A stretch of 64,000 bases of DNA from a virus. Taxonomy: Duplodnaviria > Caudoviricetes. A program made the translations under genes and the position numbers. This document shows positions 1-64,000 of the stretch, in pieces; the first letter of the stretch is position 1; the number at the start of each line of letters is the position of its first letter. The stretch is from IMG/VR virus record IMGVR_UViG_3300031555_001469. The stretch is one strand, 5' to 3'. Below the pieces are notes generated by a model. That model was given only the letters and a program-made list of their open reading frames with translations. It made no database searches and was not told the origin of the DNA.

Positions 1-135
1 TCTGTTGTACTCTTTGAGATTAGTAGCATTAGAAGCATTGAGATAGAATTTCATATCTACTGTCTTCTTTACTACCTTCTTCTCCTTCTTATCGTTTTTT
101 CTGTTGTTGTTCTGAGTCTTGCGTGTATTAGCCAT
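1..135 (-). CDS. 5' part of a gene running off the window (MANTRKTQNNNRKNDKKEKKVVKK...)
   Basis: ATG at 135 with GGAGGT SD; open frame to position 1; late-type promoter at 196-208. Confidence 0.75.
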   Translation of the reverse strand, partial: MANTRKTQNNNRKNDKKEKKVVKKTVDMKFYLNASNATNLKEYNR

Positions 136-236
136 CGCTACATACCTCCATTAAAATTAAATTATTAGACGCTTTTAGAATCACACTCTGCATCTTTACA
201 ATTATGTCATAGGTATGGTAAATTTAAACAAAAGTC

Positions 237-370
237 GTCGGGTACTCCCTCAAAGAGTACCCGACATTTGTATTTGACAGCCATAGACTGCACTTTTCGT
301 TCTTACAGATTTTCCAACCCCACTTTGTTCAACTGGTATCTTTGCCGAATTGTTTCTCCTAGAACTACTT
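237..370 (-). ncRNA. Putative ~135-nt late small RNA
   Basis: AACA-TAATAG-TAA promoter (369-381), no convincing ORF, internal hairpin 277-291 with G-U pairs only on the minus strand, terminal 11-bp hairpin 237-265. Confidence 0.5.
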
Positions 371-417
371 ACTATTATGTTGTAAAAAATTATAAAGTTA
401 ATATAAGAAAAATAAAA

Positions 418-444
418 AGCGGTGTAGATATACTCTACACCGCT
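418..444 (-). terminator. Intrinsic terminator after gyrB
   Basis: AGCGGTGTAGA/TCTACACCGCT stem followed on the minus strand by TTTTATTTT. Confidence 0.8.
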
Positions 445-487
445 TCCAATTATTTTTGCATTGTTCCTAAAACATTTCTCCTTAATT

Positions 488-2848
488 TTAATCCATTACA
501 TCCTCTTTGCTAACTTTAACGTCTTTGAGAAGTAACGATCTATCGGATTCCATTTCTCTAATGAGCTGGATTTCCTTCTTTAAGTCTTCGATATTGAAAC
601 GAATATAATTTCTTCCAATACCAGGTTTTGTTGTACTTTCTGCTAAAGCAGTATCCTTCATTTCACCAAGACCTTTATATCTATTGATATTGGCTGGTGC
701 GAAGTTATCAAACTTAAGCATGAGTTCATACAACGTAACTTTCTGACCATCAAGAATATAATACTCTTCAGCCTTGCTAATATATGTCATTACGTCTTTT
801 ACAATCATACGGAAATATTCGTTGATAAATAAAGACTTAATTCCTTCACCAACAAGGCCATCAAGATAAATCATACTACCTTCCTGAGTTACAGTTACGA
901 ACTTATATTCCTTTTCGATTGCCTTCTTAAACTTATCAAATGGTAAGTGTAATCTAAACAATACGAATTCCATAAGTTCTGGATTAACTGCATTAATATC
1001 AGACACAGATCTTAAACTTTCAAGATAACCATTGTTATTATATAACAGAGAGGTTATCTGTTTATCTGTATACTTCTTGCCAGTAGTAGCATCCTCTAAT
1101 CTGCACTTAGCACTAAATTGAGAAGTTAAGTACTGAGAGTATGCAAGTCTATCTTTGAAGTATAATGGCTCCTTACCCTTCTCTATAACTCTGTACAGAG
1201 GAGGTGTAGCAGCAAATACTCGTCCATGAATAATTAATTCTGGACAATACAGGATAAAGAACTTCAATAACAGAGATGCGATATGATCACCATCGACATC
1301 GGCGTCTGTTAAGATTACAATTCTCTTCCATTTAACTGCATCAATATTACCTTTATTCTTATTATAATCTTCATAGATAATTCTAAGAATAGCGGATACT
1401 TCTGCATTATTAAGGAACTCAGATTTCTTAGTGGTAAATGCATTCGGCAGTTTACCTCTAATCGGGAATAATCCCTGAGATGGTTTATGTCTACTATTCA
1501 TCAAGGAACCTCTAGCGGATTTACCCTCGATAATGTATAACTCCCATTCCTCATCTTTCCAAGAACCAGTAGGCTTTACATACTGTTCTGGCATACCCTG
1601 AGACAGAGAATTAGATTTATAGTTATTAGATAACTTAACCTTTTCTCCCTCAGACTTTAATCTGATTTCACAAATCTCTTTAAAGAATTTACACAGCTTC
1701 TGAAGATCCTGTGGATTCTCTTTAGACCATACTTCTAAGGATTTGCTTACAAGTTCCTTGACAAAGTCGTACATATCGGCATTGTCAAGAATCTCCTTGG
1801 CCTGACCCGAGAAAACCGGTTTCAAATGAGCTACAGAAATAATAGCCTTTAAGCTAGTTCTGATATCTGCATTTATAACACTAAGTTTCTTGTTGTTGGC
1901 AAGGTAAATCTTATTCATGTAGTTTCTAAAGAAATTGCATAATCCGTCCATAAATCCGTCCATATGCGTACCCGCAATAGTAGGACAGAAGTTACTGAAG
2001 GAATTAATATCTTCTGATGTAAGATTACTTGTATCATATGTGAAAGCTATGTCTGCTTTCATGATACCAGTCTCTAACTGCATAACTACTGGTTTGATTA
2101 ATGGTTTATTAGTCTTAAGAATTAAGTCTGTAATAATACCATCTTCATTAACCATAGTTTCTTTAATAGCTTTACCATCCATTAAGATACCGTTAAATTC
2201 AATAACAGCACCAATTTTAATTAATGGTAATAATCTCTTGATCAGACCTAATACGTCTGCACAAGTTGTTGTAATCTCACCCATGATTTCATAGGATGGG
2301 TGAAACATAATAACGGTTCCCTGTTTACCTGGGTTAGGTGCCTGCACCTCTCCCTTATCCCAAGGTTTACCGTCATAGAATTCAATATGTCTTGCATCTC
2401 CTAAGATATAGGAGTCTACAATAAACACATCACTTAAAGCATTGGTTACTTTAGAACCAACACCGTGTAAACCAGAACTGAATTCACCTTCCTTCTTTAT
2501 ATAGTTAGAAGATGTGTTCTGGGAAGTTAAGATTCTTATGATATGGCCGAAAGGTAAACCTCTACCATTATCTTCAATAATAACAGTATGATTTCTTTCA
2601 TCATAAGATACTTTGATACTTGTACATGGAGAATCCTTCTTAACTAATTCGTCGATTGAGTTCTGAAGGATTTCTCGAATCATATTGATGAAACCTTTGT
2701 TTCTCAAATATCCAATAAACTGACCAGGGTTCTGTCTAACCGCATCTACGAACTCTTCAATCGTTTTGATAGAGTCTGCATAATTCTTGATGTTTTCGAT
2801 CATAGCAGAATCCTGGATAACATTATTCACTTCAAGCTTCTTGGCCAT
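488..2848 (-). CDS. gyrB: Type IIA topoisomerase (DNA gyrase) subunit B
   Basis: GHKL motifs EILQNSIDE, DNGRG, SGLHGVG; Toprim EGKSA, DADVDG; RYKGLGEM; start moved to the ATG at 2848 behind GGAGG. Confidence 0.95.
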   Translation of the reverse strand: MAKKLEVNNVIQDSAMIENIKNYADSIKTIEEFVDAVRQNPGQFIGYLRNKGFINMIREILQNSIDELVKKDSPCTSIKVSYDERNHTVIIEDNGRGLPFGHIIRILTSQNTSSNYIKKEGEFSSGLHGVGSKVTNALSDVFIVDSYILGDARHIEFYDGKPWDKGEVQAPNPGKQGTVIMFHPSYEIMGEITTTCADVLGLIKRLLPLIKIGAVIEFNGILMDGKAIKETMVNEDGIITDLILKTNKPLIKPVVMQLETGIMKADIAFTYDTSNLTSEDINSFSNFCPTIAGTHMDGFMDGLCNFFRNYMNKIYLANNKKLSVINADIRTSLKAIISVAHLKPVFSGQAKEILDNADMYDFVKELVSKSLEVWSKENPQDLQKLCKFFKEICEIRLKSEGEKVKLSNNYKSNSLSQGMPEQYVKPTGSWKDEEWELYIIEGKSARGSLMNSRHKPSQGLFPIRGKLPNAFTTKKSEFLNNAEVSAILRIIYEDYNKNKGNIDAVKWKRIVILTDADVDGDHIASLLLKFFILYCPELIIHGRVFAATPPLYRVIEKGKEPLYFKDRLAYSQYLTSQFSAKCRLEDATTGKKYTDKQITSLLYNNNGYLESLRSVSDINAVNPELMEFVLFRLHLPFDKFKKAIEKEYKFVTVTQEGSMIYLDGLVGEGIKSLFINEYFRMIVKDVMTYISKAEEYYILDGQKVTLYELMLKFDNFAPANINRYKGLGEMKDTALAESTTKPGIGRNYIRFNIEDLKKEIQLIREMESDRSLLLKDVKVSKEDVMD

Positions 2849-2932
2849 TATATTCAACCTCCATTTATTTTTACTTACTTTTAAGTTGGAATAATGGTTA
2901 TAAAAAATATTGTACTTGTGACATTAGCAAAA

Positions 2933-2969
2933 CAATTAACCAGGGATCGTGATGACCCCTGGTTAATTG
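2933..2969 (-). terminator. Intrinsic terminator
   Basis: CAATTAACCAGGG/CCCTGGTTAATTG inverted repeat directly after the stop codon at 2978. Confidence 0.8.
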
Positions 2970-2977
2970 AATACGTA

Positions 2978-3754
2978 CTATACGTTAAGTACCTTAGAAT
3001 TTGTCACTGCACCTTCAGCTGGCTGATTCTGAGCCTGAGCAGGCTGAGCTGTCATAGCTGGCTGCTGTGCTGCGCTTGGATCTACGCCTACACCACCGAA
3101 TGGATTAACGCCCTGAGGCATCTGTCCGGTTATCATAGGCTGTGGCTGATAGCCATACATCGGCTGCTGAGCCGCTGCATTTGGATCGTACATTGGCTGC
3201 TGCATACCCATCATCTGTGGGTTGTACATAGCCATTGGATTTGTAAGCATTCCTAACATAGCGAATCCTCTCTGATTGTTCTGATCATAGATTGGATTGC
3301 CCTGTTCCTGCTTAGCAAACTCATTACAAGAAATCTCATAAAGCTTAGGAGCTTTCTTGAGTAATGGGAGCATAGCAAAATACTGCTTAGCTACACCTTC
3401 TGGAATTGTTAAATACTGAAGCTTAATGGTCTGAAGAATATCTTCCATAACCTTAGCTGCGCCTTCAACATCCTGCTGAGTCCAATCTGCCTTAAAAGTC
3501 GCACCACAAATCGGGCAATAAAGTTCACCGCTAGCTGTAGGCTGCACCACAATCTTGTTTCCTTCCTTGTGAGTACAAGCGGATGCAAGCATTTCCATCG
3601 GATCTACTGCCAGACTAAAGGATGGTCCCTTCTGTCTAAGCTGATTGATTTCCTGAGCTGTTAAAGGCTGAGTCATTGGAATGGTTCTCTGCTGACCATA
3701 TACCTGAGCTCCTGTGTTTACTCCGTAAGGTGTGAAATAGTTGTTACCGTTCAT
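2978..3754 (-). CDS. Zn-ribbon protein with Q/P/M-rich low-complexity C-terminus
   Basis: CTH...CPICG; C-terminal QQPMY/AAQQP repeats; GGAGGT SD; early promoter at 3820-3828. Confidence 0.85.
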   Translation of the reverse strand: MNGNNYFTPYGVNTGAQVYGQQRTIPMTQPLTAQEINQLRQKGPSFSLAVDPMEMLASACTHKEGNKIVVQPTASGELYCPICGATFKADWTQQDVEGAAKVMEDILQTIKLQYLTIPEGVAKQYFAMLPLLKKAPKLYEISCNEFAKQEQGNPIYDQNNQRGFAMLGMLTNPMAMYNPQMMGMQQPMYDPNAAAQQPMYGYQPQPMITGQMPQGVNPFGGVGVDPSAAQQPAMTAQPAQAQNQPAEGAVTNSKVLNV

Positions 3755-3857
3755 AATAATGTACCTCCATTAATTTGATTTTTATTTTATATGAATAGCA
3801 TTGATCTCTATTCAATACTATTATATATTATTATTTTAAAGTTTAAAGAGTTGTATT

Positions 3858-4232
3858 TTAATACTTACTCTCATTCTGATCAGATAATACGTTACTATAG
3901 TATTTCTGAATCTTAGCAGCTCTTTCGGAATCGAATTCCTTACCTCCGATGCCATTAATAGCTGTCATTGTAGATGCAGTTTCGTCAACTGGGATGAAGT
4001 ATGAGATACTTCTGATATCCTCATATCCGAAACTAATTGCTTCGATTTCTCTCTGCTTCTGAAAAGCAGGTTCTGCAGTAGGTCTAATTACATGTACCAT
4101 CTGTAATTCATCGTTCCATGTAATTACATCTGTTAGAGAATTGACAATCTGGTTATTGTCAAAGAATAACTTAAAAGGACGACTGTCCTTCTTCAATGCA
4201 TCTCTCAATGCAATCACGCTTTCTCCTAACAT
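3858..4232 (-). CDS. Hypothetical protein
   Basis: ORF; start moved to the ATG at 4232 behind AGGAGGG. Confidence 0.75.
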   Translation of the reverse strand: MLGESVIALRDALKKDSRPFKLFFDNNQIVNSLTDVITWNDELQMVHVIRPTAEPAFQKQREIEAISFGYEDIRSISYFIPVDETASTMTAINGIGGKEFDSERAAKIQKYYSNVLSDQNESKY

Positions 4233-4557
4233 TTTTCTTTCCCTCCTTTTTAGCATAAATATAATCTACATACTTCCAATAGTATTTAGGAAGGTTGTAG
4301 ACTGTTGTACCAACATTATCATCTTTCGCAATAATAAGTACATACTTCTGATAGATTATGGTATAATATCCTTCTCTGGACACCTTCTCCATATAATCTC
4401 TCAATTGTTTGTTAGTGACATCTTCACATCTGATGCCTTTTTCAATAGCTTTCTCAAGAAACTTATCCTGAGAGCCATGTTTGATATTGGCTCTCTTGGT
4501 AAGTCTCTTGGTCATATGATCAGACCGTTTAATTTTTACATTACTATCCAAAGGCAT
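4171..4557 (-). CDS. Hypothetical basic protein
   Basis: ORF fills the gap in the operon; overlaps the downstream gene. Confidence 0.65.
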   Translation of the reverse strand: MPLDSNVKIKRSDHMTKRLTKRANIKHGSQDKFLEKAIEKGIRCEDVTNKQLRDYMEKVSREGYYTIIYQKYVLIIAKDDNVGTTVYNLPKYYWKYVDYIYAKKEGKKNVRRKRDCIERCIEEGQSSF

Positions 4558-4567
4558 TACTTGACTA

Positions 4568-5047
4568 CTACAGGTTATACTTTAAGCGATTCTGATTAAT
4601 CTGAGCTGTAGCCACATTCAGAAATTCAAGATCGCCAGAGTGTATAGCCGATGTAATTGCAGTCATAATAATGTTATAAGCCTGTAAAGTTGCCTGATCA
4701 TTCATAAGATTTTCCTGAATTAAAGTTGGAGCAATTCCATACTCAGGATGCTTTAATAATTCTTCCTCACCCTTAGATCTAACGAATGCCTGGTTGAGCT
4801 TTGTCTGACAAGCGATAACTGCATTGTTAGCGAAATGAGGATTCAAGAATACCTGACCTTCATATGTGATATCGAAATTACCCATTGCGATATCTCTGAA
4901 AGATCTAATAGCATCTTTCTGCATATCCAGTGGAGTTCTCTGGTTAATATATAACTCAATATCTCCCTGGAAGTTCTTTGCGATGGTGTCTTTAAGATTA
5001 GATGGTCTCTGTTTCTTATTAGCACCGCCGGTTTGTTTCTTAGCCAT
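4568..5047 (-). CDS. Hypothetical protein
   Basis: ORF; start moved to the ATG at 5047 behind AAGGAGG. Confidence 0.8.
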   Translation of the reverse strand: MAKKQTGGANKKQRPSNLKDTIAKNFQGDIELYINQRTPLDMQKDAIRSFRDIAMGNFDITYEGQVFLNPHFANNAVIACQTKLNQAFVRSKGEEELLKHPEYGIAPTLIQENLMNDQATLQAYNIIMTAITSAIHSGDLEFLNVATAQINQNRLKYNL

Positions 5048-5069
5048 ATTATTAGCCTCCTTTAAATTT

Positions 5070-5513
5070 TTATATATCTTCACCCTCTACAATACCACCA
5101 CTGGTGACATTGATAGGAGTGTGGATATCATAATCTGTATTGCCATACTGAGCTGCATATTCATCCTCAGAATCCCCAACTACATAGTCTTCGATATCAA
5201 ATCTAGCTCCATAGTTAGTAGAATCATAGAACTCTTCCATATGCTTCATGAACTGGTAAAGATTAGCTTCTTCACCAAACTTACGTCCTTCGACTAAGAT
5301 GATAGATTCTTCTACATCTACGCCGCCGGCTTCAATAGTACTCTTGCAGTTTCTATAAGCTTCTGTTCTACCTTCAACTTTAACCCAATCAGTACTACCG
5401 TCATCATAATAATAACAAATTAAATATAACCGCATTTCAGGCGGCTTCTTAGCCTCTTTTTCTTCGTTAGATACTTTAACGATAGGCTGAATAACTTTTC
5501 TTGGATTTTCCAT
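5070..5513 (-). CDS. Hypothetical acidic protein (first gene of an early operon)
   Basis: ORF with AAAGGAG SD; early promoter at 5573-5581. Confidence 0.8.
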   Translation of the reverse strand: MENPRKVIQPIVKVSNEEKEAKKPPEMRLYLICYYYDDGSTDWVKVEGRTEAYRNCKSTIEAGGVDVEESIILVEGRKFGEEANLYQFMKHMEEFYDSTNYGARFDIEDYVVGDSEDEYAAQYGNTDYDIHTPINVTSGGIVEGEDI

Positions 5514-5572
5514 TTTATAATCTCCTTTAAATAATTTATATTGAGTTGATAATTCTATATCAACTCAATATA

Positions 5573-5581
5573 ATAATATAT
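5573..5581 (-). promoter_or_regulatory. Early (virion-RNAP type) promoter motif, minus-strand ATATATTAT; representative of 12 copies
   Basis: Same or near-identical motif at 3820, 5573, 11929, 18410, 19281, 40577, 41214, 47596, 53284, 55373, 57402, 57746; all intergenic, all minus strand, upstream of transcription units. Confidence 0.75.
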
Positions 5582-5612
5582 ATTTATTCATTTGTTTTAA
5601 TTAAAATAATAC

Positions 5613-6830
5613 TCAACTGAAGCTATATCCATTTACATACATCTTAGGACGTCTAATTACATAGATAAGACCGTTAGAAAATCTAGTAGCCCCTACATAA
5701 TTAAGCTTCTTATTGATCGCTGGATTAAGGTACTCCTCAATATAAATACCATTACAATACTGAGCACCCTGAGATATATGGGAAGTTACTGCATAAGCGA
5801 ACTCAAAGCATTCTCCTTGTTCAAACTTATCATTCTTAACCTTCTTTCTTATCTCATTATTACCAGTAAAATACTTGTAGTTACAGTGTATGTCTTTGAA
5901 GGCTGTAACCAATAAGTTAGGCTGGAAGTCTATGGTAAACATCTTCCCATCAAATCCAGAAAGATCTGGGAAGTTATTTACTGTACCCACCAACCCATTA
6001 GCTAAGTTAATACCATCGGATTGAATAAGTCTATTATTCTTTCTGCATACGACTCTCTCACCAAATGTAGGTAATTCTGAATCTACACCAAGAATCTGAT
6101 TCCTTACTCTCCTATTGATTGTTTCTCTGGTATCATTCTTTCCACATATTACAATATCGGACTGTGCTATCATCATATCGTTCATTTCATCTTCATATAT
6201 AACAACAGCGTCACCGTAATATCCTGGGTATATAGGAAGATCCTGTCTAATTCTCTCTTTCAGATAGATGATACCAGACTGCCTAGCCTGCCTCATAATC
6301 TCAGTAAGATAGAATATCTTGCTAGGATCTGTAAGATATGCTGGTTGACCTTCTACTGGCGGTAACTGATCTACGTCACCACATACAAGGACTTTTATAC
6401 CATGCATTTCAATGTATTGTTTAAGATATGAAGGTACACAGTATCCTTCATCAATAATGATTAACTTGATACCATATAACTTCTTAGGTTCGAATTCTAA
6501 TCCCATAACTGGACGGTTTAAATACGTATTCATTATGAGATTTCCCTCTACATCTTTTCTTACACCCTGGACTGGGTTGAACAGCCCAGAGTGAATAGTA
6601 GAAGCATTTACTAAGCCTTTTGTTTTTAAATTAATAGCTGCGGCGCCAATATAAGCCATAGGTAATATTTCTTCCATAGATAAACCTAATCGCTGTATAG
6701 CCTGCATCAAACAGAACGTCTTTCCAGTACCTGGGCCACCAGAATATTGGAATACAAGTTCGGATGAATGAAAAAACCAATTGTATATTGCTTTAAGTAA
6801 TTTTTCTTGCCCTTCATTCGGCGTTATCAT
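5613..6830 (-). CDS. Dda/RecD2-like SF1B DNA helicase
   Basis: Walker A GGPGTGKT, IIIDEG, GDVDQLPPV, LTEIMRQ, AYAVTSHISQG, YVGATR. Confidence 0.92.
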   Translation of the reverse strand: MITPNEGQEKLLKAIYNWFFHSSELVFQYSGGPGTGKTFCLMQAIQRLGLSMEEILPMAYIGAAAINLKTKGLVNASTIHSGLFNPVQGVRKDVEGNLIMNTYLNRPVMGLEFEPKKLYGIKLIIIDEGYCVPSYLKQYIEMHGIKVLVCGDVDQLPPVEGQPAYLTDPSKIFYLTEIMRQARQSGIIYLKERIRQDLPIYPGYYGDAVVIYEDEMNDMMIAQSDIVICGKNDTRETINRRVRNQILGVDSELPTFGERVVCRKNNRLIQSDGINLANGLVGTVNNFPDLSGFDGKMFTIDFQPNLLVTAFKDIHCNYKYFTGNNEIRKKVKNDKFEQGECFEFAYAVTSHISQGAQYCNGIYIEEYLNPAINKKLNYVGATRFSNGLIYVIRRPKMYVNGYSFS

Positions 6831-6844
6831 AATAAAACTCCTAT

Positions 6845-7321
6845 CTATTTCTTTTTTGTAGTTTTAGGTTTCTTAACAACTGGCTCAGACTTAAAGTCAA
6901 ACTTAGATACATCTTCTCCAGATTCATTTATCTGACAAATAATATCCATAATTCTTACAGACTCATTATGATATGGATTGGATTCTAATGTATCGTCTCC
7001 TGTCTTAACCTTTAGAATTTGTTTGTCCCCAGGGCCTGCAGTATTAACACAGATATCAACTCCTCGTAAACCTTCGTCTTCTAACTTATTAGAATAATAT
7101 CCAAATAAGAAATTCATAAGCTTAGGGTTATTCAAAGGATCATAGTTAATCTCATCTTTTGTTGTTCTAGTTACAGCCCCATAGTTATATTTGAGATATT
7201 TACCTTTCACTAAAATAGGCATTCCACTTTCTTCGTCTACGATATGACTATCCTCGTCAATATCCAGACCAATTTCTTTTAAAGTTAAATCTCCAAATTC
7301 AATAATATCTTTATTTTGCAT
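6845..7321 (-). CDS. Hypothetical protein
   Basis: ORF with AGGAGG SD. Confidence 0.8.
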   Translation of the reverse strand: MQNKDIIEFGDLTLKEIGLDIDEDSHIVDEESGMPILVKGKYLKYNYGAVTRTTKDEINYDPLNNPKLMNFLFGYYSNKLEDEGLRGVDICVNTAGPGDKQILKVKTGDDTLESNPYHNESVRIMDIICQINESGEDVSKFDFKSEPVVKKPKTTKKK

Positions 7322-7352
7322 AATAGCGTTCCTCCTATTGATTTATGATTTT

Positions 7353-7365
7353 AACACCTTAATAA
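7353..7365 (+). promoter_or_regulatory. Late (non-virion-RNAP type) promoter AACA-N6-TAA; representative of about 27 copies
   Basis: Plus strand at 7353, 14473, 19338, 29511, 32493, 35515, 42564, 46194, 47654; minus strand at 196, 369, 2875, 9981, 11274, 14433, 23690, 26392, 29473, 37475, 42542, 46121, 54162, 55924, 56742, 57010, 59141, 59351. The first tetramer varies (AACA/AACT/AACC/CACA/GACA). Matches the AR9 late promoter consensus. Confidence 0.85.
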
Positions 7366-7380
7366 ATGGAGGTGTTAAAC

Positions 7381-7734
7381 ATGAATAGTTTTAATACGAC
7401 TAATAATAACACTCAATCTCTTAGGCAAGAGATTGCAGTATTACAATCAGATGTAAGTAAATATAAACCTGGAAAAGCTGAGTTTCTTATCCCAGCATTA
7501 TCTATTTCCTCAGGTACATTTACTAATAAAACAAATATTAAATTAAACAATAAAGATTCGTCCTCTTCGTTAGTTTCTGTAACTACGTCTGATACAATTA
7601 CTTTAGATATACCTAAAGAATTTACCAGATACTTTAGTACAAAAATTGTAAAGAAGGGTACACGATTCATTGTTTCGTTTATCGGCGGTGATATAACTAC
7701 CGCTAGAATTACTGGATGTTTCGATAGATATTAG
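7381..7734 (+). CDS. Putative baseplate hub/spike OB-fold protein
   Basis: C-terminal FIVSFIGGDITTARITG resembles the gp5/gpV OB-fold; late promoter; start behind GGAGGT. Confidence 0.55.
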   Translation: MNSFNTTNNNTQSLRQEIAVLQSDVSKYKPGKAEFLIPALSISSGTFTNKTNIKLNNKDSSSSLVSVTTSDTITLDIPKEFTRYFSTKIVKKGTRFIVSFIGGDITTARITGCFDRY

Positions 7735-7745
7735 GAGGTAATCAT

Positions 7746-8195
7746 ATGGCACTATCTGCACCATCTTCACCTGCAAAAACATCTACCTTAGAAGAATTTA
7801 TAGCTCTTTCTTCTAAAACTATAATCAGTTATAGAAACTTATCGTTCGTTGAAAGAATTGACGACCAGCGAGAGTTCGCTATTTGGAATGTCATATCTGA
7901 CTATGAACGAGAGCTTAAAGCTCTTTCTACTGATGTTGAATTATCTGATGAAGAGTACCGTAGATATGCTTATAACCCTAAGGTATTAGCATATGATATA
8001 TACGGCTCTACAGAATTATTTTTTATCATCTTAGCTATCAATGGAATTTGTACAGCTAAAGAATTTAGTGATAAAAAAATTAAACTTATTAAGGCAACAG
8101 ATCTTGAGGAAGTTATCCAAATGATCTATAATGCTAATAAACAAGATATTGAAGTATATAATGAAAAACAGACTTCATCTGAGGACTATTGGTGA
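7746..8195 (+). CDS. Baseplate wedge protein, T4 gp53/LysM-like
   Basis: YNPKVLAYDIYGSTELFFIILAINGI LysM-like signature. Confidence 0.7.
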   Translation: MALSAPSSPAKTSTLEEFIALSSKTIISYRNLSFVERIDDQREFAIWNVISDYERELKALSTDVELSDEEYRRYAYNPKVLAYDIYGSTELFFIILAINGICTAKEFSDKKIKLIKATDLEEVIQMIYNANKQDIEVYNEKQTSSEDYW

Positions 8196-8211
8196 AAACC
8201 AGTAGTCCTCA
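8180..8211. terminator. Hairpin between convergent genes
   Basis: TGAGGACTATTGG/CCAGTAGTCCTCA. Confidence 0.7.
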
Positions 8212-8221
8212 TAAATTTTGT

Positions 8222-9958
8222 TTAACAAGCTATCTTAATAGGTACAATAGCACGCTTTTCTAAGCTGCTTATTGAATTGCTAGCACTAATGCTACCAAAT
8301 AGATTTCCAGAAGTATCTGGAGCTGGCATTAGTGTAACGTTATCATAAGCCACAACTTCGTTAGCGTTTGGATAAGAAGATCTTCCAGATAATCTAGGAA
8401 CATTTTCTAATTCCATAGTAAGTTTATAAGCAGGTACCTGAGCATAAGCATCTTCTACCAGCTTAATATCATTACCTACTTGATATGGTTGATGTATACA
8501 ATGTATTGGGCTAAGGCTTCTAAATCTAGCCTTAAGTCTATTAATACCTAAATGCTTATGATTATTCTCATCGTACTCAACTGCGATTGCAAAAGCGCAG
8601 TCAATGTTTTCAAGCATAAGCATAGATTCACCAATATTCTGTCTACCAAACATTCTTACGATATCAGCACTATTGGTTTTACCTTTCTTGTCATCAACTT
8701 TACCAGCAGCATCTCTATTTAACTGAGATGCTGTTATTACAGGGACATCCATAATAGCAGCAAATGTTTTAAATTCGTTTACAATATTACCTAATTCAAT
8801 TCTTAAATCCCCGTAACTATTATTAGCCGCTTTGATACGTTTTACATAGTCCTGAATAAGACAGATTACTTCTTTACCCTGGTAAGACAACTCGTCTACC
8901 AAAGTGTATAAATATGAAGTATCTACACTATCACCAGGTACATATACAATTTCAATATCAATTGGGTTGAAGTCAGATAAACTAAGACTACCCTTAGTAC
9001 GAAGCATTTCATACACTTCTTCTTGAGTATAATTAGTCATGAGTTCATCTGTTACAGCCATACTAAACAATCTTTCTATAGTTTCTCTTACTGTATTTTC
9101 CATTGTTAAGAATAATACACAAGGCCTCTTAGTAGGATCTTTAGTTTTATATCCTTTATTGTATAACTTAATCTGGTAAGCTAAGTCTAACAATGTGGCA
9201 GACTTACCTTCACCCGGAAGACCAAAGAACATATAAGTTCTTCCCGCTTCAAAGCCACCAGCTGTCATCTCATTTAATCCAGCTAATCCACACATAAGTT
9301 TATTAGCAGGACACATCAATTCAGAATGAACTTGATATACAACGTCTTTCATTACAGCTTCATCAAGAGAGAATCTCATATCCCCTGATGATTTCATTTT
9401 AACACTTCTTATTTCATTCTGAGCTTCATTTATAACTCCTTCAAACTCTGTGACATATTGATTCATTTCTGAAATGTCACAAGCATCTATTTTATTAATA
9501 ATATCTAAAAGTTTATGTTTATACTTTATTACATGAGCAGCTGCTAACTTAGATCTTATAAGTTCGTTTAGCCACTCAACTTCATAATTATTTAAATCCC
9601 CAGCCTCTTTGATTCCATGTGTAGCAATAACACCCAATGAATTTTGAATGTGGAGATAAATCATTTGAGAATCAGTCAAATTCTTATCAAGTCTAGCTTC
9701 TAGACCACTCATGATAAACTTTATTCTATTAAGCTTCTCTGGCTCAATTCCATAAGGTTCAATATCTGTTCTATTCATCAACGCTCTAAGCGTTGTTACA
9801 TCCGTTCTCTTTATATTCCTATTTTCACTTAATACATAGGAACAAAAATAATTTAGCACTTCTAGACTAAATTTAAAATCTACTTTCTCACCAGCGTCGG
9901 ACCTTCCAGAACGAGGTGAATATTTTGCTCGTCTGTCTCTGTTTCTGTTAGCGTTCAT
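8222..9958 (-). CDS. DnaB-like replicative helicase
   Basis: Walker A GLPGEGKS, LTMEN, IQDYV, TASQLNR, KAR arginine finger. Confidence 0.92.
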   Translation of the reverse strand: MNANRNRDRRAKYSPRSGRSDAGEKVDFKFSLEVLNYFCSYVLSENRNIKRTDVTTLRALMNRTDIEPYGIEPEKLNRIKFIMSGLEARLDKNLTDSQMIYLHIQNSLGVIATHGIKEAGDLNNYEVEWLNELIRSKLAAAHVIKYKHKLLDIINKIDACDISEMNQYVTEFEGVINEAQNEIRSVKMKSSGDMRFSLDEAVMKDVVYQVHSELMCPANKLMCGLAGLNEMTAGGFEAGRTYMFFGLPGEGKSATLLDLAYQIKLYNKGYKTKDPTKRPCVLFLTMENTVRETIERLFSMAVTDELMTNYTQEEVYEMLRTKGSLSLSDFNPIDIEIVYVPGDSVDTSYLYTLVDELSYQGKEVICLIQDYVKRIKAANNSYGDLRIELGNIVNEFKTFAAIMDVPVITASQLNRDAAGKVDDKKGKTNSADIVRMFGRQNIGESMLMLENIDCAFAIAVEYDENNHKHLGINRLKARFRSLSPIHCIHQPYQVGNDIKLVEDAYAQVPAYKLTMELENVPRLSGRSSYPNANEVVAYDNVTLMPAPDTSGNLFGSISASNSISSLEKRAIVPIKIAC

Positions 9959-10109
9959 CTTTATAAGCCTCCCTTTGAGATTACTAAAGTGTTCCTAATA
10001 AAATTATTCCCAATTTTTAGAAGTCTTCCTAAAGTGTCCTGAATAGGCAAAATTAAGAGAGTAATTAGAAATAATTACCCTCTTATTCTTATTTGCATTA
10101 TAACTGGCA

Positions 10110-11258
10110 CTAATCCTCTTCTAATAATTTTAATAATTCGTCACACGTAATAAACTCAAATCCTTCATTTTTATTTACATACATTACAAACTTTTCATAA
10201 TCATTGTATGTATTGTCTAGAATAAAATCAAATTCTTGATATCTATCAGCAGTCTCTACATCAACAACTGTTTTTATTCCTTTTTCAAAGTTCTCGAATA
10301 TTTTCACATTAGAATTATTTCTAAAATAATTCTTTATAATATTAATTCGATCTTGTTCGTTAATAGTAAACTCTACCCTTAAGTTATCTATCCCAGATTC
10401 CTTCAATTGTGTAATATAAGCAATTGCTTCTCTAGGGTCAACTTTAAGCATATGATCTAAATTAACTGTATCGTATCTAAATGATTTGATTGGTTCAAAT
10501 TCCATTTTATGATACCCTGTATCTAAATCATGTAAAAGGATAATAAATCCTTTCTCTTCCTCCTCACCAAAACAATGTCTGATTGGAGTACCACAATAAT
10601 ACATATATCTTTCAAAACAGCCAGGGGTATGTACATGTCCTGCTATAACAGGTCCAGCACAATTCTTAAAACTGTTTATACTAAATACTGCATGAGAAGA
10701 TTCTAAATCTTCTTTTACTGCACCATGAATAGAACCTTTAAGAGTTCCATGCATAACTGCCATATCATATACACCACTTCTGTCAAGGAAATATTCATAG
10801 TACTCTTTTCCTTTACTATATTCTTCTGGTATACATAATACTCGCTTACCTTTAATAAATTCAAATTTCATCTGTTCTATGATTCTAACATCGTAATCTG
10901 GATTGTTTAGATATCTATAAAACAGTTTGAGCTGATGTGCATCATGGCTAGATGTACCATGCAAAATAATTAATGTAGCATCCTTAGATCTACATAACTC
11001 TGCAAGTAAATCTATAAACATATTTGCATACATAACTACATCACTAGATGCTAAGTTCTTGTGATCAAATATATCACCGTTGATATAAACGGCATGTAAA
11101 ATTCTTAAACTTTCTAGTTTAAGAATAAATTGTTCTCTTAAAATATTAAATTGTAATTTGGGGTCTAAAGCCCCGAAATGAATATCGGCAATATGAGCCT
11201 CCACTCTTATTCCTCTATTTGTATTTTTATTTATATAGATCTGTGAAATTGGTTTCAT
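10110..11258 (-). CDS. SbcD/Mre11-like metallophosphoesterase nuclease
   Basis: ADIHFG, NGDIFD, HGTSSHD, MHG, AGHVH, YCGTP...FGEEEEKG. Confidence 0.9.
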   Translation of the reverse strand: MKPISQIYINKNTNRGIRVEAHIADIHFGALDPKLQFNILREQFILKLESLRILHAVYINGDIFDHKNLASSDVVMYANMFIDLLAELCRSKDATLIILHGTSSHDAHQLKLFYRYLNNPDYDVRIIEQMKFEFIKGKRVLCIPEEYSKGKEYYEYFLDRSGVYDMAVMHGTLKGSIHGAVKEDLESSHAVFSINSFKNCAGPVIAGHVHTPGCFERYMYYCGTPIRHCFGEEEEKGFIILLHDLDTGYHKMEFEPIKSFRYDTVNLDHMLKVDPREAIAYITQLKESGIDNLRVEFTINEQDRINIIKNYFRNNSNVKIFENFEKGIKTVVDVETADRYQEFDFILDNTYNDYEKFVMYVNKNEGFEFITCDELLKLLEED

Positions 11259-11329
11259 ATTCTAATCACTCCTTTAATAAAGAGTTCACGAAAAAATAAA
11301 AAGTAATTAGACAAAAAATGAAGAAGGGG

Positions 11330-11539
11330 TTAAAACCCTTCTTCACCTATTCTATTGGAGAATAATACTCCAACAAATCCTACCAGTAGGTATATACCCA
11401 TTATTACTGATATGGTATTATTTGCAGAGGTGATACTCTTCAATAATTCAAATAATATAACCCCTAAAGTGAATACGGCTATCCATCCTATAACTGTATT
11501 CATAACCTTATCAAATAAGTTACTTAACTTTGCTATCAT
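11330..11539 (-). CDS. Small two-TM membrane protein (early)
   Basis: Two hydrophobic segments; GGAGGG SD. Confidence 0.7.
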   Translation of the reverse strand: MIAKLSNLFDKVMNTVIGWIAVFTLGVILFELLKSITSANNTISVIMGIYLLVGFVGVLFSNRIGEEGF

Positions 11540-11576
11540 ACGTTTCCCTCCTGTTGTGAAAAATTAAAGAGGAGCA

Positions 11577-11858
11577 TTACTGCTCCTCTTTCTTGTTTAC
11601 CTGCTTATAGATAACATAGGATACATCTAACCAGATGAACCATGTTAATCCGGTCTTTAACCATGTTGGCGCCTGGAAAGCCCACCATGTGCACAGGAAA
11701 TTATCCCATGCAAACATGAAAAGCCCATAAGCAAAAATTACTGCAACTGCAATCTTTAAGTATAAACCTAACTTAAATCCTGCTTCTTTTTCTGTTGCTA
11801 CTGTTGTTTCCTGATTTTCAGTCTCGTTAATAGTTACGTTTTTTGTTGTCATTTCCAT
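11577..11858 (-). CDS. Small membrane protein (early)
   Basis: Two hydrophobic Trp-rich segments; AAGGAGG SD; early promoter at 11929. Confidence 0.8.
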   Translation of the reverse strand: MEMTTKNVTINETENQETTVATEKEAGFKLGLYLKIAVAVIFAYGLFMFAWDNFLCTWWAFQAPTWLKTGLTWFIWLDVSYVIYKQVNKKEEQ

Positions 11859-11957
11859 AATAATATCCTCCTTAGATATTTGAATAGTTTTTGTTTTGAG
11901 TATAATCTATATACTCTATTTCACTATTATAATATCTAATTAAAAATACGGAGTTTA

Positions 11958-12485
11958 TCAATATCCACGGAACTTATTCTTCCAGTAATATTCTACTAAT
12001 TCAGATACTGCATCCATTGTAATTGTAATAATATTGAGGAAGGTATTCTCTTCATCTACATTATCAATTTCTGCGGCACCGTCTCTGAATTTGAATCTTA
12101 AAGCTGGAGATTTGCTATCTCTGAAATCATTACTCTTAATAATTTCAATCCAAGAATCGTCAATCCATAATTTATAAATTATACAAAGAGATCCTCTTCT
12201 TATGTGGAAGCAAGCATCTGGTCTAATACTAGACGACTTATCTTCTGCTGTGAATAATATACTATCCTGATTCTTTTCCGAATTAGGATAAGAATATACA
12301 TCAGCTAATACTTTGATGAAATGGAAAATTTCTAAAAGCATATTAAAGTTAGGAGAAGTTTTCTTCAATACTTTAATAAACTTTCTAAATTTCAACCACT
12401 CGAACAAATTAAACCCCTTATGCTTTCTAGCATATATTGGTTCTATGAAATAATTTACGTGATATTCTTCTTTTTTTGTCGGCAT
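11958..12485 (-). CDS. Hypothetical protein
   Basis: ORF with AGGAGGT SD. Confidence 0.8.
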   Translation of the reverse strand: MPTKKEEYHVNYFIEPIYARKHKGFNLFEWLKFRKFIKVLKKTSPNFNMLLEIFHFIKVLADVYSYPNSEKNQDSILFTAEDKSSSIRPDACFHIRRGSLCIIYKLWIDDSWIEIIKSNDFRDSKSPALRFKFRDGAAEIDNVDEENTFLNIITITMDAVSELVEYYWKNKFRGY

Positions 12486-12943
12486 AATTTTACCTCCTGC
12501 TTAATAGTATTCATAATTGTTGTTACTTCGTTATGTATAATTTCCCTAATTTCTGTTTCAAGTGCTTTTGGTATTTCTGTCGGACTCGTATTCTGAATAG
12601 GGTAATTACCTTCTATTGTAATATACGCCTCTTTAGTCGTATATCTAAATTTTATTATATATTTGTACTTGACATAAATATCTAAACAGTGTATCCTTTC
12701 AAACTCATACCATCTAATATTACGATTATACATAGCAGAGTTAAGTCTAGAAAACTGTCCGATCAGCATAACTCTAAAATCTTTTAACAACTCTTCCAAT
12801 GGCTTATTACGAATAATATAATTAATCTCCATTGGTATAGTGACTGTATCAAAATTGTATGAAATCATACTAAGAAAGCTTGCGCCGTTCTTATTCTTCA
12901 TACTATTTCTATATTCTGAAATTAATGGCTGTAATGCTTTCAT
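12455..12943 (-). CDS. Hypothetical protein
   Basis: ORF coupled to the upstream nuclease (ATGA overlap). Confidence 0.75.
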   Translation of the reverse strand: MKALQPLISEYRNSMKNKNGASFLSMISYNFDTVTIPMEINYIIRNKPLEELLKDFRVMLIGQFSRLNSAMYNRNIRWYEFERIHCLDIYVKYKYIIKFRYTTKEAYITIEGNYPIQNTSPTEIPKALETEIREIIHNEVTTIMNTIKQEVKLCRQKKKNIT

Positions 12944-13647
12944 GATAAACCACCTTTCATATATTTATTAAAAGTCTTTTCTGTTTTATATAAATTATAA
13001 TATGAATACACCAAAGATAAGAATGTCGTAGTACAATGCTCAATAAACTCATAATGAGATGGAATTGAGAAGTCTAACACATATTCCTGAAATGATGCTT
13101 CGTATTTGTTAAGCTGGAGTATAATTGACCCATGTAATTGGATACCATACTCAGTCCATAAGATATATCTATATGCAGCTAACTGAAGACAATAATTCAT
13201 AGTGACATGATTAGAAGTCTTAAAGTCTACTAACCATAATTGACCATTGATTTCAACTAGCATATCATAAGTTCCACCGAACCAAGGACAAACTAATTCC
13301 TGTTCTGAGCCGACAACTTTAATCTCGTTGTGTTCATGAATCATATCCCACCATTTTTTAAATGCTAAGAATCCGAATTCTTCTGATAAACAAGTTTCAT
13401 CGGCTAAGTATTTCTCTATTGCCTCATGCACTATCGATCCGATAGTAGCAGCTTCTTCCAAAGTAAGTTTATAGCTTTTATGTTTAAACCCTAACGAATT
13501 AGCCCAATTCATAAGAGCATCGTTATGGATACATCTACTTAAAATTTCTGTTACTCTAGGTACCGGTTTTCCATTATAAAAGTACTTATCACATTTCTCT
13601 ATAACGATATCTGTCTCTTTCAAAATGGGAATCATAATATTTTCCAT
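12940..13647 (-). CDS. PD-(D/E)XK exonuclease (Cas4/RecB-like)
   Basis: PRVTEIL, GSIVHEAIE, GGTYD, VDFKTS, QLAAY. Confidence 0.88.
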   Translation of the reverse strand: MENIMIPILKETDIVIEKCDKYFYNGKPVPRVTEILSRCIHNDALMNWANSLGFKHKSYKLTLEEAATIGSIVHEAIEKYLADETCLSEEFGFLAFKKWWDMIHEHNEIKVVGSEQELVCPWFGGTYDMLVEINGQLWLVDFKTSNHVTMNYCLQLAAYRYILWTEYGIQLHGSIILQLNKYEASFQEYVLDFSIPSHYEFIEHCTTTFLSLVYSYYNLYKTEKTFNKYMKGGLS

Positions 13648-13711
13648 ATTAATTATCCTCCTAATTTATATTTACCGGTGTAAGATTTTTATCCTACACC
13701 GGTATGTATTA

Positions 13712-14401
13712 TTACTTCTGAGCTTCTGTAGGCTGGAAGTATCTCTGTGTTACTTCATTTCTGATATTGATTGTGTTGATAAGGGAATAATATACCCAAA
13801 CCTTAAAGTTCTGCCAATCAATCTTCATCACTGTATTAGATGCTTTCTTGATCGCCTTAGGATTCTCGATATGCTTACCAATGAACCTCTTAACTCTATT
13901 AACCCAAGATCTCCAAGTTGTAAAGTGTACATTGAAAAGATCTACATATCCTTCTAATAACGAACATGCTTCTGCTTCATTTAAAATTGCTTCATCTGTT
14001 AAGATCTTAATAATTTCCATCATAACAGAAATTGTATAAGAAGATGCGGAAATATCCATAGCGAGAACTTCAATATTAGAAGGAATCATCTCACGAGGAA
14101 TATCACCCTTAACTTCTCCAGATAAAATCTTGTTAGCTGCAGTCTTAATTGTTTCTACAATAAACTGCTGCTGCTGTTTCATAATTTCTGCCTGCATTTC
14201 AGGGCTCATCATAGTAGGCTGTCCTGCATCCATAGGCATATTCTGAATTTCTTCTAAAACCTTTTCGGTCTCTGGTGTATTACTTTCCTTAATATCCCAA
14301 CGACCATCTACTTCTACTGCCTGGAGTTCTCCAGACTTACATTTTTCTCTTACTTCTTCAATAGTAAGATTGTGCTTCTCTGCATATTCTGCTGTTGTCA
14401 T
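13712..14401 (-). CDS. Protein with N-terminal excisionase-type HTH domain
   Basis: MTTAEYAE...TIEEVREKCKSGELQAVEVDGRWDI. Confidence 0.7.
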   Translation of the reverse strand: MTTAEYAEKHNLTIEEVREKCKSGELQAVEVDGRWDIKESNTPETEKVLEEIQNMPMDAGQPTMMSPEMQAEIMKQQQQFIVETIKTAANKILSGEVKGDIPREMIPSNIEVLAMDISASSYTISVMMEIIKILTDEAILNEAEACSLLEGYVDLFNVHFTTWRSWVNRVKRFIGKHIENPKAIKKASNTVMKIDWQNFKVWVYYSLINTINIRNEVTQRYFQPTEAQK

Positions 14402-14507
14402 TTTAAATTACCTCCTTAAACTCTAATTAAGTTTATTTCTATGTTTGGGGTACCGTAATTGCTTATTTCCGAAACATTAAAGTAATTATAAAAAGGAGGT
14501 AGGAAAT

Positions 14508-15443
14508 ATGAAGTCATATTCTTCCACGTATTTGTATACAAAGTTCCCGAACTTTGAAAAGACAATGATAGATTTCATTATGAAATCTGACGAGATCGAT
14601 AAGAAATCTGAAAAGTTTGAAGATATTAGATCTGATTTTAAGAGAAGACAGGTATCCAATAACTTAGTAAAAATTCTTGAATCTAATAGAGTTGTATTAT
14701 TATATAACTCTTCTGGTACTATTAGAGCCCTTAAGACTATTGTGTCTAAGGATCTTAGAAATGGTACAAATGATAGGGTTGTGTATGTAGACTGTACTAA
14801 CCTTATTAGTGTAAACAAAGAGACTGGTATGTATGTATGTAATAATATTAACGTATTGATCTCTTATATTGTAGATGCTATGGTAGCATTAGTTTATACC
14901 GAAAAAGAATCTGCTCTGATCAATAACCATGATATCAGAGAAACAGGTGCAACAGCATTTGCTAACTTATTTACTCATATCATCGATTATATCTGTAAGG
15001 TTTCTATTGCAGGTAATAATAAAGATAAGTGTAAATACATGGGTTCTAAATATTACTTAGTGAATATTTTAGGATTAGACCCTCAGTCTGATACTGTAAC
15101 TACAATTAGTAAGAAAATCTCTGGATTATCCGATAGAGAAATTGATGTAATTAAGGTTCTTGCTGATGATGACTGTTATGTAAATATCAAGACATTCATC
15201 AATTCTGTAGCTCAGGTTGTTAAATACCCTAAGCTTACAATTGATATCTTCTTAGAGAAGTGGTTGTTTAAGTATGGTGAGAGTACAATGTTTGCTCTTG
15301 AATACTTCCCAGCTTTCTCCAATATGCTTACAGATGCATACGTAGGCGCTTATGTAAACAACCAGAATACTATCGAGCAGATTGCTAATAGAGATATGGT
15401 TGAGTTTACTAAGAAAATACTTCAAATTGGAGGTAATTCGTAA
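14508..15443 (+). CDS. Late hypothetical protein, probably virion-associated
   Basis: ORF with AGGAGGT SD and late promoter at 14473. Confidence 0.8.
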   Translation: MKSYSSTYLYTKFPNFEKTMIDFIMKSDEIDKKSEKFEDIRSDFKRRQVSNNLVKILESNRVVLLYNSSGTIRALKTIVSKDLRNGTNDRVVYVDCTNLISVNKETGMYVCNNINVLISYIVDAMVALVYTEKESALINNHDIRETGATAFANLFTHIIDYICKVSIAGNNKDKCKYMGSKYYLVNILGLDPQSDTVTTISKKISGLSDREIDVIKVLADDDCYVNIKTFINSVAQVVKYPKLTIDIFLEKWLFKYGESTMFALEYFPAFSNMLTDAYVGAYVNNQNTIEQIANRDMVEFTKKILQIGGNS

Positions 15444-17893
15444 TGAGTGAATCTAGGTTAGATAAAGTTATTAAAGACGTTGTATACTCTGCTCCTGGTA
15501 GACTTAGAGATATACAAAAGGGTTTAATACCTGCTATCTATACTGGTTCACTAGAAATAGTTGATAGATATACTTTAGACGAGGAACTTAAGAAAGATCC
15601 GAAGTCTACTATTATATCTACTCCTGCTATATTTAAAGACTATTATAAGAATAAGTACAAGCGTACTTTCTTTATGTCTTTACAAGAAGCAATTAGACTT
15701 AGATACACAGACCCATTCATGCTATTCATTGATGGGTCTCTTATCAAGTGGAGTTTAATCAACATTGTGCACGATCACAATAAAGACTATATTATAGTAA
15801 ATGGTAAATATGCAGGTGATATTAAGATCATCTTTTTTAATAATTCTGTAAATTATACAGAGACCGGTACTATAAATAGTTCCGATTCTGTATTATTTTC
15901 ATTTACAGACGATGGTCTTTTTACTTATGAAAATGGTACTATAATATTTTCTACCCAAAATTCAAATTTAAAGGTTGAGAATATTTACAAATTATCCGCA
16001 GGAACCTCTGTATCTAAATTACCAATAGATTACAAACATAGAGTATTCCCAGAAAACTTTTTTGCTTTCACTTCTGAGGGTAAACTTACTACAGCTGAGG
16101 TTACCACATTTCCTTTCGGTGTGTATAAGGTTACTACAGAAGAAGAGTTCTTAGATATCGTAGTTGTATATAGAGAAGATTTGGTTTATAAAACAGCTAA
16201 CTCTCTCTTACCAGTAAATACTGGATATATAATAGATATGATTGAAAGTTATAATAATGGAGATACTGTTAAGCCTTACTTAGAACAGCTTATACAGGAT
16301 ATCGAATTTAATCTCGAATCTGGTAAGGATTGGGATTATAATAAGTCTGATATAATTAAGAGAATTTTGGAATACAATCCTCTCTTAATTAAGGACGCAT
16401 TCCCTTCGAATGTAAGATACGAGATGTATACTGGTTTAGAAATGAAAGAAATTATAGGCGGTGAAACAGGAATGTTTTACGGTACTGTAAAAGTCTTTGG
16501 TTATAGTCGTATGTCTAAAGTTCTTATATTCATTAATGGTTTATGTGCAACCAATTATATTAAGCATTATTTAAACAAATTCGAATATCAGTTCATGAAT
16601 CTTCAGGATGATGATGTTATTGAAATCATGTACTTTGAGAATATAAATAATGCTGCTTATACAGTAAAAATTTCTAAAGATGAACCATATCTTCCAACAG
16701 ATGAGATCTCTTTAGATGAATTAGCAATCTTTACAACTGAGCTTGAGAATCCCGAATTCCCTGATATGGAACACTCTAGTTATACTGCATTCCCAATTAA
16801 CTTCTCGATAGAAGATAAAAAGGTTGTGTTACCAGAGTTTTATTATGGAAAGGATATCATTATTACAAGCAAGAATAGATTTGCTTATAAGTTTAAAAAT
16901 ATTGGTACAGATTGTGTATCGTTTGAATTGGGTTCTGAGTTTGCATACTGTTCCGAAATCAATAGATACATTGTTTTTATCAATGGTAAAAAATTAAATT
17001 CTGATGAGTATTTTATTACCTGCATGAAAGATTCAAGACCTTTTTCTAAGGTTATATTCTACTCCAGATATTTACTTACTCCAGGTGATAGAGTGGCAGT
17101 TTATTATCTTCCTGCTGTTCTTGATGGATTATTCAATTCTGAGATGGTATCTGAAACTGAGATTGAAGCAATCTTTGATTCGGCAACTATCTCTTATGAT
17201 ATACCTTATGAAAGCTTCTTGAATGATGGTAATTCTATTCAGTTCTTAACAACAGATGGTGAACAGGCTAACGTTACTATGAATAATGATGGTACTATCA
17301 CTCTCAATGATTGGACGGAAGAGACTACTATTATTATTAAAGAAACTTATCTGAATACACCGGGTGTATCGGAAAATGGTTATTATTATGCGAATAAGGA
17401 TAAACTTCCATATCCATTAAGCAGAGATTTATTCTTTGTATTTAATAATGGTAAGAAGATTCCTTATCATCACTTAAAAGATATTGGTACTAATGTCATG
17501 GCTATAACTGAGAATATGGAGATTGGTAATACATTCTTATCTGCTTATCATATTCCTATTCCAGAATTAGAAGATTTAATGACTAAGTACTCGTCTGTAT
17601 TAGATTCTGTTATTAGACTTTGTGACGAAGAAGAACTTAATAAGTTATTCAACATCTTCACTACTATTTCCTATGCAGAAGATATCACAGATCCTAACTA
17701 CGATCGTACCACCCTTATCAATGAAGTTATCAGAGATAACTGGATGGCTCCTGGTGTTAACTATGGTGTACCTGTTACTTATGATTACTACAGTGATATG
17801 TTTGGCTATGAAGATAGCGAAGGAAATATTATTTTCCCTACTATGGATGCGACACTGGAAAACAGTATCATCTTTACAGAAGACGAAGAATAA
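15443..17893 (+). CDS. Putative virion structural (baseplate-type) protein
   Basis: Repeated hhFhNG/DG beta-modules (LFIDG, IFING, VFING, VFNNG); late operon. Confidence 0.65.
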   Translation: MSESRLDKVIKDVVYSAPGRLRDIQKGLIPAIYTGSLEIVDRYTLDEELKKDPKSTIISTPAIFKDYYKNKYKRTFFMSLQEAIRLRYTDPFMLFIDGSLIKWSLINIVHDHNKDYIIVNGKYAGDIKIIFFNNSVNYTETGTINSSDSVLFSFTDDGLFTYENGTIIFSTQNSNLKVENIYKLSAGTSVSKLPIDYKHRVFPENFFAFTSEGKLTTAEVTTFPFGVYKVTTEEEFLDIVVVYREDLVYKTANSLLPVNTGYIIDMIESYNNGDTVKPYLEQLIQDIEFNLESGKDWDYNKSDIIKRILEYNPLLIKDAFPSNVRYEMYTGLEMKEIIGGETGMFYGTVKVFGYSRMSKVLIFINGLCATNYIKHYLNKFEYQFMNLQDDDVIEIMYFENINNAAYTVKISKDEPYLPTDEISLDELAIFTTELENPEFPDMEHSSYTAFPINFSIEDKKVVLPEFYYGKDIIITSKNRFAYKFKNIGTDCVSFELGSEFAYCSEINRYIVFINGKKLNSDEYFITCMKDSRPFSKVIFYSRYLLTPGDRVAVYYLPAVLDGLFNSEMVSETEIEAIFDSATISYDIPYESFLNDGNSIQFLTTDGEQANVTMNNDGTITLNDWTEETTIIIKETYLNTPGVSENGYYYANKDKLPYPLSRDLFFVFNNGKKIPYHHLKDIGTNVMAITENMEIGNTFLSAYHIPIPELEDLMTKYSSVLDSVIRLCDEEELNKLFNIFTTISYAEDITDPNYDRTTLINEVIRDNWMAPGVNYGVPVTYDYYSDMFGYEDSEGNIIFPTMDATLENSIIFTEDEE

Positions 17894-17905
17894 AACAAAA
17901 AATAA

Positions 17906-17935
17906 AAGCGGAGAACCAATCAAGGTTCTCCGCTT
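17906..17935. terminator. Terminator between convergent genes
   Basis: AAGCGGAGAACC/GGTTCTCCGCTT with an A-tract on the left. Confidence 0.8.
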
Positions 17936-17946
17936 CTATATGTAAA

Positions 17947-18333
17947 TTATAATCCTCTACAGAGGCCGAATAATGTGTCGGCTGAAGCGACATCATCTTC
18001 TGGGTCATCATAATACCCTTCAACATAAAGAGCATCTCTTACTGTAGAACTAGGGTCATTTGCTAACAATCCAACAATATAACCTTGCTCTACTACAGCA
18101 GCTCTTACATTTGGATTAGAGTCTTTGGCTAAAATATCAAGTCCATAATTCTGTCTAGCCACAGCTTCCCTTACAGTAGGACTTTCATCATAAATTAATT
18201 CTTCTAACCCGTATCCTTCTCTTGCAATTAGTGCTCTTATTGTTACACTTTTGTCATGAATCAACTCATCAATACATTCACCGTTTAGCACCAAATCAAT
18301 TTTTTCATCAATAGATAACTTCTTTAAATCCAT
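17947..18333 (-). CDS. HEAT/LRV-like 22-aa repeat protein (early)
   Basis: Four repeats of the type LxxDxSxxVRxAVAxxGY. Confidence 0.8.
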   Translation of the reverse strand: MDLKKLSIDEKIDLVLNGECIDELIHDKSVTIRALIAREGYGLEELIYDESPTVREAVARQNYGLDILAKDSNPNVRAAVVEQGYIVGLLANDPSSTVRDALYVEGYYDDPEDDVASADTLFGLCRGL

Positions 18334-18478
18334 TATACTACCTCCTCATAAAATGTTTGTTAAAAGTACTGTTTGTAAGTTATGACATAGATTCCTCTAT
18401 ATCATAATTATAATATATAAATGTATTTAATTTTGTAAAAAATAAAAGTTAGGGGACCGAATTGGTCCCCGCTTTATT

Positions 18479-18847
18479 TTAATCGTCAAGGTTACTAATA
18501 AAACCAATAAAATAGTTCTTAGCTAACTCAAAATCCTTTTTGGATAATTCATATATTTCATTAGTTCTTTCGACAAATCTCCTATATGCTGTATGGAAGA
18601 TATCATCTCTACCATCAAAAGCAGATACTGCCATTGTTTGGTAAAGCTGATACATAGGACTACCCGGAGCAACATAATGACACATTTTCATGGCATTATA
18701 GAAACTACCCATAGAAAGCAATTCCTTCTTTTCTTCTTCCTCGCTTTCAATTGTGGTAGCCATGGCCTCGATGGTCTGTCTGATTACCTCATCCGGATCG
18801 TTCTTCATTAACTGCATTACCTCGATTACTACATTTCTTTTTTCCAT
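18479..18847 (-). CDS. Hypothetical early protein, paralog of 18866-19231
   Basis: Shared C.....SP....Y.....SA..G.D.IFH...DF.LAK pattern. Confidence 0.8.
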   Translation of the reverse strand: MEKRNVVIEVMQLMKNDPDEVIRQTIEAMATTIESEEEEKKELLSMGSFYNAMKMCHYVAPGSPMYQLYQTMAVSAFDGRDDIFHTAYRRFVERTNEIYELSKKDFELAKNYFIGFISNLDD

Positions 18848-18865
18848 ATCTTTTTCCTCCTTTTA

Positions 18866-19231
18866 TTATGCTGCTGAATATAATTCATACAGCGAGTGTT
18901 TAGCTAAATCAAAATCAATAGTCAATAACTTTTTAATTTTATTAACTATCAATCTTAATTCCTCAATAGAATCATGGAATATTTTATCATCTCCCATGAT
19001 TGCTGACATTGTCAGCATAAGATATATTCTATGCAACGGACTATCCTTTTCAATAAAGATATTGCAATTCTCCATTGCACTGATAGAACCAAAACTTTTG
19101 AAGTAATCTTTCTGAGATTCTTCATTAGTTACAATCAGTTCTAACGAATCGACAATTTCTGTGATTACCTTATCCTCACGACCATAATGTAACATGTCGA
19201 TGAGTTCCTTTAATAAACCATTTTTCTTCAT
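18866..19231 (-). CDS. Hypothetical early protein, paralog of 18479-18847
   Basis: Same shared pattern; early promoter at 19281. Confidence 0.8.
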   Translation of the reverse strand: MKKNGLLKELIDMLHYGREDKVITEIVDSLELIVTNEESQKDYFKSFGSISAMENCNIFIEKDSPLHRIYLMLTMSAIMGDDKIFHDSIEELRLIVNKIKKLLTIDFDLAKHSLYELYSAA

Positions 19232-19381
19232 ATGTATAATACCTCCAGTATTAAGATAATTTATTCAAGTTTCTACAATTATAATATACAAATAATTATC
19301 TTAAGTTTTACAACCTATAAGAGGTATATATTCCTGGAACATTTAGATAAAGTTTAATTAAACGAAAAGGAGGTTATTCTA

Positions 19382-20782
19382 ATGGCAGTTTTAGACCCTA
19401 ATAAGCTGGGTAGAGTACCCGTAGTCCCATTGCCGTATTCTAGAAAAGAATTAGCACAGGGAAAAGAATTAATTATAGACTATCCTCATGGTAATATTTA
19501 TATTGCTGACGAAAATGATCCTTCTATACTTTATAATATTACTGAAGATATTATTAAGCAAGTAGGTGAAATGGATGCATCTACTATGGATATCACCATT
19601 ACATTAGAAAATGGTGATTCGTACCAGTTAAACTTAGCTGAGTTACTTGGTACGATTTATAATAAGATGATTACGACCAATACAGATGCCAGCGAAATAG
19701 CAGCTGTAGGACAGAATTTATCTGAATTAATTCCTGCATTAGCTGTAGATAATGAAGGTAAGAAGTTCGCTTTCGTAACTACAACTGATCAGGTATATTC
19801 TCCTAATGGAGAAACTGTTACCCAAAGATTAAAAGCAATTTGTAGATTAGGTATGGTAAATGCTTTTGTAGAAGCTACCGAAGATAATCAGATGAGCTTT
19901 CAAATTCCATACCCATTCGAAGAATTTGAAGAAGAAGGTAACTATTTTGAAGTATGTATCGGTTCTGTTATCGTAACACCTGATAGATACTCTGTAGAAA
20001 ATGGTATATTAACTTTTGCATTAGAAGAAGATGCTGTTAAAAAGGGAAGGTCTGTTATGTTTAGATTCTGGTTTAATTCATCTACTCCTGATGCAAATGC
20101 TTTGTTAGTGATGGATGGAAGATATATAGCAGATAGATCTATTCCGACTTATAAGCTTCAGAATTTATCTAATGCTATAAACAATCCTAATCCGTATGGT
20201 ATAGCAACATCCCTTGCAGTAAAATCGCTCTATGATGTACTTTCCAGTAGAATGAATAAGGTTGCTGGAGATATAGCATCATTTGTAACTTCTACTGGTA
20301 CAGGAGATGCTTTAGTTGCTGAAATACCATATTTCTCTTTAAAAGATCAGCATGTAATTTATTTAAGATTACATGAAGCTGTACTTAATAATGCTACTCT
20401 TTCTGTTAATGGAAGTGAAGCATATCCTATTTATGTAAATGAAAATCCTATTACCGAAGGAGCTGCTGCTGGCACTATATTGTCTCTCTGCTTTAATGAA
20501 GTTTTAGGAAGATTTCAACTATTCAGCGATACTTCTAAATATAGAGTAGCATCCTATAATAGTAGTTATCATGCTGCTGCTGGTGAGTATATTATTAACT
20601 TTGAAATTCCTGAATTTAATCCATCTTTAGATAAACTTTCTGTTTATCAAAATAATATGAGATTATTCCAAGGAGTGAATTATAATTTAGGAGCTGATCA
20701 TATTGAGCTCATAGATTACGTAACTGACAATAATGACTTTTTCTATTTTGAAGTAGATAGAGTTGTTCCGATTACTTTATAA
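19382..20782 (+). CDS. Tail fibre/baseplate-associated protein
   Basis: Tail-fibre repeat LSNAINN...ATSLAVKSLYD; late promoter at 19338. Confidence 0.7.
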   Translation: MAVLDPNKLGRVPVVPLPYSRKELAQGKELIIDYPHGNIYIADENDPSILYNITEDIIKQVGEMDASTMDITITLENGDSYQLNLAELLGTIYNKMITTNTDASEIAAVGQNLSELIPALAVDNEGKKFAFVTTTDQVYSPNGETVTQRLKAICRLGMVNAFVEATEDNQMSFQIPYPFEEFEEEGNYFEVCIGSVIVTPDRYSVENGILTFALEEDAVKKGRSVMFRFWFNSSTPDANALLVMDGRYIADRSIPTYKLQNLSNAINNPNPYGIATSLAVKSLYDVLSSRMNKVAGDIASFVTSTGTGDALVAEIPYFSLKDQHVIYLRLHEAVLNNATLSVNGSEAYPIYVNENPITEGAAAGTILSLCFNEVLGRFQLFSDTSKYRVASYNSSYHAAAGEYIINFEIPEFNPSLDKLSVYQNNMRLFQGVNYNLGADHIELIDYVTDNNDFFYFEVDRVVPITL

Positions 20783-20798
20783 TAGGAGGTGAAGTTTT

Positions 20799-21701
20799 AT
20801 GTCTATTAATAACAATGACAAGATTACTTCCCGAGAGTTATCTGATGAAGTATTAAATAAGATAGATTACTTAGGTACTACTAAGACATCTAAAGAATAT
20901 TATGTAAGCGAGCCTGTTGGCACTTGGGAAAAAGGTCAGGTTATTCCAGCAGGTACTTTAGTTAGTGATATCTTTGAAGGTATATTTGATTCTTCTTATA
21001 CACCTTTATATGTAAGCCCAGAGCTTAGATTTGATATAACTACTAGTTACGAAATAGGTTCTACGATTTCTCCAGTCATCATACCTACATTTGTACAGAA
21101 TGATGGTGGTGAGGTTACTTCTTATAAATTATTCAGAGAAGTTGATGGAGTTGAAACTCAGGTAGTCGACTCATTAACTATCAATGGATATATTGAAAAA
21201 GGTATTACTACTGATACTATAGGAACGCTTGTTAAATATAGAGCAGTAGTTAGTTATAACGAAGGGTATTATAAGTACGATGAAAATAATCAGCCTATTG
21301 ATGGTAATATATTAGCAGGTGAAATGGAAACTGTTGCTGAAATTATTTGCTATCGAGCAGCATTCTATGAAGCAAGTTTAACCTCTTCTGATCCAGTTAC
21401 TACATCTGGTGAGATAAGATCATTGGAAAATAAGTTACCTAATAATATTGCAGTTGGTGATAGAATTAACCTTGTTTGTCCAGCTGGAACCACAAGAGTA
21501 ACTTTTGCATTCCCAAGTTCTATTGGTTCTGCAAAGATTTTATCTGACGTATTAGGATATGATATTACAGGTGCATTTGTATTAAGTAATGTAACTGTGC
21601 AAGGTGCAAACGCTAATGGTAATACGGATTATAATGTATACACATATATTCCTGCAGTACCTTTCCCTACTGAAGATACTTATATCTTACTGATCAAATA
21701 A
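20799..21701 (+). CDS. Beta-rich tail-associated structural protein
   Basis: T/S/V-rich; co-transcribed with the tail fibre gene. Confidence 0.6.
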   Translation: MSINNNDKITSRELSDEVLNKIDYLGTTKTSKEYYVSEPVGTWEKGQVIPAGTLVSDIFEGIFDSSYTPLYVSPELRFDITTSYEIGSTISPVIIPTFVQNDGGEVTSYKLFREVDGVETQVVDSLTINGYIEKGITTDTIGTLVKYRAVVSYNEGYYKYDENNQPIDGNILAGEMETVAEIICYRAAFYEASLTSSDPVTTSGEIRSLENKLPNNIAVGDRINLVCPAGTTRVTFAFPSSIGSAKILSDVLGYDITGAFVLSNVTVQGANANGNTDYNVYTYIPAVPFPTEDTYILLIK

Positions 21702-21703
21702 AA

Positions 21704-21736
21704 TTACGGAGTACACTGTTCTAGTGTACTCCGTAA
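21704..21736. terminator. Terminator between convergent genes
   Basis: TTACGGAGTACACT/AGTGTACTCCGTAA 14-bp stem. Confidence 0.85.
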
Positions 21737-21741
21737 AATTT

Positions 21742-23664
21742 TTATAAAGTTGTATTATAAGCCCAACCTGAAATACAGTTCCAAACTTCTGTAATCTTTG
21801 CAATATCATTTGATACCATAGGGTTAATATATAACCATAATGGTAAAACTGTGGTATTGTAAGAAGTATCTATACTGTCAATAAGAGCTATTACTTTCTC
21901 TACAAATATACAATCCTGTCTATTTGCTTCGATTTGTGTATTAGAATTTCTAGGTCCATGTGATACCATTGGAGCGAGCCCAATATTAAGATTCGGATAC
22001 GTATCATGAATGATAGTATACATAATCTTAACTGCTTCAACTGCAGTACTTATTTTATTATAGTCGGCATTAATTATAAGATGAGTAAGAGGATCACTAT
22101 CATTAATTCCTATAGATAACAGATAGTATCTGATATCAAAGATATAAAAGTCTCCACTCTTATCACTAGATAATGCATAACTTAATTCATTCTTTGCACC
22201 TGTTTTTCTGTAACACCAAGCTGGATATTTCTCTTTATCTAAAGAACCAGCAATTCTCATAAATGGACTATGTCCTTTTGTGGTATCTATGCCTACCAAA
22301 GCTTCATAACTTTCTGTAATCTGCTTAGCAAACACTATACTACCTGGCAGAGATAAGTTATCTCTATATACATCTTCATGTGCAATGATACCAAACTTGT
22401 AGTCTTTATTAACTTCTTCAGAAGTATATTTAAACACTTCAACAGTTTTACTATCATTACCAGAATATATTGTATTTAAACCTTCATTGAAAGTAGCACC
22501 CAAACTTGGGTAAGATATATTACCATTAGAATCTATTATTGTAATAGTATTGGTGGTCAATCCTGCTATTGTCATAGAAGTCTTTAAAATAGGATTATTG
22601 TTAACTATATACAATTTATCCGTTAATAATAATTTAGTATTTGGGTTTAAGATATTCTCATCTACAATTGCTGCTAATTTATTAATACGACCTTCCAACG
22701 GCATTAACTTATTATCAGTATTAGACTTTGTTTTAAATCCATCTACTAATGTATATGTGAACGTATCAAGTATCACACAATTTTCTGGTAAGAAATTAGG
22801 ATTATTGATAACACTTACCTCAAATATATTTTGATTAAATATTATCATAAAATAGCCCACTTCTTTTTTATCTAACTCAAAGCTTCCCTCTGGAACAGAA
22901 TGTACTTCACCTGTAGTTTTATTAACACAATAAAACTTATCCCATTCTATACTATGAGTAGTCTTATCATAATTATACCCCCATAACGCTACATCGTAAT
23001 CTGGAGTAGTAGTCTTAGCTTCTACACATATTAATGTAGGGTATGGATTATACGATAATATATCATTGGTCTTATCATAAGTAGCTATTAAAATCGAATT
23101 CTCTTCATTCAAATTATTAATAGTAAATCTATGAGTAGACGGGTTGTAGTATAAACTAATTATACCATTAATGTTTTTTAAATCAATATCCGGATGTCTT
23201 GTAATAGGATATGATTTATTATTAAATAAAATTGTCATATCACCTGGGAAGACAATTTTATTATTTGTATTAGATATTACGATAGAGCTTGGAGCAGAAA
23301 TACTTAACTTGGATGGTTCACAAGAACAGTTGCTAACCCAAGAACTGTTTTCTAATTTTCCGTTTGCTATAATCAGATATCCAATAGCCATTGTATCATC
23401 AGGTATACTATCATCCAACACACCAGAAAATAACTTGGTGTATGAATTATAAGTAAGAGTTACAATACAATTATCAGTATAAGTTATAAAAGACGTAGAG
23501 TCTTCCTCGATAAAATATTTATCAAATCCGACACAAATATATGAGTCTTTATAAACTGTCAGTGCAATCGTCTTAGTTTCTGAATCTAATTCGATTTTGG
23601 GAGTTTTAGCAGATATAATTACCCCATTTAAGAGGTGTCTAATCGCTGTATCAATATTACTCAT
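21742..23664 (-). CDS. Tail-associated protein with a possible degenerate SGNH-like C-terminal domain
   Basis: Late promoter at 23690; location in the tail cluster; alpha/beta C-terminus. Confidence 0.55.
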   Translation of the reverse strand: MSNIDTAIRHLLNGVIISAKTPKIELDSETKTIALTVYKDSYICVGFDKYFIEEDSTSFITYTDNCIVTLTYNSYTKLFSGVLDDSIPDDTMAIGYLIIANGKLENSSWVSNCSCEPSKLSISAPSSIVISNTNNKIVFPGDMTILFNNKSYPITRHPDIDLKNINGIISLYYNPSTHRFTINNLNEENSILIATYDKTNDILSYNPYPTLICVEAKTTTPDYDVALWGYNYDKTTHSIEWDKFYCVNKTTGEVHSVPEGSFELDKKEVGYFMIIFNQNIFEVSVINNPNFLPENCVILDTFTYTLVDGFKTKSNTDNKLMPLEGRINKLAAIVDENILNPNTKLLLTDKLYIVNNNPILKTSMTIAGLTTNTITIIDSNGNISYPSLGATFNEGLNTIYSGNDSKTVEVFKYTSEEVNKDYKFGIIAHEDVYRDNLSLPGSIVFAKQITESYEALVGIDTTKGHSPFMRIAGSLDKEKYPAWCYRKTGAKNELSYALSSDKSGDFYIFDIRYYLLSIGINDSDPLTHLIINADYNKISTAVEAVKIMYTIIHDTYPNLNIGLAPMVSHGPRNSNTQIEANRQDCIFVEKVIALIDSIDTSYNTTVLPLWLYINPMVSNDIAKITEVWNCISGWAYNTTL

Positions 23665-23749
23665 ATTTAAACCTCCATTCTATTTTACATTACCTAAATG
23701 TTTTCGATAAATAAAGAGGAAGGTGAGCAAATTCACCTTCCTCCTATGC

Positions 23750-24199
23750 TTATTTAATATATGATACAGATGTATTGACAAAAATATTTTCACTATAAGT
23801 GCTATCAATTAATACAACTCCATCACTTCTTATAATCATATCCGCAAGTTCTAACGTACCTGCTCTTGTAATAGCTACAGTATACAACATTGCTTTCGAT
23901 GGGATATAATTCTTAGGTAAAGTAAACAAAGGCTCATTACTGTTAGCTACTGTCATATTTATATTTAAAGTAACTACACCATCAACCATTACAACCTTAC
24001 CACATTCTGATCCATTTACCATAATATCTTCAGAAGAATGCTTAATCTTATCTGAAGATATAGATGATATTGTTTTAATTAAATCTGCCATTTGTTTAAC
24101 AAGTTTGTTTAAAGTCTTCTTATCTTTAGATGACATTAAACCATCTCTTGTTTCACTGGCAAGTTCTACCTTTTTAGGTAATGCATTTCCTATACCCAT
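23750..24199 (-). CDS. Short tail-fibre/receptor-binding protein
   Basis: N-terminal DGLMSSKDK motif; C-terminal LFTLP..YIP beta-sandwich; start moved to 24199 behind AGGAGG. Confidence 0.7.
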   Translation of the reverse strand: MGIGNALPKKVELASETRDGLMSSKDKKTLNKLVKQMADLIKTISSISSDKIKHSSEDIMVNGSECGKVVMVDGVVTLNINMTVANSNEPLFTLPKNYIPSKAMLYTVAITRAGTLELADMIIRSDGVVLIDSTYSENIFVNTSVSYIK

Positions 24200-24210
24200 T
24201 TCTAAACCTC

Positions 24211-26358
24211 CTATAACATTGTAGGCATATCTACCCAAGATGTACCATCCCAGATATAATATTCACCCGTTGTTGTGTTATAATAAAACATACCAGCTTT
24301 GTCTGCAGATGTAGGCATATCTGCTATAGTACCATGCACTTTGAATTCTGTATTTTCTGGATAATCGTATAATCCTCCTGTATAATACAAAGCGCCATTA
24401 TAAGCATGTAAGTAGCAGTTTGATTTTACATCAAATACAGTATAATCACAAATCTCTGGAATATCTGATAATAATTCATCAATTGTACCAATAGCAAGTC
24501 TCTCATGGATGCTAGTTCCAACTGAATAATATATTAATTTTCCTTCAGATTTAATTACATTTCCAGTACTAATCAAACTAGTCCAGCATTGATGAGATAC
24601 ATTTTCCTGTAACTTATCTAAATTTCTGTACAAGTTTAATGGATAATTTATACCCTTAAGACCATTGAAGAATGGTAATAATAAGCTATTTAATTCTGTA
24701 GTAGTCATTACTCCATTTTCTAATCTTATAATATAATTCTTTCCATTGAATCTATCCTTCATAATAATACCATTTGGAATATTATCGACAGATGCCATAA
24801 TAGTTCTACTTGGATCTGTAGATGTAGGATTCTGCTCAATAGCGTAGCCAAGAGCTACATCTAATGTTTGACCGACCACCTTATCATTAGAATATAAGAT
24901 ATCTTCAGCATTAGATAATTCAGTATTACTGAAACTATTTCCCCATGTCACTACAATATTAGAACCGAATATTACATTGATCGGGATCTCTAATGTAGGA
25001 CATTCTTTAGCAGTAATTACTATAGTATTTTCTTCTATGCTATATACCGATAACTCGATATTCATAGCTTCAATCTCAGCGTCCTTTGGAATATTATTTG
25101 CTAAACCGATACAACCGTTAGCATTAGTATCCAAATCAGTTAACTCACCTAAGATGTAGACATATGCATCTAATGTACCATTATATACCCACTTATCAGG
25201 ATATAATGTAAATGAAGCATACTGCGCTACAGCAGTTCTATCAGCAAATCCCTGAGCACTCTGTATTACATTTATATTGGCACCGTATGTGATTCCTATC
25301 TTGATATCATACATAGGGATAGTTCCATTACAGATAAATGTAATTTCACCATCTCCTTGAACGATAGTAATCTCGGCAGCCATTAATGCTTCTATTTCCT
25401 CGTCAGTTAAAGTAGATGGTATAAATACAGAACCGTTTACTGTTTCGGTCATACCCTCTAATAAAAACGTCTGACTATATTTTGTTGTAGATATTCCAGA
25501 GTTTAATACCCATCCAGCATTAGCTAAAGTTATTTCTCTAGAATAAGTTTTTGAACTTATTACTGTATTATTAGGTACTACAACTACATTGGTACCAAAA
25601 GCTACAGTCATATCGAAGTCTACAGTCGGAATGATTCCATTCGCCTTCAGGATAATATATCCGTTACCCTGTTCGATTACATCTATATCTCCTTCTAATA
25701 CAGATTCTATCTGTTCATCTGCTAATTCAGAAGCAATAGAGACTACTGCCTGATCGCCACTTAATAAGTCAGGAACAATAGCTCTATAAGTGTTATTTTC
25801 CTGATTCCATGCATATGCATGAATTGTGATGGTTCTAAGTTTTGTATCTACAGTACCAGAGTTAGGTAACTCTACTGCATTAATAACACCACCTACTACA
25901 AGTCTAAGTGTAATATCTACTTCAGGTCTATCTTCATCACAATAAAATACTACATAACCATCACCCTGTTCGATATTAGTAATTCTAGCATTGATAACTG
26001 CATCATACTGCTCTTGTGTACTTTCAGAGCCCATAGATACTACTACGTTATCTGTTTCATATAAATCATGAACCTCAACCCTATAACTATAAGGTTTCTC
26101 TTCACTCCATTTATCAGCTTCAAGAGTCACATCAATATCTGCTCTTGTTACAGCCATATGACTTAGAGTTTTATCATCGTTAATTACATAGACATCTCGT
26201 CTATAGTCTGTTGTTTTAACAGCAATTACGTGACCAGGGTATCCGATAGGACTTTTAGCATATTCTGCAGCTAACTCATACGATTCGAATACATCCTTTT
26301 CATCTAATGGGCCACTATACATTCTAGAAAATTGTAAGGGCATACCAACATTTGCCAT
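24211..26358 (-). CDS. Tail fibre protein with four tandem ~105-aa beta-modules
   Basis: Repeats starting VTLEADKW, ITIHAYAW, ITLANAGW, FTLYPDKW; C-terminal YYIWDGTSW; late promoter at 26392. Confidence 0.75.
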   Translation of the reverse strand: MANVGMPLQFSRMYSGPLDEKDVFESYELAAEYAKSPIGYPGHVIAVKTTDYRRDVYVINDDKTLSHMAVTRADIDVTLEADKWSEEKPYSYRVEVHDLYETDNVVVSMGSESTQEQYDAVINARITNIEQGDGYVVFYCDEDRPEVDITLRLVVGGVINAVELPNSGTVDTKLRTITIHAYAWNQENNTYRAIVPDLLSGDQAVVSIASELADEQIESVLEGDIDVIEQGNGYIILKANGIIPTVDFDMTVAFGTNVVVVPNNTVISSKTYSREITLANAGWVLNSGISTTKYSQTFLLEGMTETVNGSVFIPSTLTDEEIEALMAAEITIVQGDGEITFICNGTIPMYDIKIGITYGANINVIQSAQGFADRTAVAQYASFTLYPDKWVYNGTLDAYVYILGELTDLDTNANGCIGLANNIPKDAEIEAMNIELSVYSIEENTIVITAKECPTLEIPINVIFGSNIVVTWGNSFSNTELSNAEDILYSNDKVVGQTLDVALGYAIEQNPTSTDPSRTIMASVDNIPNGIIMKDRFNGKNYIIRLENGVMTTTELNSLLLPFFNGLKGINYPLNLYRNLDKLQENVSHQCWTSLISTGNVIKSEGKLIYYSVGTSIHERLAIGTIDELLSDIPEICDYTVFDVKSNCYLHAYNGALYYTGGLYDYPENTEFKVHGTIADMPTSADKAGMFYYNTTTGEYYIWDGTSWVDMPTML

Positions 26359-26455
26359 AATTAATTACCTCCTTTTAATAATTATGATAATTTACTCTAA
26401 TGTTCCAGTTGAACGTAATAACAGGGATTAGTGAACCCACTAATCCCTGCTAATA

Positions 26456-26881
26456 TTAGAATATCTTATATCTAGGTTTTTCTTCTTTAAACAACCAATA
26501 TCTTAACCAGTCGTCTAGCATTATTGCACCGATACCAACAAATACCCATAAGAATGCAAATAATAAACAAACCTGACCTAAAATATTTAATGGTAAATTA
26601 GAATAATCCCATACATTCCATCCTAATTTTATATTTATTATATATCCAGCAATAAACTCTAATATGGTTATCCCAATACTAGCGATAATTCCTTGCAGAT
26701 ATAACGGGGTATCCCAAGATAATACTTCATTGATAAGGCCACAGAATATGAATGCGACCCCACCAAGTAAAGTCATAGTCCAATGAGAGTATCCCCTGAA
26801 CAATATTTCTACCAAATTATAAGCAAGTCCTCCTAATGTAAATAGAACGACAAACTCATAAAATCTTAATTCCTTTTTCAT
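26456..26881 (-). CDS. CmpB/TMEM229-like (putative ABC transporter type IV) membrane protein
   Basis: EILFRGYSHWTM, WDYSNLPLNILGQVCL; four TM segments. Confidence 0.8.
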   Translation of the reverse strand: MKKELRFYEFVVLFTLGGLAYNLVEILFRGYSHWTMTLLGGVAFIFCGLINEVLSWDTPLYLQGIIASIGITILEFIAGYIINIKLGWNVWDYSNLPLNILGQVCLLFAFLWVFVGIGAIMLDDWLRYWLFKEEKPRYKIF

Positions 26882-27525
26882 GTCGCATACCTCGGATCTA
26901 CAGATCTGAAGTCTACTTCAATTGCTTCTACCTCTGAATAGCTAGTGCAATTATGGATCTGTTTTTCGATACCTTGCTGATATGCAATAAGAGGGTTAAC
27001 GATATTCTTAATCTGAATTGCTAATGTACATAACTGCTCTTCGGAGATTTCTTTACATACTTCACCTGTAGAGTTCCAAGTCAGAGTTGCAGTTCCCATT
27101 AACTGCTTTTCTACAGTATACGTAGCATATGCAGTAGTCATAAGGTTCTGCTTGTCTTTTGTAATAGCAAATGTTTCTACCTCACCTCTGATATTGATGA
27201 CCAGAGGGTTATTCTTTAAGTAATATTCAAGCAACTGCTTTGTGTATTCAATCTTACTTGCTTTCAAATTGCTTAAATAATATGGCGAATCGATAGATGT
27301 ATCATTCTGAATAGCGTATTCTAACCATGCATCGAAATTATTATTAATAACTTCATATAAGTTAGATCTACTCTTTACTTCGAATGTGTACATATCGCCT
27401 TCATATTCATTAACACCATCGTGTTTAACTGGTGTAAAGTTTACACTTAACTGTACCTCAGTAACAAGGTCGTTCTTTTTATTAAGAACAATCTTTTCTG
27501 GGATAGTAACAGCATGTACTTTCAT
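26878..27525 (-). CDS. Putative tail fibre assembly chaperone (DUF4376-like C-terminus)
   Basis: Follows a fibre gene; C-terminal YQQGIEKQI..C.S..EVEAIEV. Confidence 0.55.
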   Translation of the reverse strand: MKVHAVTIPEKIVLNKKNDLVTEVQLSVNFTPVKHDGVNEYEGDMYTFEVKSRSNLYEVINNNFDAWLEYAIQNDTSIDSPYYLSNLKASKIEYTKQLLEYYLKNNPLVINIRGEVETFAITKDKQNLMTTAYATYTVEKQLMGTATLTWNSTGEVCKEISEEQLCTLAIQIKNIVNPLIAYQQGIEKQIHNCTSYSEVEAIEVDFRSVDPRYAT

Positions 27526-27539
27526 AGTAGTTCTCCTTT

Positions 27540-29447
27540 CTAATAGTTATAAGATAATCTAGTACCAAACTTGGTATCAGCTGTCTTAAGCTCAGCTGTA
27601 TTCAATGCATATAAACCTACAGAAGTAATTCCATCAGTTAATGCACCTCCAACAGCAACCTGTCGCTCATTAACTCCATTATTTGTAATGAAGTTATCTG
27701 TATAGAAAGTGGAAGAAGATCCACCCAAAATCTTATTTGCGAATCTGCATGATAACGCTTTTGGGTCATATCCTAATGAAGAAATATATCCAGTTTGAGT
27801 AGGACATCCATATCCTAAATAAATATACTCTCCATCAATATCTTTACTATACTTTATAGTACCATTCTCACATAATACCTGATATAAGATAGTCCACTGA
27901 TTACCCCAAGGGTTTTCAATGTATCTATATCTACATGGATAGATACCTAATGTATTACTTATTAGTGAACCTGTTGGGCCTAATACTGCATTAGTAGCAC
28001 CAGTCATCCAAGGTCCATTGTTAATATAACATCCAGCAGCTATTGTAATAGGATCACCATTAAATGTAATTAATAAATAATCACCAGAATCAGATTGAGC
28101 TCCTGTATTGTCACATCTGGTGATTGCAGAAATTACTCTATCACCTACTACTAATATTCCAGCTTCGGAATAAATAGAGAAAATCTGAGATACTGCAAGT
28201 TTTAAAGATTCAGAAGTTCTCTTAACAATAACATTATTTGTGTTAGATGTTGTTGCTGTAACAGTTACAGTATTTCCTGTACACAAAGCAGCAGCACCTG
28301 TCATTATCTTCTGAGAATTTCTTGTGGCATATTCTACAGTGAATAAGAATCTAATTAATTCATAATCATCTACTGTAAATCCACAATGATTGTCTCCAAT
28401 CGATTTACAAGTATTTAATAACGAAGTATAATTACCAGCTATAGGTGATACACCAGATACTGATCCTTTATCACTTAATCCATAAGCTGCAATATATACT
28501 TTTTCTAAAGAAGTTCCATTAGCTCTAATGAATTTTTCTGGTAATCTATATCCATCGAGTCTTGTTCCAGACACATACATAGATTCAGTATCTCCATCAA
28601 TAACTTCTCTAATATAGAATTTAGGTATTTCTACCCATACGTTACCATTAGAACCATCTAAAGCAAATCCTGGTTCTCCATCATATGCAGTAACTACAAA
28701 CCCTCCGAGCTCAGTGTAATATCCATTACATCTTACAATGTCACTCCATGGATAAATTGAGTCGAAATCATTTGTTCCCCTGGCACTATCTGTAGATGCT
28801 TCAGCAATTAAATCAATTGCATCATCTAATCTTGTGCCTGTGGAACTACTTCCTGTGAATGTAACACCATATCTCTTAATAGCAGCATTAGATACTTTAA
28901 TTCCTAAAGCGTCTAATCTATCTTTTAAGCAAGCATATGCTACATTATTTTCATCAAGTCTGGCATCTACTACTTCTGTAGGAGTGTCAGTATTTGTGTT
29001 TGCTAAGATATTAGCTATTCTGGCATTAACTGATGCTTTGGCTACATCTAATTCTGCACTAACTTCTGCAATTGCTTCATCTATATTATCTCCATCTTTC
29101 ATAGACATAATAAATTTAGCATATAAATTACAGTAAGTTAAATGTAATACACTTCCATCTCCAATAGGAGTGGAGTCACTTGAAATTAAATAGATTCTAA
29201 TCTGAGAATCATCGAGAACTGTTTCGGATCCTAATACAAAAACTGTTTCGTTTGCTGCTAAATTAGTAGCAGAAACCATAGAGTTTATTGTATCAAAAGT
29301 GTGTATTTTTCGTCCGATGGTCTCCATTAAACTATTTTTCTTATTCTCTAAACTGTCTAAAAGGCGTTTATCACTCTTTGACAATAACCCGTCTCTATTT
29401 GGTGTAGCTACAGGTATCTTTTTAGGAAAATTATCATAAATAGGCAT
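27540..29447 (-). CDS. Receptor-binding/tail fibre protein A with C-type-lectin/FGE-like C-terminus
   Basis: EVVDAR, VWVEIPKFY, YRYIENPWGNQW, GG...GTRL C-terminus; paralog of 29551-31455. Confidence 0.8.
   Translation of the reverse strand: MPIYDNFPKKIPVATPNRDGLLSKSDKRLLDSLENKKNSLMETIGRKIHTFDTINSMVSATNLAANETVFVLGSETVLDDSQIRIYLISSDSTPIGDGSVLHLTYCNLYAKFIMSMKDGDNIDEAIAEVSAELDVAKASVNARIANILANTNTDTPTEVVDARLDENNVAYACLKDRLDALGIKVSNAAIKRYGVTFTGSSSTGTRLDDAIDLIAEASTDSARGTNDFDSIYPWSDIVRCNGYYTELGGFVVTAYDGEPGFALDGSNGNVWVEIPKFYIREVIDGDTESMYVSGTRLDGYRLPEKFIRANGTSLEKVYIAAYGLSDKGSVSGVSPIAGNYTSLLNTCKSIGDNHCGFTVDDYELIRFLFTVEYATRNSQKIMTGAAALCTGNTVTVTATTSNTNNVIVKRTSESLKLAVSQIFSIYSEAGILVVGDRVISAITRCDNTGAQSDSGDYLLITFNGDPITIAAGCYINNGPWMTGATNAVLGPTGSLISNTLGIYPCRYRYIENPWGNQWTILYQVLCENGTIKYSKDIDGEYIYLGYGCPTQTGYISSLGYDPKALSCRFANKILGGSSSTFYTDNFITNNGVNERQVAVGGALTDGITSVGLYALNTAELKTADTKFGTRLSYNY
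28603..28700. repeat. Left arm of a 98-nt inverted repeat (96/98 identical to 30298-30395)
   Basis: Direct sequence comparison; two synonymous mismatches. Confidence 0.9.
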
Positions 29448-29550
29448 CTTTTTACTACCTCCTTTTTACATATTAATTCAATGTTCCAGAGTCTACAGTA
29501 TTATACCCCGAACATTTATGTAATTTAAAGTAAGAAGGGAGGCAATTCGA

Positions 29551-31455
29551 ATGCCAATTATTCCAAACTTTCCAAAAAGACAAACCTATGCTTCGGAACA
29601 GACAAGAGGTTTGTGTAAAAAAGAAGATGTGACATTTCTTCGATCTTTACAAAATAAATTAGATTCTGCTGGTAATATTATTGGTAGAAAAATACATTCG
29701 TTAGCTTCATTAACAGATCTTAATGAAGCGATTAATCTTGCTAATAATGATATCGTAATAGTACTTGGTAACGAGTCTATTTTAGACGATGGACTTATTA
29801 GATTTTATCTCATCTCAAATGAGTCATCTTGGGTTACAGATAAGGATATTATAGCCCTGCCTTTCAATAATTTATATGCTAAATTAATAGTAAAATTGAT
29901 TGATGATGCATTAATTGATGAACAGCTCGCTTCTATTATTACAAGCTATAGTGAAAATGTAGATGTTCTTGAAAGCGATATCGCTGCTATTATTGCATCT
30001 GTAGGTACTGAAGACTGCGAGGAATTAGTCAATTCCAGAATTGATGAGAATGATATTTCTCATAAATCTCTTAAGGAAAGAATAGATAATATTGCTATTC
30101 TTTGCGATAATAGAGATATGAAAAGATATGGAGTAAAGTTTAGCGGTGTTAATTCATATGGCACAAGATTGTATAATGCATATGGAAAAACTGCTCAGGC
30201 TTCTACCGATACTATTAAAGGAAAGAATGATTTTGATTCAATTTATCCATGGAGTCATGTTGTAAGGTGTAATGGATATTATGAAGAGGATGGTACTTTT
30301 GTAGTTACTGCATATGACGGAGAACCAGGATTTGCTTTAGATGGTTCTAATGGTAATGTATGGGTAGAAATACCTAAATTCTATATTAGAGAAGTATTAG
30401 ATATTAATGATGATCTTGTAATGGAATTATGCCCTGCTCAGTTAGGAGAATATAGATTACCAGAAAAATTCATTAATTCTGATGGTACTACTAAAGAAAA
30501 AGCATATATTGCTGCTTATAATGTGTCTAAATATAATGATGCACCTGCATCAGTTTCAGGTTTAACTCCTGAATATGGTTCATATGAATCATTCTTAACT
30601 GATATTCAGACAACACTCGGAGAAGATTATTGTGGCTATACAGTAGATGATTATGAAATTATAAGATTCTTATTCTGTATTGAATATGCCACAAGAAACT
30701 CTCAGCTTAAAATGTACGGAGCAACTAAGCTTACTCCAAATAGTAAACTGGTTGCTGCTACAGAATCTAATGTGTTAACAATTGAATCTACTTCGGTAAA
30801 TTATGTAGTAAATGAGAATTGTTATATTGCAGATTCTGAAGGAAATATTGTTTTAGATGATATCACTATTACAGCAGTAAACACCAGCGGTGATACTACA
30901 CAATTAACTATTGATGCTACTATAGAAATATTAGATGGATATAGTGTAGTAGCAAAACCTTGGAAAACTGGATCTACTGATTCTGTTTTAGCACCATCTG
31001 GATCCCCTGTAAGTAATATATCTGGTATGTATCCATGTAGATATAGATATATCGAAAACCCTTGGGGTAACCAGTGGAACATTTTATATCAGACTTTATG
31101 TAAAGTAAATAAGATTTATTTTACCAAAGCCGCAACAAATTTGTCTAATAAGACTTCTAATAAATATCGTGTATTAACCTATGAATGTCCAGAAAGCAAT
31201 GGTTATATCACATATTTAGGAACTGATGATAGATTTCCTTCCTGTAGATTTCCAAGTGAAATAAATGGAGGAAATTCTTATACTGCTTATGCAGATCTTT
31301 ATACAACAGATAATCTTTCTGATGATACTACAGCTGTGCTTATTGGTGGTAGTCTTAGCTACGGTGTTTCTGCTGGATTATATGCTATTGAAGTTAGCAC
31401 TATAACAAGCTTAGTTGACAAGAGTTTCGGAACCAGATTATCATACTCTAAATAA
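29551..31455 (+). CDS. Receptor-binding/tail fibre protein B with C-type-lectin/FGE-like C-terminus
   Basis: Same motifs as 27540-29447; late promoter at 29511. Confidence 0.8.
   Translation: MPIIPNFPKRQTYASEQTRGLCKKEDVTFLRSLQNKLDSAGNIIGRKIHSLASLTDLNEAINLANNDIVIVLGNESILDDGLIRFYLISNESSWVTDKDIIALPFNNLYAKLIVKLIDDALIDEQLASIITSYSENVDVLESDIAAIIASVGTEDCEELVNSRIDENDISHKSLKERIDNIAILCDNRDMKRYGVKFSGVNSYGTRLYNAYGKTAQASTDTIKGKNDFDSIYPWSHVVRCNGYYEEDGTFVVTAYDGEPGFALDGSNGNVWVEIPKFYIREVLDINDDLVMELCPAQLGEYRLPEKFINSDGTTKEKAYIAAYNVSKYNDAPASVSGLTPEYGSYESFLTDIQTTLGEDYCGYTVDDYEIIRFLFCIEYATRNSQLKMYGATKLTPNSKLVAATESNVLTIESTSVNYVVNENCYIADSEGNIVLDDITITAVNTSGDTTQLTIDATIEILDGYSVVAKPWKTGSTDSVLAPSGSPVSNISGMYPCRYRYIENPWGNQWNILYQTLCKVNKIYFTKAATNLSNKTSNKYRVLTYECPESNGYITYLGTDDRFPSCRFPSEINGGNSYTAYADLYTTDNLSDDTTAVLIGGSLSYGVSAGLYAIEVSTITSLVDKSFGTRLSYSK
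30298..30395. repeat. Right arm of the 98-nt inverted repeat
   Basis: Reverse complement of 28603-28700 with 2 mismatches. Confidence 0.9.
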
Positions 31456-31469
31456 GGAGGATTATAATA

Positions 31470-32444
31470 ATGGCTGTTATAAATAGTTTACCACTCACTG
31501 CCAAATACCATAATGTAGATGCTAGACGAGATGGTTTAATGTCTAAAGAAGATAAGGTAAAACTTGATGGTTTAGAATCTTCTTTTAGTTATGAGTTTTT
31601 AGTTGACCCATTAGATTGGGAACAGAATGATGATGGGGATTATGTGGCTTCTGTTAAAGTACCAGATCTTGCTTCTAATATGTATGCTGTACTTATTCCT
31701 CAGAGTTCTTGTACTAAGAAACAATACTATGCTATCGTTGATAGTAATTTAGATGTAAGAAATGCTGCTGATGGTACGATCGAAATTACAACAGGATCTA
31801 TACCAGAAATAGCATTACCTTTAAATGTATTATATTCGGCAAATGCTGTTATGATATCAATGCCACAGATTTATAAAGAAGAAAATGCGGTTTATGAATT
31901 TACTTTAAGAGCTGCTGACTGGACTGGAGAAAGTGCTCCATATACTCAGACAGTAGTTGTTGAAGATCTTAATCCTAATATGTATGGTGCAGTATCTTTA
32001 GCCGAAGATTATACAGCTCAGGAATTAAGAGCTGCAATCTTAGCTAAGATTGATTTTGCTCAGCAGGATAATATGGTTATCTTCAAGGCAACTGAAGAAA
32101 AGCCTACTGTTGATATTAGAGGATACATTACTTATGGTAATAATGTAGCAATGTCCTTTTACCCATTGGCTAATTCAAATGGCTTAATGGAAGCTGCAGA
32201 TGTCTCTATTGATAATTCTATTATTGATATTGATGGAGATCCGAAAAATGTGCAAACTGCACTTAAAGAAATATGGAACCGTATGGTAAGAACTACAGAT
32301 GGTAATTTTGACATAACTAAGAAATTAGAAGTTAAAATTGGTATGTGTTTCTTTGATACGGTTTTAGGAAAACCTGTATGGTGTAAATCAAAAAACCCAT
32401 ATGTGTTTGTGGATGCTATGGGAGAAGAAGTTTATACTGTTTAA
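31470..32444 (+). CDS. Tail fibre protein with two ~105-aa beta-modules
   Basis: DGLMSKEDKVKLD; modules FLVDPLDW and FTLRAADW; C-terminal G.CFFDTVLGKPVW. Confidence 0.75.
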   Translation: MAVINSLPLTAKYHNVDARRDGLMSKEDKVKLDGLESSFSYEFLVDPLDWEQNDDGDYVASVKVPDLASNMYAVLIPQSSCTKKQYYAIVDSNLDVRNAADGTIEITTGSIPEIALPLNVLYSANAVMISMPQIYKEENAVYEFTLRAADWTGESAPYTQTVVVEDLNPNMYGAVSLAEDYTAQELRAAILAKIDFAQQDNMVIFKATEEKPTVDIRGYITYGNNVAMSFYPLANSNGLMEAADVSIDNSIIDIDGDPKNVQTALKEIWNRMVRTTDGNFDITKKLEVKIGMCFFDTVLGKPVWCKSKNPYVFVDAMGEEVYTV

Positions 32445-32449
32445 AACAA

Positions 32450-32482
32450 TTCCCAGAATAGGCACACAGCCTATTCTGGGAA
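32450..32482 (+). terminator. Terminator hairpin
   Basis: TTCCCAGAATAGGC/GCCTATTCTGGGAA 14-bp stem. Confidence 0.8.
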
Positions 32483-32530
32483 AATTTTAAAGGACATAGA
32501 AGTAATACTGACGTATAAAACTTAAAGAAA

Positions 32531-33334
32531 GTGAGGATGAACTGTATGGTTTACTTAACTACTGTAACAGAAACACTTGATCAAGTTGGGAGTGTCGCTG
32601 AGAACATAGAAAAGTATGGATCTAATGCAGTAATATTAGCTGTCTTTATCATTATACTTCTTATTGTTGTTATGTATATCTACGGATCTAATAAAAAGTT
32701 TATTGAGACTCTGATTAGTAATAATCAATCTTATTACGAAGCACTTAAGAAACAGAATAAAGATTTGTTAGATAAACTAATGGATGCAAATGAGCAGATA
32801 AGAAACTACGATGAAAAAGACCTTGCTAGTATTTTCGTTAAATTAGATGACAATCTTAAATCTATATGCCAAGAAGTACAGCGTAAGCTCAAAGCAGAAT
32901 GTGTATGTGTTTATGTGTTGCATAATGGAACAGTATCAATCCATGGTTTACCATTTTTTAAAATGAGTTGTATAAGTGAGTGGACAAGAAAAGGTTCTGG
33001 TGTATCGAGTAGAATTAAAGAACACACTAACTTACCTATAAATTTGTTTAATGACCTTATATCTGGATTATTCCAAAATGCTGAATATATTATCGATGTT
33101 GATAATATTGAGAATACTAACTTTAAAATGTTTGTTAATGGACCTAGAGTTAGTAAGAGTATATTTATCCCTATATACGATGATGAAAATAAAATGATGG
33201 GATTCATTGTTGCAGATTTCACCAACGAATTAGGGGATGATGAAGAAAGTATTCAGAAAGTTAAAAATGAATTAACAGAAACTGCTAAAGCTATGGCTTT
33301 AGTTCTCGATTATTCTGGATACAGAGAAATTTAA
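32531..33334 (+). CDS. Single-TM protein with coiled coil and GAF-like domain; holin candidate
   Basis: TM segment AVILAVFIIILLIVVMYIY; C-terminal SIFIPIYD...MMGFIVADF GAF-like strands; late promoter at 32493. Confidence 0.55.
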   Translation: MRMNCMVYLTTVTETLDQVGSVAENIEKYGSNAVILAVFIIILLIVVMYIYGSNKKFIETLISNNQSYYEALKKQNKDLLDKLMDANEQIRNYDEKDLASIFVKLDDNLKSICQEVQRKLKAECVCVYVLHNGTVSIHGLPFFKMSCISEWTRKGSGVSSRIKEHTNLPINLFNDLISGLFQNAEYIIDVDNIENTNFKMFVNGPRVSKSIFIPIYDDENKMMGFIVADFTNELGDDEESIQKVKNELTETAKAMALVLDYSGYREI

Positions 33335-33350
33335 AATAATAAAAGGAGGT

Positions 33351-35480
33351 ATGTTTATGAAACCCGGAAAAGCAACAGCTGCTTCTGTTTCATTACTATC
33401 TTTAGAAACCGAAGTATCAGAAGATAAAATACTTCAACACGTTGGCGATGAGAGTATACATACTTCTGGTTATGAAAAGGAACAAATAGCTGAAGCCCTT
33501 AAGTCTTTTGCCGACCACAAAAATGACGGCAATGTGCATGTATCCAAAGAGCAAATAGAAGATTGGACTGGTAAAGAAACCCCATCTGGAGCTCAGGATA
33601 AAGTAAATAAGGTAAAGAGCTTATTACAGAAACATGAGAACGATTCTAACGTGCATGTTACTGTTAAGGAAAAAGAAAAATTGCATGATAAATATACGAG
33701 AGCTGAGATTAATGCTTTATTATCTTCAATTGTATCTAGTATCAACTGGGTAGAAGAAGTAGAGACATATGATCAGATTAGTATAGTACACCCTAATCCA
33801 TCTGTAAGAGATACTTGTACAGTACTTGATACTGGAATATCTTATACTTTTAATGGGAAGCAATGGGTTGTTTCTTTCGTATCATTCTTACCTGTAGCTA
33901 CTCCAGTAGAAGATGGTAGAATGTCTAAAGAAGACAAACAAAAATTAGACGACATTGAGCAGGGTGCTAATAACTATCAGCACCCTGACGATGAGTATAG
34001 TAGACATGTAACTGATTCACAGATTAATAGTTGGGAGCATAAAGCAGATGATGTCGAAGCTACAACTATAAATCGTGGGTTAATGTCCCCTACAGATAAA
34101 AAGAAACTCAATTCTGTAGAATACAATGCGAATTATTATGAGCATCCATCTAAGCATCATTATTCTATGATTGAAACAGATGACACTCATCAGTTTATAT
34201 CTAAGGATGAAATTGAATATTTCAATACTAAGGTAGATCCTGACGAATTGCAATCTGCAATTGAAGATGCTATAGATGAAGCAAACAGATACGTCAATAA
34301 TGTAATTAGTAATTTATCTAATACTACTCCAGAATTATATAATCTTTTGATGACTATTCGTAAAGAATTATCTTCTGATACGATTAGTATATTATTAAGA
34401 GATATATCTGGTAAATTAGATACTGAATCATTTAATAACCATGTAAATGATGAATATATTCATGTCACTCCAGAAATGGTGAAGAAAATAAATACTTTAT
34501 TAGCTGATCCTAAGATTGACTGGAATGAGACGAATCCTAATTCTCCTAAGTACATTGTTAATAAACCAGAAGCTTTACCTGCTAATGGTGGTAATGCTGA
34601 TACTGTAGGAGGACTTTCTGCAGCTGCTTTATTATCAAATAGAAAAGCTGCTACTGTAACTATTGGTACATTAAGAGCAAACTGTTTAACAAGATCTGTA
34701 GATTATATTTGTGATGGTAAAAATGATGCAGAAGTTATTCAGAAAGCTTTTAATATGATATCAAGTTTCGGTGGAACAATTCTTTTTAGAGAAGGTACTT
34801 ATTTAGTTGATTCCTCACTTACATTACATGGTAATAATATTACCATCGATTCTTGCAATGCTACAATTGAAAAGACTTTCTCTGATGGAACTTTGTTAAA
34901 TGTGTCTGGAGATAACTGTGTGATAAAGAATTTGTCTTTTAAGTATGGTTCGTACCCAAACAATAACAATACATTCATTAATATCAAAGGATCTAATAAT
35001 ATAATAAGAGATAACCATTTCTTAAATGGCAGTGCTGTTATATTAGGATCTGGTTCTAATAATATTATCTCTCACAATGTTATAGATAATCCTTTCTATG
35101 GTATAAGTGTTATGCCTGAGAAAGGTAATGCTAATTACAATTCAGTGAATGATAATAGTATTATAGGTGGTCAATATGGTATCGTTATTAAAGGTACTAG
35201 TTGGTCTATCCTTCACAACTTTATCAAGGATAATAAGATACTTAACTGTGGTGTTGGATTATGGTTAACGTCTTCTGTTCCTATCAATGATAAGGTAAGT
35301 GGTTGTGGTATTACTGGCAATCATGTTCTTAGAGGGTTTGGTGATGACTCCTCTTATGGAACCAACCAAAAAGACATATTGGTCGAGTATGGATTTAAGA
35401 ACATCATTTCAGGAAACACTCTGAAAAAGATCGAGATCAGAGGCTCTAAGAATCAGGTTGTTAATAATATAAATGTATAA
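33351..35480 (+). CDS. Tailspike/tail fibre with pectin-lyase-like beta-helix (putative depolymerase)
   Basis: H.xD...HV(S/T) repeats; GRMSKEDKQKLD; DYICDGKNDAEVIQKA...GGTILFREGTY; N-rich beta-helix repeats. Confidence 0.82.
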   Translation: MFMKPGKATAASVSLLSLETEVSEDKILQHVGDESIHTSGYEKEQIAEALKSFADHKNDGNVHVSKEQIEDWTGKETPSGAQDKVNKVKSLLQKHENDSNVHVTVKEKEKLHDKYTRAEINALLSSIVSSINWVEEVETYDQISIVHPNPSVRDTCTVLDTGISYTFNGKQWVVSFVSFLPVATPVEDGRMSKEDKQKLDDIEQGANNYQHPDDEYSRHVTDSQINSWEHKADDVEATTINRGLMSPTDKKKLNSVEYNANYYEHPSKHHYSMIETDDTHQFISKDEIEYFNTKVDPDELQSAIEDAIDEANRYVNNVISNLSNTTPELYNLLMTIRKELSSDTISILLRDISGKLDTESFNNHVNDEYIHVTPEMVKKINTLLADPKIDWNETNPNSPKYIVNKPEALPANGGNADTVGGLSAAALLSNRKAATVTIGTLRANCLTRSVDYICDGKNDAEVIQKAFNMISSFGGTILFREGTYLVDSSLTLHGNNITIDSCNATIEKTFSDGTLLNVSGDNCVIKNLSFKYGSYPNNNNTFINIKGSNNIIRDNHFLNGSAVILGSGSNNIISHNVIDNPFYGISVMPEKGNANYNSVNDNSIIGGQYGIVIKGTSWSILHNFIKDNKILNCGVGLWLTSSVPINDKVSGCGITGNHVLRGFGDDSSYGTNQKDILVEYGFKNIISGNTLKKIEIRGSKNQVVNNINV

Positions 35481-35548
35481 GTTTAAGGCTAGGGTATTAA
35501 ATTACCCTAGCCTGAACTTTTTATTAATATTAAAAGGAGGTATAAAAT

Positions 35549-36157
35549 ATGGACGATTTAACTTTATCGTTAATTATCATTGCTTTATTATGTATTAATC
35601 TTATTCCTATATACATAATGGTGACCAAATTTCTTTCTAAGAAAGAACCAAAAGGAAAAAAGAAAAAGATTTCTGAAGAATCATTTAACGAATTATATGA
35701 TGCTTGTTTTGCTGTATTAAAAGATTTAATCTATAGAAGAGAATATTTTAATACATTCATAGAACTCGCTGATCATGTCAAAGACTACTATCTTACCCAT
35801 ATCTCTATAGAATCTTATAAAGGTATAGATGAAGAGATTAGAGATATTACAGTGTTTGGTATTGTAGTATATATAGTCAAAGAACATGAATTCGAATCAA
35901 GGCTAATCAAAAAGCCTATAGCTAATATGTCTATAGAACATCGTGGTGCAGGTGTAAAAGAAGATGGTTCTGTAACTATACCATCTGAAGTATTATCTAG
36001 ATTCGGTGGTAAAGTTGTAGCCCACACTACAGACCCAGAAGAACCTACAATTGAATACATTAAATCTACCGATAAACCTAAATCTGTAGAAATAAAGGAA
36101 CCAAAATACGATAAAGAATCTATGATACATTCTATCAACCAATTTTATGAAGAATAG
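35549..36157 (+). CDS. Membrane-anchored late protein
   Basis: N-terminal TM followed by a basic patch; late promoter at 35515. Confidence 0.75.
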   Translation: MDDLTLSLIIIALLCINLIPIYIMVTKFLSKKEPKGKKKKISEESFNELYDACFAVLKDLIYRREYFNTFIELADHVKDYYLTHISIESYKGIDEEIRDITVFGIVVYIVKEHEFESRLIKKPIANMSIEHRGAGVKEDGSVTIPSEVLSRFGGKVVAHTTDPEEPTIEYIKSTDKPKSVEIKEPKYDKESMIHSINQFYEE

Positions 36158-36159
36158 AC

Positions 36160-37437
36160 TCAGTTGAGTCTATTCTTCATAGCTTCGTCTAAATTGACGA
36201 TGGTCGAATTTACGTAATTCATATCAATATAAATAGCTGCACAAGATACAGGGTCAGTATGAAGTTCTGTGCAAGTAACTTCTAGTGTTTCCCAATTTAT
36301 CTTAGTCGGCAACTCTTTCCCATTATTATGAATCTTAATATCTAAGAAGACTGATGGACTGACCATAATTGATTTAGTATAGTCTATAACTCTTCCTACA
36401 TCAGACCCTACAAATAATGGAGTAAAGTCTATATTAATATATTCATGTAGATTGGTTTCTACGATATCCGTACTGAGAAATTTATTCCATCCTTTTTCAT
36501 TAGTATCAGGAATATAACCTAATCTAATGGTATTAATAAATGTAATATTTTCTCCATTTACAGTATCTCCTAAGATACCAATAAGTTTGTTTTCTTGTAA
36601 AGAATATAAGATATAAACCTGAGGTGCTGGGAATCTAGTTTCTGTATTAATTTCAATTGTGAAATTGCCCATTAACTGTCCAGTTCTTTCTCCATTGTCT
36701 ATACTTATATCAGTAACTCTAGTATGCACATACATATCAGTTACTCTAATAAAGAACTCCTGTCTACCATTTACATATCTAAGTTTATAGATAAAAGGTA
36801 TAGCAGAGTGTGAATTTAAATATACTAAGAATTCATCTATCTTATAGATTTTCTTCTTTTCTTTATCTGTTTTAAATCCAGCGTGTTCAGCAACCTGTAA
36901 AAGTAATTCAAAAGGTACATGAACATCGGTAGATATATACTGACCAGAAGTCTGTCCTAATGCTAACTTCAGTCTCTGGTATAAATCTAACTGCTGACTC
37001 TTGGTCTTAACTTTTATCTTATATTGAGTATTTAACTTCAGTACTTCAAAGTTAATACCAATTCTCATATCATTTTTATGATCAATAAAGAACGCTCTAT
37101 CAAAGCCAGATCTCTTTACATAAGTTTTAAGCTTAGTGCAATTAAGATCCAGATATTCATTATTGAATTGATAATCTAATTCTGGAATAATAGTTAAATT
37201 AGGTGATGGTCTCTTAAGTAACTGCGCTCTAGTTAATTTAGCCATCTCACTAAATATATGGCTACCATCTACATATATAGATTCATCTTTAAAGAAATTT
37301 TTTGGACATCTTTCTATAATCCAATTCTTCACATATTCTATAGCAACACTATATGCATGAGAATGTGATGGTACTATAAGATCACTATATAGTGACCCCT
37401 TAGATATTTCCTGAATAGTAACTTTTCTTATAGCCAT
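36160..37437 (-). CDS. Late virion structural protein (possibly tail completion/terminator-like)
   Basis: Long ORF with AGGAGG SD and late promoter at 37475; function inferred weakly. Confidence 0.55.
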   Translation of the reverse strand: MAIRKVTIQEISKGSLYSDLIVPSHSHAYSVAIEYVKNWIIERCPKNFFKDESIYVDGSHIFSEMAKLTRAQLLKRPSPNLTIIPELDYQFNNEYLDLNCTKLKTYVKRSGFDRAFFIDHKNDMRIGINFEVLKLNTQYKIKVKTKSQQLDLYQRLKLALGQTSGQYISTDVHVPFELLLQVAEHAGFKTDKEKKKIYKIDEFLVYLNSHSAIPFIYKLRYVNGRQEFFIRVTDMYVHTRVTDISIDNGERTGQLMGNFTIEINTETRFPAPQVYILYSLQENKLIGILGDTVNGENITFINTIRLGYIPDTNEKGWNKFLSTDIVETNLHEYINIDFTPLFVGSDVGRVIDYTKSIMVSPSVFLDIKIHNNGKELPTKINWETLEVTCTELHTDPVSCAAIYIDMNYVNSTIVNLDEAMKNRLN

Positions 37438-37468
37438 TGAAATTCCTCCTTTCAGACAAAAAATAAAG

Positions 37469-37501
37469 TTCCCATTATCTCAATGTTTGAGATAATGGGA
37501 A
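37469..37501 (-). terminator. Terminator of the PARG operon, containing a late promoter
   Basis: 15-bp stem TTCCCATTATCTCAA/TTGAGATAATGGGAA plus TTTATTTTTT tail. Confidence 0.8.
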
Positions 37502-37507
37502 ACTGTT

Positions 37508-38287
37508 TTAATTATTAAATATATCTATGAATGCTTCGAAATTCTTTCCTCCAGGAATTGCAAATACTACCTTTTCAAAACAATTAGCGTACTTAGTCTT
37601 TAAAAAGTATTTGAATATAGTTGCAACTTCGTAAGGGTCATTACCGAATACTCCACATCCAAAAGCACCTAATATTAATGTATCTACCTTCTCAGAATAT
37701 GCTGTATATAATACATGGTTTATTCTGGAAACAAGAGCGTTATTTACATCATCATCAGATACTCTATAATATTTCTGTGCACTTTTCTTATTAGGAGCAG
37801 CACACGTTATAACATCAGCTCTGTATATAACACCAGCATAATCTTCAAAGATTACATCCGGTGTATATATAGCTCTATCCACATATAATGATTTATTAAG
37901 CATTTTCTTATTCTGGTTATAATAGGTTGGTGCAAATGCTAATAAGATATTATATAAATTAGACGTATGACATAACGCTTCTTCCTGAGCATTAGAGCCA
38001 TTTAAAAACATACCACCTGGCTTCTTAAAAGAAGCGAAGTTTAATGCTGCTAACTTAAGACTGATTGGTCGATATCTAAATATAGCATTAGTAGTATCAA
38101 GTTCCTCAATCAGAATATTCATATTCGGAAATCTAGGCTTTATATCAGGAACTCCGTCGAACCAGTCATATACTTTAGACCTATCAATAGAGTCAGATGT
38201 ATTAGGTTCATACTGAAATTTCATCTTCAGATAATGAGCCTGTGCTAATTCTGATAACTGTTCTTTATGTTTTCTTGGATCAAACAT
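37508..38287 (-). CDS. Bacterial-type poly(ADP-ribose) glycohydrolase macrodomain (TIGR02452 family)
   Basis: LNFAS..KPGG.FLNGS.AQEEALC, DVITCAAPN, LILGAFGCGVFGN. Confidence 0.92.
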   Translation of the reverse strand: MFDPRKHKEQLSELAQAHYLKMKFQYEPNTSDSIDRSKVYDWFDGVPDIKPRFPNMNILIEELDTTNAIFRYRPISLKLAALNFASFKKPGGMFLNGSNAQEEALCHTSNLYNILLAFAPTYYNQNKKMLNKSLYVDRAIYTPDVIFEDYAGVIYRADVITCAAPNKKSAQKYYRVSDDDVNNALVSRINHVLYTAYSEKVDTLILGAFGCGVFGNDPYEVATIFKYFLKTKYANCFEKVVFAIPGGKNFEAFIDIFNN

Positions 38288-38522
38288 TGGCTTCTACCTC
38301 CTCTAATTTATAATATGGTGAAATGGATTCTATAACTCTCCAAATCATTGTGTTTAATTTAGGTTCAAACTGGGTATTCATTTCTGGATTATCGGAAATA
38401 CAATACAACCAGCTAAAGTCTGCAATCTCGTTATCAGGTTCTATCATAACTACAGTACCATGTCCTTCAATACCTGTAATCTCATCGATAACTGTAATCT
38501 TTAAAATCTTATTTTGTTCCAT
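38280..38522 (-). CDS. Hypothetical protein
   Basis: ORF with GGAGGT SD in an operon. Confidence 0.7.
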   Translation of the reverse strand: MEQNKILKITVIDEITGIEGHGTVVMIEPDNEIADFSWLYCISDNPEMNTQFEPKLNTMIWRVIESISPYYKLEEVEANV

Positions 38523-38918
38523 TTAATCTACCTCCAACTCAACTAACTTATTATGAAGTATTCTAGCTTCGACATATTTATCGAAATATTTCACTCCAAC
38601 GAAGTGATCATTATGATCAAACCATTTTTTATTAATTTCATCATAATTATCTCCTTCAATTTCCAATCCGTATAAAGAACCTATTCTCTTCATCTCAAGA
38701 ACAGCTTCTTCTTTAGCCTTTCTGATATCCTCAGATTTAGGTACGATATTATTTAATGCAGTAAAGTATCCGATATAAGAAATATATCTTTTAAATTTCT
38801 CAATATCTTCCTCGCTGCCATAAATATACTTTGATTTGATTATTTCATAACACAAACCAAACTCCTTAGCTTCGTAGTCCTTGTCTCCATTTGAACAAAA
38901 CATCTTTACTACGTTCAT
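38523..38918 (-). CDS. Hypothetical protein
   Basis: ORF with AAGGAG SD. Confidence 0.75.
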   Translation of the reverse strand: MNVVKMFCSNGDKDYEAKEFGLCYEIIKSKYIYGSEEDIEKFKRYISYIGYFTALNNIVPKSEDIRKAKEEAVLEMKRIGSLYGLEIEGDNYDEINKKWFDHNDHFVGVKYFDKYVEARILHNKLVELEVD

Positions 38919-38987
38919 TAGTAATATCTCCTTTTATTAATATATTTTAAGCAAGAGGATCATAGTAAATCCTCTTGCTTACTTACA

Positions 38988-40541
38988 TTACATAGCATTC
39001 TTTAACTCCATGATTCTAGCAACCTGTTCTTTAGAATATCTTTCTCTAGAAAGGTTGATCATAGCATTGGAGTTGATAATACTATCTCTAGCGAAATTGA
39101 TATCATTGTTAAAACGACCATCATTTCTGCTAATATACATTGCATTACGAGGATTAAGAATTCTCTCTGCTCTTTCTGCAAATGGTTTATTTATCAGATA
39201 CAGAATATTAAGAGTATCCCCGTCGAAGTCAGCACCGAGAGGTTTCAGTATCTGTAATGGGATAGACATAGTAAAGTTATCATTAATTCCCACTACATAC
39301 ATCTGCATTAAAGATCCGTAGTTAATAGAAGGATTTCGATTGATTAATACAGGAATACCGTTAGGTGTATCCTTGATTAATAATTCGATAATAGTCTTAA
39401 CTCTAGGATCTAACTTAATCTGTGCTTTATACCATGTCTTATATGCTTCACTATAACTATAACCATATGTCTTCTGAAGTACATTGATAATAGTTTGCTG
39501 AAGTAATTCGACTAATCCATGATATGGTAATCTAACCTGATCGATTCGTAAATCCGGACCAGGCACAATTACAGATCGAGAACTGAAGTTATATCTTCCG
39601 CCGAAGAGCTGTCTGATAACACCCTTCTTCTGAGCAAGACCCGCTTCAATCTCTTTGTATAAATCATTATAGTAAGTCTGCATTTCGAATAAGAGCTGTT
39701 CCTTAGGTTTCTTACTTCTAGAAATTCTAAGGTTAGTTCTATTTAATTCCGCAGCTAACTTAGCCATGATATTATAAGTGGCATTAGTACCTTCGAATAC
39801 TAATTTCTCACCTTCTACTCTAAACGGTCTTAAGTGAGTAGTATATACAGGTACTGACTGTATAAATAACTTATCCAAGTTGGTCATGATATCATTATAA
39901 TATTCATACTTACCCGGATACTTATCTACATAATAATTTAAGATTTCCTCGATTCTTTCTCTAAAGGAAATCATACCGATTCCAAAGAACGGTTCATCTT
40001 TTACAATTTGGTCATAAGACTTTGACTTTAATAAATGAACCAAATCTTTATCGCTCTTTTTCTTGCTAATACTAAAACCATCAATATCTTTTTCATCGAT
40101 ACGTCTGATGATATTAATAAGCTTACTGGTTCCAATTAAAAACTCCAGTGATTTGTACAGATTCGGATGGATAAGATAATAAGGTCCTCTTATTACAATC
40201 CAACCAAAGTACTCGAAATCATCATCAAGGAATTCTACTCTATGCCCACAAATAGGACACTTAATTCCATGATTGATTCTTGACTTAAGATGACCACATT
40301 TACATTTATATCTATCTGCAAATGCGTTTACATCTTGTAACGTTTGACCATATCTCGTTGAGAATATGGTGTTGATACCATTATTGATATCTTTCTTGAT
40401 TGAGGATGGTTCTGTTATAACAAAACCATTACCTGTTAGTAAATCTTTTTCCCTCTCCTCATCCAGATTAATTCGTTCGAGTCTACACTCATAATGAAAA
40501 TCTGGATCAAAAGGATACTGTTTGTTAATGTTGTCTGCCAT
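38988..40541 (-). CDS. Phage multisubunit RNAP beta' N-terminal fragment (catalytic), probably the non-virion enzyme
   Basis: Zn site CKCG...CPICG, GGRYNFSSRSVIVPGP, INRNPSI, GADFDGD; early promoter at 40577. Confidence 0.93.
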   Translation of the reverse strand: MADNINKQYPFDPDFHYECRLERINLDEEREKDLLTGNGFVITEPSSIKKDINNGINTIFSTRYGQTLQDVNAFADRYKCKCGHLKSRINHGIKCPICGHRVEFLDDDFEYFGWIVIRGPYYLIHPNLYKSLEFLIGTSKLINIIRRIDEKDIDGFSISKKKSDKDLVHLLKSKSYDQIVKDEPFFGIGMISFRERIEEILNYYVDKYPGKYEYYNDIMTNLDKLFIQSVPVYTTHLRPFRVEGEKLVFEGTNATYNIMAKLAAELNRTNLRISRSKKPKEQLLFEMQTYYNDLYKEIEAGLAQKKGVIRQLFGGRYNFSSRSVIVPGPDLRIDQVRLPYHGLVELLQQTIINVLQKTYGYSYSEAYKTWYKAQIKLDPRVKTIIELLIKDTPNGIPVLINRNPSINYGSLMQMYVVGINDNFTMSIPLQILKPLGADFDGDTLNILYLINKPFAERAERILNPRNAMYISRNDGRFNNDINFARDSIINSNAMINLSRERYSKEQVARIMELKNAM

Positions 40542-40677
40542 AATTAAAAGATCCTCCTTTTATTATCATCATTATAATAATATATATTTCATTATTAAAT
40601 TGAGATATCTTATTTCTTTGTTTGGGTCTGAATAATTTCCAACAAAAAATAAACGTAGAGTTGTTAAATATAAAAAA

Positions 40678-40699
40678 CAAGCTAGCCGAAGCTAGCTTG
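40678..40699 (-). terminator. Intrinsic terminator with C(UUCG)G tetraloop
   Basis: Minus strand CAAGCTAGC-TTCG-GCTAGCTTG-TTTTTT. Confidence 0.9.
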
Positions 40700-40711
40700 C
40701 GCCACCTAAAG

Positions 40712-40810
40712 TCTATTCTACAAAAGAAAATATAAAACTATCTTAACGGTTGTTTACACGAACTAATCGTGTATCTTATGAGCTTTATAACAATCTTTTG
40801 TAGGAATAGA
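40712..40810 (-). ncRNA. Structured 3'-UTR element or small RNA
   Basis: Nested stems: 40712-27/40794-810 (16 bp, one bulge), 40731-39/40781-89, 40756-61/40767-72. Confidence 0.5.
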
Positions 40811-40815
40811 TAAGT

Positions 40816-41169
40816 TTAGGTCTCTTCAAAGAATAATTGTTTTTTAAGTCTCGCTACTGTGTACTGGGATAATTCTTGAACTTCTAATAAGTCTCGTATT
40901 GATAACTTATCTATGTAGTCAATTATGAAACCCTCTGATAACTTCTGTGAATATGAGATAATTTTCATATTCAGATATTCCATATTCTTTATAATAAAAG
41001 GTTCGGATAGCTTTTGATATAAGCTAAGCAAATCTTTATCAAAATATGAAATATGTTTTTGTAGGAAACCTTCCGAAAACTGTCGTTTTTCTATAAGATT
41101 ATCTAAATTAGTTTTAGAAATCTTAGAAATTATTTGCGACAGATAATCTTCAGAAAAATCTAAATACAT
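40816..41169 (-). CDS. QKLSE.FI 22-aa repeat protein (early)
   Basis: Repeats FSEDYL, QFSEGFL, QKLSEPFI, QKLSEGFI, QELSQ; early promoter at 41214. Confidence 0.8.
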   Translation of the reverse strand: MYLDFSEDYLSQIISKISKTNLDNLIEKRQFSEGFLQKHISYFDKDLLSLYQKLSEPFIIKNMEYLNMKIISYSQKLSEGFIIDYIDKLSIRDLLEVQELSQYTVARLKKQLFFEET

Positions 41170-41266
41170 AAAATCATTCCTTTCTCTCGAATATTTAGTT
41201 CCTCTACCTTATTATAATATATGCTTGGCAATAAGCCGTATACCAAAATAGGTATACGGCTCATTG

Positions 41267-42523
41267 TTATTTCATAGAGAATGCTTTCATTGGATCCATT
41301 TCGGCAAAGTCAATTACTGAGTTATGGAAGCTCTTCATGGATGCGTTCTTTAATCTAGATGGGACCTGAGGAGTTGCTGTACCAATATTCTTAATACCTA
41401 AACGGTAAAACATATTACCAGCACACATATTACAGAATCCGGTCTTTGATTCACACATTGAAGAGAATCTCATCTTTACTGTCTGACCAATTAACTCATT
41501 CTTATTATCAGATGTAATCTCTGTCCACTTATTTTTATACCAGACAAAGTTATACATATTTTCTTTAATATTCTTTGTAGTAAGAGTAATTGTAATAGTG
41601 CGTTTAGTACCACAATCACTACCCTTAGGGTCAAGAACCAAATGCTGGAACGCTCTCAAGAATAATTTTTCCTGAGCACCACCAACTTCTGTTTTCTTAG
41701 CACGAGCATATGGGCCTTCTACTAATGAGTTAGCCATTGTCACATACTCCTCTTTCTTGATACCGTCAACAAGATTGGATCCTACTACCTCATATCCCTT
41801 GTCAGGGTCAGGGTTTTTAACAGCACCTTTCATTACGTGCATATTCTTGAAGTTATTTCCCCAAGAACCTCTTGCTCCAGAATTATATAAATCTGCAGAA
41901 GGGTCTCCTTCTAATAATTCCTTAGCATATCTAAGTAATTCTTTCTCAATATCAGCAGCTGCTTTAGCTGAATTAGAATCACCAGATTTTAATTCTTTTT
42001 CATATTTCTTAAGTAATTCTCTTTTCTTTGGATCAAGCTCATTACTAATAAGAAGCATCTTCATTGTGTAGCCAGGGCAAAACATAGTAGAGTATGGCTG
42101 AAACTTTTGACATTTCATAGTAAATCTTTTTACTACTTCTATATCTATCTTATCTTCCATTAAAGCATATGCCATATCCTGATTGATGCTTTCATATTTG
42201 TCATTAGTAATTTCGTCTTCTATATATCCTTCTAATTCGAATAAATCTTTTTCGATAAATGTTTTATTGAACCACCAAGTACCTACAGTAGTTCTAAACG
42301 TATTAGTATTCTTATTTCCTTCTGGACCATAATATCCAGGCGGTACTACAAGAATATCATAAGGTTGACACTTAGGACCTTTGCCAAAATCCCCAAACAT
42401 TTCCATGAATGAAGATTCTTTTACTCCATATTCTTCGGTCATATTAAGCAGTGTGTTAATTACCTCTTTATCAGTTATCTCTTTAGGATATCTAATATTA
42501 GGATTTTTAGCCATTTTAGACAC
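41267..42523 (-). CDS. Phage RNAP beta' C-terminal fragment, probably the virion enzyme
   Basis: SGARGS, bridge-helix-like ARAKKTEVGG, DCGT, RFSSMC..GFCNMCAG, trigger-loop SMKSFH; late promoter at 42542. Confidence 0.88.
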   Translation of the reverse strand: MSKMAKNPNIRYPKEITDKEVINTLLNMTEEYGVKESSFMEMFGDFGKGPKCQPYDILVVPPGYYGPEGNKNTNTFRTTVGTWWFNKTFIEKDLFELEGYIEDEITNDKYESINQDMAYALMEDKIDIEVVKRFTMKCQKFQPYSTMFCPGYTMKMLLISNELDPKKRELLKKYEKELKSGDSNSAKAAADIEKELLRYAKELLEGDPSADLYNSGARGSWGNNFKNMHVMKGAVKNPDPDKGYEVVGSNLVDGIKKEEYVTMANSLVEGPYARAKKTEVGGAQEKLFLRAFQHLVLDPKGSDCGTKRTITITLTTKNIKENMYNFVWYKNKWTEITSDNKNELIGQTVKMRFSSMCESKTGFCNMCAGNMFYRLGIKNIGTATPQVPSRLKNASMKSFHNSVIDFAEMDPMKAFSMK

Positions 42524-42574
42524 CTCTCTTCTTATTTTCTATTAATATTAAGTTCGACAAAGCAACATAAAAAT

Positions 42575-42665
42575 AAAGGTGTCGTTGTTACAACTTTGCT
42601 GTTGGTTATTCATTTTATGTGCCTTCTTCTGAATTATCCCCCGTTACGGTATTCGTAACGGGGGA
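42575..42665 (+). ncRNA. Putative ~90-nt late small RNA
   Basis: AACA-TAAAAA-TAA at 42564 points into an intergenic gap ending in a 12-bp hairpin at 42637-42665. Confidence 0.4.
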
Positions 42666-42675
42666 AACATGTGTC

Positions 42676-43485
42676 TTAATAATAAATATCGTAAGTGATA
42701 TCGATACCCTTTGTAAGGTCAACTAAAGACTCACCAACAATATTTAACTTAGTAAGAGGTCTAATATTCTGGTAAACCTTCTTACCATTGATTTCTTTAG
42801 CCCATCCTGTAAGTAAAGAGATTGTGTTGATCTTTGCTTCTTCAATACCTGTTGTATTCAAGAACCAGTCTCTACAGTCATCACTTGTAATCTTTAACTT
42901 TAATCTTACATATGTCTGAGCTTCAGTAGATCTATCAATGTCATATACATTAGATGTAACTGCTGTTCCATCTGTATACTCCTGAATGAATTCAGGTTCG
43001 GAGTCGAATGTCTTAAAATAATACGCATTCATTCCATTTTCATTTGTCTTCTTACCAAAATATACATCTGTGTCAATATTGTCAGCAGATGCTGGTACAT
43101 ATCTAAACGGAATCAGATTTTCTGGTGCTGTCCATTTAGTATAATCTACAGGATACTTCTGAGATGGTTCAGTACCACCACCATCAATACCTACTGCAAA
43201 TAAATAAACCTTCTCACTAGCTCCATTTTCAGCAGCTGTTTCAGATGTACTATCATCTAAGCCAAGCTCTGTATTATAGCTAGGAGTGATTTCTTCCGAT
43301 GAGATATCAAAATGACATCTAGCGGTAAAGCTTGCACCTGGAATAATAACCTTATTATGAAGGTGCTCGAATAAAACTTCACCTAATCCATTTCTGATTG
43401 TAACGTCTGTTGTTAACTGAGAAGCCTTGTATATATCCTTGGCTTCATGCTTTTCTGACAGAAACTTTTTCTTAAACCAATTCAT
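42676..43485 (-). CDS. Virion structural protein (baseplate-type)
   Basis: Late operon; start moved to 43485 behind GGAGGT. Confidence 0.6.
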   Translation of the reverse strand: MNWFKKKFLSEKHEAKDIYKASQLTTDVTIRNGLGEVLFEHLHNKVIIPGASFTARCHFDISSEEITPSYNTELGLDDSTSETAAENGASEKVYLFAVGIDGGGTEPSQKYPVDYTKWTAPENLIPFRYVPASADNIDTDVYFGKKTNENGMNAYYFKTFDSEPEFIQEYTDGTAVTSNVYDIDRSTEAQTYVRLKLKITSDDCRDWFLNTTGIEEAKINTISLLTGWAKEINGKKVYQNIRPLTKLNIVGESLVDLTKGIDITYDIYY

Positions 43486-43507
43486 GGTAAATACCTCCGT
43501 TCTATAA

Positions 43508-46096
43508 TTATTCATATGTTTCCACTATATAACAATCATCTTTTTTAATCGATCCGTTTTCAGAACAAGCTAACTCTGACTCTACAGAAGGATGTGATGA
43601 AATATTTATATAGTCTTTGGAATTAAAGTATAACAATGGTGTACGGAATACATCTTCAATATTAATTGTATCCTTCCAATGTAATACGATCTTAATATCA
43701 GCTATCGTCTCAACAATTTCGACAACATCAGGAAATTGAAGAGAGATCCATCTCCAAGCTTTAAGCCAAACTTGTTCGTCAATGCCAAGCTTTTCGATTT
43801 CTTTTCTATTAGATTTAAGAGAAATAATAATATCACCATACTTAACACCATCATCTACATTGTAGATATCTGTCAATTCTCCAATACAGTCAATAGCTCG
43901 TATAGTATTCTCTAATTTGTTATAGAATTTATAAACTGTATTAATTTCAATAAGATGTGTCTTATAAGACTTAAAGAAATTAATAACCTTTTCCATATAT
44001 AACTGTACATAGTCTGCAGAAGAACCTGGTAATGTACTGTAAATATATGCAAAAGCATCTGAATCTAACCACTCATCAAGAGTTCCGATAACAGAAATCA
44101 TAGTATTAACTATTGCTGTCTGTCTAGACTGCATATCATTCATACCTTTAAATTTCATAATAGAGTCATATAATACAGCATCCCTACTCTGGATATATTC
44201 AGTCCAGGTATGAGCAGGCTGACCATTAGACATTCTAAAGAAATTCATATTAAAATCTGTTATATATAGAGCATCATGAATATGCTTATAAATATCGTAA
44301 ATATACTTATCATCAGCATTAAAAATCTGTTGTACGATATGGTCATATATTGCTCTATTTGTAATAAATACATCAGCCATTTGTTCATAACTTAAACATT
44401 CTAATGGCTGTTTAAAAGAGCCTATCTTCTTTGTATTAAGTAAGGTTTCTAAGCTATAACCTTTACTTACACAATAAGATTTAAGTTCATTTAAATCTGC
44501 TTCGAAGTTAAAGCCTTCTATTGTAAGTACTTTAGTAGGAGTCAGCATAAGACTATCCTCTAAACCTACATACAAATATCCTAAGCAGAATAAGTAACTG
44601 AACACATCAGTTAATTTAAAAAGATGATTTACTCTAAGAGAAGGAATAGTTAAATCCAAATTGAATCTAGTTCTTCCTGCAGCGTAGTCTGCATTACTCT
44701 TATAATATATCATATTGTAGAAGTAAGGTAAATCGAATGACATTCTAGTCAAGTCATATGTAGTATCAACTCCAATATACTTTGTTCTAGCAACTGTCAA
44801 TTCTTGATTAACGATAGCTTCTTTAATTTGATCATGATCTCCTTCTCCATCCCAATATGGATCAGCTAATGTGATTGTATCGTATTCTATATGGTTAATA
44901 GTTTCTTTGATATAATCATCAGCTTTATCTGTAATAGGAACTTTAATGAATTTGAGATCATAGTTCTGCATATTATCTGGAATCTTTTCTCCATCAGGGT
45001 CTAATAAATATTCCCCATCTTCATCCTTCTTATAAGCAAATACATAATTACCATTAGCATCTACTCTTCTATCTTTTAAGATATAATATCTAAAAATAGA
45101 TACGTCATTAAATCCGAATAAAGAACAGATGTCTATAAGGTTCTTAGTAGACGATTTGTACTTAAGAAGTGTATGCATATTCTTAATCATTGCGATCTGA
45201 TATTTAGTCGGAATCTCTGGCCAATATGGTATACCATTGGACTGGAATAAATACTGAATAGATCTATTATCAAAGATTTCTTTTCTTAATATAAATTCCT
45301 GTACTTCAGAAATAATATCAACCATAGTCATGATTAAAATAAGTATTATAATAAATTCATCATAATGATCAGAACCGTATTTAAAAGCTTCTGAATAAAT
45401 GGTTCTTAATGCAAAGATTCTATTAGTCTCATATTTAGTTTTAAACTTTTCTAAGACTTCGGCAGAATCTATATTAGGGATATAAATGATCTGGAAATTA
45501 GCAGCTTTTCTTGCTACATAAGAATCAATAGCGTTATCTCCTAAATAGTTTAAATATAAAAGATCTGGGTATAACTCTTTAACAGATTCTAAAATACCAT
45601 AACTCTCTAAGATATTTATCTCGTGAGATGTCATTTTATGAATCGGTAAAGACCAATCTACTTCTAAAGATCTATCGATTAAATCACTAGGTATTTTAAT
45701 ACCCTTATCACCAATAGGTGGTAATCCCATTAATCTACGATAGTAGGTATTCTTTTCTTCATAGTTATTAATAGTATAGGTTACCATCTTACTTGTTACC
45801 AGAGCTCTTTTAGATTCTGGTATATTAAATTTATCAATCAAACAAGCTTGTTTGATTGCTGCAGGTATACCACACTCAACCAGTATTGATTCTGGTACTG
45901 ATCTGAAAGTGGTAAATTTAGCCTTTCCTTCAACACATGCAATATAAATATTAGCATTTATTTGAGCTTCTAAAGTTTCAAACTTATTAGCTAACTCTTC
46001 ATTTTTGATTACAGAGTTGATGGCAAGTATTTTTGTATAATACACTAATTCATCTACAAAGGGATAATCAGTCAATATTTTCTTGACTTCATACAT
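43508..46096 (-). CDS. Large virion structural protein (baseplate wedge-type)
   Basis: 862-aa ORF; late promoter at 46121; LLKYKSS..NL..I..LFG resembles wedge proteins. Confidence 0.6.
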   Translation of the reverse strand: MYEVKKILTDYPFVDELVYYTKILAINSVIKNEELANKFETLEAQINANIYIACVEGKAKFTTFRSVPESILVECGIPAAIKQACLIDKFNIPESKRALVTSKMVTYTINNYEEKNTYYRRLMGLPPIGDKGIKIPSDLIDRSLEVDWSLPIHKMTSHEINILESYGILESVKELYPDLLYLNYLGDNAIDSYVARKAANFQIIYIPNIDSAEVLEKFKTKYETNRIFALRTIYSEAFKYGSDHYDEFIIILILIMTMVDIISEVQEFILRKEIFDNRSIQYLFQSNGIPYWPEIPTKYQIAMIKNMHTLLKYKSSTKNLIDICSLFGFNDVSIFRYYILKDRRVDANGNYVFAYKKDEDGEYLLDPDGEKIPDNMQNYDLKFIKVPITDKADDYIKETINHIEYDTITLADPYWDGEGDHDQIKEAIVNQELTVARTKYIGVDTTYDLTRMSFDLPYFYNMIYYKSNADYAAGRTRFNLDLTIPSLRVNHLFKLTDVFSYLFCLGYLYVGLEDSLMLTPTKVLTIEGFNFEADLNELKSYCVSKGYSLETLLNTKKIGSFKQPLECLSYEQMADVFITNRAIYDHIVQQIFNADDKYIYDIYKHIHDALYITDFNMNFFRMSNGQPAHTWTEYIQSRDAVLYDSIMKFKGMNDMQSRQTAIVNTMISVIGTLDEWLDSDAFAYIYSTLPGSSADYVQLYMEKVINFFKSYKTHLIEINTVYKFYNKLENTIRAIDCIGELTDIYNVDDGVKYGDIIISLKSNRKEIEKLGIDEQVWLKAWRWISLQFPDVVEIVETIADIKIVLHWKDTINIEDVFRTPLLYFNSKDYINISSHPSVESELACSENGSIKKDDCYIVETYE

Positions 46097-46232
46097 ATTT
46101 TTCCCTCCTTCCTTTTTGTCTTATTAATATGTGAAGATCTTATGGTGACCTTTATTCGTAATTAATTATATCAGAATACGGGGAATTGGGAAAAACATAT
46201 TAATAAATAAATATCAAAGGAGGGATTTATCT

Positions 46233-46895
46233 ATGAGTGGGCAATTAGGACCTCAGCAAATTTTACCTGAAGTTTTTAATTATAACATAGGTGGAAATCC
46301 TACTATATTCTCTCCTAATGCTGGATATGAACTTCCATTCTTCCAGACTAGAGATTCTCTCAGAGATACAGAGAGTTATAAAGCATTTTTAGATAATGCA
46401 ATCCATAGATTTAGAAAGAGCAGAACTTATAAAAACTATAAGGGATTCCTTATGAATCTTGGATTAGACCATTGTCAAATGCATGGTAATATATCTTCTG
46501 AAATGGCTAGTATAGAAATGCACCACAATGTATTGACTATATTTGACATTGCATTGATTATTACTGAGCACGTTTTAAATACTACTGGATATATTACTAC
46601 ATTCGATTTAGTTCAGCTCTTAGCTCAAGAGCATATGCAACATCGAGTTCAGTTAGTTATGTTATCATTAACACCTCATCAGGCATTCCATGATGATCCT
46701 CAGTTTTTCATTCCATCTACAATGTGTGTAGGAGATTGGGTTGCATTTCTTGAGAAGTATAAATCTGGAATCACTCAGGATATAGCTTATAAATTATTAT
46801 ATTATATCCGTAGAGAGGAAGAACTTAAAGGAGAACCATTCGATAATAATTTACTTGATTTAAGAGAAAAAATATTAGGATGGGCTCAAGAATAA
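46233..46895 (+). CDS. HNH/His-Me-finger-like late protein, paralog of 55946-56728
   Basis: C...IEMHH...TIFD...LVMLS..PHQAFH. Confidence 0.65.
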   Translation: MSGQLGPQQILPEVFNYNIGGNPTIFSPNAGYELPFFQTRDSLRDTESYKAFLDNAIHRFRKSRTYKNYKGFLMNLGLDHCQMHGNISSEMASIEMHHNVLTIFDIALIITEHVLNTTGYITTFDLVQLLAQEHMQHRVQLVMLSLTPHQAFHDDPQFFIPSTMCVGDWVAFLEKYKSGITQDIAYKLLYYIRREEELKGEPFDNNLLDLREKILGWAQE

Positions 46896-46935
46896 AAAAT
46901 AAAGAGGGAACCTTAATTGGTTCCCTCTAAATTTT

Positions 46936-47283
46936 TTATGAATTTGAAACGAGACTTTGCAATTCTCTTTCACGAGATGCTCTATCAAACATTTCATCGC
47001 TGAAATCATAATCGACTTCAGCTTTCATATCTCCGTTACCTACTGGTGTAAGAGTGATATCATTAATAATGCGTCCATTAATAATGATACCCGGTTCGAA
47101 TATAGTCTTCCTAGTTATATTCTTCTCTACATAAGAGATGATGATATCATCATCCTGCTTGTAGATATGTAACCAAGTATATCCGTTGCCACCAGACACA
47201 TTAGGACCAACTGTCTCCAATCTGACTGGGGCAACTTTTCCTAATCCCCACCGTAAACCTTCATGATAATATCCAATTGCCAT
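46936..47283 (-). CDS. Hypothetical early protein
   Basis: ORF with AGGAGGT SD. Confidence 0.75.
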   Translation of the reverse strand: MAIGYYHEGLRWGLGKVAPVRLETVGPNVSGGNGYTWLHIYKQDDDIIISYVEKNITRKTIFEPGIIINGRIINDITLTPVGNGDMKAEVDYDFSDEMFDRASRERELQSLVSNS

Positions 47284-47294
47284 GTCAACACCTC

Positions 47295-47489
47295 CTAACG
47301 ATTCATATAAGAAGCAGCCATCATTTGGAATTCTTCTGTCATCTGACGGATCATTGCGGCGTCACGCATAGCCTGTTCGTGAGCCTCATCCATCTTCTGT
47401 TGAATCATTGCGGCGTCACGCATAGCCTGTTCGTGAGCCTCATCCATCTTCTGTTGAATCATAGCCATCTGTTCTTCAAATGTCATCAT
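47295..47489 (-). CDS. Small Met-rich helical protein with an 18-aa tandem duplication
   Basis: AAGGAGG SD before the ATG at 47489; AMIQQKMDEAHEQAMRDA occurs twice. Confidence 0.75.
   Translation of the reverse strand: MMTFEEQMAMIQQKMDEAHEQAMRDAAMIQQKMDEAHEQAMRDAAMIRQMTEEFQMMAASYMNR
47350..47462. repeat. Perfect 54-bp tandem repeat (2 copies plus 5 nt)
   Basis: 47350-47403 is identical to 47404-47457. Confidence 0.95.
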
Positions 47490-47685
47490 GCCAAAAGCGC
47501 CTCCTTGACGCATGTCTTCTTATACCCCCGTAGTATTATAAGCTCTTTGGCTTGGGTAATAGAAGGATAAGATATTATTTCTTCTTATCACTACTATAAT
47601 ATACAAATAAAATATATGAGTTTTACGGATCATAGGTAAACTTCTAAACTGAAAACTATCTAGTAAAATAAACGGAGGTGTTTTT

Positions 47686-48111
47686 ATGATTGAAGCATTT
47701 TTAAACATAGATAAATTTTATATTGTAATTGCAGTAGTATTATTTATAGCTTTAAAGTATATTAAGATGGTAAAGACTACTAAAGAAAAGTATCTCAAAT
47801 TAGAATATGATAGATTAGACCTCAATATTAAACTCGATTTAGAGTTTACTGATATTTTAGATAAGCTTATAATGGATACTTTTAATGAGTATAAATTGCT
47901 TAATTTAGCATATGATGATACATTCATTAATAAAGACAAAGAGGAGCATATATATAAAGATATGACAGATCTAGTTTCTGCTAGACTTTCTAATACATTT
48001 ATTAAGCAACTTGGATTATATTATAATCCATCTATAATATCTGATATAATAGGTAAAAAGATCTATCTTATAGTAATGCAGTATGTAATTGAGCATAATC
48101 AAACAAAATAA
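47686..48111 (+). CDS. Membrane-anchored late protein
   Basis: N-terminal TM; GGAGGT SD; late promoter at 47654. Confidence 0.75.
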   Translation: MIEAFLNIDKFYIVIAVVLFIALKYIKMVKTTKEKYLKLEYDRLDLNIKLDLEFTDILDKLIMDTFNEYKLLNLAYDDTFINKDKEEHIYKDMTDLVSARLSNTFIKQLGLYYNPSIISDIIGKKIYLIVMQYVIEHNQTK

Positions 48112-48153
48112 AAAATAAAAGAGGAAGACTAATTAAAGTCTTCCTCTTAAAAT

Positions 48154-48558
48154 TTAGTTAGGATCGAAAATAAATGTTTTTAATCCGTACTTGTTAGCGT
48201 TGTCAATCATATTTTTAGTACCTTTAGATTTACCATCCCATAATGCGATAAGTACTCCAGTATATCCTTCTTCAGAAGCATATTTAGCTATCTGTTCATT
48301 TCGAATATATCCGGCTCGGCTACCATACTTATTCCAATCTGCAGGAAACTGCTTGACGGTTATATTATAATTACAGCCAAATTCTTCACCAATCTTATCA
48401 GCGCCTCTAGCTGTACCACTTACAATTTCAGTAAGATCTTTATCAAAGTTTGGTAACTTTCTGATACATTCGATAATAAAATCTTCGCCCAATGGATAAT
48501 TAACAAATTCTCTACTACCAGCAATAACAATTCTGTATTCAGTACGTCCTTCTACCAT
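48154..48558 (-). CDS. SLOG-family protein (YspA/DUF2493-like)
   Basis: IVIAGSR, IVSGTARGAD, ADWNKYG.RAGYIRN, WDGKSKGT. Confidence 0.9.
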   Translation of the reverse strand: MVEGRTEYRIVIAGSREFVNYPLGEDFIIECIRKLPNFDKDLTEIVSGTARGADKIGEEFGCNYNITVKQFPADWNKYGSRAGYIRNEQIAKYASEEGYTGVLIALWDGKSKGTKNMIDNANKYGLKTFIFDPN

Positions 48559-48622
48559 AATAGTTTCCTCCTTCTATAAAATATTCCCCGTGATGACTTT
48601 TATCATCACGGGGAAATACTGT

Positions 48623-49006
48623 TTAGACTCCTATGCTAAATACGTTAAGGCCGTAGGCTTTAGCAGCCCTTTCAGCTTCTTCTTTAGGATTGTCATACTT
48701 TTTATAAAACGTAAAAAGTAATCCTGAACAATCATCTTCAGTAGCATATTCAAGCATTTTATTGAATCTGATTTGATAAGCGTCAATAAGACCATATTGC
48801 TCTACATCTACATAAAAATCCTTTACTTTAATCATATTATTTGAAGCGAATCTATGAGCGATATCATCAGAATCTTCACCGAATCCGAGAATGTGAACAT
48901 CCTCCCAATCGATTGTTAATCCTGTAAGTAATTCGGACACATATTCTTCTACATCTTCATATGAAACGTAAGAATCTGTAGATATAATAACTCTGTATTT
49001 TGGCAT
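48623..49006 (-). CDS. Degenerate SLOG-like paralog
   Basis: Colinear with 48154-48558 (YRVII, F.VD.EQYG..A..IR, EYA.E..C.G.L, AKAYGL.VF) but the Gly-rich motifs are replaced. Confidence 0.6.
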   Translation of the reverse strand: MPKYRVIISTDSYVSYEDVEEYVSELLTGLTIDWEDVHILGFGEDSDDIAHRFASNNMIKVKDFYVDVEQYGLIDAYQIRFNKMLEYATEDDCSGLLFTFYKKYDNPKEEAERAAKAYGLNVFSIGV

Positions 49007-49019
49007 TATTAAAGCCCTC

Positions 49020-49820
49020 CTATCGTTTATTAAAATATATTTGAGAAAATATTTTGTATAATTCTCTCAAAATATTATAATTATAAGAAATGTTAAGACA
49101 GTATTTATCTTTCTCAGGTAAATGATCTGCCAGTAATTCCATATAATGTAACCCACCCTGAATCCTGTATTGGCTTGCAGGGTTAAATTCACGATAGTAT
49201 CCAATGTCTAAGTCTAAAGAGACATACTTTTGACTAAAAGCTTGAATTAGCCAAAGTGTGTTCTCTATACTATCCACTGTAGATACGTTTAGAAGCTCTA
49301 ATAAAAATTCATAGAAGAAATCTTGATGCAGAGCTAACTGCTGTTCTCCTATACCTTTTATATCTAAAACTTCTTTTCTCATTATAGGATCAAAGTAATA
49401 TAAATACTGAACCCTATTTATCCTAAGATAAGAAGTATATATATTCCTACAAGTAAATTCTACATTATCAAATTTAGTAACTGTAGGAATTTTGTTTATG
49501 ATATATATAGCATCATTCTTAATTGCCAATATATCATAATCTTGTATATCGTTTGCTTCAAAGAATAACTTCTTTACCTCGATAACCCCAGCATCTAAAG
49601 CTTTTCCTAATTCAGGATTAGCTGCTCTGAGTTTACCTATAGTAACCTGTCTAGTCATTCTATCGGCACTGTATAAAAAATTGTACTGCTCGATTGATAT
49701 AAGACCTTTCCATAAGAGAATATTAATATTAGCTTTAGCAATATCATACTCTCTTATGAATGATCCAATTAGATAATCAATGTCTGCAGTATAGTTTACG
49801 TTATTCCATAATTCTGACAT
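49020..49820 (-). CDS. Small divergent family-B-polymerase-like palm protein
   Basis: EYDIAKANINIL (motif A-like), AIKNDAIY (motif C-like), LDIKGI. Confidence 0.5.
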   Translation of the reverse strand: MSELWNNVNYTADIDYLIGSFIREYDIAKANINILLWKGLISIEQYNFLYSADRMTRQVTIGKLRAANPELGKALDAGVIEVKKLFFEANDIQDYDILAIKNDAIYIINKIPTVTKFDNVEFTCRNIYTSYLRINRVQYLYYFDPIMRKEVLDIKGIGEQQLALHQDFFYEFLLELLNVSTVDSIENTLWLIQAFSQKYVSLDLDIGYYREFNPASQYRIQGGLHYMELLADHLPEKDKYCLNISYNYNILRELYKIFSQIYFNKR

Positions 49821-50296
49821 ATCACCGCAAACCTTTCTTTATCTAAATCAAGATAATACAATCCTTGAAGTGTAAATGTAGAATCTTTTGTGTAGGCAAA
49901 ATCTTCTACGTCACCAAGAACCTGACCATTGAATCCATATCTCTGCTGAATAAATTTAAGAACGCTCTCTACGAATAATTCATTATATTCATCTGCTACA
50001 TCCGAGATACAGAATACATCATATCCTTGGTACAGATTATACATTATCTTCATAATATCAGTAAAAGCGGCTTCATTTGACATCAAATAATTTGCATAAG
50101 CTATATCAAACATTCTTTCATCATTTAACTGCATTGGAGATACAGTAATTTGACTTGATGAAGGAGTTAAATTTTTGAGATATTCTATATGCTTACCGCC
50201 CATAAACATACTTCCTATATTATATAAAAAGCATGGCTTACCATAATTAGCGACGACCGGCATTATTACATCCGGCCGCCCTATTAACAACCTCAT
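49796..50296 (-). CDS. DUF488/YeaO-like protein
   Basis: LTPS...FDIAYANYL...GYDVFCI pattern; paralog of 50293-50940. Confidence 0.45.
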   Translation of the reverse strand: MRLLIGRPDVIMPVVANYGKPCFLYNIGSMFMGGKHIEYLKNLTPSSSQITVSPMQLNDERMFDIAYANYLMSNEAAFTDIMKIMYNLYQGYDVFCISDVADEYNELFVESVLKFIQQRYGFNGQVLGDVEDFAYTKDSTFTLQGLYYLDLDKERFAVICQNYGIT

Positions 50297-50940
50297 GGCT
50301 TATCAGCAGAAAACTTAATTGGGGATACTCTTTCTAATAAGTGTCCATTAAGATGCTGCTGATCCCAAAGCATTGCTGTAAAGTTGATGAGTTGAACAGG
50401 ATCATAGAAAAGATCATAATCGATACCAACTTTATGAGCAATTGATTCAAATAACTTAAGGTCTCTTGGTACCTCTGCTAAGAACTCACTTAATGTGATC
50501 ACATCCGCCATATAACAGCACTGATTAATACATATCTGTGCATTAGGCAATAAAACGAATGGTCTGTTCTGAGTTCCTACTACTATACCAAAAGCTCCAG
50601 CCATATATTCTAAAAGAATTTCAATGAATAATTGAGCTTCGTCTTTAGGTACAAATAATGTAATATTAATACCCTGCAATAAAGCTCTACCAATTATTGC
50701 TATAAGTGTACAAGCCGCATCTGTAGACATGAGATAGTTTACATATTCCATTTTGAATCTATTCATATCTCCATCAACCTGTGCAAGCATAGCCTGGTAT
50801 GGAGGCATCAATACAGAAGCCTCCACAACCTGTATAGCATTACCAAAAGGATTTCCTTCGGTAATAGATACAATTCTGCTTTGATAAGCAAGATTTGGTA
50901 TCATATTATGGTCAGTTACTAAATAACAAGTTCCTACCAT
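50293..50940 (-). CDS. DUF488/YeaO-like protein
   Basis: LMPP...GDMNRFKMEYVNYL...GINITLF pattern. Confidence 0.45.
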   Translation of the reverse strand: MVGTCYLVTDHNMIPNLAYQSRIVSITEGNPFGNAIQVVEASVLMPPYQAMLAQVDGDMNRFKMEYVNYLMSTDAACTLIAIIGRALLQGINITLFVPKDEAQLFIEILLEYMAGAFGIVVGTQNRPFVLLPNAQICINQCCYMADVITLSEFLAEVPRDLKLFESIAHKVGIDYDLFYDPVQLINFTAMLWDQQHLNGHLLERVSPIKFSADKP

Positions 50941-50953
50941 AAATTCTCACCTC

Positions 50954-52282
50954 CTAGTAGTCAGAAAGGGACTGCTTTCTCTTTTGAATCTTTTCTCCAG
51001 AAGAACTCTTCTTTCCCTTCTTACCCTTACCAGATACAGCCTTTTCATAGTATTCATCATATGCATCAGTATACTCAACTGGTTCAGCTACTTCTGGTTC
51101 TGGAGTAGCTACCTTTTCAGGTTCTACAGTTGGTTCAACCATCATATCTTCCTTAGATGGTTCTTCAACCTTTTCTTCCTTTGCAGGAGCTGTAGGTCTA
51201 ATAGGCTTAGCTGCAGAATCAGCCTTAACGAATCTTCCGCCCTGTCCTCTAGCTGGCTTAGTCTTTTCTTCCTTAGCCTTTTCTTCCTTAGCGCTAGGTA
51301 CCTGTACCTTAGCTGCCTTTTCCGGTTCTCTGTAAACAGTAGTTGACTTGGTAACAATTTCTTTACCATTCTCTGTAACAGATACCAGAATCTTTCTGTT
51401 TCTGATTTCTTCCTTAGCCTTTGGCGCAGGCTTCTTGATTGTGTCGGAGACTCTATTTACATTAATCTCCTTGCCATTTTCCTTCACTACTACGTTCAAC
51501 ATGTTAGTTCCTCCTTTAATTAAAATTAAACCTTCATTCCGTTTGTCTTCAAGATCCTTTGCAGAGTATTTCTTTCCACAACAACGGCATACTAAATAGT
51601 TAAAACCATCGTCATAATCTATTTCACCACCGCATACAGGTTCTTTTGTATTCGGGAATATAGGTCTATTACACATGAGTTTCCTACCATCCAATTTATA
51701 CATATATGGATAGTCTAATAAACAGATACCGAATCCTACTCTAATTCCATAGTTATTAAAGAACTTAGATCCAATATCTTCTAATACATATTTGCCTACA
51801 ATACACTTTGTAATCAAATCAAAAGTATCTTCGTATACATAGGCAAATTCTTCAATTGAGTTTATAGGCTCAATTCTTTCAAATACTCCGACGGTTCCAC
51901 ATGGAGAAACATCGAAGCACTTTGTTACAAATGGTTTAAGCTCGAATTGGTTTCTGAATTCTCTTGGATTATCATTCATCCCAACACGATCTACTGCAAC
52001 TTTACAAACAATATGTGGTAACTCATAATGAGTATAAACGACTCTATTAGTTCCAGCATGGAATCTCATAAAACCATTTCTTACCATAATATCATTTATC
52101 ATTTCTTTTTTCTTAACTATATTTCCATTCAGCTTAATGCTAGTAGCTATCTTTCTTAACTCTTCTACATCAGCTGGTGGTATAAGTTGATACACTGCAG
52201 GACCGAATAACGAGTCCCACTGAAATTCTAAAGCGGATTTCTTTTGCCCATACAAAACTGTCATTGCATCTGCTCTAGCCAT
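50954..52282 (-). CDS. Protein-kinase-like enzyme with Zn ribbon and charged low-complexity tail
   Basis: AGTNRVVY (Gly loop), VCKVA (catalytic Lys), NPREF (helix C Glu), EDIG...NNYG (catalytic loop), LLDY (DFG equivalent); C...C/RCCGK. Confidence 0.78.
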   Translation of the reverse strand: MARADAMTVLYGQKKSALEFQWDSLFGPAVYQLIPPADVEELRKIATSIKLNGNIVKKKEMINDIMVRNGFMRFHAGTNRVVYTHYELPHIVCKVAVDRVGMNDNPREFRNQFELKPFVTKCFDVSPCGTVGVFERIEPINSIEEFAYVYEDTFDLITKCIVGKYVLEDIGSKFFNNYGIRVGFGICLLDYPYMYKLDGRKLMCNRPIFPNTKEPVCGGEIDYDDGFNYLVCRCCGKKYSAKDLEDKRNEGLILIKGGTNMLNVVVKENGKEINVNRVSDTIKKPAPKAKEEIRNRKILVSVTENGKEIVTKSTTVYREPEKAAKVQVPSAKEEKAKEEKTKPARGQGGRFVKADSAAKPIRPTAPAKEEKVEEPSKEDMMVEPTVEPEKVATPEPEVAEPVEYTDAYDEYYEKAVSGKGKKGKKSSSGEKIQKRKQSLSDY

Positions 52283-52295
52283 TACTACAATCCTC

Positions 52296-53246
52296 CTATC
52301 CGCCTAATATAGCACTGAAGAATTTAGCTTTTCGTTCACTATATGACCTTGCCAAATTCTCAGGTAATGTAACTTCTAAATCATCAGTAGAAATATCATT
52401 AGGGTCAAAATTCATTATGCTACTATAATAACTTCCACTTGTATTATGCAGATTTAATAAATGCTGGAAATTTCCTTGATTGTATACCCTATTAACTTCT
52501 CTTTCTTGCTGATATCCTCTTGCAGCTTTCGCCTCACAATATAATTCTCCAGCTCTTTCTAAGAATTCAAATAATGACATATCATCAGGATAATTTTCTT
52601 TCATCTGAGCCATACGAGTATTATTATTCTGATTCATTCTTGAAATCTGGGTTGATACATTATCTTGCTGCTGACTTAATTGTTCAAGTCGTTGCATACG
52701 CTGCCAATGCTGTTCGCACTGTATTTCTTTTTGGTCTACGTAGTATGGGTCATATTGACTTAAATATTCATCATCGACCTCTACGCCCAAATAACTATTT
52801 ACGTTTCTTGAAATCATTTTCATGATAGAAGCCTGCTGTTTCATAGCTTCTTCTTCTTGCATTCTCTGCAATTCCATCTGTCGCTGAATTAAATATGGAT
52901 TAGCGCCATAATAATTATTTGTATAGTATCCACCTACCATAGGCTGCGACTGATAACCATATCCATAACTCTGTTGTGGGTTATATTGAGCAAACGCACC
53001 ACCTGCAATAGGCTGTTGCAAATACTGCTCAAAACCAGAACCTCCAACAGGCTGTTGCTGTTGATTCATATAAGGATTATATCCTGTATAAGTAGTTTGC
53101 TGCATATATGGATTATATCCATAATTAGCAGGTTGATTATATCCATACCCACCGACATTAGCGATTGGAGTAGGAGGTACAGGATATCCCATACCTCCGT
53201 TGTATCCAATACTATTTGCGATAGGCGACTGATTTGCGAACATCAT
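52296..53246 (-). CDS. Protein with N-terminal prion-like Q/Y/G/N/P domain
   Basis: About 118 N-terminal residues almost free of charge, with GYNPY/YGY repeats; early promoter at 53284. Confidence 0.85.
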   Translation of the reverse strand: MMFANQSPIANSIGYNGGMGYPVPPTPIANVGGYGYNQPANYGYNPYMQQTTYTGYNPYMNQQQQPVGGSGFEQYLQQPIAGGAFAQYNPQQSYGYGYQSQPMVGGYYTNNYYGANPYLIQRQMELQRMQEEEAMKQQASIMKMISRNVNSYLGVEVDDEYLSQYDPYYVDQKEIQCEQHWQRMQRLEQLSQQQDNVSTQISRMNQNNNTRMAQMKENYPDDMSLFEFLERAGELYCEAKAARGYQQEREVNRVYNQGNFQHLLNLHNTSGSYYSSIMNFDPNDISTDDLEVTLPENLARSYSERKAKFFSAILGG

Positions 53247-53307
53247 AATCGCCTAGCCTCCTTAATCTTATTTATTCATTAGTATAATATATAACTAATG
53301 AATTTGT

Positions 53308-54138
53308 TTAGAATTCATAATTATCATCATTATCTCTATGATAAGTACGATCTAAGTTTTTCCTAACTTCAGGATTGAATTTAAATTCGACGCCAAGGTT
53401 ATCATAATTTCTCTTAGTATCTACATCAAATTCGATAACTTTATTAGTACGTTCAACTTCTTCAGGCTCAAGGAAAATCTCGCCTAATAAGTTTTCTGTC
53501 TTGTAAGCTTCATCATACTGACCAATCTCTTCGACGAGATCTTCATTATGATAACTCATTGCTCTTAATGCTGTCATCTCATTATGGTATCCTACCAAAT
53601 GATGAATGATAATATTCGAGCAGTTAGCTACAATTCTGTTTAAGTACTCTACAATCTCTGTGGCTTCTTCTGGAGAACTATGTCTACCAAAGATAGCATA
53701 TTTGTAAAGAGATGCATACATTTTGCAGCAAAGCATATGTGATAATGCTCCTATATCAGTTAAACTGCAAATTCTTGCGTTTACAGGAATATATGAAAAT
53801 TCATGTAAATCAACCTTATCATAATCGATAAGACCGGAATTGATACATGTGTTTAATGCAGACATAAATACATCTGTTAACAGGAACTGTAATTTGTCAT
53901 ATGCTGCCCCGCACATGTTGTTATAAAGTTTTGTCCATCCACCCTTTTCTTCTAATGATGTGGAAACATCACCCATATAAATTCCCATTGAATTAAATGG
54001 TGTTTCGTGTCTAACGACACCACCCTGACCGATAAGAATATTAGGACTTAATGCTCTAACCGGTACAATCTTTTCTACTGTTTTTGGAAGGGTTTCTTCC
54101 TTCTGTGCTGTAAGATTTCTTCTCATTAATTTACTCAT
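53308..54138 (-). CDS. Hypothetical protein
   Basis: ORF with GGAGG SD; late-type promoter at 54162. Confidence 0.8.
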   Translation of the reverse strand: MSKLMRRNLTAQKEETLPKTVEKIVPVRALSPNILIGQGGVVRHETPFNSMGIYMGDVSTSLEEKGGWTKLYNNMCGAAYDKLQFLLTDVFMSALNTCINSGLIDYDKVDLHEFSYIPVNARICSLTDIGALSHMLCCKMYASLYKYAIFGRHSSPEEATEIVEYLNRIVANCSNIIIHHLVGYHNEMTALRAMSYHNEDLVEEIGQYDEAYKTENLLGEIFLEPEEVERTNKVIEFDVDTKRNYDNLGVEFKFNPEVRKNLDRTYHRDNDDNYEF

Positions 54139-54180
54139 TTTATACGCCTCCGTTTTTATTATTATATAAAAGTTTTTGGT

Positions 54181-54885
54181 TTAGTTAGAATTAACCAAAA
54201 GCCTCTTATATCTAGCTATTGCATCGCTTGGAAGGATGCATTTGATTGGGTTGATAACCTCGCTAACAGGCTCAGGAACATAGGTATCCAGTACCTTACC
54301 TGTAAGCACATCAACTTTGTCATTAAACTGTGCCATTAATTTAATCATATTCATATTATACACTTCTAATCTATTAGAAGAGTTGAATACTTTAATAGCA
54401 TTATTAGGGCCACCTGATTCATTTACATGCCCCTTGCAATGATATAAGTTAAACTTGATATTATTAGTAATCACGTATGAAATGATATGCCTAATAATAT
54501 CCTGATTCTTAACTCTTTCACCAGAGCTTGAAATCATATAACCTTCTTCGTCTAAATGCTTTACCCAACCAAATATCCAGTCTCTTAATCCGCAAACTGA
54601 GATCTTGCTATCACTGAATATATTGATTGTGTAAAAATTATCTTTGTATTTATTAGCTAATTGTAAAGCCAATAAGATTGCCGTTAATTCTCCTCTATTA
54701 TTAGTAGAGAATCTTAAACAGTCAAACTTGTCCTCAATGGCTGTTTGAAAGCCGTGCTCGTCTGTGACAACTGCTATAGCCCCAGGACAAGAAATCGTTT
54801 CTCCGTCCGGCATATTTTTAATAGAAGCATCACAGAAGATATTTAAAGTCTTTGGACTATAATAAAATATTCTATCTTTTTCCAT
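54181..54885 (-). CDS. rnhA: Ribonuclease HI
   Basis: FCDAS, STNNRGEL, FSDS, HCKGH, NDKVD catalytic motifs. Confidence 0.9.
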   Translation of the reverse strand: MEKDRIFYYSPKTLNIFCDASIKNMPDGETISCPGAIAVVTDEHGFQTAIEDKFDCLRFSTNNRGELTAILLALQLANKYKDNFYTINIFSDSKISVCGLRDWIFGWVKHLDEEGYMISSSGERVKNQDIIRHIISYVITNNIKFNLYHCKGHVNESGGPNNAIKVFNSSNRLEVYNMNMIKLMAQFNDKVDVLTGKVLDTYVPEPVSEVINPIKCILPSDAIARYKRLLVNSN

Positions 54886-54902
54886 TAGAAAACATCCCCT
54901 TT

Positions 54903-55340
54903 CTATTTATGGTATACGATCATTACACGATCAAATAGCCATGAATCTAAATCCATTATAACATCAGAATTTATAGGTGCTATATATCTAGATCCATTCA
55001 TATAATATTCTACATGCTTGTCAGCAAATATTATATATTTACCTTCTTTATGATTATACATAAATTCGCCAACTGTCGTACGTTGTGGTATTTTTAATTT
55101 AGTGTATCCATATTCTTTGAGTATAGGAATTATGACATGTTTAGCTGAATTAAATAAAACATGTTTTTCTTTACCCATTTTAGATTGCAATTCATATACG
55201 TCATTAAATGACAATCCTGTAACTTTTGTGAGTGCTACTGTAGAACATAAGTTTGCATGTCTTTCATATTCACCACATTCAGTAACTCTTTTATACTTTA
55301 TTCCAAGTATATCCATATAAAATTTTTTATATCTATTCAT
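54903..55340 (-). CDS. Hypothetical early protein
   Basis: ORF with AAGGGG SD; early promoter at 55373. Confidence 0.75.
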   Translation of the reverse strand: MNRYKKFYMDILGIKYKRVTECGEYERHANLCSTVALTKVTGLSFNDVYELQSKMGKEKHVLFNSAKHVIIPILKEYGYTKLKIPQRTTVGEFMYNHKEGKYIIFADKHVEYYMNGSRYIAPINSDVIMDLDSWLFDRVMIVYHK

Positions 55341-55443
55341 ATATTTGTACCCCTTTCGTGTTATTCATATTAATAATATATAAATAAAACGAATTTAGGA
55401 TTAAGGTAAACCCTAGGTGAAAATTATCACCTAGGGCTATATT

Positions 55444-55899
55444 TTACTTCTTCTTTTTAACTACCTTAATCTTTTCTTTCTTAAGCTTACCAAGAAGTTT
55501 AGCAACTCCCTTGAGTTCCTTTTCTTTCTTCTTGTCCTTCTTAGCAGCTTCTAAGAATGCGAAGAAATAATCTTCACTTTCTACAACTACAGTCATCTTA
55601 GAAGCATCAATATCATTACATTCGGCAATGTTACTAAGAGCCTCCTTAACTGTCTTAACCTGCTGAGAAACCATGTACTTAGATACATCGGACATCTCTA
55701 CATAATACACATCGTTATCCTCTACCACATTAACCATTTCCTGTGTATAGTTAATTTCAATAGGACAACACTCGATACCAGCAAATGCAGACTTTAATTC
55801 ACCAGAAATTGCATTTGTAAGTACGTTATCAACTTCAAAAGTTTCAGCCTTAGCTGCCTCTGCCATTAATTCCAGAGGACTTCCTAAAAGAACTGCCAT
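55444..55899 (-). CDS. Late protein with Lys-rich C-terminus (possible internal head/DNA-binding protein)
   Basis: Acidic body plus a KKDKKKEK...KKKK tail; late promoter at 55924. Confidence 0.7.
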   Translation of the reverse strand: MAVLLGSPLELMAEAAKAETFEVDNVLTNAISGELKSAFAGIECCPIEINYTQEMVNVVEDNDVYYVEMSDVSKYMVSQQVKTVKEALSNIAECNDIDASKMTVVVESEDYFFAFLEAAKKDKKKEKELKGVAKLLGKLKKEKIKVVKKKK

Positions 55900-55945
55900 A
55901 TTCGAAATCTCCTTTCATTTTAATTATTTTTATGTTTTAGGTTGA

Positions 55946-56728
55946 TTACTTCTCAACTATTCTAATCGGCTTAATTACGATAGAATTAGGTTGATAATCA
56001 TCCATTTGTCTGTTAGCATTTCTAATCTCTTCTAATCTACCTTTAAGAAGATTAGCTACATACTCTGCTGATGGTAATTCATATGCACCTGTTAAATCGG
56101 TGTATATGTAATTCTTTTCGAGTAATTCCATACCCTTAGATTCTTCATAAGTCTCTGTAGCGGACTCGATTCTTTCTAAGATATCAAGCTGTTCTGGAGA
56201 GAAGAAATCTTTGTATGCTTCTACAAAGTTCTTATAAGCACCATATACTTTAGTAGTAGGTACGAATAAGTACATATTGTGTACAAGCTCATGTACTGTT
56301 TCTGCCAAAGGGATTAATCCAACCCAACAGTTGTAGTGGATCCACATTACTTCTTTGGCTACAGATTCTACATCTAATGGTTCTCTATAAGCTTTACGCT
56401 TATTGAATACTACTATAACCATATCGAATAAAGTTATAGGGTCATGATGTATATGAATCTTAATCTTGGTAGAATCTATATTAGTAATATTCTTATAGAA
56501 ACTACACTTATTCATATTAAAGTTTTCTCTTAAGAAAGCTACCATTTTTCTATACTCAAAAGAAGTTCTAATGTTTCTCTCAATATCTGCAAAGTATCTC
56601 TTAAGATCTTTTTCATCATTGAGATCATAGTCTACTATGTCGTATTCTGGTAACTCTGATATTTTTACGAGATTTATATCATTTCTTTCCACATAATCTA
56701 TAGTGATTATATTTCCTGGATCTCTCAT
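55946..56728 (-). CDS. HNH/His-Me-finger-like late protein, paralog of 46233-46895
   Basis: C...IHIHH..ITLFD...LIPL..TVHELVH; late promoter at 56742. Confidence 0.65.
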   Translation of the reverse strand: MRDPGNIITIDYVERNDINLVKISELPEYDIVDYDLNDEKDLKRYFADIERNIRTSFEYRKMVAFLRENFNMNKCSFYKNITNIDSTKIKIHIHHDPITLFDMVIVVFNKRKAYREPLDVESVAKEVMWIHYNCWVGLIPLAETVHELVHNMYLFVPTTKVYGAYKNFVEAYKDFFSPEQLDILERIESATETYEESKGMELLEKNYIYTDLTGAYELPSAEYVANLLKGRLEEIRNANRQMDDYQPNSIVIKPIRIVEK

Positions 56729-56786
56729 ATAAACACCTCCTTTATTAGTATGTGAAAAAATAAAAATGATTAAGCAAAAATTTAAA

Positions 56787-57400
56787 CCCAGTAAGAGATA
56801 ACTCTTACTGGGATTGTTTTAGGGGATCGGACTGGTTGCTTGGATTCAACCAGTCCTAAGCGTATGAATTTGGTTTTATAGTCAAATAACAATCTGCGCG
56901 ATTGATTGTTATTTTTGTGCTTGGGGTGTGTGGGAGCAGTTGGTGTGTGAACTACTCCCACGTCAATGTTTATAAATAACTAGCAAAAGCTAGATATCTA
57001 TCTATATATTTACTTGAATGTTGTGCTCTGGTTAAAAGCTAACCAGAGCACTATTTTTACTCCTATAATAGGAGATTGTTTCCCAGTCTAGGTAGGAGAC
57101 ACCCTAGACTAGATGGATTGGAAATATATGTTTCAAAATTGAGCTAACCAAGTGTTATTGGAATTTACGAATCATAGGAAAATAGATTAGCCCATCTTAT
57201 TATCTTGAGGAGAGGGCTGATTATTAAATCAGCCCGGGAAGTTATAACGACTAGTGCCTAGTTAGGCACTTAGATAATATCCTTTTTATTGGGCCACTGT
57301 ATCCCTACAGTAGCCCATCCACTAATAATGAATAAAGGAGATCTTCAACTATGATGTTGAAGTAGCGACACCAAGACAAGTCTCATCTTAATATCACTAT
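56787..57400 (-). ncRNA. Putative long multi-hairpin non-coding RNA (~610 nt) with an internal late promoter
   Basis: No ORF; about 12 stem-loops; early promoter at 57402-57410; late promoter at 57010-57022; terminal hairpin 56787-56812; two stems have C-A mismatches on plus that are G-U pairs on minus. Confidence 0.65.
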
Positions 57401-57460
57401 TATTATATATGGTTATAAAGGCTTTTAAAATAAAAAATAATAGGGGTGATTAAACTACCC

Positions 57461-57709
57461 CTATATTTCGTGAAACATTGGTTTATGACGCTCATCATAA
57501 AACAATGTCTCAGCATCAATTCCTTTAACAAATAGCTCTCTTTGAGACTCGTTATGCCAGTCTACAAGAAACTCATCTGTTTCAGTTTTAATTTTAGCTC
57601 TAGTTGTACCCTCTGCAATGTACAATCTGATCGCTACTATGTAGCCATGGGTTGTTGGGTTATAAACTTCTCCGCCAACGTTTTCATTTACACCTAATGA
57701 AATCATCAT
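57461..57709 (-). CDS. Hypothetical early protein
   Basis: Start moved to 57709 behind AAGGAGGT; early promoter at 57746. Confidence 0.75.
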   Translation of the reverse strand: MMISLGVNENVGGEVYNPTTHGYIVAIRLYIAEGTTRAKIKTETDEFLVDWHNESQRELFVKGIDAETLFYDERHKPMFHEI

Positions 57710-57812
57710 AATTAATACCTCCTTAGATATTATTATTTCATTATTATAATATATCATTAAGATTCTGAATTTGACATAAGTAAGAGGGTAGGTTTTACCC
57801 TACCCTTTAATA

Positions 57813-59117
57813 TTAAATATCTTCAGAAGCAATATCTTCCTGTTTATCTACAGTATTCAAAATAACCTCTTCAGATCCACCATCTTCAGAAACTTCGATT
57901 TCTTCTTCTACGGTATGAATCTTCTTAGTGAGGTGAGAATCTACGTCTGTGTAATCAGGAGATATTCTTGTTCCTAAATACATAGGATCAAGATACTTAT
58001 ATACATTAATAGTATTTAAACTTGCTCTAAAGCTATCCATTACAGCATTATCAATAACATCTGCATACTGCTTAATTTCAGGCTGAGCAGACTTATGAGT
58101 TCTAAGCTGTAAGAACTTCAATAAGTGTCTATACGTGAAAGTCATATAAACCTTACCAGATGCATAGTTCTGAGGGAGATATCCTCTAGCATCTTCTTTA
58201 TCAAGACCCTGTTCTCTAAGATCTTCATATATATCCATTAAAGCATCTCCAAGATCTTTTAAAGTAAAATATTCTTTGAATCGCTCAATAAAATAAGTTT
58301 TATCGGCTTCATACTTAGGTTTGAATTTATCTGGAGAATTGAACCCGTATTCTCTTAAGTCTACATATCTACCAGATTCCTGAGTAATACCATTTCTGTG
58401 TCTTGTGAGCTGCTGTGTAATAATACGGCTCATCTTATCAAATATGATTGTAACAGTCATCATATCCAGAAGATCATCAAATGTAAATACATCATACATC
58501 TTAGATGCTGCTTCATCGATATTATCTACATTGACAATTGTAACTCTATCATCTTCGACTTCTACCTTGTTACAATAGCCAGTAACTTCTGTTTCTTCAT
58601 CTGGATAATAACCGAATGAATGATCATTCATGATTCCATCCTGAATGAAATCTGCAAAATAACACTTATCTAAGTTCATATAGATCTGCGTTCTGATTGT
58701 GTCGAGTACTACATTAGTCATATCAAGCATATTTCTAAATGCTTCCTTATAACCTCTGATACTTCCTCCTACTAAAAGATAAATGTTTTCACCCTTTACT
58801 CTAGCTTTCTTATTAAGATACTGAGCAGCTGACATAAATGCTAAAACACTTTCCATCTCATGAGCAGGAAATACCATCTGAATTACCATATTACTGTGTT
58901 CAATAACAGATTCATGACCGGTTTTAATTCGCTTAGCGATATACTCACATTTCTCTGAGTATGTAGTATATCCCTTTGTTCCCCAGCACACTTTACATGC
59001 ATCCGCCACAATATTAATATTATCATTAGTTAAAATTGTTTCAGCTGCATAAACAGCCTTTCCTTTCACAATCTTTGATTTGTTACTCTTTTTTGTTAAA
59101 GCGTTAAATAAATTCAT
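57813..59117 (-). CDS. thyX: FAD-dependent thymidylate synthase, extended form
   Basis: GHESVIEH, SRIITQQLTRHRNGITQESGRY, EDARGYLP, FLQLR..KSAQPEIK. Confidence 0.92.
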   Translation of the reverse strand: MNLFNALTKKSNKSKIVKGKAVYAAETILTNDNINIVADACKVCWGTKGYTTYSEKCEYIAKRIKTGHESVIEHSNMVIQMVFPAHEMESVLAFMSAAQYLNKKARVKGENIYLLVGGSIRGYKEAFRNMLDMTNVVLDTIRTQIYMNLDKCYFADFIQDGIMNDHSFGYYPDEETEVTGYCNKVEVEDDRVTIVNVDNIDEAASKMYDVFTFDDLLDMMTVTIIFDKMSRIITQQLTRHRNGITQESGRYVDLREYGFNSPDKFKPKYEADKTYFIERFKEYFTLKDLGDALMDIYEDLREQGLDKEDARGYLPQNYASGKVYMTFTYRHLLKFLQLRTHKSAQPEIKQYADVIDNAVMDSFRASLNTINVYKYLDPMYLGTRISPDYTDVDSHLTKKIHTVEEEIEVSEDGGSEEVILNTVDKQEDIASEDI

Positions 59118-59197
59118 TTTATATTACCTCCTTCAAGTAATTAATAATAGGTTTAAAAGATAGTAATTTCCAATTAGTATAGAAATTGACATATGTG

Positions 59198-59352
59198 CTC
59201 CCGTATGATCCGGCTATCATACGGGAGTTTTTGAAAGGAAAAAATTATGAAAAAGTTTTATTTCTATATGTGTAACAAGCGAAAATACTATTAATGAAGA
59301 GAAATATTTTCTTAGCTTGGAGTTATGTAATAAGGGACACGCCCTTAGATTT
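59198..59352 (-). ncRNA. Putative ~155-nt late small RNA
   Basis: AACA-TTAAAA-TAA at 59351-59363; 5' hairpin TAAGGG/CCCTTA; 3' 12-bp hairpin 59198-59227; no sense ORF with an SD. Confidence 0.5.
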
Positions 59353-59403
59353 ATTTTAATGTTAAATAAAATTTTTTAATTTAGTTATTTATGATACGAT
59401 AAT

Positions 59404-59435
59404 AACTCCCGTAGTAAATAAATACTACGGGAGTT
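59404..59435 (-). terminator. Terminator after the RNAP beta gene
   Basis: AACTCCCGTAGTA/TACTACGGGAGTT 13-bp stem. Confidence 0.8.
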
Positions 59436-59441
59436 GTATTC

Positions 59442-62400
59442 TTATGGCTGTTCGTTGATTTCGAAATCATATGGTATTCCCATAATGTCTTTCACCGATC
59501 TATCTAATTCGATCATGATCTTATTCAAAGACCAAATACTCAATACAGAACCAACCATTCGTCCATTGATACTAGCTACAGACAAGAAAGCTTCAACTCT
59601 TTCTTCAGGTCTGAATTCGCTAGTAGGTTCTTTTCCTTCTGGGAAAATATCCTTAACTACGCCCTTAAGAGCACGGTCATAAACAAGTTTATCTCCAACA
59701 CCCATTTCATCTTCGTATTTCAGATAGAATTCAATGAGTACAGATTCTTTAGCATGTTTAAGTTTGCCAGTTGTATCAAGTTTATAGTTAGGAGTAAAGT
59801 TTTCTTCGGTATCATTATCACACTTATCTGCAATTCTTTTTACCTTAGAAATAGAAGATTCGTAATCTTTAACTACCTTCTTCAGGGAGTCTGATAATTC
59901 ATCTTCTTCTACAGTACGATATACTACTATATCCTGTACTATACCAGTTACTTTAGATTTAACTCTAACTCTTCCTAAATCACTTACGTCATCATCTTCA
60001 TCAGCAAGATTCTTCAAAAGTGCATTAAGATCGTCTTCGTCAAAAGCATTCTGGAATATCAATAATGGATCACCTTCCTGAACAGGCTGACCTTTCTTTA
60101 CAATAGATAAGATATTAGTGTTCTTAGGCAATGTGATCTCTTTCTTAACGACAATTTCTGATGTCATAGCTTTAGCTAACCATGGAGATATAATAGCAGA
60201 GTCTTCGTATCCTTCATCTGTACTGAGAACAGCAATCTTAGATAATACACCCATATTACACTGAGGATTTGCTTTTCTACCAACAGCTTTAGAAAATGAG
60301 AATTTATCATAAGCTATAATCTGACCAGGTTTAACTTTGTCACCAACTTTAAGATCTGTATCTAATTTGAGAACTCCATAGAAACCACCATCAGAGTTTT
60401 TCTTTACGTTCTCTCTTAAGTCTACAAATTCAGTTGTCTTATCTGTATAGGTGATAACCATATAATCTTCTGTAAGAGAGGTTACCTCACCTTTATCTTT
60501 AGCCTTATAAGCAAACATGTCAGAACACATGTATCCAATAGCTTCATCAGCACCATTAGTTACTAATAAAGGTGTAGATACTCTAGTTCTCATACTGTGC
60601 TTATTAGTCTGAATAAATGTCATAGCTGTACGGAATGGGTCATCTCGTGTTGTGCACATCGGAGTTAACGCTTCTGTAAAACATAAAGTATTTACATCGT
60701 TTATCTCTGGAGTTTCATCTGTCTTAAGATAACCACGTTTTCCTTCTACTGCCATATTAATTGTAGCCTGTCTAGTTAAACCTACATTACCAGCAAAACC
60801 AGTAGACATGGCTAATTTATTAAGCATAGATCTATCGAATGTACGTTTATCTAATCCATAGGATCTATCACTATTCATACCCGCTAATCCCTTGAAGGAA
60901 ACTGAATTAGCTGCTTCCATTTCAAGTAATGGGGAGAATACAGATAAATCACCAGCTGTTGGGTCAGACATAATGCTATCAATAATTTGAGTTCTCTTAA
61001 TAGACATAGTAGCGTCTTTCTTAGACCTCTTAAGCATATTAGAATACTGGCCGTAAGACGTAGCCAAAGATTTATAAATGTAACCAGTTATAATTTCTTT
61101 AGTTCTATATCTGTTACCAGTCAAGTCCACATGCTTATTATATTTATTATCAGCAAGAAGCATATTAGCATATGCTAAAACTTCTATATAATCGTATGGA
61201 AGATCAAAATCTTTACAAACTTCAATAGTTATAGGGTCCATCATCAAGTCATAGAAGTTATCAAGACCATCAGCCTTAATTCTTCCACCGAACTGATCAA
61301 GGAAATCTAACCACATAAGTTTAGAATTTACTTCCTTAATTGAATAAGCTTCAGTACCACATTCTTTTAATCCATTCATTAACAGAGATGAATTATAATC
61401 TAATTCGTATACCAAGTATCCGTCTTCGAATTTAATTACATCATGTGTATCTGGATTAATATGAGGACGTGCTTCAACTAATTCATATTTAACGTTACCC
61501 TTTTTCATAGCGGTAAATAAACCTTCACTGTAAGCCATAACTACAATAAGAGGTATTTCTGTATTAAGAATACTTGCCTTACTGTAAGTATACTTCTTAG
61601 CAGGTTTAATAGAATTATATACTTCTGCAAATTTAGGATCAGCCTTTGTTAAGATATCAGCTAACCAAGTAGAGAATGTCATAGGGCCATCCCAATAAAG
61701 AACTTTACCGTCCTGTATTGCAAATGGTAACCCCTTAGAATAATCTACATTGTGTGACTTTATCAACTCATCCTGATTGAAATATATAGTTAATTTCTGA
61801 CTAGGAACTGAAATCGTAGAGTATACTCCAGATATATCAATATAGTCAATCGGGAGATCATATTTTCTACAAATCTTTCTGTTATCACCAGCCTTTGTTT
61901 TAATAGAAGAACCTTCATATTTATCTAAAGCTTTTAAAAGTCTTCCTGCAGATGAATAAGATTTACCATCACTAGTACCAAATCTTCTAATAAAAATCTT
62001 ATTATAGTTTGATACAATCTGTACAGTATCTTCATCTGTCTTAATAATTGGAAGTAATGGTAACTGAGCAGAGATAGTCTTTTCGTTACCTCTTAATCTC
62101 ATGAATCTACCGTTACGGAATTTAGGTACATCGAATACTAAAGTAAATCTCTTACCATTAGCATCTTCACACTTTACTGTATAAGTATAGATAGAATCTT
62201 CTGTTGTAGAAGTATCTTTCTTATCTATATCTATTACAGATACAGGATTGGTTCTTGTTGAGAAGAAGTCTAATATCGCTACGATATCTTCATCATTCTC
62301 ATAAATATCATTAAAGTTAGTAAACTGCAATTTACTCCATTCGTCATTGATAGAATCGACAGGCAAAGAGGTTTCTGGTAACTCTCTATCTTCTTTACTT

Positions 62401-63953
62401 CTATCTAACAATTCCTTTACTGAAACTCCATCAAGTTTCTTCTTTGTAAAATCCTGATTGAGTTTAGTCATACGAGCTGCTCTTGTAGCAGACACCTGAC
62501 TCTTTTCTTCTTCCTCAGCTGCTAAGTCTAATAACAGCTTTTTGAACTCTTCGGTTTCAAGCTTATCAATAGCTTCTTCTGTAGAGTTAGAAGTTTCTGC
62601 AGCCTTATCAATCATATCGGAAATCTCTTTCTTCTTAGCTGCATTATTAGCTAACTTCTTTTCTAATTCTTCTTTAGATATAGTCTCATCCTTACCAGTG
62701 AGGTTATGTATCTTAATTCCCTGGGAAGTTTCCATTCTATCTAAAATATCTGTCTTGATTGCTTTAGGAGAATCCTTTGCAAGACTATCGTCCTGAATAG
62801 GTTCGCTAGCAATAAGCTTATCAATGAGCATCTTAAACTTGTTTCTACCAAATTCAGTCTTCTCATCAATAGTCATTTTAAAGTAACCAATCTTACCAAA
62901 GAAAACTATTGTATATCCTTTTAATCCTGCTCTTATCTTTGAAGGATTGTATACCATCAGATAATAAAGCATAGATATAGGATTAACAGTTTCTTTATAA
63001 TTGAATATATCACCAGTAGCAGGCTTATACTCATTTATATCTATGAAGATAGTTTTTCTTTCATAGTTTTCAAATCCTCTTGTATTAAGCAACTTCAATA
63101 AAAGGTCGAAATAGATTTCTGCACCTTTGACGTTCTTATAGAGGTTATTACGAAGAAATGCATCATTATAATATCTCATATCAATGAATACATTTCTATT
63201 CTGATATCTTTCTGGACGGATATAAGTATATCTAATCCAAGGATTCTTTTCTCTAACTGCATCGTAAATAGAAAAAAGTTCTTTATCGTTTCTAATACGA
63301 TCGTTAAAAAGAAGTTTCTTAAGTCTTGCATCATTATCAGAAGCTTCTGTAAAGAATATTACAGAGTCTTTAGTCTGAAAATAATTTTCATTTAATAAAT
63401 AAGATTCATTGGATAATACAGCAGGCTTAAAGCTATTCTGAACTACTTCATCAAACTTATCTACCCAGCTATATTCCCAATCAGGACAATATACTTTATG
63501 CATATTTGTCACTTCACCGTAAGAGAAATACTGTTCACTCTTAGAGTTCTCCAGTACAATCTTACCAATACATTTTAATGTAACAGGTTTCTGACACCAA
63601 ACTTCCTTACATAACTTAGCATAAGGAATCTGCTTAATACTAGGAGTCATAACTTTTACATCATGAGCAGGACAGTGTACGTAAAGTACAGTTCCTTTAT
63701 TAACGCCACGCATCTTTAACAGATTACCTTCAATAGATTCATGTAAGGATACTCTCTTATCAGTCGGGTCTTCATATGCAGCTTCTGTAATAAACGTAGA
63801 CGGAATTCTAGGAGTAAGTGTCTTCTTATTCATATTTTTAGTAGATAAGAAGAAATACTTATTCTCTCTATTTGATTCTGTAACTACCTTTTGCTGCTGA
63901 ATCATCCTAAGTATATTTCTCGATTCTTTATCGATAACATAGCCATCTTTCAT
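59442..63953 (-). CDS. Phage RNAP beta subunit, large N-terminal fragment (phiKZ gp178-like size, probably virion RNAP)
   Basis: GNVGL, RDDPFRTAM, GYEDSAIIS, GDKLVYDRALKGVV, INGRMVG; ends before the C-terminal beta motifs; long N-terminal extension. Confidence 0.9.
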   Translation of the reverse strand: MKDGYVIDKESRNILRMIQQQKVVTESNRENKYFFLSTKNMNKKTLTPRIPSTFITEAAYEDPTDKRVSLHESIEGNLLKMRGVNKGTVLYVHCPAHDVKVMTPSIKQIPYAKLCKEVWCQKPVTLKCIGKIVLENSKSEQYFSYGEVTNMHKVYCPDWEYSWVDKFDEVVQNSFKPAVLSNESYLLNENYFQTKDSVIFFTEASDNDARLKKLLFNDRIRNDKELFSIYDAVREKNPWIRYTYIRPERYQNRNVFIDMRYYNDAFLRNNLYKNVKGAEIYFDLLLKLLNTRGFENYERKTIFIDINEYKPATGDIFNYKETVNPISMLYYLMVYNPSKIRAGLKGYTIVFFGKIGYFKMTIDEKTEFGRNKFKMLIDKLIASEPIQDDSLAKDSPKAIKTDILDRMETSQGIKIHNLTGKDETISKEELEKKLANNAAKKKEISDMIDKAAETSNSTEEAIDKLETEEFKKLLLDLAAEEEEKSQVSATRAARMTKLNQDFTKKKLDGVSVKELLDRSKEDRELPETSLPVDSINDEWSKLQFTNFNDIYENDEDIVAILDFFSTRTNPVSVIDIDKKDTSTTEDSIYTYTVKCEDANGKRFTLVFDVPKFRNGRFMRLRGNEKTISAQLPLLPIIKTDEDTVQIVSNYNKIFIRRFGTSDGKSYSSAGRLLKALDKYEGSSIKTKAGDNRKICRKYDLPIDYIDISGVYSTISVPSQKLTIYFNQDELIKSHNVDYSKGLPFAIQDGKVLYWDGPMTFSTWLADILTKADPKFAEVYNSIKPAKKYTYSKASILNTEIPLIVVMAYSEGLFTAMKKGNVKYELVEARPHINPDTHDVIKFEDGYLVYELDYNSSLLMNGLKECGTEAYSIKEVNSKLMWLDFLDQFGGRIKADGLDNFYDLMMDPITIEVCKDFDLPYDYIEVLAYANMLLADNKYNKHVDLTGNRYRTKEIITGYIYKSLATSYGQYSNMLKRSKKDATMSIKRTQIIDSIMSDPTAGDLSVFSPLLEMEAANSVSFKGLAGMNSDRSYGLDKRTFDRSMLNKLAMSTGFAGNVGLTRQATINMAVEGKRGYLKTDETPEINDVNTLCFTEALTPMCTTRDDPFRTAMTFIQTNKHSMRTRVSTPLLVTNGADEAIGYMCSDMFAYKAKDKGEVTSLTEDYMVITYTDKTTEFVDLRENVKKNSDGGFYGVLKLDTDLKVGDKVKPGQIIAYDKFSFSKAVGRKANPQCNMGVLSKIAVLSTDEGYEDSAIISPWLAKAMTSEIVVKKEITLPKNTNILSIVKKGQPVQEGDPLLIFQNAFDEDDLNALLKNLADEDDDVSDLGRVRVKSKVTGIVQDIVVYRTVEEDELSDSLKKVVKDYESSISKVKRIADKCDNDTEENFTPNYKLDTTGKLKHAKESVLIEFYLKYEDEMGVGDKLVYDRALKGVVKDIFPEGKEPTSEFRPEERVEAFLSVASINGRMVGSVLSIWSLNKIMIELDRSVKDIMGIPYDFEINEQP

Positions 63954-64000
63954 CAGCCCATATTCTCTTAAAGAATCATAATACTCTAAGAAATATTCAT

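Follow-up and report, generated by a model that had tools for sequence, protein, structure and literature searches.

A conserved early operon around a putative minimal family-B polymerase, and a separately inserted SLOG cassette, in an uncultured giant phage related to AR9

Organization of the locus

Within the window, by which we mean the whole 64,000-nt stretch of DNA analysed, there are seven minus-strand ORFs lying between 48154 and 53246. Their coordinates and spacing are confirmed, and with them the tight packing and overlaps described in the first-pass annotation. The DNA is that of a giant, uncultured relative of Bacillus phage AR9. In the direction of transcription the features are as follows.

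53284-53293, minus strand: AR9-type early (virion-RNAP) promoter core TATATATTAT, exact, then N6-G and an RBS
52296-53246, minus strand: g1, 316 aa, low-complexity N-terminus and conserved C-terminal domain
50954-52282, minus strand: g2, 442 aa, minimal protein-kinase-like domain, Zn ribbon and tail
50293-50940, minus strand: g3, 215 aa, the larger of two paralogues, with possible remote similarity to the C-terminal half of DUF488
49796-50296, minus strand: g4, 166 aa, the smaller of the two
49020-49820, minus strand: g5, 266 aa, putative stand-alone minimal family-B polymerase core, phrog_21037
48131-49022, minus strand: lineage-specific insertion of ~890 bp containing g6, a hairpin and g7 (blastn against the relative L175)
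48623-49006, minus strand: g6, 127 aa, divergent SLOG-like paralogue of g7
48584-48615, minus strand: GC-rich hairpin of 14 bp between g6 and g7, then TATTTTAT; terminator or attenuator
48154-48558, minus strand: g7, 134 aa, intact YspA/YAcAr-type SLOG (DUF2493-like, phrog_289)
48119-48148, minus strand: intrinsic terminator-like hairpin at the end of the transcription unit, 12-bp stem and T-run

The gaps at g1/g2, g2/g3 and g5/g6 are each 13 nt, and there are overlaps of 4 nt at g3/g4 and 25 nt at g4/g5. These stop/start overlaps suggest translational coupling at both junctions.

The early promoter of AR9 has been defined experimentally, with the consensus AAATATATATTAT-N6-G (PMC5312081). The match at 53284, where an early promoter had been proposed, is exact, and places the predicted transcription start near 53277, upstream of g1. 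The same core is found in the early promoters annotated in AR9 itself. All five exact minus-strand copies in the window are followed by N6-G (5/5), and exact promoter 10-mers occur there six times against ~3.1 expected. No RNA families were found in the window using Rfam, and a megablast search of the whole locus against cultured phages gave zero matches.

Folds and conserved residues of g1 to g5

The first-pass annotation had likened g5 to a polymerase palm. The predicted structure bears this out and goes further, containing a whole PolB-type right hand of palm, fingers and thumb. The protein begins at the palm, with residue 6 of the model corresponding to residue 393-394 of RB69, and has neither an N-terminal domain nor a 3'-5' exonuclease domain; it is thus about one third of the size of PolB enzymes such as RB69 gp43, KOD/Tgo, Pol alpha and E. 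coli Pol II. Homologues are 194-286 aa in length. D26 and D103 are invariant in 47 + 10 g5 sequences, and three carboxylates, E24, D26 and D103, are unchanged in distant relatives that include AR9 g239, BpSp gp295, phiR1-37 g276 and a Fusobacterium phage, at 25-31% overall identity. In the model D26 would lie at the end of the motif-A strand (16-27) and D103 in the turn of the motif-C hairpin (97-101/104-108), these positions being assigned from the secondary structure of the model and not by residue-level superposition. The local contexts, EYDIxKAN and KNDA, differ from the canonical motif A (DxxSLYPS) and motif C (DTD) of PolB, and SLYPS, KxxxNSxYG and DTD are all unrecognisable in g5. The finger helices have conserved basic residues R/K57 and K/R83-84, together with G62 and N90, and motif B (KxxxNSxYG) was not found on them. 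There were zero Pfam matches to g5 at E<=1, including PF00136 (DNA_pol_B), and a sequence search of the PDB with the g5 profile returned matches at chance level only.

Because both presumed metal-binding aspartates and the basic finger residues are kept, g5 is most likely an active, non-proofreading nucleotidyltransferase; since the canonical PolB motif sequences and a PF00136 match are absent, its activity and substrate are only putative. The same absences favour a different reading, in which g5 has lost catalysis and serves as a scaffold, derived from PolB, for a helicase/primase or for the split polymerase, comparable to UL8 or to the C-terminal half of Pol epsilon. Chains of herpes simplex virus UL8, the inactive PolB fold of the helicase-primase complex, are indeed among the best structural matches of g5, and UL8 is a PolB-derived accessory protein as g5 would be. 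However, UL8 is a protein of ~750 aa that keeps degenerate N-terminal and exonuclease-like parts, whereas g5 would be reduced to the catalytic core and keeps its carboxylates. The invariance of E24, D26 and D103 as far as AR9, phiR1-37 and Fusobacterium phages is a preserved active-site pattern that argues against a dead scaffold, and we judge this reading very unlikely.

The genome has a replicative polymerase of its own, with which g5 coexists. A six-frame search with PF00136 matched only the two genes of a separate, split and divergent PolB, one encoding a 643-aa part with the exonuclease and motif A, and the other a 705-aa PF20286 part; PolA was looked for in the genome and not found. A split PhiKZ-type PolB with the RNase H-clamp partner Rhc has been described in the same broad group of jumbo phages (PMC13648687), and the two-gene divergent PolB (PF20286) is found here too. 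g5 corresponds to neither half, and would be a third, complete mini-polymerase kept beside an RNase H gene. That RNase H is 234 aa.

g2 was proposed to be an enzyme of the protein-kinase fold, and this too is upheld by structure prediction, with a bilobal PKL fold at residues ~30-200. There follow a four-cysteine Zn ribbon (C204, C217, C232 and C235) and a disordered tail, residues 260-442, that is rich in K, E, P and V. K94, E108, D169, N177, D190 and the four cysteines are invariant in 41 homologues. The order and spacing of the invariant residues are those of kinases, and we assign the five, by inspection and not by residue-level superposition, to the beta3 Lys, the alphaC Glu, the catalytic-loop Asp and Asn, and the DFG-equivalent Asp. 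Kinase models of Pfam and NCBIfam matched neither g2 nor any of the 41 homologues, which matched Zn-ribbon models only; a PDB sequence search with the g2 profile gave chance-level matches, and tblastn of g2 against cultured phages gave zero. The family comprises 861 homologues at 50-58% identity, and was found in phages only. Its nearest relatives are the atypical kinases Bud32/PRPK and RIO and the minimal effector kinases OspG and HopBF1, to which g2 adds an N-terminal helical extension, the Zn ribbon and a K/E/P-rich tail of 180 residues. Bud32 and its RIO relatives are ATPases rather than classic protein kinases, and the description of the locus as phosphorylation-regulated is therefore not secure.

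The prion-like composition ascribed to g1 is confirmed. Residues 1-115 are 16% G, 16% Y, 13% Q, 10% N and 10% P with 0.9% charged residues, and the C-terminal part, ~200 residues, is conserved as a domain without a recognised fold. No Pfam or PHROG family was found for g1. A homologue lies directly upstream of the kinase gene in 48 of 81 related loci, and a similar low-complexity tract (an 80-residue window with at least 60% QNYGSPM) is present in 44 of these 48; lengths among the homologues listed are 239-1004 aa.

g3 and g4 had been described as two mutually paralogous proteins related to DUF488/YeaO. They are true paralogues (BLASTP 1e-7; hhalign 96.7%, E 4e-10), while the assignment to DUF488 is weak, resting on sub-threshold signals in hhalign and Pfam. 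Residues 45-118 of g3 align co-linearly with 44-117 of YeaO over 73 columns (hhalign P 0.0026, score 24.6, with a YeaO-subfamily alignment as the DUF488 reference); controls against the same alignment score 8.8-13.3 with P 0.19-0.89, and g4 gives a weaker result than g3 (P 0.037). The N-terminal half of DUF488 is unmatched by g3. PF04343 had zero matches to g3 or g4 themselves. When 38 g3 homologues were compared with Pfam there were two matches to PF22751 (best E 0.014), one to PF04343 (0.22) and one to PF22752 (0.23), all sub-threshold; these four DUF488-clan rows correspond to up to four of the 38, members not being cross-checked. None of 41 g4 homologues matched DUF488 models. A HMMER profile search of 1.8 billion proteins with the g4 family yielded a closed family of 591 clusters, and DUF488 proteins were never reached. 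PDB sequence searches with the g3 and g4 profiles gave chance-level matches only, and tblastn of g3 against cultured phages gave zero. The one six-frame match of PF04343 in the genome (E 0.002) is a P-loop kinase-like ORF (GxxGxGKS) rather than DUF488. Prediction of a g3+g4+g5 complex, with g5 as partner, scored 0.45, 0.00 and 0.00 in three runs, values that speak neither for nor against a complex.

Synteny and the SLOG cassette

g7 is the intact SLOG it was said to be, matching PF10686 with 36.1 bits (cut-off 28.2; E 5.9e-9) and phrog_289 with E 6.5e-27. It resembles the YspA/YAcAr SLOG proteins of the mycobacteriophage D29 gp61 type. Many unrelated phages encode proteins with 40-48% identity to it, and tblastn gives hits in 1126 phage records from many unrelated groups. 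g6 is its paralogue (BLASTP 5e-12 over 124 residues), in keeping with its earlier description as a degenerate SLOG, and had zero Pfam matches and zero tblastn matches in cultured phages. The Gly-rich loop, which we take to be the nucleotide-binding motif of the SLOG YAcAr/YspA family, is SGTARGAD in g7, and is degraded to LGFGEDSD at the aligned position of g6 (GTARGAD to GFGEDSD). The hairpin reported before g7 is real. What differs from other members of the family is the tandem duplication and the lineage-specific cassette in which it lies. In a blastn comparison with L175 the g4-g5 flank is 85% identical and the downstream flank (48130-47642) 71% identical, and the interval 48131-49022 is replaced by only ~20 bp, giving precise boundaries to the indel. 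Both genes are absent from all 81 of 81 related loci. g6 and g7 are a recently inserted, separate accessory unit.

The first-pass annotation had taken all seven genes as one phosphorylation-regulated system for nucleotide or NAD-derivative processing, or for counter-defence, centred on SLOG and DUF488 proteins and possibly on a condensate scaffold. The single promoter, the tight packing, the genuine SLOG, the weak DUF488-like signals in g3 and the composition of g1 all fit such a system. Yet the locus is split by synteny, with g6 and g7 lying on an indel that is missing from every related locus and from the close relative, and a terminator-like hairpin parts g6 from g7. The PADLOC defence models and NCBIfam gave zero matches for any of the seven proteins, and the failure of PF04343 and of the profile search to join g3 and g4 to DUF488 also counts against it. 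The seven-gene reading is largely refuted by synteny, and we consider it most improbable. As the SLOG genes are a recent add-on, the counter-defence framing falls.

By contrast with the SLOG genes, g1 to g5 keep their order in most of the 81 related viral contigs. The order RNaseH-g1-g2-g3-g4-g5 on one strand occurs in 45 of the 81 loci, and a further 20 have g2-g3-g4-g5; g3 and g4 are both present in 71. An early operon of g1-g5 is conserved in, and characteristic of, a large clade of uncultured jumbo phages related to AR9. Outside this clade g5 is found without detectable g2-g4, in AR9, PBS1, phiR1-37 and jumbo phages of Staphylococcus, Listeria and Fusobacterium, and it is monocistronic in AR9, BpSp and phiR1-37. 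RNase H adjoins it in AR9 and BpSp too, and in AR9 the gene (g239) has an annotated early promoter upstream. HMMs for g1-g4 gave zero matches in the flanks of g5 in AR9, BpSp, phiR1-37 and JD-Fnp1, and searches of the whole records with those for g2 and g4 gave nothing but one 14-bit kinase-like match in JD-Fnp1. Since g5 occurs without g2-g4, and other genes (0.7-3.5 kb) come between g4 and g5 in 22 of 78 loci, the coupling of g1-g4 to g5 is not obligatory, and their association may reflect shared early timing only.

These observations give support for regarding g1-g5 as co-inherited but independent early genes that lack a joint mechanism, namely a takeover kinase (T7 gp0.7 is a host-takeover kinase), a low-complexity protein, two host-interaction proteins and an accessory polymerase. 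g3 and g4 evolve fast, at 20-30% identity compared with 50-58% for g2, as expected of host-facing proteins, and we count on the same side that the early genes of AR9 are mostly hypothetical takeover genes (PMC5312081). Against this, the order and orientation of g2-g3-g4-g5 are kept in ~70 of 81 loci where g5 identity is 32-49%, and the overlaps at g3/g4 and g4/g5 point to coupled translation. We think independence possible, if somewhat unlikely.

A proposed role for the operon

The reading that we hold, on balance, to be probable is a conserved five-gene early operon around an accessory mini-polymerase, to which a SLOG cassette has been separately added. What the analysis shows directly is the folds and conserved residues, the shared gene order, the insertion and the match to the promoter. 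g1-g5 would be transcribed from the AR9-type virion-RNAP promoter, usually just downstream of the RNase H gene. The anchor of the operon would be g5, which would work alongside the split replicative PolB encoded elsewhere, as a repair or gap-filling enzyme or in primer extension or initiation. Co-expressed with it would be g2, whose Zn ribbon and charged, disordered tail accompany a minimal kinase or ATPase of the Bud32/RIO type, and g1, as a low-complexity protein rich in tyrosine, glycine and glutamine. The fast-evolving paralogues g3 and g4 are probably clade-specific partners or regulators. Catalytic activity, the replication or repair role and any physical or regulatory link among the five genes g1 to g5 are what we infer here.

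A bolder version, which we consider quite unlikely, would make g5 the smallest natural PolB, active and perhaps a primer-independent or ribonucleotide-tolerant initiator or gap-filler of AR9-type jumbo phages, drawn in the uncultured clade into an early replication focus nucleated by g1, with g2 as a switch and g3/g4 as a heterodimeric adaptor derived from DUF488. Primer independence or ribonucleotide tolerance is suggested because the steric-gate tyrosine of motif A is unrecognisable. Models for DnaG_N, Toprim_2 and Prim-Pol had zero matches in the genome; it does encode a homologue of AR9 gp225, annotated as DNA primase, and we retain g5 as a missing primase only as part of this bolder version.

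Replication in jumbo phages of the PhiKZ/AR9 type is still being worked out. The split polymerase with its RNase H-clamp partner was described only in 2026, and the chimalliviruses are still without an identified primase or clamp (PMC13648687). A conserved and probably active, if putative, PolB core of 266 residues would reduce a textbook enzyme to a new minimal form. Hundreds of metagenomic phages encode it, as do AR9, PBS1 and phiR1-37, and it is always annotated as hypothetical; since cultured phages carry it, g5 is directly testable. It could double as a compact polymerase scaffold. The putative g2 kinase and the low-complexity g1 make up an undescribed early module found across the clade.

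The operon, its promoter and its genome

The first-pass annotation proposed seven minus-strand genes behind one early promoter. All seven open reading frames are found where it had placed them.

Genes of the locus and its upstream neighbors (window coordinates)
52296-53246, minus: g1, low-complexity protein
50954-52282, minus: g2, kinase-like protein
50293-50940, minus: g3, paralogue of g4
49796-50296, minus: g4, paralogue of g3
49020-49820, minus: g5, 266 aa, predicted mini-polymerase
48623-49006, minus: g6, diverged SLOG relative
48154-48558, minus: g7, intact SLOG protein
53308-54138, minus: 276-aa ORF in the RNase H-g1 interval, matching no family
54181-54885, minus: RNase H (PF00075), conserved upstream neighbor of the operon (56/81 related loci)
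55373-55382, minus: exact AR9-type early promoter of the RNase H unit (a 145-aa gene and RNase H)

The intergenic gaps at g1/g2, g2/g3 and g5/g6 are each 13 nt, and there are overlaps of 4 nt at g3/g4 and 25 nt at g4/g5. On the 5′ side of g1 lies TTATATATTAT-ACTAAT-G, followed by AAGGAGG and then ATG. AR9 early promoters mapped by dRNA-seq have the form AAATATATATTAT-N6-G (PMC5312081), and the copies annotated in the AR9 record itself share this core. There are five exact minus-strand TATATATTAT sites in the window; N6-G follows each of them, every one is a short way upstream of a gene, and four are within about 55 nt of a recognized ribosome binding site. Given the match to the AR9 consensus and the N6-G pattern at these five sites, the putative early promoter ahead of g1 is, by analogy, a well-founded assignment. 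The hairpin noted between g6 and g7 is present (14 bp, with a T-rich tail), and a second terminator-like hairpin lies 3′ of g7. A search of the window against Rfam found no catalogued RNA family.

The window runs from base 106598 to base 170597 of an IMG/VR viral contig (G000:C1) that is 229.8 kb long, with a rated completeness of 93%. Its G+C content is ~32%, and its genes lie chiefly on the minus strand. Several features link the genome with AR9 and PBS1, a branch of the PhiKZ-type jumbo phages: its PolB is split and divergent, it encodes a homologue of AR9 gp225 and an RNase H resembling AR9 gp241, and it has promoters that follow the AR9 early consensus. For replication the phage has the split, divergent family-B polymerase of PhiKZ/AR9-type phages, encoded by two ORFs on opposite strands, 20 kb apart and far from the g1-g7 locus.

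Replication genes outside the window (coordinates of contig G000:C1)
46476-48593, plus: split PolB, 705-aa part, matching PF20286 'divergent family B DNA polymerase' and PolB fingers
about 66233-68164, minus: split PolB, 643-aa part, exonuclease and motif-A region
227027-227986, minus: homologue of AR9 gp225 (annotated 'DNA primase'), E 5e-24

The DNA of AR9 and PBS1 carries dU. Here, by contrast, a 434-aa protein (window 57813-59117, minus) has a ThyX domain (PF02511 Thy1, residues 217-360), which implies dTMP synthesis by this AR9 relative. The 216-residue N-terminal extension of this protein is without explanation. A pair of phrog_12252 paralogues (window 55946-56728, minus, and 46233-46895, plus) flanks the region on opposite strands.

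A predicted mini-polymerase encoded by g5

g5 matches no Pfam family, and among PHROGs it falls in phrog_21037, where no function is assigned. Its AlphaFold2 model, based on a 47-sequence alignment, has a pLDDT of 94, and Foldseek matches this model to family-B polymerases and herpesvirus UL8 in the PDB. The protein had been described from sequence as polymerase-palm-like. The model and its matches go further, since they extend over the whole palm-fingers-thumb; g5 is thus predicted to be an entire PolB palm-fingers-thumb that lacks the N-terminal and exonuclease domains.

In the model D26 is at the end of strand 16-27, just ahead of a helix, and D103 lies in the turn of the hairpin 97-101/104-108. 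These would be the architectural positions of PolB motifs A and C. All 47 sequences of the clade alignment keep E24, D26 and D103, as do AR9 g239, BpSp gp295, phiR1-37 g276 and one Fusobacterium phage protein, at 25-31% identity. Both finger helices carry conserved basic residues. Such conservation argues for an active site that is live, although g5 has none of the canonical motifs SLYPS, KxxxNSxYG and DTD.

A role for g5 as a primase is only a minority possibility, because the genome has the gp225 homologue. AR9 gp225 itself matched no Pfam family, and 'DNA primase' is its database label; models of the DnaG and Prim-Pol types found no matches across the genome.

The nearest structural twin of g5 in BFVD is G4KKL4 (253 aa, TM 0.80), followed by uncharacterized Myoviridae proteins and then by UL8 and viral PolBs. 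Our literature search found no paper describing the g5 family, and neither the mini-PolB nor the early operon conserved with it appears to have been described.

Proteins of the early operon

The prion-like composition ascribed to g1 is evident. Residues 1-115 are rich in G, Y, Q, N and P with a single charged residue, and a comparable tract is kept in 44 of 48 homologues. The conserved sequence is the C-terminal ~200 residues, and homologues in the listed loci range from 239 to 1004 aa.

For g2 the proposed kinase fold agrees with structural comparison. For residues 1-265 there are 861 homologues in metagenomes, 50-58% identical; K94, E108, D169, N177, D190 and four cysteines are invariant. 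In Foldseek the best match to the model (pLDDT 84) is RIO2 (E 5.5e-5), and dozens of kinases come after it. By Z score PRPK/Bud32 ranks first (8.6 over 158 aligned residues), and RIO1, OspG and HopBF1 score nearly as well. From these matches, g2 is predicted to be a minimal kinase fold with no activation loop, followed by a Zn ribbon; Trm112p-type matches in 14 of 41 homologues support the latter. The tail beyond is K/E/P-rich and 39% charged. Bud32 and RIO proteins are ATPases as much as kinases, so that protein-kinase activity of g2 is likely but not certain. In several relatives g2 is far longer, up to 813 aa.

g3 and g4 are paralogues, as had been suggested (hhalign 96.7%, E 4e-10, 80 columns), and they diverge quickly (20-30% identity). 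Of the 81 related loci, 71 have the two together and 79 have one or both. Their assignment to DUF488 stays tentative. In hhalign, residues 45-118 of g3 align co-linearly with YeaO 44-117 (score 24.6, P 0.0026), where reversed or unrelated controls score 8.8-13.3; for g4 against YeaO, P is 0.037. DUF488 is also the only recurring Pfam clan among 38 g3 homologues (PF22751 twice, PF04343 and PF22752 once each), all below threshold. However, PF04343 matches neither g3 nor g4, and a g4 profile searched against 1.84 billion representatives yielded a closed family of 591 clusters and never reached the very large DUF488 family. We put the chance that the g3/g4 and DUF488 sequences share a fold at about even.

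The sole weak PF04343 match in the genome is a 163-aa ORF (contig stretch L088 1396-1887, minus; G000:C1 about 40875-41366). We rejected it as a DUF488 protein; it has the P-loop GYQGIGKST and looks like a small nucleotide kinase.

Synteny and the history of the locus

We searched 81 related viral loci, 80 gathered through the g5 alignment and one through g2, with iterated HMMs. The order RNaseH-g1-g2-g3-g4-g5 on one strand occurs in 45, and g2-g3-g4-g5 in another 20. By the same search neither g6 nor g7 occurs in any locus. A blastn comparison with a close relative breaks at window 49022/48131, where an ~890-bp insertion comprises g6, the hairpin and g7. In that relative the order is ThyX ... 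RNase H - x - g1-g2-g3-g4-g5, then directly the convergent downstream genes, and the six proteins from RNase H through g5 are 72-89% identical. The slot between RNase H and g1 is variable, since the 276-aa ORF is conserved only in this closest relative (42% identity). The RNase H of the window has ~80 extra C-terminal residues; in PhiKZ, Rhc carries a clamp-like domain.

g7 is a genuine SLOG protein of the YAcAr/YspA family, a type present in 1126 phage records from many unrelated groups. g6 is its diverged duplicate, with no further relatives among cultured phages. The calls on these two proteins therefore hold, as do most of the first-pass fold calls, but the reading of all seven genes as one counter-defence system is rejected, because synteny splits the locus.

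We read the seven genes as three layers that differ in age. The oldest would be the mini-polymerase, common to the AR9-like group: g5 is present in AR9, BpSp and phiR1-37, and g2 and g4 are undetectable throughout their records. RNase H adjoins g5 in AR9 and BpSp too, and the phiR1-37 homologue has its own promoter and terminator. The second layer would be the clade-wide early operon g1-g4, built ahead of g5, and the youngest the SLOG cassette behind it, a very recent arrival.

g4 abuts g5 in 56 of 78 loci, and in the other 22 they are separated by 0.7-3.5 kb of varied genes. In the main rival reading, each of g1-g4 would be an early takeover protein in its own right, tied to g5 by nothing more than a common transcript. 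Complex prediction for g3, g4 and g5 gave no verdict either way. ORFs of 150-240 aa fill 2-3.5 kb between g4 and g5 in six loci (L010, L014, L019, L021, L033 and L081), and a 620-aa ORF lies between g2 and g3 in another (L004 10498-12360).

What makes the locus interesting is the mini-PolB together with the conserved early operon; they vary known kinds of parts and form no new category. Most economically, g5 would act as an accessory polymerase without proofreading, in concert with the genes for replication and RNase H, while g1-g4 would be clade-specific early partners or regulators.

Follow-up and report, generated by a model that had tools for sequence, protein, structure and literature searches.

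Jumbo phages with RNA polymerases of their own are, to our knowledge, known mostly through their proteins, and we know of few non-coding RNAs with an assigned function in this group. Several described systems invite comparison with the locus reported here. The GOLLD and ROOL RNAs have ornate multi-junction folds and are usually encoded beside tRNA genes. In T4-type phages, the short repeated PeSL (promoter-early stem-loop) cassettes stand on either side of small ORFs and promote shuffling. Sponge RNAs of the CsrB/RsmZ type function through multivalency, with GGA in most loops for CsrA/RsmE. For promoters, the main text of the study of phage AR9 (Lavysh et al. 2017, PMC5312081) gives an early consensus, AAATATATATTAT-N6-G(+1), and a late consensus, AACA-N6-TA; that main text makes no mention of "noncoding" or "hairpin." The locus described here, from an AR9-like phage, is a candidate for an early RNA driven by the virion polymerase, in which the selected feature would be a chain of hairpins and not their sequence.

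Results

A hairpin array occupies the largest non-coding gap of the genome

The stretch of DNA analyzed here (the window, 64,000 nt) corresponds to bases 106598-170597 of a 229,764-bp IMG/VR phage record with an estimated completeness of 93%. The phage is an AR9-like giant (jumbo) phage with a G+C content of about 32%, and its genome encodes a beta-like protein of a multisubunit RNA polymerase (59442-63953, minus strand), a ThyX and an RNase H. A first-pass annotation of the window had singled out its largest non-coding gap, and this description proved to hold for the entire 229,764-bp genome (56729-57460, 732 nt). The gap also has the highest hairpin density among the long gaps of the genome, and its spacing of 732 nt is unchanged in three other assemblies of the same phage. 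The array of hairpins that it contains is surrounded by the genes for ThyX, a small ORF, a 260-aa protein (phrog_12252) and RNase H, the last lying three genes downstream. Homologs of the 260-aa protein are found in Bacillus phages AR9 and PBS1, Staphylococcus jumbo phages, Listeria phage LPJP1 and Yersinia phage phiR1-37; the AR9 homolog, g242, is 33% identical. A search of species genomes with the 260-aa protein gave no match.

Closer relatives were found via a large protein collection, and their contigs were then compared with the window. Seven relatives harbor a hairpin chain at the same locus, and in the four complete ones the chain region spans 795-1085 nt. The features of the locus and the gaps of its relatives (L numbers) are collected in Table 1.

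Table 1. Features of the hairpin array locus, in window coordinates, and the corresponding gaps of related loci
Feature	Position	Strand	Basis or remark
260-aa gene (phrog_12252)	55946-56728	minus	left of array
Late-type promoter CACA-N6-TA (ends 56743), SD and ATG of 260-aa gene	56728..56754	minus	motif match
Intrinsic terminator, predicted RNA 3' end	56776..56812	minus	11-bp stem and U-run
Internal late promoter motif AACA-N6-TA	57011..57022	minus	motif match
Hairpin chain 56829..57317, first five hairpins	57290-57317, 57253-57270, 57214-57235, 57083-57112, 57060-57074	minus	inverted repeats and fold
Hairpin chain 56829..57317, last five hairpins	57023-57051, 56972-57001, 56930-56961, 56884-56914, 56829-56856	minus	inverted repeats and fold
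Invariant 22-nt box GAAGAUCUCCUUUAUUCAUUAU, anti-SD-like core CUCCUUU	57325..57346	minus	alignment of relatives
Hairpin B (CUUCAAC/GUUGAAG)	57343..57362	minus	inverted repeat and fold
5'-terminal hairpin starting at +1	57367..57395	minus	G.U-rich
Early (virion RNA polymerase) promoter TATATAAT-N6-G	57395..57409	minus	motif match; predicted TSS G at 57395
Terminator of small ORF	57425..57464	minus	hairpin 57440-57464 and U-run, inverted repeat I16
Small early ORF, 81 aa	57461..57706	minus	longest-ORF call reaches 57757
Stems of first-pass annotation, first six	56787-812, 56829-856, 56884-914, 56930-961, 56980-993, 57023-051		recovered
Stems of first-pass annotation, last six	57060-074, 57085-110, 57214-235, 57253-270, 57290-317, 57343-362		recovered
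L013			gap upstream of 260-aa gene, 824 nt
L039			gap upstream of 260-aa gene, 795 nt
L040			gap upstream of 260-aa gene, 1085 nt
L014 / L041			gaps upstream of 260-aa gene, 897 / 898 nt
L015, L042			contig ends within gap
L044 / L045			only 5' part of array

All 12 stems previously proposed for the gap lie where they had been placed, and a thirteenth hairpin, rich in G.U pairs and absent from that list, was found at 57367-57395. The array stems are 8-13 bp long and roughly half G+C, compared with 32% G+C in the genome. Against dinucleotide shuffles, the minus-strand fold gave z scores of -14.7 and -12.9 and the plus-strand fold gave -7.1 and -7.2. In agreement with what had been noted from the letters, C-A mismatches on the plus strand correspond to G-U pairs on the minus strand. 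The interior of the array is a chain of about 9-10 independent hairpins, joined by short linkers that are partly conserved.

The region had been called ORF-free, and no ORF longer than 65 codons is present in any frame; no frame opens in the gap when TGA, TAG or TAA is recoded. Every hairpin is unique, with no copies elsewhere in the genome, and multi-copy mobile hairpins were rejected on this ground. Direct repeats in the array of the window do not go beyond one 8-mer, with no repeat family and no iterons. The lack of direct repeats of one hairpin-forming unit, together with the uniqueness of the hairpins, led us to reject a CRISPR array or an RNA anti-CRISPR repeat mimic. A retron ncRNA array was rejected because the 93%-complete genome has no match to RVT_1 (PF00078). 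The genome contains two tRNAs, both away from the array. ARAGORN returned no tRNA cloverleaf in the window or in eight related loci, and a tRNA cluster or tRNA-like RNAs were rejected accordingly. No loop or stem motif that could serve as a common protein-binding site was found to be shared across the hairpins or the relatives.

The array RNA belongs to no RNA family catalogued in Rfam 15: the covariance models gave no match at gathering score in the window or in the loci of five relatives. When 56600-57600 was searched with E values up to 10, only chance-level matches to snoRNAs, miRNAs and sRNAs were obtained (15-22 bits, against thresholds of 40-100). Near and distant DNA searches with the array region against 50,697 phage records gave no match, and a literature search on phage hairpin-array RNAs returned nothing relevant.

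Promoters and a terminator delimit a predicted early RNA

Motifs of the AR9 type are concentrated in the non-coding DNA, which makes up 7.6% of the genome. This fraction holds 27 of the 35 copies (77%) of TATATTAT-N6-G and 63 of the 166 copies of AACA-N6-TA. This enrichment shows that AR9-type motifs are in use in this genome.

An early promoter had been proposed at one end of the array, and TATATAAT-N6-G is indeed present there on the minus strand, with its G at 57395. The promoter reads CATATATAAT-AATAGT-G, which is one A-for-T change away from the canonical TATATTAT core; the AR9 virion RNA polymerase is described as sensitive to some single promoter changes in the main text of the AR9 study (PMC5312081). 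The variant recurs unchanged in the arrays of five relatives. The element (57395..57409) overlaps a sigma-A-like TTTAAA-16-TATAAT, a match of the sigma-70 type. A 21-mer spanning the promoter is identical in L013, L039, L040 and L014, occurs twice in L014 and is conserved in L044 as well. Pattern scans of viral and metagenome contigs with this 21-mer gave only chance matches in coding DNA or in unrelated contigs. The hairpin that starts at the predicted +1 is conserved in four relatives, with exchanges only between UA and UG and between GC and GU. The following hairpin B is kept in L013, L039, L040, L014 and L044.

At the predicted 3' end, the terminator-like stem that had been noted at the other end of the array (56812-56787) scored as terminator-like and forms 11 pairs, 6 of them G-C. 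It is followed by the U-run UUUAAAUUUU, the sequence right after the hairpin being given as UUUAAAUUUUU, and has the features of a Rho-independent terminator. This terminator is kept in L013 (in two copies), L014, L015, L039 and L040, 4 of its 12 pairs having changed on both sides; the last hairpin is the only one of the array that carries a U-run on the sense strand. A late promoter that had been placed inside the array was also found, as the motif AACATTCAAGTA, which ends at 57011 and could yield a late transcript of about 234 nt. The window shares the sequence AACATT(A/C)AAGTAA with L039 and L040, whereas L013 does not keep it. The predicted early RNA runs on the minus strand from 57395 to about 56778 (about 618 nt), and from these signals we infer early transcription as a discrete RNA of about 0.6 kb.

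The 260-aa gene beyond the terminator has signals of its own. NACA-N6-TA immediately precedes its SD in the window, L013, L014, L015, L018 and L019. In AR9, its homolog g242 is a late gene, with a TSS mapped as late and with expression values of 0, 55 and 752 at 5, 20 and 40 min. The 260-aa gene is thus probably a separate late unit that lies outside the predicted RNA.

Seven related phages keep the array and vary its hairpins

Compared with the window, the relatives encode ThyX proteins that are 73-84% identical and RNase H proteins that are 83-87% identical, and the loci with complete arrays encode 260-aa proteins that are 85-97% identical. By these protein identities the loci are not from very close genomes, and unconstrained DNA should therefore be scrambled between them. 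The gaps of the relatives are nevertheless all hairpin-dense, with sense-strand z scores of -8 to -12 and antisense scores that are always weaker, whereas the other long gaps of the relatives gave z scores of -3 to +1. The 5' module (the promoter 21-mer, the +1 hairpin, hairpin B and the box) is 88% identical to that of L013 over 116 nt. Apart from this module, several short linkers, the terminator, and the promoter and SD of the next gene are conserved in sequence.

The arrays differ in their composition. In L040, a 115-120-nt unit is present three times in diverged form; the basal stem of each copy is AT-rich, and the G+C-rich tip differs from copy to copy. The terminator is duplicated in L013, a second early promoter lies inside the array in L014/L041 and L045, and L039 is without one hairpin that the window and L040 have in common. 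As judged from these alignments, the number of hairpins varies by tandem duplication and deletion.

The array itself is not found in all relatives. The IMG/VR relatives whose 260-aa proteins are 43-54% identical have no gap at this place. In L019 (73% identical) just two terminator hairpins stand where the array would be. In the relative that carries P0002, with a 260-aa protein that is 91% identical, only about 76 nt separate the small ORF from the 260-aa gene, as seen in the gene layout. The array thus seems to be accessory and to be dispensable in one relative, as far as the gene layout of the P0002 contig indicates. A covariance model of the 5' module gave only weak matches (E >= 0.02) in the records of four distant relatives, and the one weak match that was checked, in G003, lies inside a homolog of the 260-aa gene. 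With only such weak matches in distant relatives, the array appears to be confined to a narrow clade. Three loci, L003-L005, have an unrelated 140-aa ORF at the position of the array. This ORF has no similarity to the gap and no frame of the gap opens on recoding, and the idea that the gap is a decayed gene was rejected for these reasons.

Plasticity is seen between ThyX and the 260-aa gene, where L003-L005 have different small ORFs, L040 and L014 have a second small ORF, and some relatives have no array. Such plasticity would fit an array that has no function of its own, made up of accumulated terminator hairpins and the relics of small early genes lost from a hyperplastic region, much like the PeSL-rich regions of T4-type phages. 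We consider this quite unlikely. The array of no relative contains an ORF, a dedicated and conserved promoter and 5' module precede it, and a U-run follows only its last hairpin on the sense strand. Moreover, the hairpins hold their positions and covary at about 75-85% protein identity, a distance over which neutral DNA would lose perfect stems of 10-13 bp.

Covariation and wobble pairs point to a structured minus strand

Covariation was assessed in three alignments (A4, A5 and A6), with 3-4 sequences per block. Pairs that had changed on both sides made up 6/27, 5/22 and 12/33 of the pairs in the three alignments (23 in total). Standard pairing was seen in 91-97% of the cells, compared with 30-53% when the partners were slid by 1-3 columns, and 0 or 1 of 500 shuffles reached the observed covariation score; unrelated palindromes aligned at one site would also look compensatory, and these values still show that a hairpin is kept there, not how it is kept. 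One stem, for example, reads AGUCUAGG/CCUAGACU in the window, AGCCUAAG/CUUAGGCU in L013 and AGCCCAAG/CUUGGGCU in L039. At this depth of 3-4 sequences, the pairs are kept through two-sided changes beyond the controls, the general mark of a structured functional RNA, and the hairpins covary at kept positions. The alignments indicate that the hairpins and where they stand are preserved by selection, and that their sequences are not.

The strand on which this structure is selected can be read from the wobble pairs. In a hairpin scan that treats both strands alike, G.T occurred 24 times within stems and A.C twice, over 60 hairpins of 7 arrays (binomial p ~1e-5). This excess of G.T places the selected structure on a single strand of minus-strand sense. 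Most simply, this single strand is RNA, although hairpins of single-stranded DNA also tolerate G.T wobble and would, at the same polarity, be biased in the same way. The central proposal of the first-pass annotation, a minus-strand non-coding RNA that runs from the early promoter to the terminal hairpin, is supported by the conserved ends, the covariation, the wobble asymmetry and the absence of an Rfam family.

The wobble asymmetry also argues against a function as a double-stranded cruciform, and this bears on the possibility that the array acts as DNA. The array might serve as an origin that uses an R-loop or a primer RNA, as in ColE1 (RNA II) or T4 (oriF/oriG), as a site of single-strand initiation, or as a region for recombination or insulation. 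Such a role would suit a structured non-coding stretch of about 0.6 kb that is driven by a promoter and lies among genes of nucleotide metabolism and replication, with RNase H close by, and some of the hairpins would terminate transcription both ways. The cumulative GC skew of the genome, however, tracks gene orientation and shows no inflection at 163-164 kb, so that the replication origin considered at first pass found no backing from this side, and the array is missing from one relative and varies in length from 732 to 1085 nt. The array of the window also lacks the iterons or direct repeats that such an element might carry. Phage origins need not show GC skew. We regard a DNA-level role as very unlikely.

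One box of the predicted RNA is conserved in sequence

The minus strand had been described as rich in anti-SD-like tracts. Such tracts are present, but they are neither enriched nor conserved, with the exception of one box (57346-57325). CTCC and GGAG occur 5 and 3 times, respectively, in the window and 5 and 8 times in L013. The exceptional box, GAAGAUCUCCUUUAUUCAUUAU, is identical in the window, L013, L039 and L040, and its core is kept in L014 and L044. Scanning viral contigs for the box gave no match, and scanning genome contigs gave seven matches, all in a 999-aa Flavobacterium gene, which we attribute to chance.

Since the box resembles the 3' tail of 16S rRNA (CUCCUUU), the RNA might act as a riboregulator in trans, with the box pairing to the SDs of host or phage mRNAs and the chain serving only for stability. 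The box is the most conserved element of the locus, being identical in four relatives whose ThyX is about 83% identical, and it is predicted to be unpaired or weakly paired in local folds. However, a genome-wide target search with the box revealed no specific target, and its best duplexes with RBSs were generic. At the best non-self site, which falls within the coding sequence of a gene, the duplex reaches -23.7 kcal/mol. Pairing of the 3' half of the box with AAUGAA, immediately past the next hairpin, is possible in three relatives. An RNA of this kind would also hit the strong SDs of the phage itself, and ten selected hairpins far exceed what stability would need. Such a riboregulator is in our view unlikely. 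The earlier idea of a polycistronic precursor of antisense sRNAs, or anti-RBS array, fares no better, since only one box is conserved and its pairing with RBSs is no better than generic SD complementarity.

Alternatively, the box might act in cis. In this case the early promoter would serve the operon of the 260-aa gene, and the chain and the terminator would form a regulatory 5' UTR of 650 nt, working by attenuation or antitermination, in which the box closes on the SD and keeps the gene silent early. In the minimum free energy fold of the window, the box is paired to the SD region, at a distance of 600 nt in the downstream direction, and a 5' hairpin followed by a UCCUU box recurs in other early transcripts of the genome. 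A dual arrangement also has a parallel in AR9, in which, according to the main text of the AR9 study (PMC5312081), continuously expressed genes have early and late promoters. The predicted duplexes of the box with the RBS of the 260-aa gene, however, are weak (-14 to -17 kcal/mol in the close group and -8.3 kcal/mol in the L014 type) compared with those at other RBSs of the genome (down to -19 to -21 kcal/mol), and one relative has the gene without the array. Because of these weak duplexes, the strong and conserved terminator that intervenes between the early promoter and the gene, the late-type promoter of the gene itself and the strictly late expression of its AR9 homolog, the array is probably not a leader of the 260-aa gene, and we judge a long leader or attenuator to be improbable.

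A fast-evolving small ORF precedes the array

Directly upstream of the array lies a small ORF of 81 aa with an SD (AAGGAGG) 7 nt ahead of its ATG (57706) and a canonical early promoter of its own, TATATTAT-N6-G, which ends at 57739 (TSS). A word-index protein search with the small ORF matched only itself, and its homologs were found by direct comparison of the loci. These homologs occupy the position immediately before the array at each of the 7 other array-bearing loci (8/8 with the window). Their identities of 45-63%, compared with 73-97% for the neighboring proteins, indicate that the small ORF evolves faster.

The 81-aa protein has no family in Pfam or PHROG. Its AF2 model has a pLDDT of 73, and the best Foldseek match, a small chain of the eukaryotic large ribosomal subunit (E 0.03, TM 0.45), is too weak to be of use, as is the best VIA match (Z 4.3); no RNA-binding fold could be recognized in the model. 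A profile of the small protein collected 68 remote, unannotated relatives, and its multi-repeat matches were rejected as ankyrin and BACON artefacts. Its constant position makes the 81-aa protein a possible partner of the array RNA.

Further small ORFs were seen in the region. A second small ORF occurs in L040 and L014. The array-less relative has a 77-aa ORF; if it is a homolog of the small protein, the protein can exist without the array.

Discussion

Our results suggest that the minus strand from 57395 to about 56778 encodes a functional structured RNA of this strand, a reading to which we assign a probability of roughly 0.8. How such an RNA would work is a matter of more tentative interpretation. 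Transcription would start at the AR9-type early promoter. The RNA would carry a protective hairpin at its +1, followed by the invariant 22-nt box, and would continue as a chain of about 10 hairpins that fold independently, like beads on a string. It would end at the conserved intrinsic terminator, just ahead of the late-promoted 260-aa gene. Acting in trans early in infection, the RNA may serve as a stable, multivalent hairpin scaffold or decoy that binds many copies of an RNA-binding protein. This protein could be a host factor for RNA decay or defense, or it could be the fast-evolving 81-aa early protein.

A non-coding RNA gene of about 620 nt that acts in trans, taken as a whole, is a proposal that we hold with somewhat less than even confidence, and the multivalent binding or decoy mechanism in particular is held slightly more loosely still. 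It is also conceivable, if doubtful, that the hairpin RNA and the 81-aa protein together form a previously undescribed early ribonucleoprotein or decoy system of the phage. With its many generic hairpins on a single stable transcript, such a system would soak up or redirect a host RNA-binding factor, such as an RNA-decay enzyme or an RNA-sensing defense protein, while the sequences of the hairpins drift and their number is tuned by duplication and deletion.

The array comes and goes between co-circulating relatives in the manner of accessory genes for host takeover or counter-defense. Should the RNA prove real and bind a host or phage protein, the early program of AR9-like phages would gain an RNA-based tool, and the RNA would represent a natural multivalent hairpin scaffold with an evolving copy number. 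Should the array be only a leader or an insulator, it would still illustrate how these genomes set early and late units apart.

Comparison with known systems

The array can be set beside several described systems. Like the primer transcripts of ColE1 (RNA II) and T4 (oriF-oriG), it would be a promoter-driven, structured and non-coding transcription unit, of about 0.55 kb, with RNase H encoded nearby. Unlike these, it has neither an inflection of skew nor a G-rich tract for an R-loop, the linkers of its RNA are C-rich, and it seems to be dispensable in one relative. GOLLD and ROOL are likewise non-coding RNAs of 0.6-0.8 kb from phages and prophages with Firmicutes-type hosts. In contrast to them, the array consists of simple hairpins in a linear chain, has no tRNA in its vicinity and has no match in Rfam.

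With the PeSL cassettes of T4-type phages the array shares an early promoter, stem-loop modules and a plastic region that differs between close relatives. It differs from them in that it contains no ORFs and no sequence repeated within the genome, and its hairpins form one predicted transcript. The sponge RNAs of the CsrB/RsmZ type resemble the array in their variable number of consecutive stem-loops, which changes between relatives. Unlike these, the array RNA is encoded by a phage, is predicted to be early and has no loop or stem motif in common among its hairpins. Since GGA is no more frequent than TCC in the array and a common loop motif is lacking, a sponge of the CsrB/Rsm type was rejected.

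AR9 has no such array upstream of g242. It has a 560-nt gap after g242 with a fold z score of -6.4, which holds a late and very abundant tRNA-Asn and is not a homolog of the array. The likeness to AR9 lies in the homologous 260-aa gene and in the transcription signals: the array appears to use the same promoter grammar as the AR9 early units described in the main text of Lavysh et al. (2017, PMC5312081), with an AT-rich box-N6-G(+1) for early and AACA-N6-TA for late transcription.

Promoters and small ORFs flanking the array

The ORF directly upstream of the hairpin array is small and carries its own canonical AR9-type early promoter, with a TSS predicted by motif match at 57739. A homologue lies directly upstream of the array in all eight array-bearing loci, and it is fast-evolving, with 45 to 63% identity to the window's copy. 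Its 81-aa product had no match to a known family and no convincing fold match. The relatives with the longest arrays, and only these, harbor a second small ORF between the first and the array, which displays 52 to 54% identity between lineages.

The early promoter of the array is overlapped by a sigma-A/sigma-70-like promoter. This raises the possibility that host RNA polymerase might, judging from the motif, also initiate here, in addition to the AR9-type start. On the other side of the array, the 260-aa gene is preceded by a late-type motif that is present at the equivalent site before the SD in L013, L014, L015, L018, and L019 (related phage loci); most lineages have C or G at its first position, and L018 has A. 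As the motif adjoins the SD, the predicted leader of this gene is only ~15 nt. The contig of L015 opens with a Nextera transposase adapter (GATGTGTATAAGAGACAG, L015:1-19), and its initial bases are therefore not phage DNA.

Features of the array neighborhood, the whole genome (C1), and related loci
Feature	Location	Strand	Remark
Late-type promoter motif of 260-aa gene, NACA-N6-TA	window 56743-56754	minus	directly 5' of SD
Sigma-A/sigma-70-like promoter, TTTAAA-16 nt-TATAAT	window 57402-57429	minus	10/12 matches
Small early ORF	window 57461-57757	minus	81 aa counted from ATG at 57706, SD in front
Second small ORF	L040:1628-1915; L014:2548-2820; L041:1830-2102		90-95 aa
RNAP beta-like gene/ThyX spacer	window 59118-59441; L014:650-936
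tRNA genes Met, Cys (long call)	C1:68337-68412 and 90130-90229		outside window
AR9 gap after g242	L038 (AR9 KU878088) 4095-4654		560 nt

Other structured or non-coding regions

The spacer that separates ThyX from the RNAP beta-like gene likewise shows strong structure in the relative L014 (sense-strand fold z, -10.6). The whole genome harbors only two tRNA genes, both located in two other large non-coding gaps. In AR9, the gap after g242, where the KU878088 feature table enters no gene, has a fold z of -6.4, and according to the AR9 transcriptome supplement, it holds a tRNA-Asn with a late promoter and very high expression.
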